A stretch of DNA of 4,874 bases from a virus (taxonomy: Duplodnaviria; Heunggongvirae; Uroviricota; Caudoviricetes). The stretch lies in the IMG/VR virus record IMGVR_UViG_2700989171_000006; one strand, given 5' to 3'. Both the position numbers and the translations under genes were made by a program. This document shows, piece by piece, positions 1 through 4,874 of this stretch. Positions within the stretch are counted from its first letter, which is position 1; every line of letters starts with the position of its first letter. Below the pieces are notes generated by a model. That model saw only the letters and a program-made list of their open reading frames with translations, was not told the DNA's origin and did not search any database.

Positions 1-31
1 AGCGGGCTTGTAATGGGTTAAGTGATAACAG

Positions 32-792
32 ATGTCTGGAAATATAGGGGCAAATCCAGCAATCATCAAACTGTCTTGGATAGAAGCCGCAGTGGATGCG
101 CACAAAACGTTAAATTTCGAACCCAGTGGAAGAAAGCGTATTGGCTTTGACGTGGCTGACAGTGGTACAGATAAGTGCGCTAACGTTTACCGTCACGGAT
201 CCGTTGTTTTCTGGGCCGACGAATGGAAGGCCAAAGAAGATGAATTACTGAAGAGCTGCCAGCGTACTTATCAGGCGGCGCTGGAGCGTGAAGCAGATAT
301 TGTTTACGACTCTATCGGTGTTGGTGCGTCTGCCGGTGCTAAATTCTCTGAAATTAACGCTGACCGGAAGAGCGAGAACGCATACGCGCGACGTGTGAAT
401 TACCAGAGGTTTAACGCCGGTGCTGGTGTGCATGAGCCAGATGACGAGTACAACGGCATCCCCAACAAAGACTTTTTCGCAAATCTTAAGGCTCAGGCAT
501 GGTGGCTGACCGTTTCAGAAATACGTTTAACGCCATTAACAACGGAGAACAGTATCCTGTGGATGAGCTGATCAGCATAGATTCTCGTTGTCCGTTGCTT
601 GAAAAGCTGAAACTGGAACTGACAACACCTCATCGTGATTTCGACCGTAACGGACGTGTGATGGTCGAAAGTAAAAAAGACCTCGCAAAACGCGAGATAC
701 CGTCACCAAACGTTGCTGATGCATTCATTATGGCCTTCGCGCCAATCGATACATCGCTGGATATCTGGGAACAGCTGGGGAGACAGGCCTGA
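32..792 (+). CDS. Terminase large subunit, C-terminal nuclease domain; reading frame interrupted (ORF pieces 32..571 and 499..792), so possible pseudogene or indel error
   Basis: The frame of 32..571 encodes motifs typical of the RNase-H-like nuclease domain of large terminases (RIGFDVADSGTDKCA, ADIVYDSIGVGA). The frame of 499..792 encodes the conserved C-terminal acidic motif (SPNVADAFIMAF) and ends in a TGATG stop/start overlap with the next gene. The two pieces are in different frames, with the switch needed between about 490 and 571. Stop codons occur in all three + frames within 11..47, so an upstream ATPase domain cannot be continuous with this ORF as sequenced. Confidence 0.75.
777..782 (+). 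promoter_or_regulatory. Shine-Dalgarno-like GGGGAG for the portal gene
   Basis: GGGGAG lies 9 nt upstream of ATG 792..794. Confidence 0.5.
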
Positions 793-2258
793 TGGCACGA
801 AACAAACAAGCCCTGCGGCGAACTGTGCAGGCCACAGCTGATGGTTATGAGAATTTTATTGCCCGAGTAGGGATGCAGACACCTAACCAGCACTCAGCAT
901 CCACCTACCGGGCTAATTTCACCAGTCGTAACCGCATGCTGGTGGAATGGTCCTATCGTTCATCCTGGATCATCGGCGAAGCAGTCGATGCTATCCCGGA
1001 TGATATGACCCGCAAAGGCATTCGCATCACTTCGGAAATTGATGCAAAAGATCGTGGCATTCTCGAATCACAACTGGATGAGTTGCAAATCTGGGATGCG
1101 CTGAATGACGTGCTGAAATGGTCGCGCCTCTACGGCGGCGCGGTGGGTTTCATCATGATTGAGGGGCAGGCACCAATGACCCCGCTGCGACCCGAAACCA
1201 TCGGTAAGGGCAAGTTTAAGGGGATTCTCCCGCTCGACCGCTGGATGGTCGACCCGGCACTGACCCGCCGCATTAAAGATATGGGGCCGGACCTGGGTAA
1301 ACCTGAGTTTTACGATGTGGTGACCACAGCAACGGGAATTCCTGCCTGGCGCATTCATCACAGTCGCCTGATTCGCTTTGATGGCGTCACGTTGCCATTT
1401 CAGCAGAAGATGACCGAGAACGAATGGGGAATGTCGGTTGTAGAGCGTATCTGGGATCGTCTTACCGCGTTCGACAGCGCTACTGTCGGCGCGGCGCAGC
1501 TGGTCTACAAGGCGCATTTGCGTACCTACAGCGTGGAGAAGCTACGCGAGCTTATCGCACTTGGTGGTCCTGCGTATGAAGCGTTGCTGAAGAATATCGA
1601 CCTGATTCGACAGTTCCAGAGTAATGAAGGCATGACGCTCATGGACTCGCGGGATAAGTTTGAAACCCATCAGTACAGCTTCAGTGGTCTGGATGACATC
1701 CTTTCGCAGTTTGCAGAACAGATTAGTGGCGCTGTTGGTATCCCACTGGTGCGGTTGTTCGGACAGTCCCCGAAAGGATTTTCTACCGGTGATGCAGACC
1801 TTGCCAACTATTACGATCGCATCAGTTCGTTGCAGGAGAGGCGTTTACGTCTTCCGGTGCGGCGGATACTGGACATCATGCATCGTTCGGAACTTGGCAA
1901 GCCGCTGCCGGACGATTTCACGTTTGAGTTTAACCCGCTCTGGCAAATGTCTGATGTCGATCGCTCAACGGTGGCGTTAAACACCACCAACGCAATCAGT
2001 ACGGCGATGGGTGATGGTCTGATGACACTGAAAGCCGCTATGACTGATTTGCGAGAAAATTCTGACGTAACCGGCATAGGGGCATCCATTACCAACGAGG
2101 ACATCGAGAATGCCGAAGATGAAGCGCCGCCCGGCATCGGCGAACCTGATGACGAACCGCAGGAGCCGTCAGGCGGAAATCCGGTATCGAACCAGCCTAC
2201 GCAGGATAGCGAGGGCGGTCGGAGACATCGTAAATGGTCGCTACGATGGTTCAAATGA
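792..2258 (+). CDS. Phage portal protein (DUF1073-like family as recalled)
   Basis: 488-aa ORF with GGGGAG 9 nt upstream. Its ATG overlaps the terminase stop (TGATG at 790..794). It sits in the canonical slot between terminase and the MuF-like gene. Size and sequence character fit portal proteins, and it ends in an acidic low-complexity tail (EDEAPPGIGEPDDEPQEPSGG...). The last ~50 codons overlap the next gene. Confidence 0.8.
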   Translation: MARNKQALRRTVQATADGYENFIARVGMQTPNQHSASTYRANFTSRNRMLVEWSYRSSWIIGEAVDAIPDDMTRKGIRITSEIDAKDRGILESQLDELQIWDALNDVLKWSRLYGGAVGFIMIEGQAPMTPLRPETIGKGKFKGILPLDRWMVDPALTRRIKDMGPDLGKPEFYDVVTTATGIPAWRIHHSRLIRFDGVTLPFQQKMTENEWGMSVVERIWDRLTAFDSATVGAAQLVYKAHLRTYSVEKLRELIALGGPAYEALLKNIDLIRQFQSNEGMTLMDSRDKFETHQYSFSGLDDILSQFAEQISGAVGIPLVRLFGQSPKGFSTGDADLANYYDRISSLQERRLRLPVRRILDIMHRSELGKPLPDDFTFEFNPLWQMSDVDRSTVALNTTNAISTAMGDGLMTLKAAMTDLRENSDVTGIGASITNEDIENAEDEAPPGIGEPDDEPQEPSGGNPVSNQPTQDSEGGRRHRKWSLRWFK

Positions 2259-2892
2259 CAGTATCACGGAAATTATTGCGGCGCTGGAGCGTTACAGTGA
2301 AATCATCACCCCCTGGGCGACAAAGGTCGCGGAAAACTTTACTGCGGACCTAACCCGGCAGAACGAGAAAGTTTGGCGGCAACACAGCAAGAACATCAGT
2401 CGCGAGCTCCGCAATCTTGTGGAAAGCGCTCCTGTGGGCCAGGTGATGCAATCCATCATCGCCGAACAGGTCAAGTACATCAAATCTCTGCCTCTCGAGG
2501 CCGCAGACAGGGTGTACGACATCCAGAACAAAGCGATAGAGGCTGTTGTCACCGGTGGTCGGGCGGAGCAGTTTGCTAAAGAGATTGCATCTACCGGCGA
2601 TGTTGCTAAGTCTAGGGCCGATCTGATTGCCCGAACGGAACTGGGAAGAGCAACGGGCGCGCTGGATATGGCCCGAGCGATAGCTATTGGCTCGGATGGT
2701 TATATTTGGCGTACAGCCGATGATGGCGATGTCCGAGATTCCCACGATCACATGAAAGGTAAATTCGTCCGCTGGGATTCACCTCCAACTTTGGACGGCA
2801 TGACCGGCCACGCGGGCGAGCTGCCAAACTGCCGCTGCTATAAAGAGATCGTGTTTGTTCGCGTTCCATTCGCAATGAAAAGGGCAGCATAA
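2110..2892 (+). CDS. Head morphogenesis / minor head protein, MuF (SPP1 gp7) family
   Basis: 260-aa ORF whose C-terminal half carries MuF-type motifs (IARTELGRATG, WRTADDGDVRDSHDHMKGKF, NCRCY). GAGG lies 9 nt upstream of ATG 2110. The start is uncertain (ATG at 2110, 2119 or 2149), and every candidate lies inside the portal ORF. Confidence 0.8.
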   Translation: MPKMKRRPASANLMTNRRSRQAEIRYRTSLRRIARAVGDIVNGRYDGSNDSITEIIAALERYSEIITPWATKVAENFTADLTRQNEKVWRQHSKNISRELRNLVESAPVGQVMQSIIAEQVKYIKSLPLEAADRVYDIQNKAIEAVVTGGRAEQFAKEIASTGDVAKSRADLIARTELGRATGALDMARAIAIGSDGYIWRTADDGDVRDSHDHMKGKFVRWDSPPTLDGMTGHAGELPNCRCYKEIVFVRVPFAMKRAA

Positions 2893-2895
2893 CCC

Positions 2896-4103
2896 ATGAA
2901 ATACTTTTTTGAGACCAGGCTCGGGGAAACCCGATACCGCCTGGCTGACGGCTCGTTGCTGTGCAAAGACGTGCCGATAGGACGAACAGGTAAGCAGCTC
3001 TATGGTGCTGATGACCTGCCAAAACTGAAACCCGATAAGTTCGTTGAAATAGTCGTCACGCGTTCTCCTGAGCAGGTATTCCATCCGGCCACGCTTGCCT
3101 CATTCGAAGGGATGAGCATCACGATCCTGCATCCTGAAGATGAAAACGGGAATGTGCGGCTGGTAAATCCCGAGAACTGGAAAGTGCTTGCTGTCGGGCA
3201 CCTCCAGAATGTCCGGCGCGGGACGGGTGAGCAGTCTGATTTGATGCTGGCTGACCTTATCGTCAAAGACGAAAGCGCCATTCAGCTTATCGAAGATGGC
3301 CTGCGCGAAGTGTCGTGCGGCTATGACGCGGAGTACGAGCAGACCGAGCCAGGTAAAGCCGAGCAGGTCGATATTACCGGAAACCATGTGGCTCTTGTCC
3401 CTAAAGGCAGAGCCGGAAATCGTTGTGCAATTGGAGACAGAGACACAATGGCAAATCAAAAGAAAAACTGGTGGAACCGCATGCGTGCGGCCATCAAGAC
3501 AGGAGATGCCGACACCATGAACGAACTGGTGGAGTCGGCTCCCGCATCGGTTACAGGAGATGAGGGGGATTTGCCGCAGGGCGTTAATCTCAACATCAAC
3601 CTGTCCCCGCAGCAACCACTACCGGACAAAGCACCAGAGATGGGCGGAGATCCAACCGGCGACAGTGATGATGACCTCAAAACATTACTGAAAGCCCTGC
3701 TGGCTAAGCTGGAAAGAAATGCCACGGGCGATAACGATAATAAGCCTGACGATAATCCGACCGGTGACGGCGAGGACGATGAAGAGGAAACCACGATTAC
3801 TGGTGACTCAGCCTGGCGTGCCGAAGTTATCGTTCCGGGTATCGATCTGAGCCGTAAGATGAAACCGACCGCGTTCAAACGCGAGGTTCTGGCTTCCGCT
3901 GACAAAACGCTGGTTCGCCAGATAGTCGGTGATGCGGATATCCGCAAATTACCGAAACAATCGGTCGACATGGCGTTTAATGCCGTGTCTGAGGTTGCCA
4001 AAGGGCGAAACACCCGCGCCACCACCGGCGATGCACAGCGCCTAAACATGGGCATGACCAGTATCGCTTCCCTGAACAAACAAAACGCTGAATTCTGGGC
4101 AAA
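2896..4103 (+). CDS. Large acidic head-assembly protein with a DUF2213-like N-terminal domain; putative prohead protease/scaffold; 3' end hidden by the N-run
   Basis: ATG 2896 lies 3 nt after the MuF stop, and 402 codons are readable before the N-run. The N-terminal ~180 aa resemble DUF2213 phage proteins as recalled. The C-terminal half is acidic and low-complexity with a helical-looking stretch (LKTLLKALLAKLERN). The gene occupies the protease/scaffold slot between the MuF and capsid genes. The ORF-track extension through X residues to the stop at 4240..4242 cannot be interpreted. Confidence 0.7.
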
Positions 4104-4222
4104 NNNNNNNNNNNNNNNNNNNNNNNNNNNNNNNNNNNNNNNNNNNNNNNNNNNNNNNNNNNNNNNNNNNNNNNNNNNNNNNNNNNNNNNNNNNNNNNNN
4201 NNNNNNNNNNNNNNNNNNNNNN
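4104..4222. other. Run of 119 N (masked or unresolved sequence)
   Basis: Directly visible: the N characters start at 4104 and end at 4222. Confidence 0.99.
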
Positions 4223-4529
4223 CTCTCGCCCGCAGGACTTAACCGTCGAACCGGTGGTCCTTAAATCCGATAACGCCTTCGCTGCCTATGGCCTGGCTGG
4301 TAAATACGATGATGACGGTTTTTTCGTGCCGCTGGCAGATGGTGATACCGCAGACAAGGTGAAGGGGATCTACGTGCGCCCTTATCCGACCACGTCGCAG
4401 CCGGACATGGTTCGCCAGGTGGGAACAGGCAAGAACTTCCCGGGCGACGCCATGAAGCGTGGCTACGTGACCGTTAATCTCGGTTCTGATTTTGATGCCA
4501 GCACTATCAAAAAAGGCGATCTCCACTGA
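4223..4529 (+). CDS. Small head-module protein (possible decoration/cement-type protein), 5' end hidden by the N-run
   Basis: The frame is open from the first unmasked base to TGA 4527..4529, with coding-like codon usage (CTG, CCG, GGC, GTG rich). GTG 4254 has no convincing Shine-Dalgarno, so the start is probably inside the masked region. Gly/Asp-rich composition. Location immediately upstream of the capsid gene. The functional label is a guess. Confidence 0.55.
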
Positions 4530-4562
4530 TGAATCCATCAAAGTGCCTCTGGGTGGATTCAT
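4529..4562 (+). other. Inverted repeat / potential RNA hairpin (9-bp stem ATGAATCCA / TGGATTCAT, extendable to 11 bp with one G-U pair)
   Basis: Arms 4529..4537 and 4554..4562 are exact reverse complements. The stem includes the last base of the upstream TGA stop and the first two bases of ATG 4561. No T-run follows. Confidence 0.4.
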
Positions 4563-4662
4563 GTCCACGTCAGTCAGTGGCAAAAACGTGGTGCTGACCA
4601 ACGCTGAATTCACAGGTGCCGGTGATGCTGACGGCAATGCAGAAATTTCCTGGAAGATTTAA
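4561..4662 (+). CDS. 33-codon ORF (MSTSVSGKNVVLTNAEFTGAGDADGNAEISWKI), either a small independent gene or the frameshifted C-terminus of the preceding protein
   Basis: ATG 4561 to TAA 4660..4662. Codon usage is coding-like. The same frame is open back to 4471 and contains an alternative ATG at 4495. The track omits it because of its short length. Confidence 0.3.
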   Translation: MSTSVSGKNVVLTNAEFTGAGDADGNAEISWKI

Positions 4663-4666
4663 GGAA
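4661..4666 (+). promoter_or_regulatory. Strong Shine-Dalgarno AAGGAA for the capsid gene
   Basis: AAGGAA lies 7 nt upstream of ATG 4674 and overlaps the TAA stop of the small ORF. Confidence 0.6.
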
Positions 4667-4673
4667 CAGACGA

Positions 4674-4874
4674 ATGATTACTTTTGATCAGGCAACCGTT
4701 GACAGCTCTGGTGCCTTTCTCATCGGGGAGCTGGAGAGACTCGACCAGACGCTGAACCTGCCACTGGTGGGGTACACCTGGAGCCGCGATATTCAACTGC
4801 GTGAAGACGCCTCCATCGCAGATGACATTTCCAGCTGGACGAATACCAGCTTCGCCGCTGCGGGTACTGGCGCA
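4674..4874 (+). CDS. Probable major capsid protein, N-terminal 67 codons (runs off the window end)
   Basis: ATG 4674 with a strong SD. The ORF is open to the window end. The N-terminus MITFDQATVDSSGAFLIGELERLDQTLNLPLV... resembles the N-termini of major capsid proteins that follow DUF2213-type genes, as recalled. It sits in the expected slot after the scaffold and small-protein genes. Confidence 0.55.
   Translation, partial: MITFDQATVDSSGAFLIGELERLDQTLNLPLVGYTWSRDIQLREDASIADDISSWTNTSFAAAGTGA

Follow-up and report, generated by a model that had tools for sequence, protein, structure and literature searches.

An IS2 insertion very probably accounts for the apparent free-standing terminase nuclease domain in a Shigella flexneri-type prophage

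Why should an open reading frame (ORF) that resembles the nuclease domain of a phage large terminase begin directly behind a cluster of stop codons? The question is raised by the first bases of a 4,874-nucleotide stretch of DNA (IMG/VR record IMGVR_UViG_2700989171_000006; the whole stretch is called the window here), in which ATG 32 opens a 179-codon ORF that ends at position 571. The original prediction, made from the letters alone, offered two answers: either the terminase is carried as separate ATPase and nuclease ORFs, with ATG 32 and an upstream AAGTGA as a weak nuclease start, or the gene has a second lesion in addition to an apparent frame switch at 490..571, so that the terminase is defective or the assembly is of low accuracy.

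The five stop codons that prompted the question are real, and a mechanical stop scan of positions 1-47 returned exactly the coordinates given before. On the + strand, TAA 11-13, TGA 23-25 and TAA 26-28 are all in the frame of ATG 32, TAA 19-21 lies in the second forward frame, and TAG 45-47 lies in the third, 3' of ATG 32 (the earlier frame labels correspond to position modulo 3). Against the background of the window, where the + strand codes almost throughout, such a cluster is rare, since stops in three of three forward frames occur in 0.9% of its 47-base stretches, and five or more stops in 2.6%. However, the 47 bases are poor in C (15 A, 15 G, 13 T, and 4 C), and among shuffles at this local composition 38% had stops in all three frames and 34% had at least five. 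Therefore, the cluster is no signal by itself, and shows merely that the stretch lies outside the terminase reading frame.

The stretch is the right end of the insertion sequence IS2. In a megablast search with window 1-800, positions 1-58/60 were 100% identical to IS2 records, with annotated matches including features named 'insertion sequence:IS2' (U82084.1; phage SfX), genes named 'IS3-like element IS2 family transposase', and 'IS2 OrfB' pseudogenes of Stx phages, and the match was found again in 4043 E. coli records. Positions 1..58 (+ strand) are thus the last 58 bp of IS2, 100% identical to annotated copies, with the window starting inside the element; the same bases occupy positions 5970-6027 of L005, one of the near-identical relatives described below, where they end a complete 1331-bp IS2. 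Within them, positions 3..47 (+ strand) hold the last 14 codons and the TAG stop of the transposase (orfB/OrfAB), and their translation, RACNGLSDNRCLEI*, is the orfB C-terminus in L005. The annotated IS2 transposase CDS of E. coli FDAARGOS_943 (L001) ends at locus position 4047, which corresponds to window 47, and together these two matches identify TAG 45-47 as the true stop codon of IS2 transposase orfB.

Overlapping this coding end, positions 18..58 (+ strand) form the 41-bp right inverted repeat (IRR) of IS2, which ends in ...CCA and holds both AAGTGA (20-25) and ATG 32. The ends of IS2 are imperfect inverted repeats of 41 bp and 42 bp, and the right end, when read on the bottom strand, is 5'-TGG...TTAA-3' (PMC3299598). 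In the L005 element, the reverse complement of the IRR, TGGATTTGCCCCTATATTTCCAGACATCTGTTATCACTTAA (TGGATTTGCCCC...ATCACTTAA), aligns with the 42-bp left inverted repeat (IRL) with one gap, whereas an ungapped comparison of the two ends gives just 14/42 matches; the gapped alignment is needed because the IRL is one base longer. ATG 32 and AAGTGA are IS2 sequence and not an intergenic spacer before a nuclease gene, and the suggestion that they form a weak nuclease start is not supported.

The terminase sequence begins where IS2 ends. When the window was aligned with both the intact gene of E. coli VL40 (L002) and the IS2-carrying E. coli FDAARGOS_943 (L001), it tracked IS2 to ...GGGGCAAATCCA (base 58) and the terminase from GCAATCATC... 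(base 59, codon 222), and similarity to the uninterrupted terminase gene began at base 59 only. From there to the true stop, TGA 790-792, positions 59..792 (+ strand) are the 3' part of a large terminase gene, codons 222-467, comprising the nuclease domain, as a pseudogene with an internal frameshift. Window 59-800 has 98-99% DNA identity to E. coli prophage genes annotated 'PBSX family phage terminase large subunit', and 59..792 shares 99% identity with the gene of E. coli VL40 (L002 2338-3741), which is intact over 467 codons. Pfam and NCBIfam scans at E up to 0.01 gave no family match for the two terminase ORFs of the window, and their identity therefore comes from the DNA identity to this intact gene. 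The intact protein reaches 143.6 bits with NCBIfam TIGR01547 (cutoff 105) and E 1e-38 with Pfam Terminase_3, and its Pfam Terminase_3C score of 20.8 bits is under the curated cutoff of 26.7. Its alignment with PDB 4idh, the gp2 protein of Shigella phage Sf6, has an E value of 2.5e-79 and extends over residues 10-449, with both domains in one chain.

The fused architecture is the rule among homologous large terminases, since a tblastn search with the 467-residue protein returned 842 phage records with a single match over at least 80% of its length. Together with the single chain of 4idh, this bears out the original assumption that the ATPase is normally fused N-terminal to the nuclease. Homologues read through the IS2 site as ...ESDDDAAIIKLSW... 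(...SDDDAAIIKL... in the intact genes) and have no equivalent Met. The original prediction would have given up its reading of a lesion if an unrelated gene ended at 11-21 and if homologous nuclease domains were free-standing proteins beginning at the equivalent Met; an unrelated gene, the IS2 transposase, does end here, at 45-47 and not at 11-21, but among the homologues there is no free-standing nuclease domain that begins at such a Met. Crystallised nuclease-domain constructs (5c10, 5c12, and 8dkr) start at query residue 212-213, and the IS2 cut at codon 222/223 is about 10 residues past the ATPase/nuclease boundary. This position, so near the start of the nuclease domain, is why the downstream ORF resembled a clean nuclease domain. 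Among phages, the megablast search of window 1-800 against a phage collection recovered the IS2 end only, with no terminase match at or above about 85% DNA identity, and the closest phage relatives by protein search were Klebsiella temperate phages, at about 93% identity.

The window holds only the last 58 bp of IS2, and what precedes them, the rest of the element and the terminase gene's 5' half, is known only from near-identical relatives. An exact-match scan for the 34-base junction, with one genome per species, recovered Shigella flexneri SFBU1023 and the E. coli-labelled ECMA0423, and a look-up of the exact 179-residue ORF yielded six further large or complete assemblies, giving eight related loci (L003-L010), seven of them Shigella flexneri-type and one labelled E. 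coli. All eight carry the IS2 junction. The seven that span the full window differ from it by 1-4 substitutions and by no indels over 4755 aligned bases (99.93-99.98% identical). In every one of the loci in which the upstream side was examined (L003 and L005-L010), the terminase 5' half lies directly upstream of IS2, and the window's own upstream flank probably resembles theirs.

The IS2 of the relatives is 1331 bp long, has 42/41-bp imperfect inverted repeats, and lies in the same orientation as the terminase gene. Pfam HTH_Tnp_1 matches its orfA, rve, rve_3 and HTH_21 match its full orfB, and the RefSeq entry for the transposase carries the remark 'programmed frameshift'. Near-identity at the nucleotide level, the 41/42-bp repeats and a 5-bp duplication all place the element in IS2, while its 1331-bp orfA/orfB organization (OrfAB via −1 frameshift) is seen in the near-identical relatives, not within the window. 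It shares with known IS2 (IS3 family) the 1331-bp length, the TA...CA termini, orfA/orfB with a DDE (rve) transposase and the 5-bp duplication, with no notable difference, and the L005 copy differs by five substitutions from the IS2 of FDAARGOS_943. The IS2 copy at 4699-6027 of L006 (CP058589.1) appears 2 bp shorter, and its transposase is called as a single 408-residue ORF; this could be either a sequencing difference or a natural mutant with OrfAB fused in frame.

Both flanks of the element carry the target-site duplication, GCAAT, the right-hand copy of which is at window 59..63 (+ strand). In L003 and L005 it can be read directly (...GCGGCAAT, then IS2, then GCAATCATC...; with the longer flanks of the relatives, ...GATGATGATGCGGCAAT, then IS2, then GCAATCATCAAA...), and only one GCAAT stands at this site in the uninterrupted E. 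coli gene. Upstream of the element is a 227-residue ORF composed of terminase residues 1-223 and four residues from the IS2 left repeat, which stops at a TGA within the IRL, 1.33 kb upstream of the window. Matches to Pfam Terminase_3 (E 8e-39) and TIGR01547 (132.7 bits) were obtained for this ORF, which contains Walker A (GGRSSSKS, residues 30-37) and LWLEEA (123-128). An upstream ORF with Walker A, which the original prediction had proposed to look for, thus exists in the relatives, 1.33 kb upstream and with IS2 between the two halves.

Taken together, we regard it as close to certain that the stops and the apparent domain start reflect an IS2 insertion in codon 222/223 of a single-chain large terminase gene, in a lambdoid-type prophage of the Shigella flexneri lineage. 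What carries this reading is observed directly, namely the sequence identity, the junctions, the target duplication, the spread of the lesions, and an in-silico reconstruction described below. IS2 would have transposed into the terminase gene of a resident prophage, co-oriented with it and duplicating 5 bp (GCAAT), and the pathway known for IS2 is the IS3-family copy-out/paste-in route through a minicircle (PMC3299598). ATG 32 would have come to lie in frame with the terminase remnant by chance, and because it is in frame, gene callers report a 179-residue ORF that resembles a free-standing nuclease domain. The second lesion suspected besides the 490..571 switch is this insertion.

There is a small chance that the IS2 end is genuine and the upstream side is not a simple insertion, because recombination between IS2 copies (inversion, deletion, or translocation) has rearranged it or because the contig breaks within IS2. 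The upstream flank lies outside the window, and positions 4104-4222 of the window are a run of 119 N, indicating that the source is a gapped or masked assembly, which could differ upstream. IS copies are numerous in Shigella genomes: L005-L010 contain several other IS genes within 6 kb, and in L009 another IS2 right end occurs at position 1012. Most contigs with the 179-residue ORF are just 5–10 kb long, that is, broken at IS copies. Against such a rearrangement, the junction is present in eight of eight related loci, all loci examined upstream (L003 and L005-L010) show the simple insertion, the GCAAT duplication is direct in L003 and L005, and the loci differ by 1-4 substitutions and no indels over 4755 bases. 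The N run itself reaches from the end of the DUF2213 (Pa193_gp24-like) gene into the start of the cement-protein gene. In its place, near-identical S. flexneri genomes have 66 bp, and the run is therefore a scaffold gap or a mask of arbitrary length, not a mask of the same length. It leaves the terminase finding untouched.

The frame switch at 490..571 has a separate origin. The intact gene reads GCA TGG TGG CTG GTG GCT GAC, with TGGTGGC twice in tandem, whereas the window retains a sole TGGTGGC at 500..506 (+ strand). This 7-bp gap is the only indel from window 59 to 4102 relative to the E. coli copies, and the loss of 7 bp shifts the frame after Leu371 and thereby produces the switch. All eight related loci (L003-L010) share this deletion. 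Replication slippage classically leaves such a footprint, a short tandem repeat with one unit missing, and the deletion probably arose in this way; it is a second lesion of the gene, independent of IS2. Programmed frameshifting at 490-571 was considered as well and rejected, as the switch comes from a 7-bp deletion that the intact homologues lack and not from a slippery site.

As a result of the two lesions, the ORF at 32..571 (+ strand) is a chimera of 179 codons and no genuine gene; it consists of nine IS2 residues (MSGNIGANP), terminase residues 222-371 and 20 out-of-frame residues. The remaining C-terminal part of the nuclease, terminase residues about 372-467, is in an ORF at 499..792 (+ strand) in the original frame. 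The acidic motifs IGFDVAD and VYDSIG are within the 179-residue ORF, and the last one, NVADAF (residues 441-446), is in the 499..792 ORF, parted from the first two by the frameshift; going by the alignment and by background on Sf6 gp2, these motifs would contain the residues corresponding to the catalytic ones of that protein. When IS2 and one GCAAT were removed in silico from L005 and TGGTGGC was restored, a 467-residue ORF resulted, with only two substitutions (V122M and R157G) relative to the E. coli VL40 protein. The terminase region needs no lesion beyond IS2 and the 7-bp deletion.

Could both lesions be artefacts, the junction a misjoin of an IS2 read to the terminase gene, the frame switch an error in a homopolymer or repeat? 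The window does contain the 119-N gap, and the switch falls in a short tandem repeat, which is error-prone on some platforms. However, eight loci, deposited independently and seven of them spanning the full window, share this junction and this 7-bp deletion, and the chimeric ORF occurs on at least 1000 contigs; furthermore, a precise IS2 terminus with a 5-bp target duplication is the signature of transposition. An artefact is highly improbable on these grounds. Since both lesions recur in the eight related loci and the ORF on so many contigs, they are real and not sequencing errors, and the suspicion of a low-accuracy assembly can be set aside.

In the assembly collection, 1402 indexed blocks contain the exact chimeric ORF, the public contigs that carry it have names mostly from S. 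flexneri, and the databases list the 179-residue ORF as 'putative bacteriophage protein [Shigella flexneri 2a str. 301]' or 'terL-like domain protein'. Among 5426 complete E. coli genomes, none has the same contiguous junction, and the one E. coli record that covers 100% of the query (FDAARGOS_943) has its IS2 elsewhere in the same gene. The 4.44-Mb record L004 (CP178302.1), labelled Escherichia coli ECMA0423, has the same IS2 junction and 7-bp deletion, and it may be a Shigella/EIEC-lineage strain filed as E. coli. A literature search for this particular lesion found nothing specific.

A naturally split terminase, with separate adjacent ATPase and nuclease genes and the nuclease starting at ATG 32, would fit an ORF that begins only about 10 residues past the nuclease-construct start (query 212-213), but it is next to impossible, and we consider it refuted, since ATG 32 and the first nine codons are IS2 inverted-repeat sequence with no native start or ribosome-binding site, the nearest intact genes (98-99% DNA identity) are continuous over 467 codons and read straight through with no Met at the site, and the ATG 32 ORF is itself frameshifted.

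Both the intact homologue (99% DNA identity) and the upstream half score above threshold for TIGR01547 and Terminase_3, whereas a single uninterrupted polypeptide with ATPase and RNase H-like nuclease is lacking, as IS2 lies at 222/223 and the frameshift follows codon 371. The window gene is a pseudogene of a PBSX-family, Sf6-gp2-like terminase and no functional member, and the description of the terminase as defective was right. In Shigella phage Sf6 gp2 (4idh; nuclease domain 5c10/5c12), an N-terminal ATPase is likewise followed by a C-terminal RNase H-like nuclease, and the uninterrupted form of the gene described here carries Walker A GGRSSSKS and LWLEEA in the first of these domains and acidic motifs in the second. 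Unlike Sf6 gp2, the gene here is in three ORFs owing to IS2 and the 7-bp deletion, and its nearest phages are those of Klebsiella, not Sf6.

The same terminase gene has been hit by IS2 more than once. In E. coli FDAARGOS_943 (L001 2728-4058), an independent IS2 in the same orientation has its own duplication, GCTGG, at a site 222 bp upstream of the Shigella site. Two separate IS2 insertions in one 1.4-kb gene could reflect chance or a local target preference.

Other genes of the prophage head module are also of note. The portal ATG (792-794) shares a base with the terminase stop TGA (790-792), and an ORF for a Mu-F-like head morphogenesis protein, from 2110, overlaps the end of the portal gene by about 150 bp. 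Both the E. coli annotation and the Shigella gene calls place the start of the Mu-F-like gene at about window 2149. The genes at 790-794 and 2110-2258 are tightly coupled. At window 4519/4520, there is a 17-bp deletion (TCCGGTATACGTTGTCG, with TC on both flanks) relative to the E. coli FDAARGOS_943 copy. It lies in the gene for 'structural cement protein Gp24' and reduces the product from 168 to 118 residues (...IKKGDLH*), and is a third inactivating lesion in the same head module. The truncated 118-residue ORF is also called in L005-L010, and no locus has an indel relative to the window there.

The surroundings of the module are similarly affected. In L005-L010, further IS3-family elements hem in the prophage (about 1-3200 and 11815-12540), and L005 also has a group II intron reverse transcriptase. 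The Shigella loci have a disrupted lysis region upstream of the terminase, and they end in another IS just after the major capsid gene. These flanking IS elements explain why most short-read contigs with the ORF are only 5–10 kb long, and the broken cement-protein gene and the surrounding IS genes fit a prophage in decay. Shigella prophage genes commonly carry IS insertions and small deletions. As a case of IS-mediated prophage pseudogenisation in Shigella, the locus is typical, with several IS elements and the 7-bp and 17-bp deletions, and no difference from that pattern was identified.

Since IS2 parts the ATPase from the nuclease, which is itself split, the prophage would not be able to package DNA. 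Judged from its sequence, the terminase is probably a dead pseudogene in a decaying prophage, its fragments without function. Neither a + strand sigma-70-like site nor a terminator-like site was returned by a consensus promoter scan of the IS2 end and the junction, and the one thing in favour of expression of the terminase remnant is possible read-through from the transposase gene. One could imagine that the IS2-borne ATG 32, transcribed by read-through, yields a truncated nuclease fragment that is kept for a host function in S. flexneri. That the exact ORF is so widely conserved would fit such a role, although clonal descent is the simpler explanation, and the fragment lacks the C-terminal acidic motif through the 7-bp frameshift; we give this idea very little credence.

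The defect is ordinary and of a known kind, neither a new gene layout nor an assembly error. The insertion has been present in public genomes since that of S. flexneri 2a str. 301, and its biological weight is small. For annotation, it means that two database entries, the 'putative bacteriophage protein' of 179 residues and the 'PBSX family terminase' of 227, are halves of one pseudogene, and that the apparent free-standing nuclease domain at this locus should not be cited in favour of split terminases. As a pair, the IS2 junction and the 7-bp deletion could serve to mark the lineage of this S. flexneri prophage remnant.

What the first reader, a model, noticed from the sequence alone, without database searches (positions are those of the whole stretch)
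490..571. Terminase nuclease domain split between two reading frames
The N-terminal nuclease motifs are in the frame of 32..571, which ends ...KAQAWWL plus a 20-codon tail that looks like out-of-frame read-through. The conserved C-terminal motif (SPNVADAFIMAF) is in the frame of 499..792. Both frames are open only across about 490..571, so the switch must lie there. A single added base would restore one ORF, for example GG -> GGG at 503..505. This is either a true inactivating frameshift (decaying prophage), a homopolymer sequencing error, or, less likely, recoding.
Basis: partly seen in the sequence, partly recalled or inferred. Interest (0 to 1): 0.5.

Follow-up and report, generated by a model that had tools for sequence, protein, structure and literature searches.

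The report
Broken terminase gene in Shigella prophage
The phage DNA-packaging (terminase) gene here is a dead remnant in a decayed Shigella flexneri prophage, cut by an IS2 insertion and frameshifted by loss of one copy of a 7-base tandem repeat; this is ordinary genome decay, not a sequencing error or a recoding signal.

Summary
Two frames overlap only at 490..571. The terminase nuclease domain starts in the frame of 32..571 and finishes in the frame of 499..792.

The cause is not a one-base or homopolymer change. One copy of a 7-bp tandem repeat is missing. Intact alleles read GGCA-TGGTGGC-TGGTGGC-TGACC; the window reads GGCA-TGGTGGC-TGACC at 497..511. All 41 complete E. coli genomes carrying this gene have both copies in a single 467-aa ORF. 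Re-inserting TGGTGGC gives a 246-aa reading frame 100% identical to residues 222-467 of that ortholog.

The lesion is real and fixed. The exact 179-aa chimeric ORF occurs in 1402 index blocks of public assemblies, 32 of them with contigs over 1 Mb, and one source names it for S. flexneri 2a 301. The same deletion is present in genomes I take to be S. dysenteriae Sd197-type, which carry a different IS insertion.

The gene is also cut by IS2. Window 1..58 is the IS2 right end and 59..63 is the GCAAT target duplication, so the ATG at 32 is IS2 sequence. There is no slippery heptamer and no Rfam hit.

A 17-bp deletion also breaks the nearby cement-protein gene. Verdict: an ordinary pseudogene in a defective prophage.

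The parts
1..58 (+). Right end of insertion sequence IS2, inserted into the large terminase gene. It contains the ATG at 32 and the first nine codons of ORF 32..571.
   Evidence: Window 1..58-60 matches IS2 copies at 100% identity. This accounts for the thousands of short matching places in E. coli genomes. Phage records annotate the same stretch as IS2. In S. flexneri SFBU1023 (L003) the complete IS2 precedes this junction, and the terL 5' part lies upstream of it. Gene calls in L014-L023 show the order Terminase_3 ORF, then IS2 transposase, then this ORF.
59..63 (+). GCAAT, the 5-bp target-site duplication of the IS2 insertion.
   Evidence: L003 reads ...GCGGCAAT|TAGACTGG (IS2 left end) and ...CAAATCCA|GCAATCATC (right end). 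The uninterrupted allele reads GCGGCAATCATC.
59..508 (+). 5' part of the terL nuclease domain, in the frame of 32..571. It corresponds to residues 222-371 of the intact 467-aa ortholog. It holds the first two active-site Asp codons, at 149-151 and 308-310.
   Evidence: DNA alignment to E. coli VL40 and FDAARGOS_943. Restored translation identical to VL40 residues 222-467. Alignment of the ortholog to Sf6 gp2, PDB 4IDH, E=2.5e-79. Sf6 triad D244/D296/D444 (PMC4678813). Codon coordinates.
500..508 (+). Deletion scar: a single TGGTGGC plus TG where intact alleles have TGGTGGC-TGGTGGC-TG. This is the point where the reading frame switches.
   Evidence: 7-column gap against two intact alleles. All 41 complete E. 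coli genomes with this gene span 268 bases for the query's 261. Tandem Repeats Finder reports period 7, 2.3 copies, 100% match in the intact allele. Re-inserting the unit restores one ORF.
509..571 (+). Out-of-frame tail of 20 codons (TVSEIRLTPLTTENSILWMS) plus the TGA stop at 569-571.
   Evidence: Translation. This tail is absent from the ortholog, which reads VADRFRNTF... at this point.
502..792 (+). 3' part of the terL nuclease domain, in the frame of 499..792. It corresponds to ortholog residues 372-467. It holds the codons for the Lys (673-675), Asn (709-711) and third Asp (718-720) of the active site. Stop at 790-792.

Best explanation
The window is the head-gene module of a defective prophage of Shigella flexneri. 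Its large-terminase gene (PBSX family, related to Sf6 gp2) is a pseudogene carrying two independent lesions.

1. A copy of IS2 is inserted at the start of the nuclease domain, at window 58/59, with a 5-bp GCAAT duplication. This separates the ATPase half of the gene from the nuclease half.

2. One unit of a perfect two-copy 7-bp tandem repeat (TGGTGGC-TGGTGGC) has been lost. The most likely mechanism is slipped-strand mispairing during replication; that step is inferred, not shown. Loss of 7 bp shifts the frame after Leu371. Translation from the upstream frame therefore runs 20 wrong codons and stops at 569-571.

The remaining 96 codons are stranded in another frame. They encode the Lys, Asn and third Asp that complete the two-metal RNase H-like active site. 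No functional terminase can be made from this gene. The frameshift is a fixed, inherited mutation of the lineage, not an error and not a recoding signal.
For: Nature of the lesion:
- One search shows a 7-bp gap against intact alleles with otherwise near-identical sequence.
- Searches show that 41 of 41 complete E. coli genomes keep both repeat copies, and that the intact allele is a perfect 7-bp x 2.3 repeat.
- One search shows that re-inserting TGGTGGC gives one ORF 100% identical to residues 222-467 of the VL40 terminase.

Identity of the gene:
- the intact ortholog scores 143.6 bits against TIGR01547 (cutoff 105.05), hits Pfam Terminase_3, and hits Terminase_3C weakly. The two window fragments hit nothing.
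- the ortholog aligns without a gap across the repeat to Sf6 gp2. The Sf6 active site is D244/D296/D444 plus N441 and K428, and its equivalents are split between the two window frames.

The lesion is real and fixed:
- the exact 179-aa IS2-terL-tail ORF is named from S. flexneri 2a 301. It is seen on at least 1000 contigs and in 1402 index blocks, 32 of them with contigs over 1 Mb.
- every S. flexneri-type locus fetched carries both the deletion and the same IS2 junction.
- the loci that include CP000034.1 carry the same deletion but a different IS insertion, between window 184 and 198. I take these to be S. dysenteriae.

The prophage is decayed overall:
- a 17-bp deletion breaks the cement-protein gene.
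- the surroundings are full of IS elements, and no tail genes follow the capsid gene.
Against: Nothing found here contradicts this explanation. Three points remain unproven:
- Slipped-strand mispairing is inferred from the repeat structure, not observed.
- The order of the two lesions is inferred only from the deletion being shared with IS-different S. dysenteriae copies. That sharing could instead reflect recurrence.
- No expression data were available, so I cannot say whether any fragment is translated.
Confidence: 0.95

Rival explanations
1. Sequencing or assembly error. The true genome would have an intact frame, and the missing bases would be an artefact of this draft assembly.
For: The window is from a draft-like sequence with a 119-N run at 4104-4222. 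Short indels are a common assembly artefact.
Against: The exact frameshifted 179-aa ORF is present in 1402 index blocks of public assemblies, including 32 with contigs over 1 Mb, and one source names it for S. flexneri 2a 301. Sixteen separately fetched long loci and five IMG/VR contigs carry the identical junction. The site has no homopolymer of 4 or more bases. A 7-bp loss is not a typical base-calling error.
Confidence: 0.01
2. Programmed -1 ribosomal frameshifting (recoding) joins the two frames into one nuclease domain.
For: Going from the frame of 32..571 to the frame of 499..792 needs a -1 shift. A moderately stable hairpin lies downstream, with z = -1.72 and 10 of 200 shuffles folding as well.
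Against: There is no X_XXY_YYZ slippery heptamer anywhere in the 490-568 overlap. The hairpin starts about 34 nt after the site and is not significant. No Rfam family matches. Forty-one of 41 E. coli orthologs encode the same protein in one frame with the 7 extra bases. The gene has also lost its ATPase half to IS2, so a recoded product would still not be a terminase.
Confidence: 0.01
3. This is a natural two-gene arrangement. The nuclease domain genuinely ends near ...AQAWWL, and a separate small protein is encoded downstream.
For: Gene callers annotate 97-aa or 77-aa downstream ORFs as separate proteins in many genomes.
Against: The solved homolog Sf6 gp2 and the E. coli orthologs are single chains that run through this point without a gap. 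The downstream ORF carries residues needed for the same active site. The split is explained exactly by a 7-bp loss.
Confidence: 0.01

Closest known systems
Large terminase gp2 of Shigella phage Sf6 (PDB 4IDH; nuclease domain 5C10/5C12)
   Same: The intact ortholog of the window gene aligns over residues 10-449 at E=2.5e-79. It has the same two-domain layout of an ATPase followed by an RNase H-like nuclease. The active-site residues are conserved: D244/D296/D444, N441 and K428 in Sf6 correspond to D252, D305, D444, N441 and K429 in the ortholog.
   Different: The window copy is not a contiguous gene. It is cut by IS2 at the domain boundary and frameshifted between the second and third catalytic Asp. 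It is a paralogous prophage gene, not Sf6 itself.
PBSX-family phage terminase large subunit (NCBIfam TIGR01547) of E. coli prophages, e.g. WP_490182046.1 in strain VL40
   Same: About 99.6% DNA identity across the whole head module. The protein is identical once the 7 bp are restored.
   Different: The E. coli copies are intact 467-aa ORFs. The window copy has the IS2 insertion and the 7-bp deletion. E. coli FDAARGOS_943 also has an IS2 in this gene, but at a different site and without the deletion.
IS-driven pseudogenisation and prophage decay in Shigella genomes (general phenomenon, from my own knowledge of Shigella genomics)
   Same: There are multiple IS copies in and around the prophage, small frameshifting deletions in structural genes, and loss of the tail module.
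   Different: Nothing distinguishes this case from the general pattern. The one particular is the repeat-unit loss, which also removes a Chi octamer.

Membership tests
PBSX-family large terminase (TIGR01547 / Pfam Terminase_3 + Terminase_3C) | The whole protein scores above the curated family cutoff. | tested here: not met
   The intact ortholog scores 143.6 bits against a cutoff of 105.05. Both window fragments, 179 aa and 97 aa, give no hit in NCBIfam or Pfam. The window holds remnants of a member, not a member.
PBSX-family large terminase (TIGR01547 / Pfam Terminase_3 + Terminase_3C) | An N-terminal ATPase domain contiguous with the nuclease domain. | tested here: not met
   The ATPase part (227-aa ORF, PF04466) lies upstream of a full IS2 in S. 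flexneri loci. It is outside the window and separated from the nuclease part.
PBSX-family large terminase (TIGR01547 / Pfam Terminase_3 + Terminase_3C) | An RNase H-like nuclease active site (Asp-Asp-Asp triad plus Asn and Lys, as in Sf6 gp2) in one polypeptide. | tested here: not met
   All five codons are still present: 149-151, 308-310, 673-675, 709-711 and 718-720. The first two and the last three are in different frames, separated by a stop at 569-571.
Programmed -1 ribosomal frameshift site | A slippery heptamer X_XXY_YYZ in the zero frame within the frame overlap. | tested here: not met
   None in 490-568. The only such heptamer in the ORF is AAATTTC, about 380 nt upstream of the overlap.
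Programmed -1 ribosomal frameshift site | A stimulatory RNA structure 5-9 nt downstream of the shift site. | tested here: not met
   The predicted hairpin starts about 34 nt downstream. z = -1.72, and 10 of 200 shuffles fold as well. No Rfam hit.
Programmed -1 ribosomal frameshift site | The two-frame arrangement is conserved among functional relatives. | tested here: not met
   Forty-one of 41 complete E. coli genomes and 33 IMG/VR contigs carry the one-frame allele. The two-frame allele was seen only in IS-broken Shigella copies.
IS2 insertion | An IS2 terminal sequence abutting the target, with a 5-bp direct target duplication. | tested here: met
   Window 1-58 matches IS2 ends at 100% identity. 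GCAAT is duplicated at both junctions in L003, compared with the uninterrupted allele.

The most novel reading that the evidence does not exclude
The TGGTGGC x2 repeat in this terminase gene forms a Chi octamer (GCTGGTGG) at its junction. It might be a recurrent deletion hot-spot that inactivated the gene independently in S. flexneri and S. dysenteriae prophages, and perhaps in the E. coli and Salmonella genomes where 77-aa C-terminal fragments are annotated. The alternative is that the deletion arose once and was inherited.
Probability: 0.15. Interest if true: 0.2.

Novelty: already known. Interest (0 to 1): 0.06.

Why it matters
It matters little beyond correct annotation. ORFs 32..571 and 499..792 should be annotated as fragments of one terminase pseudogene. 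The first is an IS2-terL chimera, so neither is a "bacteriophage protein" in its own right. The lesion could serve as a small lineage marker. The 7-bp deletion combined with the specific IS2 junction is diagnostic of the S. flexneri copy, and the deletion alone also marks the S. dysenteriae type 1 copy. It adds one more documented example of IS-driven prophage decay in Shigella.

Tried and rejected
- Pfam and NCBIfam scans of the two fragments alone gave no hits. The family assignment needed the intact ortholog.
- The phage genome collection had no close match to the terL part. It matched only the terL-end/portal stretch 735-1000 and the IS2 end.
- An Rfam scan of the whole window found nothing.
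- One of the six IMG/VR contigs with the deletion-junction 19-mer (L026) was a chance match inside an unrelated 424-aa ORF just downstream of a terminase-like ORF, which reads ...AQAWWLTG in frame. It was discarded.
- I tried to decide whether the deletion in S. flexneri and S. dysenteriae is shared by descent or recurrent, using SNPs in the shared 198-1107 stretch. That stretch has a single difference, 866 A/C, and no shared derived SNP, so the test was uninformative.
- My first attempt at restoring the repeat inserted the unit one base too early and gave three wrong residues. It was corrected.
- I ran no further search on the 77-aa Salmonella and E. coli fragments (P0019, P0026). The answer bears only on the recurrence question.

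Full report
**What is in the window.**

ORF listing and Pfam scans show a phage head module on the + strand:
- a terminase C-terminal region at 32..792;
- a portal gene at 792..2258 (Phage_portal_3, E=3e-106);
- a Mu F-like head-morphogenesis gene ending at 2892;
- a DUF2213 protein starting at 2896;
- a run of 119 N at 4104-4222;
- a cement-protein gene split into 4254..4529 and 4492..4662;
- the start of the next gene at 4675, which in related loci is called as the major capsid gene (PF09950).

An exact search for the junction sequence in one-genome-per-species contigs found a single record, Shigella flexneri SFBU1023. That record is collinear with the window and differs at 2 SNPs. Other loci (L015, L018), fetched through the ORF that sources name for S. 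flexneri, are identical over 1..3571.

**Checking the observation.**

Stop-codon positions show the two frames open as follows:
- The frame of 32..571 is open from the stop at 26-28 up to the TGA at 569-571.
- The frame of 499..792 is open from the TAA at 487-489 to the TGA at 790-792.

The upstream frame ends ...KAQAWWL plus 20 unrelated codons. The downstream frame holds SPNVADAFIMAF.

**What the lesion is.**

Megablast against complete E. coli genomes found 41 genomes carrying this gene. In each, window 59..1000 (942 bases) spans 949 bases in the record. A 261-base query centred on the site spans 268 bases in all 41.

The alignment places the 7 extra bases at one spot. Intact alleles read GGCA TGGTGGC TGGTGGC TGACC. 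The window reads GGCA TGGTGGC TGACC, with the remaining unit at 500-506 followed by TG at 507-508. Tandem Repeats Finder calls the intact allele a perfect 7-bp repeat of 2.3 copies.

Re-inserting one TGGTGGC gives a single reading frame of 246 codons from position 59 to the stop. It is 100% identical to residues 222-467 of the VL40 terminase.

The overlap contains no homopolymer of four or more bases.

**Second lesion: IS2.**

Window 1..58 is 100% identical to the end of IS2. This explains the thousands of short matching places and the IS2-annotated matches. In L003 a complete IS2 lies between the terL 5' part (...GATGATGATGCGGCAAT) and window position 59 (GCAATCATC...). GCAAT is duplicated at both junctions, whereas the uninterrupted allele reads GCGGCAATCATC.

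Gene calls around the locus show the order: a 227-aa Terminase_3 ORF, then the IS2 transposase, then the 179-aa ORF. The ORF is a chimera that lacks the ATPase domain.

**Identity and functional consequence.**

The intact ortholog (467 aa) has these matches:
- TIGR01547, PBSX-family large terminase, at 143.6 bits against a cutoff of 105.05;
- Pfam Terminase_3, and weakly Terminase_3C;
- the solved large terminase gp2 of Shigella phage Sf6, over residues 10-449 at E=2.5e-79, with no gap across the repeat: AQAWWLVADRF against AQFYYALADRL.

The Sf6 nuclease active site is the triad D244/D296/D444 with N441 and K428 (PMC4678813). The chain in that alignment is 490 residues long. I subtracted a 20-residue tag, assumed because I remember native gp2 as 470 aa. 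With that offset the three Asp, the Asn and the Lys all fall on the published residue numbers.

Their equivalents in the window are:

| Sf6 residue | Window codon | Frame |
|---|---|---|
| D244 | 149-151 | upstream (32..571) |
| D296 | 308-310 | upstream (32..571) |
| K428 | 673-675 | downstream (499..792) |
| N441 | 709-711 | downstream (499..792) |
| D444 | 718-720 | downstream (499..792) |

No single product can carry a complete active site. The two fragments on their own hit no family model.

**Real mutation, not an error.**

The exact 179-aa sequence encodes both the IS2 junction and the frameshift tail. It is in the protein collection under names including [quoted passage not shown]. It was seen on at least 1000 contigs and is listed in 1402 index blocks, 32 of them with contigs over 1 Mb.

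All eight fetched loci of this type (L014-L021) and L003 carry the deletion and the same IS2 junction. Five IMG/VR prophage contigs do too, against 33 IMG/VR contigs with the intact allele.

**Same deletion in a second Shigella lineage.**

The 97-aa downstream ORF is also found in CP000034.1, CP006736.1 and related chromosomes. I recognise CP000034.1 as S. dysenteriae Sd197, and the Sd197 protein accession ABB60916.1 appears.

In those genomes terL runs uninterrupted through the S. flexneri IS2 site. It is instead broken between window 184 and 198 by two IS elements, and the portal gene is truncated by IS1. The 7-bp deletion is nevertheless identical.

This suggests the deletion predates the IS insertions. 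The shared stretch has only one SNP (866 A/C), which is private to S. flexneri. Common descent and independent slippage therefore cannot be told apart here.

**Recoding and other rivals.**

A -1 shift would be needed to join the frames. Several results argue against it:
- There is no X_XXY_YYZ heptamer in the overlap.
- No Rfam family matches.
- The nearest predicted hairpin begins about 34 nt downstream and is unremarkable, with z = -1.72.
- The functional relatives are all encoded in one frame.

A natural two-gene arrangement is excluded by the ungapped alignment to Sf6 gp2 and by the exact 7-bp explanation.

**Mechanism.**

The most likely mechanism is slipped-strand mispairing between the two perfect 7-bp units during replication, which removes one unit. 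This is inferred from the repeat structure, not shown. The result is a net -1 frame change and a premature stop.

The prophage is broadly decayed:
- a 17-bp deletion at about 4520 splits the cement-protein gene;
- the region carries multiple IS elements, a group II intron reverse transcriptase and a Mu-like transposase remnant;
- no tail genes follow the capsid gene.

**A curiosity.**

The junction of the two repeat units in the intact allele spells the Chi octamer GCTGGTGG, and the deletion destroys it. Another Chi remains at 938-945. I attach no function to this.

**Verdict.**

The feature is an ordinary, fixed pseudogene lesion in a defective Shigella prophage, and the split ORFs are already annotated in public genomes. 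It is of low interest.

Noticed in passing
window 4254-4662 (lesion at about 4520): The cement-protein gene (Pfam Phage_cement / XM1_gp53) is also frameshifted. A 17-bp stretch (TCCGGTATACGTTGTCG) present in E. coli FDAARGOS_943 is missing in the window and in S. flexneri SFBU1023. This splits the gene into 4254..4529 and 4492..4662. It is a second small deletion pseudogene in the same prophage.
   Followed up: partly
window 4104-4222: A run of 119 N replaces only 66 nt in S. flexneri SFBU1023. The missing stretch holds the stop of the DUF2213 gene and the start of the cement-protein gene. The listed 448-aa ORF 2896..4242 reads through the Ns and is an artefact; the real protein is 406 aa in related loci.
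   Followed up: partly
window 497-511, compared with L001 3438-3459: In intact alleles the junction of the two TGGTGGC units forms a Chi octamer (GCTGGTGG). The 7-bp deletion removes it. A second Chi on the same strand remains in the portal gene at 938-945.
   Followed up: partly
L004-L011 (CP000034.1 and related chromosomes), about locus 1084-3700 and 4614-5362: The copy I take to be S. dysenteriae has the same 7-bp deletion. Two IS elements are inserted between window-equivalent 184 and 198, and IS1 truncates the portal gene after about 106 codons, next to rlmC-ybjO-potI-like genes. Whether the deletion is shared by descent with S. flexneri or arose twice is unresolved.
   Followed up: partly
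L002 (E. coli FDAARGOS_943), locus 2727-4049: This E. coli strain also has an IS2 in the same terminase gene, but about 220 bp further upstream than in S. flexneri and without the 7-bp deletion. Its head-morphogenesis gene is annotated with an internal stop. This is an independent decay route of the same prophage type.
   Followed up: no
window 2110-2258: The Mu F-like head-morphogenesis ORF overlaps the 3' end of the portal gene in another frame by about 110-150 nt, depending on the start chosen. RefSeq annotates a 247-aa product. Other gene calls start much later and give 152 aa.
   Followed up: no
proteins P0019 and P0026: 77-aa C-terminal terminase fragments are annotated as separate genes on 46-56 kb contigs of Salmonella enterica and E. 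coli. They differ from the window sequence by one or two residues. This hints that the gene is disrupted upstream in other lineages too; the cause was not examined.
   Followed up: no
hit H18 (E. coli Z1323CEC0005): The ortholog of the portal gene (792..2258) is variously annotated as 'DUF1073 domain-containing protein', 'phage portal protein', and in one genome as 'anti-CBASS protein Acb1 family protein'. This is an annotation inconsistency in RefSeq.
   Followed up: no

Follow-up and report, generated by a model that had tools for sequence, protein, structure and literature searches.

The stretch of DNA analysed here, referred to as the window (4,874 nucleotides), comes from a SEN34-like (Brunovirus-type) prophage of E. 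coli/Shigella and corresponds to its head-assembly module, in which a portal gene is followed directly by a gene of the MuF (SPP1 gp7) family and then by further head genes (Table 1). The window differs from S. flexneri SFBU1023 and E. coli ECMA0423 by only two substitutions, and at least 80% of it is present in 336 complete E. coli genomes. Comparison with intact prophages revealed several lesions, namely the IS2 insertion, a 7-bp deletion and a 17-bp deletion (both frameshifting), and an N-run. The prophage of this Shigella-type genome is decayed, and the gene overlap described below is an intact relic in it, inherited and probably no longer in use.

Table 1. Features of the portal–MuF region of the window and of its surroundings.
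Feature	Position	Strand	Remarks
IS2 end	1–59		interrupts the terminase large-subunit gene
Rest of the terminase gene	between the IS2 end and the portal gene		
Portal gene (DUF1073/Phage_portal_3, HI1409 family)	792..2258	+	488 aa; ORF, profile matches, and RefSeq annotation with the same ends
Shine–Dalgarno (SD)-like GAGGA	2097..2101	+	8 nt upstream of ATG 2110; inside portal codons E436–D437
MuF/SPP1-gp7-family minor head (head morphogenesis) gene	2110..2892	+	260 aa from ATG 2110
Best-supported MuF start, ATG	2110..2112	+	formed by portal codons AAT/GCC (N440–A441)
Dual-coding overlap	2110..2258	+	portal residues 440–488 (frame 0); MuF residues 1–49, ending within codon 50 (frame +1)
Alternative MuF start, ATG	2149..2151	+	RefSeq/PGAP choice; without SD, not conserved
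MuF codon CTA (Leu)	2197		34/36 in the overlap vs 6% elsewhere in MuF; keeps portal Thr
MuF codon ATA (Ile)	2206		36/36 in the overlap vs 17% elsewhere in MuF; keeps portal Ser of ‘DS’
MuF codon TAC (Tyr)	2242		37/37 in the overlap vs 66% elsewhere in MuF; TAT would make a portal-frame TGA
MuF codon GAT (Asp)	2245		35/37 in the overlap vs 51% elsewhere in MuF; keeps Trp of portal L-R-W-F
MuF codon GGT (Gly)	2248		36/37 in the overlap vs 34% elsewhere in MuF; keeps Phe of portal L-R-W-F
Portal stop, TGA	2256–2258	+	last base of MuF N49 (AAT) plus first two bases of D50 (GAC)
ATT ATT (MuF I55–I56)	2272..2277	+	second codon (2275) is ATG in 30/37 relatives; non-canonical start in the window
Gene order after MuF			DUF2213 gene, then start of the next head genes

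Profile matches identify both genes. The portal protein matches PF06381 over residues 55–402 (E=3.3e-106, 355 bits, above the curated cut-off) and TIGR01555 with 254.6 bits (cut-off 196.25). The MuF protein matches PF04233 over residues 137–243 (68 bits against a cut-off of 29.6, E=1.5e-18), TIGR01641 with 48.5 bits (cut-off 39.65), and, over residues 6–249, the ‘head morphogenesis’ family phrog_324 (E=9.5e-86). Throughout the superfamily, the portal gene is directly followed by a MuF-family gene (PMC5576092), and the same portal-then-MuF order, with portal and MuF domains as here, is seen in SPP1 (gp6/gp7) and Mu (gp29(H)/gp30(F)). However, the portal of the window belongs to the DUF1073/HI1409 family and not to the SPP1 portal family, and the pair described here, though ordered as in SPP1 and Mu, has about 149 nt in common, read in different frames. 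Among solved structures, the portals of Pam3 and E217 align with portal residues 15–452 only and are uninformative on the portal tail, since the alignment stops at residue 452. For MuF, searching PDB sequences with its profile gave no solved homologue, and an AlphaFold2 model (25-sequence alignment) reached a mean pLDDT of 52 and stayed below 50 over the first 150 residues, a confidence too low to judge the packing of the overlap-encoded helix against the domain.

The MuF reading frame is the portal frame +1 on the same strand. It is closed by a TAG at 2077–2079, opens at 2080, contains ATG codons at 2110, 2119, and 2149, and ends at 2892; depending on which ATG is used, the overlap with the portal gene measures 149, 140, or 110 nt, respectively. 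An earlier note on this DNA had described this frame opening, the three ATGs inside the portal ORF, and the portal stop, and ORF analysis confirmed its coordinates. The note had also remarked that MuF has no in-frame start after the portal stop until far into the MuF domain, which is correct: the next ATG, GTG, or TTG after 2149 is a GTG at about 2419, well inside the conserved part of MuF. Portal and MuF domains in a single ORF were not found in the window, where the frames differ and the MuF frame is closed upstream by the TAG. The conserved portal body ends near ‘...ENAEDEAPP’ (about 2132), and portal residues 440–488 are encoded within the MuF gene.

For comparison, 49 related loci were taken from a collection with one genome per species. 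MuF is in the portal frame +1 at all 47 loci at which a portal ORF was found beside MuF, and the loci with this arrangement span Enterobacterales, Burkholderiales, Acinetobacter, and others. The portal stop falls inside the open MuF frame at 46 of these 47 (the exception being locus L050), and the overlap is present in every one of the 37 Enterobacterales loci. Its length among relatives ranges from 8 nt, as measured from the ATG of the Sulfuricella locus L054, to about 170 nt. RefSeq annotates overlapping portal/MuF pairs in relatives (e.g. locus L002, with the portal gene at 2241..3707 and the MuF gene at 3598..4341, where 3598 corresponds to window position 2149). Relative to intact prophages (E. 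coli VL40, FDAARGOS_943), the stretch 2080–2260 is without indels; the only substitutions, at 2078 and 2094, lie in or just upstream of it.

Among the explanations offered in the earlier note, a genuine long overlap is borne out by the +1 relation at all 47 loci, by the RefSeq annotation of relatives, and by selection on both frames (see below). An indel, by contrast, is contradicted by the equal length of 2080–2260 in intact relatives and by the occurrence of the +1 relation in several bacterial orders. The homologues that the note had proposed to align agree with the overlap: no portal of close relatives stops before 2110, and the window is without a usable downstream MuF start.

Where MuF translation begins determines how long the overlap is. 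In the codon alignment, a start codon stands at the 2110 column in 37 of 37 Enterobacterales loci (34 ATG, 3 GTG), as compared with 13 of 37 loci for the 2119 column and 19 of 37 for the 2146 or 2149 column. The predicted duplex between GAGGA and the 3′ end of 16S rRNA has an energy of −5.9 to −6.1 kcal/mol in relatives with the same portal type; the corresponding values are −5.2 kcal/mol in L042 and −9.0 kcal/mol in Xenorhabdus variants, whereas the SD upstream of 2149 is weak (−2.1 kcal/mol). Positions 2097–2101 are invariant save for one A at 2097. All 32 aligned sequences have G at the portal wobble site 2099 and T at the portal wobble site 2111, within ATG 2110; among the degenerate portal wobble sites of the portal-only stretch 1799–2096, none of 94 is invariant. 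Nor does site 2129 vary, which is the second base of an invariant Arg codon that MuF has upstream of 2149. In the Xenorhabdus loci, which share tail and MuF but have another portal body, the 2110 column again holds an ATG preceded by a strong SD, and the database protein P0001, identical to the MuF of the window, starts at 2110.

Considering the start codon at 37 of 37 loci, GAGGA, the invariant portal wobble sites, and the Xenorhabdus arrangement together, 2110 is favoured over 2149; judged from these alignments, the MuF start is most likely ATG 2110, and the overlap 149 nt. A genuine overlap with a MuF start at ATG 2149, in which 110 nt would be shared and 2110–2148 would be untranslated in the MuF frame, is in our view unlikely. 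PGAP does choose 2149 in E. coli relatives (L002 and L003) and, in the SEN34 clade, a TTG one codon upstream of that column. The codon pattern is compatible with such a choice, being clearly of MuF type only downstream of about 2170 and still portal-like at 2112–2150, with the first 13 MuF residues weakly constrained. Nevertheless, a start at 2149 would lack both an SD and consistent conservation, would have to coexist with the invariance of the portal-synonymous sites 2099, 2111, and 2129, and is at odds with Xenorhabdus, in which the ATG and strong SD at the 2110 column are kept beside a different portal body.

Two further observations concern this region. The start and SD coincide with conserved portal residues (D-E-D-I-x-N-A), so that the two kinds of conservation can be told apart at two wobble sites only. 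No RNA structure hiding the SD or the start was found, the single-sequence fold being no more stable than shuffles (z=+0.88).

The MuF reading of the overlap is conserved as protein. The N-terminal segment ‘AE..YRTSL..IA.AVGDIVNGRYDGSNDS’ is recognizable in genera down to 58% identity, the segment encoded by 2170–2258 (AEIRYRTSLRRIARAVGDIVNGRYDGSND) is conserved where MuF as a whole is 58–70% identical, and no variation occurs at Y45, D46, S48, or N49. Diversity by codon position, taken from 32 aligned nucleotide sequences, is highest at portal position 3 as far as about 2126 and at MuF position 3 from about 2200 onwards; the pattern in between is mixed.

The portal reading has left its mark on the same nucleotides. 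At MuF codons for conserved amino acids, wobble diversity drops from 0.54 over the remainder of the gene to 0.34 within the overlap (Mann–Whitney p=2.5e-4), and nearly invariant MuF wobble sites make up 3 of 16 in the overlap against 0 of 106 outside; the wobble sites in this sample are near saturation, with a median pairwise identity of 66%. Five MuF codons in the overlap show a strong preference for one synonym (Table 1), in four cases the one that keeps a particular portal residue. T-ending MuF codons that would make a portal-frame stop number 1 of 247 in the overlap and 467 of 1435 (32.5%) downstream (Fisher p=6e-37); this p-value and the preceding one ignore the shared ancestry of the sequences and hence overstate their independence. 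The sole stop-prone exception among the 247 belongs to the Arsenophonus locus, whose portal stops early. Conserved RNA structure was rejected as the cause of the frozen synonymous sites, both on the shuffles mentioned above and on the alignment fold of 2160–2275, which gave −0.45 kcal/mol and no covariation.

These patterns show that 2110–2258 is under purifying selection in both frames. Because MuF-synonymous sites are nearly frozen and portal-frame stops are avoided, the portal tail is selected in the portal frame too and is not junk. The earlier note had suggested that the last 12 portal residues look like read-through of the MuF frame; this holds insofar as MuF dominates the codon pattern there, but not as a full account of these residues, given that the L-R-W-F and S/T/D-S sites are nearly frozen and portal stops are avoided.

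The end of the portal gene is itself tied to the MuF reading. About half of the relatives stop with AAA_TGA, others with CGA_TAG, and Yersinia with TTC_TAA; Morganella and Arsenophonus stop elsewhere. Where MuF N49 is encoded by AAC, the next portal codon is TAG, taken from GAT/AGC. The portal stop position is therefore nearly fixed, because the invariant MuF N-D-S offers back-to-back portal-frame stops. In the Arsenophonus locus (L037), the portal stops 17 codons earlier, and given this early stop, the full portal tail, as far as can be read from the genomes, is not indispensable everywhere.

We consider it likely that two neighbouring head-assembly genes of this SEN34-like (Brunovirus-type) prophage genuinely overlap out of frame and that the overlap is evolutionarily conserved. 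Translation of MuF most likely begins at an internal ribosome-binding site within the portal 3′ end (GAGGA at 2097–2101, ATG at 2110), and 149 nt would then serve both as the final 49 codons of the portal (frame 0) and as the opening 49 of MuF (frame +1). Over the 5′ third (about 2110–2170), the portal reading, an acidic ‘...ENAEDEAPPGIGE’, constrains the sequence most, with MuF contributing only a loosely conserved basic leader (MPKMKRRPASAN). Over the 3′ two-thirds (about 2170–2258), the MuF reading, corresponding to its first helix, dominates, and selection keeps the portal frame open plus a few of its residues (S/N/P/T/D-S and the terminal L-R-W-F). The pairing of an acidic portal tail with a basic MuF leader needs no special explanation, because it follows from GA-rich codons being read one base later. 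Finally, a weak MuF start inside the translated portal ORF may couple both genes and keep MuF substoichiometric; low MuF output by coupled initiation would fit the copy number of the SPP1 homologue gp7, which is portal-bound and present in 1–2 copies per capsid (PMC5576092). A search for protein-level support found no N- or C-terminal peptides or ribosome profiling, and the SEN34 paper is without mention of mass spectrometry; a literature search on MuF/portal overlap found nothing relevant.

The conserved portal C-terminal motif is probably a binding or docking element. It could be imagined, although we think it improbable, that the shared 149 nt specify both sides of a portal–MuF docking interface (the acidic tail with L-R-W-F on one side, the basic leader and first helix on the other) or, less likely, that, in the E. 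coli/Shigella clade, slippage into +1 at AAA_UGA_C occurs at a low level and makes a fusion anchoring MuF at the portal vertex.

Still less credible is a programmed +1 frameshift at the portal stop, AAA_UGA_C, which would join portal and MuF into a fusion protein, as the earlier note had also contemplated. Such a fusion would accord with the +1 position of MuF at every locus and with the stop of the window, a UGA followed by C in which the +1 codon after AAA is the GAC of MuF. UGA-C is a weak stop, and the +1 programmed frameshift site of prfB (RF2) is CUU_UGA_C; the window resembles prfB in its downstream +1 frame and in its UGA followed by C. Unlike prfB, however, the window probably has no re-pairing-competent P-site codon at this stop, as Lys-tRNA would re-pair poorly from AAA to AAU (a U:U third-position mismatch), and no SD stimulator 3 nt upstream, nothing SD-like being found just upstream, in ...CGCTACGATGGTTCAAATGAC. 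Nor is there a conserved shift site: of 32 sequences, 17 have T at position 2256 and 15 have C, and AAA_CGA_TAG, TTC_TAA, and other stops occur in its place. A shift at this point would also leave out the conserved MuF residues 1–49, on which MuF-frame selection acts and for which a separate, conserved start and SD exist.

Single-chain portal–MuF fusions do exist in other phages, and the MuF of the window matches positions 523–709 of the 717-position ‘portal protein’ family phrog_2662. The likeness lies in the coupling of portal and MuF modules and in the match to the C-terminal part of the profile; in contrast to these fusions, portal and MuF of the window are two ORFs in different frames, with a portal stop and a separate MuF start. 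One protein of 388 aa with MuF and capsid domains (P0113) was rejected as a fusion, being a MuF–major capsid deletion chimera on a short contig.

The least credible alternative is that there is no real overlap, either through an indel or assembly error or with a MuF start after the portal stop (ATT 2272/2275 or GTG at about 2419): the prophage of the window is decayed, and the annotators of SEN34, yong1, and vB_EcoM-689R2 place short MuF starts after the portal stop (for SEN34 and yong1, the ATG at the window-2275 column), but 2080–2260 is free of indels relative to intact relatives, the architecture is common to dozens of independent genomes, MuF-frame purifying selection and protein conservation are found upstream of the portal stop, the downstream ATG of relatives is ATT in the window, and a start at GTG 2419 would remove invariant MuF residues.

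With a genuine overlap as the preferred reading, the annotation of MuF deserves attention. Three MuF starts are in circulation in this family of prophages, which is widespread: 2149 (RefSeq/PGAP), 2110 (metagenome-assembly gene calls), and the downstream ATG (several phage GenBank records). The downstream-ATG annotations lose about 55 conserved MuF residues, and the comparative evidence shows that they are truncated and favours 2110.

Out-of-frame overlapping (overprinted) genes are classical in phages, as exemplified by lambda Rz/Rz1, phiX174 D/E, and the MS2 lysis gene. The portal–MuF overlap resembles these in having two frames on the same strand, an internal ribosome-binding site, and reduced synonymous variation. 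It differs from them in that the overlap is confined to the gene ends (49 codons of each), neither gene being embedded in the other and neither having arisen de novo. A conserved dual-coding terminal overlap is a known, ordinary kind of phage genome compaction, and no new mechanism is involved. Nonetheless, two essential head genes with about 50 codons in common, and with selection measurable in either frame, make for a clean, well-sampled case, and the analysis brings out a short conserved portal C-terminal motif (…LRWF) with a testable function. In relatives, the overlap measures anywhere between 8 and about 170 nt, which suggests that it grew by gradual extension of the portal tail over the MuF 5′ end, and this range provides a usable natural series for the study of overlap growth. 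At its short end, in the distant relatives Sulfuricella L054 (8 nt) and Bryobacteraceae L051 (26 nt), the helix corresponding to 2170–2258 is a plain MuF N-terminus.

The start of MuF, the SPP1-gp7-family minor head gene that overlaps the end of the portal gene, is annotated inconsistently, with one gene being given three different starts by RefSeq, by other gene-call sources, and by phage submitters. In the submitted annotations of SEN34, yong1, and vB_EcoM-689R2, which place the start after the portal stop (see the table), MuF is shortened at its N-terminus by some 55 or more conserved residues. In the window, the MuF frame is closed just upstream of the overlap by a TAG (2077–2079) that is restricted to the window's clade: base 2078 is A in this clade and C in the Escherichia coli prophages VL40 and FDAARGOS_943, a change that is synonymous in the portal frame. 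Several close relatives instead have a TAA at 2068–2070 as the closing stop; in others, the frame is still open further upstream.

Five Xenorhabdus loci (L025–L028 and L031) encode a portal protein with a different C-terminal body (…NGAQISSMVEIVSSVAAG…), yet the overlap-encoded tail joined to it (…SN.ST.DS…FLRWF) is the same, as is MuF. This combination of a different body with the same tail and the same MuF places a recombination junction just upstream of the MuF start; the swap of the portal body therefore also indicates that the 5′ end of MuF and the portal tail travel as one module. At the other end of the gene, the MuF C-terminus of the window (…VFVRVPFAMKRAA; ~2850–2892) is common to only some relatives, most having either ‘…VFP..HSY.A’ or, in Pantoea and Erwinia, extensions of at least 30 aa. 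These differing C-termini suggest a second mosaic junction at the MuF 3′ end.

The MuF gene of the window is intact, unlike that of FDAARGOS_943 (L001, the closest complete genome), in which a G-to-A change at the position matching window 2775 leaves MuF (3871–4614) as a pseudogene interrupted by a stop codon. In P0113, a database protein of 388 aa from an ENA contig of 2148 nt, the N-terminal two-thirds of MuF run straight into the major capsid protein (DUF2184); P0113 is apparently a deletion chimera lacking the DUF2213 and Gp24 genes.

Nucleotides 1–59 of the window are an IS2 end (100% identity to IS2 copies), and the gene for the terminase large subunit in the near-identical FDAARGOS_943 locus is cut by IS2 into two pseudogene pieces. 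What remains of the terminase gene in the window is frameshifted because of a 7-bp deletion, which, together with IS2, shows the prophage to be defective. The gene for ‘structural cement protein Gp24’ is split by a 17-bp deletion common to the window and the Shigella SFBU1023 locus. In relatives, the place of the N-run is taken by only ~66–67 nt of real sequence, so the length of the gap is arbitrary or masked.

Deposited MuF starts and sequence lesions of the window
Feature	Locus	Position	Remark
Deposited MuF start	L005 (SEN34)	3041	After portal stop
Deposited MuF start	L006 (yong1)	3038	After portal stop
Deposited MuF start	L004 (vB_EcoM-689R2)	3115	After portal stop
7-bp deletion	Window	~500 (ORFs 32..571 and 499..792)	Versus intact prophages E. 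coli VL40, FDAARGOS_943
119-N run	Window	4104–4222	Inside DUF2213 gene
17-bp deletion	Window	~4520 (ORFs 4254..4529 and 4492..4662)	Versus VL40, FDAARGOS_943

What the first reader, a model, noticed from the sequence alone, without database searches (positions are those of the whole stretch)
3433..4103. Possible nested in-frame scaffold gene inside the DUF2213-like ORF
Met185 (ATG 3448..3450) is in frame and preceded by GGAG at 3433..3436 (11-nt spacer). It sits exactly at the boundary between the N-terminal DUF2213-like domain and the acidic, helical C-terminal half. This mirrors the lambda C/Nu3 and Mu I/Z arrangement, in which a scaffold is translated from an internal start within the protease gene.
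Basis: inference. Interest (0 to 1): 0.5.

Follow-up and report, generated by a model that had tools for sequence, protein, structure and literature searches.

The report
Scaffold gene nested in phage protease gene
A prophage head gene that encodes a capsid-maturation protease fused to a scaffolding domain very probably also makes the scaffolding half on its own from an internal start codon; lambda, Mu and herpesviruses do the same, but this has not been described for this large phage family.

Summary
GGAG lies at 3433-3436, followed by 11 nt and then ATG 3448-3450, which is Met185 in frame. Met185 sits three residues after the end of the Pfam DUF2213 match.

In this window alone the signal is not above chance. 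The comparative evidence is strong.
- 37 of 38 lineages below 70% identity keep a Met in the otherwise variable linker. The single exception has GTG.
- A Shine-Dalgarno (SD) motif travels with that codon: mean -6.8 kcal/mol against -2.6 for other internal ATGs.
- Synonymous codons are chosen to build the SD, and local mRNA structure is low.
- In the window's own clade, the lowest synonymous diversity of the whole gene falls on codons 173-187.

Best reading: a protease-scaffold fusion plus a co-terminal nested scaffold protein of about 24 kDa. This is a new member of a known kind (lambda C/Nu3, Mu I/Z, herpesvirus UL26/UL26.5). No protein data exist, and this particular prophage looks defective.

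The parts
2896..4103 (+). Full-length ORF encoding the prohead protease-scaffold fusion, 406 aa and 44.4 kDa in the near-identical locus L001. The stop codon is hidden in the N-run 4104-4222.
   Evidence: ORF list. RefSeq annotation of the 99.8% identical locus. Pfam DUF2213 and PHROG 'head maturation protease' families.
2941..3438 (+). DUF2213 domain (residues 16-181), predicted to have the assemblin / T4 gp21 prohead-protease fold.
3130..3132 (+). His79 codon (CAT), a candidate catalytic histidine, invariant in the family.
   Evidence: Invariant column in alignment A2. The catalytic role is inferred, not tested.
3313..3315 (+). Ser140 codon (TCG), the candidate nucleophile, invariant in the family.
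   Evidence: Invariant in A1 and A2. It lies at the start of strand 138-151, which forms a hairpin with strand 154-168 carrying His164. Inferred.
3385..3387 (+). His164 codon (CAT) in the invariant G-N-H motif, the candidate third member of the triad.
   Evidence: Invariant in A1 and A2. Inferred.
3361..3465 (+). Zone of suppressed synonymous variation (codons ~156-190) spanning the internal ribosome-binding site.
   Evidence: In 12 sequences of the window's clade, the 9-codon windows at codons 173-187 have the lowest synonymous diversity of the gene (0.02 against a gene mean of 0.23).
3433..3436 (+). Shine-Dalgarno core GGAG, built from the Gly180 codon GGA and the first base of the Asp181 codon GAC.
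   Evidence: Sequence. Duplex energy -6.4 kcal/mol. GGA is used at this Gly in 8 of 9 lineages where the Met is at most 3 residues after Asp, against 2 of 14 where it is further away; background GGA use is 11%.
3448..3450 (+). Internal in-frame start codon ATG (Met185).
   Evidence: Invariant in 121 close homologues. A linker Met is present in 37 of 38 lineages and GTG in the other. The local mRNA is unstructured and A-rich.
3448..4103 (+). Nested co-terminal ORF encoding the proposed scaffolding protein (222 aa, 24.0 kDa, pI 4.8, starting MANQKKNWWNR). Its end is hidden in the N-run.
3667..3714 (+). Amphipathic helix (residues ~258-273, DLKTLLKALLAKLE). It aligns with the Pa193 gp24 helix that forms the pentamer under the capsid five-fold vertices.
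   Evidence: AF2 helix 74-89 of the nested product. Local alignment to Pa193 gp24. Pa193 residues 286-326 were modelled in PDB 9B40 (PMC11456595). The alignment is weak.
3787..4023 (+). Compact helical C-terminal domain (residues ~298-376) that carries the conserved RAE..PG and related motifs.

Best explanation
Gene 2896-~4116 encodes a capsid-maturation protease fused to a scaffolding domain.
- The protease domain covers residues 1-181. It has the assemblin / T4 gp21 fold, with candidate catalytic residues His79, Ser140 and His164.
- The scaffolding domain is the acidic, largely helical C-terminal half.

A second ribosome-binding site inside the gene lets ribosomes start at Met185. It consists of GGAG at 3433-3436, ATG at 3448 and an unstructured, A-rich downstream stretch. 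Starting there yields a 222-residue (24 kDa) scaffolding protein identical to the C-terminal half of the fusion.

Proposed mechanism (inferred): the free scaffold is made in excess, because the internal site is the stronger of the two. It co-assembles with the major capsid protein. A few copies of the full-length fusion enter the procapsid through the shared C-terminal part, which places the protease inside. After assembly the protease degrades the scaffold and itself. Fragments may stay bound under the vertices, as seen in phage Pa193.

Shown here: the fold, the domain boundary, and the family-wide conservation of a start codon, an SD and low mRNA structure at the junction.
Inferred: actual initiation at Met185, the ratio of the two products, the catalytic residues, and the assembly pathway.
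For: 1. A start codon is conserved in a non-conserved linker.
- 116 of 129 representatives have a Met within 12 residues after the domain-end motif, against 19.6% for other windows (binomial 1e-66).
- 108 of 108 proteins in a second set have one.
- 37 of 38 DNA lineages have one, and the exception has GTG.
- The position varies from 1 to 18 residues after the motif. In long Cys-rich linkers the Met stays next to the K-rich helix, not next to the protease domain.

2. An SD accompanies the ATG.
- Mean duplex energy is -6.8 kcal/mol, against -2.6 for 316 other internal in-frame ATGs (Mann-Whitney 4e-17).
- 26 of 37 lineages fall in the top decile of all codon positions (binomial 3e-18).
- The spacing is 5-8 nt in 26 of 37.

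3. Synonymous choice favours the SD.
- Resampling the 7 upstream codons gives -7.0 observed against -4.8 expected (Wilcoxon 1e-7).
- The Gly codon is GGA in 8 of 9 lineages against 2 of 14 (Fisher 7e-4).

4. mRNA structure around the ATG is low: mean z +1.37, Wilcoxon 4e-11. In the window's near-identical relative L001 it is -8.6 against -14.9 kcal/mol, and downstream A-richness is in the top 0.3%.

5. In the window's own clade the minimum of synonymous diversity falls at codons 173-187.

6. The internal SD is stronger than that of the 5' start: -6.4 against -4.4 in the window, and -6.8 against -4.2 on average (p 4e-4).

7. The N-domain has a protease fold, and PHROG families annotate it as head maturation protease.

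8. There is no separate scaffold gene between the MuF-like gene and the cement and capsid genes, either here or in Pa193, KpV79, RHEph06 and S1249. In each of those four phages the junction Met has the best or near-best SD of all internal Mets.

9. Residues 286-326 of Pa193 gp24, a family member (E 2e-11), were modelled inside the capsid.
Against: - No protein, ribosome-profiling or N-terminal data exist for any family member. None was found.
- In the window alone the SD is ordinary (8.7th percentile), its 11-nt spacing is long, and two other internal codons score as well.
- K/E/D-rich linkers are purine-rich for compositional reasons. This inflates SD-like and low-structure scores, and only the synonymous-site tests control for it.
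- The catalytic geometry was not checked, because no model coordinates were available.
- The low synonymous diversity could reflect a recombination block.
- The prophage in this window is probably defective: IS2 in TerL and frameshifts in TerL and in the cement gene.
Confidence: 0.78

Rival explanations
1. The gene makes a single polypeptide only. It would be a protease-scaffold fusion like phage P2 gpO, with any free scaffold produced by autoproteolysis. The linker Met and SD-like sequence would be by-products of linker composition or ancestry.
For: The window-only statistics are unremarkable. Purine-rich codons for K, E, D and G naturally resemble an SD. No shorter product has been reported. 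The Pa193 authors could not tell whether gp24 is cleaved.
Against: Composition does not explain several observations:
- A Met is kept in 37 of 38 lineages at a floating position, and is replaced by GTG in the one exception.
- GGA is chosen specifically when the Gly codon is at SD distance.
- The SD remains in excess after synonymous resampling.
- The minimum of synonymous diversity falls at the site.
Confidence: 0.12
2. The conserved nucleotide element at the junction has another role. It could be an SD-like pause site that aids folding of the protease domain, a recombination joint between exchangeable protease and scaffold modules, or a Met-containing autocleavage site.
For: Synonymous conservation extends over about 35 codons (156-190), wider than a ribosome-binding site needs. 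The junction is a domain boundary. Herpesvirus proteases cleave at the corresponding 'release' site (established knowledge).
Against: A pause site or recombination joint does not need an ATG or GTG. A cleavage site does not need an SD at 5-8 nt upstream, low mRNA structure, or a GTG-encoded Val as substitute. These roles are also not exclusive of internal initiation.
Confidence: 0.07
3. Internal initiation occurs, but at another in-frame codon of this gene: Met208 (ATG 3517) or TTG226 (3571). Both have SD-like sequences as good as or better than Met185.
For: The SD duplex energy is -7.4 kcal/mol for both.
Against: Neither is conserved as a start. Column 208 is Leu, Met, Phe or Val, a hydrophobic helix position with Met in 19%. 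Both lie inside predicted helices of the C-half. Only the junction Met is conserved family-wide.
Confidence: 0.03

Closest known systems
Pseudomonas phage Pa193 gp24 (PDB 9B40 chain G; Pbunavirus), 'putative scaffolding protein'
   Same: It belongs to the same protein family: profile hit E 2e-11 over the N-domain. It has the same gene order, with a MuF-like gene, then the DUF2213 gene, then the cement and DUF2184 capsid genes. Its C-half is acidic and helical. It has an internal Met195 (MSLKKAKQK) preceded by GAGGG 7 nt upstream, at the same junction. Residues 286-326 were seen under the capsid five-fold vertices.
   Different: It is only distantly related, with the C-halves barely alignable. 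The paper describes neither a protease domain nor an internal start. Pa193 is a virulent 66-kb phage, whereas the window comes from a ~40-kb temperate SEN34-like (Brunovirus) prophage.
Phage Mu genes I/Z and phage lambda genes C/Nu3 (established knowledge; not retrieved in the held library)
   Same: The scaffold is translated from an in-frame internal start within the protease gene, so the two products share a C-terminus. The gene sits between the portal or minor-head genes and the major capsid gene. A MuF-like gene is adjacent here, as in Mu.
   Different: There is no detectable sequence relationship: Pfam gives only DUF2213, even at E <= 10. Lambda C belongs to the ClpP/SppA-like (S49) class, not the assemblin fold.
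Herpesvirus UL26 / UL26.5 (assemblin-scaffold fusion plus a nested, more abundant scaffold)
   Different: Herpesviruses use a separate internal promoter and transcript. Here an internal ribosome-binding site on the same mRNA is proposed. There is no sequence similarity. The triad equivalence was not verified in three dimensions.
Phage T4 gp21 prohead protease (PDB 5JBL)
   Different: T4 gp21 has no scaffold domain; the scaffolds gp22, gp67 and gp68 are separate genes. hhalign finds no sequence similarity.
Phage P2 gpO (established knowledge)
   Same: It has an N-terminal protease and a C-terminal scaffold in one polypeptide.
   Different: P2 gpO is thought to act as a single product processed by autoproteolysis, with no nested gene.

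Membership tests
Pfam PF09979 (DUF2213) / PHROG 1961, 12864, 530 | Significant match to the family profile | tested here: met
   PF09979 E 2.4e-41, residues 16-181. phrog_1961 E 4e-194 over the full length. phrog_12864 and phrog_530, both 'head maturation protease', E 2e-70 and 5e-51.
Nested protease/scaffold gene pair (lambda C/Nu3, Mu I/Z, herpesvirus UL26/UL26.5 type) | The N-terminal part of the long product is a capsid-maturation protease | tested here: inconclusive
Nested protease/scaffold gene pair (lambda C/Nu3, Mu I/Z, herpesvirus UL26/UL26.5 type) | The C-terminal part acts as the capsid scaffold, and no other scaffold gene is present in the head module | tested here: met
   No other ORF lies between the MuF-like gene and the cement and capsid genes. 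The C-half is acidic and helical. The C-half of homologue Pa193 gp24 is bound inside the capsid. Scaffold function in this phage is inferred by homology.
Nested protease/scaffold gene pair (lambda C/Nu3, Mu I/Z, herpesvirus UL26/UL26.5 type) | An in-frame internal start codon with its own ribosome-binding site lies at the protease/scaffold junction and is conserved | tested here: met
Nested protease/scaffold gene pair (lambda C/Nu3, Mu I/Z, herpesvirus UL26/UL26.5 type) | Two co-terminal polypeptides are actually produced, with the short one in excess | not testable with these tools
   This needs protein or ribosome-profiling data. The only indirect support is that the internal SD is stronger than the 5' SD.
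Assemblin / T4 gp21 / HK97 gp4 prohead protease sequence families (Pfam Peptidase_S21, S77/U9, S78) | Sequence-profile match to one of these families | tested here: not met
   No Pfam hit other than DUF2213 at E <= 10. hhalign against T4 gp21 gives probability 0.2%. The resemblance is at fold level only.
Assemblin / T4 gp21 / HK97 gp4 prohead protease sequence families (Pfam Peptidase_S21, S77/U9, S78) | Ser/His(/His or acid) catalytic residues superimpose on those of the solved proteases | not tested

The most novel reading that the evidence does not exclude
The DUF2213 genes would be the phage counterpart of herpesvirus UL26/UL26.5: an assemblin-fold Ser/His/His protease fused to the scaffold, with a co-terminal nested scaffold gene conserved across thousands of tailed phages. 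Those phages include the therapeutic Pbunaviruses and the XM1/Pam3-type myophages. On this reading, the 'protease-scaffold fusion plus excess nested scaffold' expression strategy is an ancestral trait of the HK97-lineage capsid-maturation module, rather than several independent inventions.
Probability: 0.25. Interest if true: 0.7.

Novelty: new member of a known kind. Interest (0 to 1): 0.5.

Why it matters
This family is large: 6189 cluster representatives at E <= 0.001, and 517 phage records. It is mostly annotated as 'DUF2213' or 'hypothetical'.

Structural papers on phages with this head module left the question open. The XM1 paper says the scaffold gene is 'yet to be identified' and proposes an unrelated protease. 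The Pa193 paper calls gp24 a putative scaffold, without noting a protease domain or asking how free scaffold arises.

A conserved nested scaffold gene would supply both missing functions from one locus. It would add a missing protein-coding gene to thousands of annotations. It would explain the stoichiometry problem, with few proteases and many scaffolds. It would also give an experimentally simple handle for procapsid assembly studies and phage engineering: one start codon and one silent SD change.

Tried and rejected
- hhalign of the family alignment against T4 gp21 found no similarity, so catalytic residues could not be aligned by sequence.
- Pfam at E <= 10 gave no protease family and no scaffold family for either half.
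- I looked for natural 'split' versions, with the scaffold as a separate gene. The 210-222-aa proteins starting at the junction Met (P0144, P0379, P0388, P0400 and others) turned out to be uninformative. They are contig-edge calls (L169-L172 begin 0-21 nt upstream of the ATG), a Sodalis entry that is probably a pseudogene (not checked), or a poor assembly (L173).
- The scan of genome contigs with alignment A1 failed because no stretch was conserved enough.
- The Pa193 supplementary mass-spectrometry tables are not held.
- The Tn-seq paper that calls DUF2213 'essential' in Burkholderia concerns a prophage gene and says nothing about mechanism.
- The Felix O1 paper is irrelevant, as it describes an S49 protease.
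- Literature searches for an internal start in this family returned nothing. Liu & Mushegian 2004 is not held.
- Met208 and TTG226 were rejected as alternative starts because they are not conserved.

Full report
**Context**

The window is the head-morphogenesis module of a SEN34-like (Brunovirus-type) temperate myophage integrated in E. coli. In order it holds:
- the 3' part of the large terminase gene;
- a DUF1073 portal gene (792-2258);
- a MuF-like minor head gene (to 2892);
- the DUF2213 ORF (from 2896);
- a gp24/XM1-gp53-type cement gene;
- the start of a DUF2184 major capsid gene (4674-).

The same module occurs in 339 of 5426 complete E. coli genomes. The N-run 4104-4222 hides the stop codon of the DUF2213 ORF and the start of the cement gene. 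In the 99.8% identical locus L001 the protein has 406 residues.

**Checking the observation**

The sequence contains GGAG at 3433-3436, an 11-nt spacer, and ATG at 3448-3450, which is codon 185 in frame. The Pfam DUF2213 match ends at residue 181, so the Met lies at the domain boundary as stated.

Taken alone, the site is not remarkable:
- Its anti-SD duplex energy (-6.4 kcal/mol) is at the 8.7th percentile of codon positions in the ORF.
- Met208 and TTG226 score -7.4.
- Synonymous resampling gives p = 0.27.

**Comparative evidence for a start codon**

I aligned 134 full-length representatives of 50%-identity clusters (35-61% identical to the window protein) with the window protein (135 sequences). 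The protease domain ends in a nearly invariant G-R-x-G-x-R-C-x-I-x-D motif. The next conserved element is a basic helix (W/F-x-D-R). The linker between them varies in length and sequence.

- 127 of the 135 aligned sequences have a Met in that linker.
- By a stricter count, 116 of 129 have a Met within 12 residues of the motif. Other 12-residue windows of the same proteins contain a Met in 19.6% of cases (binomial 1e-66).
- In a second, independent set, 108 of 108 have it.
- Where a Cys-rich insert lengthens the linker, the Met stays next to the basic helix rather than the protease domain.
- The residues after the Met are typically A/S/T/K followed by lysines.

**Evidence at the DNA level**

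Eighty diverse IMG/VR loci reduce to 38 lineages below 70% identity.

- 37 of the 38 have the linker ATG.
- SD duplex energy upstream of it averages -6.8 kcal/mol, against -2.6 for 316 other internal in-frame ATGs (Mann-Whitney 4e-17).
- 26 of 37 lie in the top decile of all codon positions of their own gene (binomial 3e-18).
- The SD core moves with the ATG. Examples are AAGGAG-6 nt-ATG in the common G-D-K-E-P-x-M form, and GAGGAG, AAGGAG or AGGAGG next to ATGs that lie 7-18 residues downstream. Spacing is 5-8 nt in 26 of 37 lineages. The window's class (GGAG + 11 nt) accounts for 5.
- The one lineage without Met (L102) has GGAG-8 nt-GTG at the same place.

Amino-acid composition alone does not explain this:
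- Resampling synonymous codons of the seven upstream residues gives an expected -4.8 against the observed -7.0 kcal/mol (Wilcoxon 1e-7).
- The conserved Gly of I-G-D uses the rare codon GGA, which creates GGAG, in 8 of 9 lineages where the Met is at most 3 residues after Asp. It does so in only 2 of 14 where another SD is used. Background GGA use is 11% (Fisher 7e-4).

Other hallmarks of a ribosome-binding site are also present:
- The 60 nt around the ATG are less structured than the rest of the gene (mean z +1.37, Wilcoxon 4e-11). In the window's near-identical relative L001, the site is at the 3.6th percentile for structure, and the downstream 18 nt are in the top 0.3% for A content.
- Within the window's own clade (12 genes, 84-99% nucleotide identity), the lowest synonymous diversity of the whole gene falls on codons 173-187: 0.02 against a gene mean of 0.23.
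- Four distant annotated phages with the same module were checked: Pa193, KpV79, RHEph06 and S1249. In each, the junction Met has the best or near-best SD of all internal Mets.

**What the two halves are**

His79, Ser140 and His164 are invariant. Ser140 and His164 lie on adjacent strands of a hairpin. Their order and spacing resemble the herpesvirus His/Ser/His triad, a comparison made from memory and not verified in three dimensions. Foldseek, hhalign and Pfam do not detect the relationship. The protease assignment therefore rests on fold, genomic position and the PHROG annotation.

The nested product would be 222 residues, 24.0 kDa, with pI 4.8. It is predicted as:
- two N-terminal helices;
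- acidic disordered stretches;
- an amphipathic helix (DLKTLLKALLAKLE);
- a confident compact helical C-terminal domain.

A profile of the family hits one solved entry, PDB 9B40 chain G, which is Pa193 gp24 (E 2e-11). In that phage a helix-turn-helix from residues 286-326 of gp24 forms pentamers under the capsid five-fold vertices, and the authors call it a putative scaffold. That helix aligns, weakly, with the amphipathic helix here. No other candidate scaffold gene exists in the module.

**Mechanism proposed**

Two co-terminal products come from one gene. One is a low-abundance protease-scaffold fusion, started at ATG 2896. That start has a weak SD (-4.4) and lies 3 nt after the stop of the MuF-like gene. 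The other is a more abundant scaffold started at ATG 3448. The shared C-terminal part would target the protease into the procapsid. Proteolysis would then clear the scaffold.

This is the logic of lambda C/Nu3, Mu I/Z and herpesvirus UL26/UL26.5 (PMC11565193). The herpesvirus case also shares the predicted protease fold. Actual initiation, the ratio of products and catalysis are all inferred.

**Rival explanations**

- A single polypeptide with free scaffold made only by autoproteolysis, as in P2 gpO. This does not explain the ATG/GTG conservation or the synonymous-site signals.
- A pause site, recombination joint or cleavage site. These would not need a start codon with a correctly spaced SD. 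They are not exclusive, though, and the wide zone of synonymous conservation (codons ~156-190) leaves room for an additional element.
- Initiation at Met208 or TTG226. Neither is conserved.

**Novelty**

I found no paper describing an internal start in this family. The XM1 paper states that the scaffold gene is unidentified and proposes another protease. The Pa193 paper does not mention a protease domain. The arrangement itself is classical, so I rate this a new member of a known kind, with moderate interest.

**Caveat for this locus**

The prophage in the window appears defective:
- an IS2 end abuts the terminase gene at position 58;
- a 7-nt deletion frameshifts the terminase gene;
- a 17-nt deletion frameshifts the cement gene.

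The DUF2213 ORF itself differs from L001 at only 4 positions.

Noticed in passing
window 1-58: The first 58 bases are the end of an IS2 (IS3-family) element inserted in the large terminase gene. The same junction is present in E. coli FDAARGOS_943 (NZ_CP065615).
   Followed up: partly
window ~499-500 (ORFs 32-571 and 499-792): A 7-nt deletion (TGGTGGC) relative to the intact relative L001 frameshifts the terminase large-subunit gene. Together with the IS2 insertion, this suggests a defective prophage.
   Followed up: partly
window ~4519-4520 (ORFs 4254-4529 and 4492-4662): A 17-nt deletion relative to L001 frameshifts the cement (gp24 / XM1 gp53-like) gene.
   Followed up: partly
window 4104-4222: A run of 119 N hides the stop codon of the DUF2213 gene and the start of the cement gene. 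The corresponding stretch in L001 is only 67 nt, so the mask does not preserve length or reading frame.
   Followed up: partly
window 2110-2258: The MuF-like ORF overlaps the 3' end of the portal gene by about 110-150 nt in another frame. RefSeq starts it at the equivalent of 2149. Neither candidate start has a strong SD.
   Followed up: no
P0157, P0178, P0218, P0269; L136 (IMG/VR): Some family members carry a Cys-rich insert (C-x2-C-x-C-x-C, zinc-ribbon-like) between the protease domain and the internal Met. Its role is unknown.
   Followed up: no
L168 3449-4087 (phage T4 gene 21): T4 gene 21, the best structural match, is itself annotated with an internal translation initiation that yields a shorter protease.
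   Followed up: no
L169-L172 (Logan assemblies): Four independent metagenome assemblies were fetched. Three have a contig end exactly 21 nt upstream of the internal ATG, and the fourth (L170) ends at the ATG itself. This may reflect a junction of sequence variants, that is a module boundary, at this site.
   Followed up: no

What the first reader, a model, noticed from the sequence alone, without database searches (positions are those of the whole stretch)
3223..4032. Over-represented TGD motif and acidic low-complexity core in the scaffold-like protein
By eye the translation contains 7 TGD and 1 TGE tripeptides (GTGEQ, KTGDAD, VTGDEGD, PTGDSDDD, ATGDNDN, PTGDGEDDEEE, ITGDSAW, TTGDAQ), far more than composition would predict. 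The region around 3646..3795 is extremely acidic. Two DNA segments (about 3653..3676 and 3758..3781) are imperfect copies encoding PTGDSDDD and PTGDGEDD, suggesting internal duplication. The motif could mark protease processing sites, cation-binding sites or a capsid-interaction repeat.
Basis: seen in the sequence. Interest (0 to 1): 0.4.

Follow-up and report, generated by a model that had tools for sequence, protein, structure and literature searches.

The report
Protease cut-site motif in phage scaffold
The repeated Thr-Gly-Asp motif is real and conserved, and it most likely marks where a prophage's head-maturation protease, encoded in the first half of the same protein, cuts its own scaffold tail during capsid maturation; this is a known type of mechanism in a protein family still labelled "unknown function".

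Summary
The 406-aa protein (window 2896-4103, then masked) has 7 TGD and 1 TGE against 0.2 expected (0 of 100,000 shuffles). The window is the head module of an E. coli SEN34-like prophage.

The TGDs lie at helix ends and in disordered linkers. Their positions are kept in relatives. Across 131 distant homologs T-x-D is 3.7-fold enriched in the scaffold part, while T-x-E is depleted. Asp is the best conserved residue and a small residue usually follows.

In the related PB1-like phages, published Edman data place the capsid-protein cut at AMD|S. The same tetrapeptide recurs only in the portal and in the DUF2213 protein.

Best reading (about 0.65): TGD is P3-P1 of Asp-specific self-cleavage sites. 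[quoted passage not shown] No cleavage has been shown for this clade. The DNA-level duplication claim is weak. This is a new member of a known kind, of moderate interest.

The parts
2896..4103 (+). Protease-scaffold fusion gene (DUF2213 protein). It is 406 aa in intact relatives. The last 4 codons and the stop are hidden by the N run 4104-4222.
   Evidence: Pfam PF09979 E 2.4e-41. PHROG 1961 E 2.8e-194, and 'head maturation protease' PHROGs 12864 and 530. 99.8% identical to WP_000873147.1 in E. coli FDAARGOS_944.
2896..3450 (+). Predicted prohead serine protease domain (residues 1-185).
3130..3132 (+). His79, candidate catalytic histidine.
   Evidence: Invariant in 115 homologs. Coordinates checked.
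3313..3315 (+). Ser140, candidate nucleophile, in the motif EVSCGYD.
   Evidence: Invariant in 115 homologs. It aligns with the 'LSLGY' motif of PB1 gp22.
3385..3387 (+). His164, possible third catalytic residue, in the motif GNHVALV.
   Evidence: Invariant in 115 homologs. The spacing from S140 resembles the Ser-His-His triad of the assemblins; this comparison is from memory and was not superposed.
3223..3231 (+). TGE at residues 110-112, inside the protease domain. It reads TGD in many relatives. Possible autolysis site or coincidence.
   Evidence: Among close homologs it is TGD, TGE or absent. Only 11 of 115 distant homologs have T-x-D here.
3448..3450 (+). Met185, possible internal start for a protease-less scaffold (residues 185-406).
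   Evidence: 111 of 115 homologs have a Met in the variable linker just after invariant D181. BcepNY3 annotates a nested gene 13' at the equivalent place. This is an inference.
3499..3507 (+). TGD 202-204 (IKTGD|AD), proposed cleavage site 1.
   Evidence: The column has Asp in 105 of 113 homologs, with P3 T (40) or A (38). It lies at the break between helices 192-202 and 205-213.
3553..3561 (+). TGD 220-222 (SVTGD|EG), proposed site 2.
   Evidence: Kept in most close homologs. It sits at the end of helix 217-220, before the disordered stretch 223-257. It is weakly conserved in distant homologs.
3655..3663 (+). TGD 254-256 (DPTGD|SD), proposed site 3, immediately N-terminal of the amphipathic helix.
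   Evidence: The column has Asp in 80 of 110 homologs and T-x-D in 37. It is in a disordered linker before helix 258-274.
3667..3717 (+). Amphipathic Leu-rich helix 258-274 (DDLKTLLKALLAKLERN). Probable counterpart of the Pa193 gp24 'interior helix' that stays under capsid pentons.
   Evidence: AlphaFold2 helix. Its sequence resembles PB1/Pa193 ELISQVKAILARLEG (PMC11456595). The correspondence was made by eye and was not formally aligned.
3724..3732 (+). TGD 277-279 (NATGD|ND), proposed site 4, immediately C-terminal of the helix.
   Evidence: The column has Asp in 88 of 108 homologs and T-x-D in 49.
3760..3768 (+). TGD 289-291 (NPTGD|GE), proposed site 5, in the acidic disordered core.
   Evidence: The column has Asp in 73 of 76 occupied rows and T-x-D in 42. 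pLDDT is below 50.
3646..3795 (+). Acidic low-complexity core (50 aa, 17 D/E, net charge -12).
3799..3807 (+). TGD 302-304 (TITGD|SA), proposed site 6. This is the best conserved site in the family, at the start of the C-terminal helical domain.
   Evidence: Asp in 104 of 107 homologs, P3 Thr in 71, P1' Ser 58 / Ala 31.
3808..4101 (+). C-terminal globular helical domain (residues about 305-402), the probable scaffold or coat/portal-binding core.
4024..4032 (+). TGD 377-379 (ATTGD|AQ), proposed site 7.
   Evidence: A neighbouring column has Asp in 75 of 96 homologs and T-x-D in 40. It falls at the end of helix 354-377, in the low-confidence loop 379-385.
4674..4874 (+). Start of the major capsid protein gene (DUF2184 type; only the first 67 codons lie in the window).
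   Evidence: Identical to L001 7743 onward.
4680..4703 (+). Capsid protein residues 3-10 (TFDQATVD|S): two T-x-D motifs at the N-terminus, a proposed propeptide cleavage.
   Evidence: M-x-T-[FYIV]-D-x-x-T-[VIQL]-D-[SGAN] is present in all 33 loci examined. Longer capsid proteins carry an extension ending TRD or TND just upstream.
834..842 (+). Portal residues 15-17 (ATAD|G), a conserved T-x-D-[S/G] near the portal N-terminus.
   Evidence: 28 of 32 loci keep T-x-D while the middle residue varies.
2199..2207 (+). Portal residues 470-472 (PTQD|S), a conserved site 16 residues from the portal C-terminus, ahead of the basic tail SEGGRRHRKWSLRWFK.
   Evidence: 27 of 32 loci have [T/V]-x-D-S.

Best explanation
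The gene encodes a fused prohead protease and scaffold.

**Shown.**
- Residues 1-185 have the fold of the T4 gp21 / herpesvirus assemblin capsid-maturation proteases. His79, Ser140 and His164 are invariant.
- The rest of the protein is helical and acidic.
- The TGD tripeptides sit at helix ends and in disordered linkers, at positions conserved across the family.

**Inferred.**
- The protein, and probably a protease-less version started at Met185, co-assembles with the capsid protein and the portal into a procapsid.
- The protease domain then cuts after Asp in T-x-D (P3 Thr, P1 Asp, small or acidic P1').
- Cutting at the seven TGDs would chop the scaffold part into peptides of 1.3-8.2 kDa that can leave the shell or remain as internal peptides.
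- One product would be a 23-residue amphipathic helix (residues 257-279). It appears homologous to the piece of Pa193 gp24 that stays under the capsid pentons.
- The same enzyme would trim about 10 residues from the capsid-protein N-terminus (TVD|S) and clip both ends of the portal.
- Gly at the middle position is a habit of this enterobacterial clade. Other clades use K, R, A or V there. PB1-like and Bcep781-like phages use Ala at P3 (AMD|S).
For: **Protease identity.**
- Pfam DUF2213 and PHROGs annotated 'head maturation protease'.
- 13 invariant columns in 115 sequences, including H79, S140 and H164.
- Confident AlphaFold2 model.

**The motif is non-random and conserved.**
- 7 TGD against 0.2 expected.
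- The positions are kept in 120 close homologs. TGD residues are 96% identical against 76% for the surrounding linker.
- In the C-terminal parts of 131 distant homologs, T.D is 799 observed against 215 expected. It is the top gapped pair.
- T.E (0.63x), S.D and D.T are not enriched.
- 8-9 homologous columns carry (T>A>V/S)-x-D-(S/A/E), with Asp the most conserved residue.

**Accessibility.** All seven TGDs fall at helix boundaries or in segments with pLDDT below 50.

**Experimental anchor in the same protein family.**
- PB1 gp22 matches the family profile at 97.8% probability, E 9e-13.
- Edman sequencing of the KPP12 capsid protein gives SNFTAPVTTPS. That places the cut at ...SAMD64|S65 (PMC3474789; sequence).
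- The E217 and Pa193 capsid-protein models start at residue 66.
- AMDS occurs 3 times in 6,315 aa of PB1 structural proteins, against 0.07 expected. The three are that cut site, portal residues 74-77 (the Pa193 portal lacks its first 93 residues) and the DUF2213 protein itself.
- BcepNY3 has AMD[SA] in its capsid-protein N-terminal region and twice in its DUF2213 protein.

**Substrate set in this clade.**
- The capsid-protein N-terminal T-x-D pair is present in 33 of 33 loci, and N-extensions end in TRD or TND.
- Portal N- and C-terminal T-x-D-S sites are conserved while P2 varies.
- T.D enrichment by protein: 3.4x in DUF2213, 2.4x in the capsid protein, 2.2x in MuF, but 0.24-1.2x in tail proteins.
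Against: - No cleavage product has been observed for this phage clade. The only direct cut site (AMD|S) comes from PB1-like phages, which have Ala rather than Thr at P3 and only one T-x-D in their scaffold.
- Catalytic activity of a DUF2213 domain has never been shown. There is no sequence-level link to T4 gp21 (hhalign probability 0.2%) and Foldseek against the PDB found nothing.
- Three of the seven TGDs immediately precede helices, so a helix-capping role could explain part of the conservation.
- Related sequences are not independent, so the enrichment ratios overstate the number of independent events.
- TGD also occurs inside the conserved cores of the portal (residue 332) and MuF (residue 149), where cleavage seems unlikely. 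The tripeptide alone cannot therefore be sufficient.
- In Pa193 the equivalent of site 254-256 lies inside the ordered helix-turn-helix.
Confidence: 0.65

Rival explanations
1. T-x-D is a structural punctuation motif, a helix N-cap or linker element that sets helix boundaries in the scaffold. It is not cut.
For: TGD 202, 254 and 302 sit directly before helices 205-213, 258-274 and 304-312 in the model. Thr and Asp are common helix N-cap residues (general knowledge).
Against: Four of the seven TGDs follow helices or lie in long disordered segments. The same motif recurs at the extreme N-terminus of the capsid protein and at both portal ends. Glu does not substitute for Asp (T.E 0.63x), although Glu caps helices well. 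The homologous system cuts after Asp.
Confidence: 0.15
2. The TGD-plus-acidic units are short linear motifs that dock the scaffold onto basic patches inside the capsid shell or on the portal (a capsid-interaction repeat), independent of proteolysis.
For: Pa193 gp24 contacts the capsid interior through an acidic turn and salt bridges (PMC11456595). The core is strongly acidic, net charge -12. The portal C-terminal tail is basic.
Against: The Pa193 contact uses the EMSGE turn, not a T-x-D. The residues following the motif vary widely (A, E, S, N, G), while only Thr(i) and Asp(i+2) are fixed. This reading does not explain T-x-D at the N-terminus of the capsid protein itself.
Confidence: 0.1
3. 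The TGD/acidic clusters bind divalent cations (a resemblance to TGD/GDGxND-type metal sites).
For: Only the local abundance of Asp and a superficial likeness of ATGDNDN to metal-binding loops (from memory).
Against: There is no fold around most motifs (pLDDT below 50) and no Pfam or NCBIfam metal-binding match. Several TGDs (202, 302, 377) have no acidic neighbours.
Confidence: 0.03
4. The motif is a by-product of composition or of recent internal duplication and has no function.
For: A weak 18-nt similarity between 3657-3674 and 3762-3779. Module duplications exist in P0001 and P0003.
Against: Shuffle tests. There is no DNA repeat beyond what the codons force. The motif is conserved at homologous positions down to 33% identity, while the flanking residues drift.
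Confidence: 0.02

Closest known systems
Pseudomonas phage Pa193 gp24 / PB1 gp22 (Pbunavirus 'putative scaffolding protein'; residues 286-326 built in PDB 9B40)
   Same: Both are DUF2213 proteins in the same gene position, between the MuF-like protein and the cement and capsid proteins. The PB1 N-domain matches the family profile at 97.8% and keeps the His / SxGY / GNHxALV motifs. Both have an acidic middle part with a Leu-rich amphipathic helix. The capsid protein is cut after Asp (AMD|S), and the same tetrapeptide lies in the scaffold and the portal.
   Different: PB1 uses Ala rather than Thr at P3 and has a single T-x-D. Its capsid protein has a 64-residue propeptide, against about 10 residues here. 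The Pa193 authors describe gp24 only as a scaffold and never as a protease ('protease' occurs 0 times in the paper).
Bacteriophage T4 gp21 prohead protease with its substrates gp22, gp23 and others
   Different: There is no detectable sequence similarity. In T4 the protease and the main scaffold are separate genes. P1 is Glu and P3 is Leu/Ile in T4, against Asp and Thr here.
Herpesvirus assemblin-scaffold polyprotein (UL26 / UL80 type)
   Different: Assemblins cut at Ala|Ser at two sites only. The hosts are eukaryotic. The triad equivalence here is inferred from spacing and was not superposed.
Burkholderia phage BcepNY3/Bcep781 gp13 and nested gp13' (annotated 'head maturation protease')
   Same: It carries the DUF2213 domain and lies between MuF and the minor-head and capsid proteins. 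A nested internal-start product is annotated just after the protease domain. AMD[SA] occurs in both the capsid-protein N-terminal region and the scaffold part.
   Different: P3 is Ala. The middle part is rich in Ala, Pro and Gly rather than built from TGD-acidic units. I could not read the original paper.

Membership tests
Pfam DUF2213 (PF09979) | Match to the family HMM above the gathering score. | tested here: met
   141.9 bits against a cut-off of 22, E 2.4e-41, residues 16-181 covering profile positions 4-166 of 167.
Assemblin / T4 gp21-fold capsid maturation serine proteases | Characteristic fold of the protease domain. | tested here: met
Assemblin / T4 gp21-fold capsid maturation serine proteases | Conserved catalytic Ser and His at structurally equivalent positions. 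| tested here: inconclusive
   H79, S140 and H164 are invariant in 115 sequences and their order and spacing fit. I could not superpose them on T4 H85/S140 because no coordinates were available.
Assemblin / T4 gp21-fold capsid maturation serine proteases | Sequence-level membership in a curated protease family (Pfam S77, S78 or S80). | tested here: not met
   No Pfam hit other than DUF2213, even at E up to 10. hhalign against T4 gp21 gives probability 0.2%. No NCBIfam hit.
Assemblin / T4 gp21-fold capsid maturation serine proteases | Demonstrated proteolytic activity on head proteins. | not testable with these tools
   The evidence is indirect only: the Edman-defined cut AMD|S in the capsid protein of KPP12, a PB1-like phage whose only candidate protease is the DUF2213 protein.
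Protease-scaffold fusions with a nested scaffold product (lambda C/Nu3, herpes UL26/UL26.5, BcepNY3 13/13') | Protease domain followed in the same frame by a helical scaffold part; gene placed between the portal/MuF genes and the capsid protein gene. | tested here: met
   Gene order. Helical C-terminal part.
Protease-scaffold fusions with a nested scaffold product (lambda C/Nu3, herpes UL26/UL26.5, BcepNY3 13/13') | In-frame internal translation start that yields the scaffold alone. | tested here: inconclusive
   Met185 lies just after the domain. 111 of 115 homologs have a Met in that linker. There is only a weak Shine-Dalgarno-like GGAGA/GAGA upstream, and no expression data.
Multi-site scaffold degradation motif (T4 L/I-x-E type) | [quoted passage not shown] | tested here: met
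   7 sites in the scaffold, 2 at the capsid-protein N-terminus, 2 at the portal termini. Tail tube 0.24x, DUF4054 0.45x, sheath 1.14x.
Multi-site scaffold degradation motif (T4 L/I-x-E type) | Peptide bonds actually cleaved at the motif. | not testable with these tools
   This needs mass spectrometry or Edman sequencing of particles from this phage clade.

The most novel reading that the evidence does not exclude
DUF2213 proteins would form a large, uncharacterised branch of assemblin-fold capsid proteases (over 6,000 clusters at 50% identity). They would share an Asp-specific code, (T/A/V)-x-D|(S/A), that can be read straight from sequence. That code would predict the mature ends of the capsid protein, the portal and the scaffold in many myophages, including therapeutic Pbunaviruses. 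In this clade it would also release a 23-residue amphipathic helix (residues 257-279) that stays as a pentameric plug under capsid vertices, together with acidic internal peptides.
Probability: 0.3. Interest if true: 0.5.

Novelty: new member of a known kind. Interest (0 to 1): 0.35.

Why it matters
- **A testable function for an unknown-function family.** It would give a cleavage rule to a very common phage and prophage protein. The family has 6,189 representative clusters in the 1.84-billion-protein library and is present in 339 of 5,426 complete E. coli genomes.
- **It would tie together loose ends in recent cryo-EM papers.**
  - The missing first 65 residues of the E217 and Pa193 capsid proteins.
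  - The missing first 93 residues of the Pa193 portal.
  - The isolated gp24 fragment under the Pa193 pentons.
  - The Pa193 paper never mentions a protease. The XM1 authors state that their phage's scaffold gene is still unidentified and propose an unrelated Spartan-like protein as the protease. I did not obtain that phage's genome, so whether it encodes a DUF2213 protein is unknown.
- **Practical uses.**
  - Knowing the mature ends helps model building and capsid engineering.
  - Protease specificity has become relevant to immunity, because a 2026 preprint reports that CBASS sensors are triggered by prohead-protease cleavage.

Tried and rejected
- **Sequence search of the PDB** with the whole protein found no hit at E up to 10. 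The Pa193 gp24 entry was not found this way.
- **hhalign of the family profile against T4 gp21** gave no signal.
- **Pfam and NCBIfam** on the C-terminal half and on the whole protein gave nothing beyond DUF2213.
- **Phage XM1.** I tried to use it as a second structural anchor. GenBank PP580404 ('vB_VpaM_XM1') turned out to be a different, lambda-like phage with a ClpP protease. The structure paper gives no genome accession. The XM1 capsid protein did not appear in a PDB sequence search with our capsid protein; only Pam3 8hdt_A did. This line was dropped.
- **Papers not available.** The Bcep781 paper (PMC1317576) is not held. The Pa193 supplementary proteomics tables are not held. Literature searches for DUF2213 and DUF2184 found only annotation mentions.
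- **DNA-level duplication.** The repeat finder and TRF gave only an 18-nt, 72% pair. I rejected this as evidence for a duplication in this window.
- **Helix-capping as the sole explanation.** Rejected because four of the seven sites do not precede helices.

Full report
**Context**

The 4,874-nt window is the head-morphogenesis module of an enterobacterial myophage or prophage. It is 99.8% identical to a prophage of E. coli FDAARGOS_944 and 85% identical to Salmonella phage SEN34 (Brunovirus). A 100% match exists in IMG/VR (L004).

The gene order is as follows:
- C-terminal end of the large terminase (32-571);
- portal, PF06381 (792-2258);
- Mu-F-like head morphogenesis protein (to 2892);
- the protein in question (2896 onward);
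- a cement protein of the E217 gp24 / Pam3 gp6 / XM1 gp53 type;
- the start of a DUF2184 major capsid protein (4674 onward).

The listed ORF 2896-4242 runs through a block of N (4104-4222). In intact relatives the protein is 406 aa and ends four codons after window position 4103.

Yes. Composition predicts 0.20 TGD. None of 100,000 shuffles reached seven, and none of 20,000 shuffles gave any tripeptide seven times.

The 50 residues encoded by 3646-3795 carry 17 D/E and a net charge of -12.

The claimed DNA copies are weak. There is no tandem repeat. That is about what coding PTGD plus acidic residues twice would give. Clear 39-40-residue module duplications do exist in some relatives (P0003, P0001).

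**What the protein is**

Residues 16-181 match Pfam DUF2213 (E 2.4e-41). The whole protein matches PHROG 1961, and at lower scores it matches PHROGs annotated as head maturation protease.

An alignment with 114 homologs at 33-91% identity has 13 invariant columns, among them His79, Ser140 (EVSCGYD) and His164 (GNHVALV).

AlphaFold2 with that alignment gives a confident N-domain (pLDDT above 90) and a confident C-terminal helical domain (about 300-402). Helices and disordered linkers lie between them.

There is no sequence-level link to T4 gp21, and Foldseek against the PDB was blank. The protease assignment therefore rests on the fold and the invariant His/Ser. The protein is best described as a protease-scaffold fusion, not just a scaffold.

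**The motif across the family**

In 120 close homologs the TGDs stay at the same positions. TGD residues are 96% identical, against 76% for the other residues of 187-301.

The exhaustive HMMER search found 6,189 clusters at 50% identity. In those distant members TGD itself varies in number. Other clades have TKD, TRD, TVD or TAD as their most frequent tripeptide.

In the C-terminal parts of 131 distant homologs:
- T.D occurs 799 times against 215 expected (3.7x) and is the top gapped pair.
- T with a gap of 0, 2 or 3 before D is not enriched.
- T.E (0.63x), S.D, A.D and D.T are not enriched.

About eight or nine alignment columns carry the motif in a large share of sequences. Asp is the most conserved residue, for example 104/107 at the column of D304 and 105/113 at the column of D204. 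P3 is T, then A, then V or S. The residue after Asp is mostly S, A or E.

In the model every TGD lies at a helix boundary or in a segment with pLDDT below 50.

**An experimental anchor**

PB1-like Pseudomonas phages have a DUF2213 protein (PB1 gp22, Pa193 gp24) in the same gene position. Its N-domain matches the family profile at 97.8% probability.

The KPP12 paper reports the Edman N-terminus of the major capsid protein as SNFTAPVTTPS (PMC3474789). This places the maturation cut at ...SAMD64|S65. The E217 and Pa193 capsid-protein models start at residue 66.

In 6,315 residues of PB1 structural proteins the tetrapeptide AMDS occurs three times, against 0.07 expected:
- at that cut site;
- at portal residues 74-77 (the Pa193 portal lacks its first 93 residues in both the map and LC-MS);
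- at residues 411-414 of the DUF2213 protein itself.

BcepNY3 shows the same pattern with AMD[SA], and its annotation has a nested gene 13' after the protease domain.

So in this family a head protease cuts after Asp with a small P1', and the DUF2213 protein carries the same sites. The Pa193 authors saw residues 286-326 of gp24 as a helix-turn-helix under the pentons and could not tell whether gp24 is cleaved.

**Other substrates in this clade**

- **Capsid protein.** In all 33 loci examined (33-100% identity) it begins M-x-T-[FYIV]-D-x-x-T-[VIQL]-D-[SGAN]-x-G-x-F-L. Longer versions have an N-extension that ends in TRD or TND exactly where the short ones begin.
- **Portal.** It keeps T-x-D-[S/G] at residues 15-17 in 28 of 32 loci. 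It keeps [T/V]-x-D-S sixteen residues from its C-terminus in 27 of 32 loci. The middle residue varies freely at both sites.
- **Enrichment by protein.** T.D is enriched in DUF2213 (3.4x), the capsid protein (2.4x), MuF (2.2x) and cement (2.0x). It is not enriched in the terminase, sheath, tube or tail chaperone (0.24-1.2x). These counts come from related sequences and are not independent events.

**Proposed mechanism**

Shown: the fold, the invariant residues, the positions and conservation of the motif, and the Asp-specific cut in PB1-like phages.

Inferred:
- The fusion protein co-assembles into the procapsid.
- Its protease domain cuts after Asp in T-x-D.
- The scaffold part is reduced to pieces of 1.3-8.2 kDa. 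One of them is a 23-residue amphipathic helix (257-279) that resembles the Pa193 interior helix.
- The capsid protein loses about 10 residues and the portal loses both tips.
- A protease-less scaffold may also be made from Met185. A Met in that linker is present in 111 of 115 homologs.

I put this at about 0.65.

The main rival is a purely structural helix-capping or linker role (0.15). It fits three of the seven sites but does not explain the termini of the capsid protein and the portal, or the exclusion of Glu. A docking-motif role (0.10) and cation binding (0.03) have little specific support. Compositional drift is contradicted.

**Comparison with what is known, and novelty**

It works like T4 gp21 with gp22 and gp23: a short motif with an acidic P1 and a defined P3, repeated in the scaffold and present at the capsid-protein N-terminus. 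It also works like the herpesvirus assemblin-scaffold polyprotein: a fused protease, self-cleavage and a nested scaffold.

It is a member of DUF2213 and, by fold, of the assemblin/gp21 superfamily. It is not a member of any curated protease sequence family.

The library I could search contains no description of a T-x-D or x-x-D| code for this family, and I found only annotation mentions of DUF2213. PHROGs and some GenBank records already call these proteins head maturation proteases.

I therefore rate it a new member of a known kind, with moderate interest (0.35). The finding is ordinary in mechanism but gives a concrete, testable rule for a widespread protein of 'unknown function'.

Noticed in passing
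window 4104-4222: The run of 119 N stands for only 66 nt in the near-identical loci L001 and L004, so it does not preserve length. It hides the last 4 codons and stop of the DUF2213 gene and the start of the cement gene.
   Followed up: yes
window 4519/4520 (cement gene, about 4223-4662): A 17-nt deletion relative to the intact gene in L001 (7572-7588) frameshifts the cement/decoration gene, splitting it into ORFs 4254-4529 and 4492-4662. The IMG/VR contig L004 has the same deletion. It could be a decaying prophage or one shared assembly.
   Followed up: partly
window 2199-2258 (portal C-terminus): The portal ends in an acidic, Pro-rich stretch, then a conserved T-x-D-S, then a strongly basic 16-residue tail (SEGGRRHRKWSLRWFK). 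This looks like a removable tail that could bind the acidic scaffold or DNA.
   Followed up: partly
window 3448-3450: Met185 lies in the variable linker just after invariant Asp181. A Met occurs there in 111 of 115 homologs, and BcepNY3 annotates a nested gene 13' at the equivalent place. This suggests an internal start that makes a protease-less scaffold.
   Followed up: partly
window 3436-3438: Asp181 is invariant at the very end of the protease domain, in the context A-I-G-D|R. It could be a further cleavage site that separates the protease from the scaffold.
   Followed up: no
window 2110-2258: The portal gene and the longest ORF of the Mu-F-like gene overlap by about 110-150 nt in different frames. 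RefSeq starts the Mu-F-like gene at the position corresponding to window 2149 (L001 5254). The SEN34 annotation starts it only after the portal stop, so the true start is uncertain.
   Followed up: no
proteins P0003 and P0001: Some Enterobacter and E. coli variants carry an exact tandem duplication of a 39-40-residue module (PTGD-acidic-LKTLLKALLAKLE-NATGD-acidic), giving 9-10 TGDs. The helix-plus-sites unit therefore behaves as a duplicable module.
   Followed up: partly
proteins P0002 and P0012: Two 576-aa predicted proteins fuse the DUF2213 protein with the cement protein domains (PF22758, PF23982). This is presumably loss of the stop codon, which is separated from the cement start by only a few bases.
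   Followed up: no
L003 (PB1) 1112-3421, 5133-6569, 7218-8366: The tetrapeptide AMDS occurs only in the portal (residues 74-77), the DUF2213 protein (411-414) and the capsid protein (62-65, the Edman-verified cut). The annotated PB1 gp22 start is probably 13 codons too short compared with the 478-aa Pa193 gp24.
   Followed up: yes
L084 (PP580404): GenBank 'Vibrio phage vB_VpaM_XM1' has a lambda-like head module (ClpP-type protease, gpE-type capsid protein). It is not the XM1 of the 2023 cryo-EM paper, despite the shared name.
   Followed up: partly

What the first reader, a model, noticed from the sequence alone, without database searches (positions are those of the whole stretch)
4495..4662. 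A6 run followed by an open +1 frame: frameshift or indel candidate at the end of the small head protein
The small protein ends ...STIKKGDLH at TGA 4527..4529, but the +1 frame is open from 4471 to TAA 4660..4662 with coding-like codons. Removing one A from the A6 run at 4509..4514 would give a continuous product ...DFDASTIKKAISTDESIKVPLGGFMSTSVSGKNVVLTNAEFTGAGDADGNAEISWKI. This is either an insertion error in a homopolymer, a real frameshift mutation, programmed +1 slippage on AAA AAG, or a separate small gene (ATG 4495 or 4561).
Basis: partly seen in the sequence, partly recalled or inferred. Interest (0 to 1): 0.5.

Follow-up and report, generated by a model that had tools for sequence, protein, structure and literature searches.

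The report
17-bp deletion pseudogene, phage cement protein
The "frameshift" is real but ordinary: a 17-base deletion, not a slip in the run of six A's, has split the capsid cement-protein gene of a dead, IS-riddled prophage remnant that is fixed in Shigella flexneri genomes.

Summary
The sequence features are exactly as described: an A6 run at 4509-4514, TGA at 4527-4529, and a +1 frame open from 4471 to TAA 4660-4662. The proposed cause is wrong. All intact relatives carry the same A6 run (A5G in phage yong1; Mulock has no Lys-Lys there). These relatives are the E. coli prophages and phages 606R2, Omnitron, SEN34, yong1 and Mulock. They also carry 17 extra bases (TCCGGTATACGTTGTCG) just downstream, between window 4519 and 4520. 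In them, one ORF of 164-168 aa encodes a capsid cement/decoration protein (Pfam PF23982 XM1_gp53 and PF22758 Phage_cement; phrog_563). The window's two ORFs are the N-terminal 116 residues and the C-terminal ~47 residues of that single protein. The deletion is a real mutation, not a sequencing error. The junction is identical in two complete genomes, and the truncated 118-aa product occurs on at least 1000 contigs, including S. flexneri 2a strain 301. The downstream ORF is annotated in strain 2457T. The gene lies in a defective prophage remnant: IS2 splits the terminase gene, a 7-nt deletion frameshifts it, and the tail module is missing beyond an IS600 copy. Programmed frameshifting and an independent small gene are both rejected. 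This is an ordinary pseudogene of low interest.

The parts
4104..4222 (.). Run of 119 N. In near-identical S. flexneri genomes it stands for only 66 nt: the last 13 nt of the DUF2213/Pa193_gp24 gene, an AAA spacer, and the ATG plus first 50 nt of the cement-protein gene.
   Evidence: Window 4103 corresponds to L003 2335 and window 4223 to L003 2268. The L003 sequence there reads ...ccgtaaagggtaaaaaATGaataatgtatttctg...
4223..4529 (+). 5' part of the cement-protein pseudogene in the original frame: native codons 18-116, then two aberrant codons (Leu-His) and TGA 4527-4529. With the hidden start, the product is 118 aa.
   Evidence: The 118-aa product covers only positions 1-112 of 154 in Pfam PF23982.
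4509..4514 (+). A6 run encoding Lys-Lys. It is identical in intact homologues and is not the site of the lesion.
   Evidence: AAAAAA is present in E. coli FDAARGOS_943 and in phages 606R2, Omnitron and SEN34; yong1 has AAAAAG. Mulock has no Lys-Lys at this position.
4518..4522 (+). Deletion junction. Seventeen nt (TCCGGTATACGTTGTCG in the closest E. coli relative, L001 5298-5314) are missing between 4519 and 4520. The end points are ambiguous by the 2-nt microhomology TC. The deletion removes codons for (D)PVYVV and shifts the frame by +1.
4522..4662 (+). 3' part of the cement-protein pseudogene, now in the +1 frame: native residues STDESIKVPLGG...AEISWKI and the native stop TAA 4660-4662. ATG 4495 and ATG 4561 give the 55-aa and 33-aa 'hypothetical proteins' that some Shigella annotations call here.
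4674..4874 (+). Start of the major capsid protein gene (DUF2184 / PF09950 Major_capside), 12 nt after the native stop of the cement gene, as in intact relatives.
1..57 (+). Right end of an IS2 copy inserted in the terminase large-subunit gene. This is context showing that the prophage is defective.
58..792 (+). 3' part of the terminase large-subunit gene. It is frameshifted near 500 by loss of one copy of a tandem TGGTGGC.

Best explanation
The region is a pseudogene of a phage capsid cement (decoration) protein. In intact relatives one gene of about 507 nt, lying between the DUF2213/Pa193_gp24 head gene and the major capsid gene, encodes a 164-168-aa protein of the XM1 gp53 / E217 gp24 / Pam3 gp6 family. 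In the lineage that holds this window (Shigella flexneri and very close 'E. coli' isolates), 17 nt were deleted between window 4519 and 4520, at a 2-nt TC microhomology. Because 17 is not a multiple of three, the original frame meets TGA after two wrong codons. The remaining 47 codons and the native stop then lie in the +1 frame. The A6 run just upstream is a bystander. The gene sits in a non-viable prophage remnant and is presumably decaying neutrally. Shown here: the deletion, its fixation in many assemblies, the family assignment, and the defective context. Inferred: loss of function and neutrality.
For: DNA alignments show the 17-nt gap and an unchanged A6 run against an E. coli prophage and four phages. 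The protein alignment shows that six intact homologues of 164-168 aa span both window ORFs without interruption. The intact protein covers Pfam PF23982 positions 1-153 of 154 (E 4e-30), PF22758 positions 7-144 of 146 (E 3e-21) and phrog_563 (E 8e-57). The 118-aa ORF covers only profile positions 1-112, and the downstream ORF covers only the C-terminal part: phrog_563 121-164 of 173 (E 2.4e-9) and PF22758 108-144. The exact junction is present in two complete genomes, S. flexneri SFBU1023 and 'E. coli' ECMA0423, and the window is 99.95-100% identical to them. The exact 118-aa product is on at least 1000 contigs, with names that include S. flexneri 2a str. 301. The 33-aa downstream ORF is AAP16173.1 of strain 2457T. 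The 55-aa ORF is indexed in 105 blocks of the collection, and all eight places shown have the same gene order. Among 5,426 complete E. coli genomes, 335 hold the locus and none matches the junction without a gap. Of these, 332 align at 80-90% identity, as a 17-nt gap predicts, and the 15 rows listed all span 138 nt for the 121-nt query. The context is defective: IS2 lies in the terminase gene, a 7-nt frameshifting deletion lies in the terminase gene, and homology to the phage ends after the capsid gene at an IS600 copy with no tail genes. In XM1 gp53 the C-terminal domain (residues 95-160) mediates trimerisation (PMC10457771), so truncation at residue 116 should abolish the trimeric cement function.
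Against: Nothing contradicts this reading. Expression of either fragment was not tested. The start of the gene is hidden by N in the window itself and was read from near-identical genomes. Only 15 of the 332 E. coli rows were inspected directly.
Confidence: 0.96

Rival explanations
1. A sequencing or assembly error (a homopolymer insertion in the A6 run, or a spurious deletion) creates an apparent frameshift in an otherwise intact gene.
For: The window contains an N-run, so it may come from a scaffolded or masked assembly. A second frameshift lies in the terminase gene.
Against: The A6 run has the same length as in intact homologues. The identical 17-nt-deleted junction occurs in two independent complete genomes. 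The encoded 118-aa product occurs on at least 1000 contigs, including strain 301, and the downstream ORF is annotated in strain 2457T; from general knowledge, both reference genomes were Sanger-sequenced. The terminase frameshift is also shared with L003, which aligns gap-free at 99.95% over window 1-4103.
Confidence: 0.01
2. Programmed +1 ribosomal frameshifting, or transcriptional slippage on the A6 run (AAA AAG), joins the two ORFs into a functional product.
For: An A-rich run lies 13 nt before the stop, and a 10-bp hairpin (4529-4563) lies downstream.
Against: Intact homologues carry the same A6 run and the same hairpin within a continuous ORF, so neither evolved for recoding. Lys-Lys and the A-run are not conserved in Mulock, and the hairpin is not kept in SEN34. 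The fold z-score is only -1.37 and there is no Rfam match. From general knowledge, A AAA AAG is a -1 motif rather than a +1 motif, and A6 is shorter than the runs of about 9 or more that give efficient transcriptional slippage. Any slipped product would still lack PVYVV(V), and the prophage cannot make virions.
Confidence: 0.01
3. The downstream ORF (ATG 4495 or 4561) is an independent, functional small gene.
For: Some Shigella annotations call it as a 55-, 39- or 33-aa hypothetical protein.
Against: Its sequence is the C-terminal part of the cement-protein domain (phrog_563 121-164; alignment). No intact relative has a separate gene there: the cement gene ends 12 nt before the capsid gene. 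By eye there is no evident Shine-Dalgarno sequence before ATG 4495.
Confidence: 0.02

Closest known systems
Trimeric capsid cement/decoration proteins of the XM1 gp53 / E217 gp24 / Pam3 gp6 family (Pfam PF23982, PF22758; NCBI name 'structural cement protein Gp24'; phrog_563)
   Same: The reconstructed ancestral protein matches both Pfam models end to end, far above their cut-offs (105 and 76.6 bits against 27). The gene sits immediately upstream of the major capsid gene, as in intact relatives.
   Different: The copy in the window is broken by a 17-nt deletion. Only the N-terminal, capsid-binding part and about 20 residues of the C-terminal domain remain in frame. From homology to XM1 gp53, most of the trimerisation domain is lost.
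Pseudogenes in IS-rich cryptic prophage remnants of Shigella (reductive genome evolution)
   Same: There are IS2 and IS600 insertions, small frameshifting deletions in two genes, loss of the tail module, and fixation across S. flexneri assemblies.
   Different: Nothing notable. This is a typical example.
Programmed frameshift sites (the dnaX A AAA AAG -1 site, the prfB +1 site, the phage tail chaperone G/GT site)
   Same: The only resemblance is superficial: an A-rich run followed by an open alternative frame.
   Different: The frame change is caused by a DNA deletion downstream of the run. Homologues have no frame change. The required direction is +1, whereas from general knowledge the motif is a -1 type. 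There is no conservation of the site and no conserved stimulator.

Membership tests
Phage cement protein family (PF23982 XM1_gp53_minor_capsid / PF22758 Phage_cement) | Sequence match to the family profile above the curated cut-off | tested here: met
   The ancestral 168-aa form scores 105 bits (PF23982) and 76.6 bits (PF22758) against a cut-off of 27. The 118-aa truncated form scores 79.1 and 47.2 bits.
Phage cement protein family (PF23982 XM1_gp53_minor_capsid / PF22758 Phage_cement) | Full-length single-chain domain (N-terminal capsid-binding part plus C-terminal trimerisation part) encoded by one ORF | tested here: not met
   In the window the ORF stops at profile position 112 of 154 and the remainder is in the +1 frame. 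The window therefore holds a pseudogene of the family, not a functional member.
Phage cement protein family (PF23982 XM1_gp53_minor_capsid / PF22758 Phage_cement) | Gene position in the head module, directly upstream of the major capsid gene | tested here: met
Phage cement protein family (PF23982 XM1_gp53_minor_capsid / PF22758 Phage_cement) | Trimers bound at three-fold and quasi-three-fold axes of the capsid | not testable with these tools
   Known for XM1 gp53 and Pam3 gp6 from cryo-EM. It is not applicable to a defective prophage.
Programmed ribosomal frameshift site | The two-frame arrangement and the slippery site are conserved in homologues | tested here: not met
   All six intact homologues examined have a single continuous ORF, and the A-run is not conserved in Mulock.
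Programmed ribosomal frameshift site | A stimulatory element (a conserved RNA structure, or a Shine-Dalgarno-like or stop-codon context) at a defined spacing | tested here: not met
   There is no Rfam match. The local hairpin is also present in unshifted homologues, is not kept in SEN34, and the fold z-score is -1.37.
Defective (cryptic) prophage remnant | Essential virion or packaging genes are interrupted or missing | tested here: met
   IS2 lies in the terminase gene, a 7-nt frameshift lies in the terminase gene, a 17-nt frameshift lies in the cement gene, and the tail module is absent beyond IS600.

The most novel reading that the evidence does not exclude
The retained 118-aa N-terminal fragment (the capsid-binding, beta-tulip-like part without the trimerisation domain) might be expressed from the remnant. 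It could then act as a dominant-negative 'capsid poison' against infecting relatives of this phage, which would make it an exapted superinfection-exclusion factor. Nothing here tests expression. Its wide fixation in S. flexneri is equally explained by clonal descent.
Probability: 0.02. Interest if true: 0.4.

Novelty: already known. Interest (0 to 1): 0.05.

Why it matters
It matters little biologically. It is one more inactivating lesion in a decaying prophage of Shigella flexneri. Its practical value lies in annotation. The 118-aa 'bacteriophage protein' (in one record 'putative Cation transport ATPase') and the 33-55-aa 'hypothetical proteins' called in many Shigella records are two halves of one cement-protein pseudogene. 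The case also shows that a homopolymer next to a frame change need not be its cause.

Tried and rejected
1. The A6 run as the site of the indel was rejected: its length is identical in intact homologues.
2. Sequencing error was rejected because the junction recurs in complete genomes and in at least 1000 contigs.
3. Programmed frameshifting or slippage was rejected.
4. An independent downstream gene was rejected.
5. The reverse polarity, a 17-nt insertion in the other genomes, was rejected because distant phages (SEN34, yong1, Mulock) all carry the segment within a continuous ORF.
6. The NCBIfam scan gave no hit for any form of the protein, even though RefSeq names it 'structural cement protein Gp24'.
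7. A single-sequence search of PDB chains gave only a chance hit (E 0.53), so no direct structural mapping of the deleted residues was made.
8. Structure prediction was not run. The intact protein is not encoded in the window, and the question did not justify a large database search.

Full report
**Observation.**
- AAAAAA lies at 4509-4514.
- The 0-frame ORF ends ...STIKKGDLH at TGA 4527-4529.
- The +1 frame has a stop at 4468-4470, is open from 4471, and ends at TAA 4660-4662.
- ATGs lie at 4495 and 4561.

One correction concerns the start of the upstream ORF. The mechanical ORF list starts it at GTG 4254. The window has 119 N at 4104-4222, and the real start lies under them. In the near-identical Shigella flexneri genome L003 that stretch is only 66 nt. 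It holds the end of the preceding DUF2213/Pa193_gp24 gene, an AAA spacer, and the ATG plus first 50 nt of the small head gene.

**What the gene is.** The window is a phage head module:
- the IS2 right end (1-57);
- the 3' part of the terminase large-subunit gene (58-792);
- the portal gene (792-2258);
- the Mu F-like head morphogenesis gene (2149-2892);
- the DUF2213/Pa193_gp24 gene (2896 into the N-run);
- the small gene in question;
- the start of the major capsid gene (ATG 4674).

Megablast of 4223-4874 against 5,426 complete E. coli genomes finds the locus in 339 of them. In every listed row the 652-nt query spans 669 nt of the record, so the window is 17 nt short. The feature under the match is annotated 'structural cement protein Gp24' in most listed rows, followed by a DUF2184 protein. 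Four E. coli phages (vB_EcoM-606R2 and relatives), Citrobacter phage Omnitron, Salmonella phage SEN34 and Hafnia phage yong1 show the same arrangement.

**The lesion.** DNA alignment places the missing 17 nt between window 4519 and 4520.
- Relatives read ...ATCAAAAAAGGCGA[TCCGGTATACGTTGTCG]TCTCCACTGATGAA...
- The window reads ...ATCAAAAAAGGCGATCTCCACTGATGAA...
- The end points can slide by the two bases TC, which is a minimal microhomology.
- The A6 run is the same length in the window and in the intact genes (A5G in yong1), so it is not where the frame changes.

At the protein level, six intact homologues of 164-168 aa read ...DFDASTIKKGDPVYVVVSTDESIKVPLGGF...AEISWKI in a single ORF. The window's 0-frame product matches residues 1-116 and then adds Leu-His-stop. 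The +1 ORF matches from STDESIKV to the native C-terminus and the native TAA. The ancestral junction is KKGDPVYVVVSTDESIK.

**Family.** The intact 168-aa protein gives these matches:

| Model | Positions matched | E-value | Bits (cut-off) |
|---|---|---|---|
| Pfam PF23982, XM1 gp53 minor capsid protein | 1-153 of 154 | 4e-30 | 105 (27) |
| Pfam PF22758, structural cement protein E217 gp24/Pam3 gp6 | 7-144 of 146 | 3e-21 | 76.6 (27) |
| phrog_563, virion structural protein | 4-163 of 173 | 8e-57 | 192.6 |

The truncated ORF covers only profile positions 1-112 of PF23982. The downstream ORF covers phrog_563 positions 121-164 (E 2.4e-9) and PF22758 positions 108-144. NCBIfam gave no hit. A single-sequence PDB search gave only a chance hit.

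In cryo-EM structures, XM1 gp53 and Pam3 gp6 form trimers on the three-fold and quasi-three-fold axes and reinforce the capsid. The N-terminal domain of XM1 gp53 (residues 1-95) binds the major capsid protein, and its C-terminal domain (95-160) mediates trimerisation (PMC10457771; PMC9942802). By homology, truncation at residue 116 removes most of the trimerisation domain. This last step is an inference.

**Real mutation, not an error.**
- An exact search for the 35-nt junction in one genome per species finds it in two complete chromosomes: S. flexneri SFBU1023 (CP182556.1) and 'E. coli' ECMA0423 (CP178302.1, 4.44 Mb).
- The window is 99.95% identical to SFBU1023 without gaps over 1-4103, to ECMA0423 over 521-4103 where that locus ends, and 100% identical to both over 4223-4874.
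Source names include 'putative bacteriophage protein [Shigella flexneri 2a str. 301]'.
- The 33-aa downstream ORF is AAP16173.1 of S. flexneri 2a str. 2457T, and the 55-aa version is on 102 contigs.
- Look-up of the 55-aa ORF returns S. flexneri assemblies with an identical gene order. In draft assemblies the locus is typically a ~6-kb contig bounded by IS fragments.
- No complete E. coli RefSeq genome matches the junction without a gap. Of 335 with the locus, 332 align at 80-90% identity, as a 17-nt gap in 138 columns predicts.

**Context: a dead prophage.**
- Window 1-57 is the right end of IS2, inserted in the terminase gene. In S. flexneri L009 the Terminase_3 N-terminal part lies on the other side of the IS.
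- At about window 500, one of two tandem TGGTGGC copies present in the E. coli relative is missing. This frameshifts the terminase C-terminal part. The intact reading KAQAWWLVADRFRNTF is seen in L001, and phage 606R2 also has a continuous frame there.
- Homology to the phage stops shortly after the capsid gene at an IS600 copy, so the whole neck and tail module is absent.

The cement-gene deletion is thus one of several inactivating lesions in a remnant that cannot form particles. Neutral decay is the natural explanation, though it is an inference.

**Rivals.**
- **Programmed +1 frameshifting or transcriptional slippage.** The same A-run sits in a continuous ORF in intact relatives. Lys-Lys is not conserved in Mulock. 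Rfam finds nothing in the window. The 10-bp hairpin at 4529-4563 is also present in unshifted homologues, is not kept in SEN34, and the local fold is unremarkable at z = -1.37. From general knowledge, A AAA AAG is a -1 motif and A6 is too short for efficient transcriptional slippage.
- **An independent downstream gene.** The ORF is simply the tail of the cement domain, and no intact relative has a separate gene there.
- **The opposite polarity, an insertion in the other genomes.** The more distant phages all carry the segment in frame.

**Verdict.** There is a real frameshift mutation, but it is a 17-nt deletion downstream of the A-run rather than an event within it. The feature is an ordinary pseudogene whose fragments are already present in public Shigella annotations. 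Interest is low.

Noticed in passing
window 1-57: This is the right terminal end of IS2, 100% identical to the IS2 end in E. coli L001 610-667. It is inserted in the terminase large-subunit gene. In S. flexneri L009 the N-terminal Terminase_3 part lies upstream of the IS. In the E. coli relative L001, an IS2 copy abuts the terminase gene at a different point, about 215 nt further upstream.
   Followed up: partly
window ~493-506 (ORFs 32-571 and 499-792): A second frameshift lies in the terminase gene. One copy of a 7-nt tandem repeat is missing: L001 1324-1337 reads TGGTGGCTGGTGGC. The terminase C-terminal part is therefore split into two overlapping ORFs. The lesion is shared with the complete S. 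flexneri genome L003.
   Followed up: yes
window 4104-4222: The run of 119 N does not preserve length. Near-identical genomes have 66 nt here: the DUF2213 stop, an AAA spacer, and the first 50 nt of the cement gene. It is either a scaffold gap of arbitrary size or a mask. It hides the true start codon of the gene under study.
   Followed up: yes
L003 (reverse strand) ~7365-8000; L009 9405-10561: The prophage remnant ends just after the major capsid gene, inside the next small gene (STY1053 family), at an IS600 copy. No neck or tail genes follow. Mu-like transposase fragments, dcuC and pagP lie beyond.
   Followed up: partly
window 4529-4563: A 10-bp inverted repeat (ATGAATCCAT ... TGGATTCAT) lies just after the premature stop. 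It is also present in intact E. coli and phage homologues but is not kept in SEN34. The local fold z-score is -1.37. It is probably a coincidence of the coding sequence.
   Followed up: partly
window 2149-2258: The portal gene (792-2258) and the Mu F-like head morphogenesis gene, as called in S. flexneri assemblies (2149-2892), overlap by 110 nt in different frames. The same overlap is annotated in the E. coli relative, where that gene has an internal stop. Phage 606R2 annotates a later start without an overlap. The true start was not resolved.
   Followed up: no
protein P0001: One public record names the truncated 118-aa cement-protein fragment 'putative Cation transport ATPase [Shigella flexneri]'. 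This is an evident misannotation.
   Followed up: no
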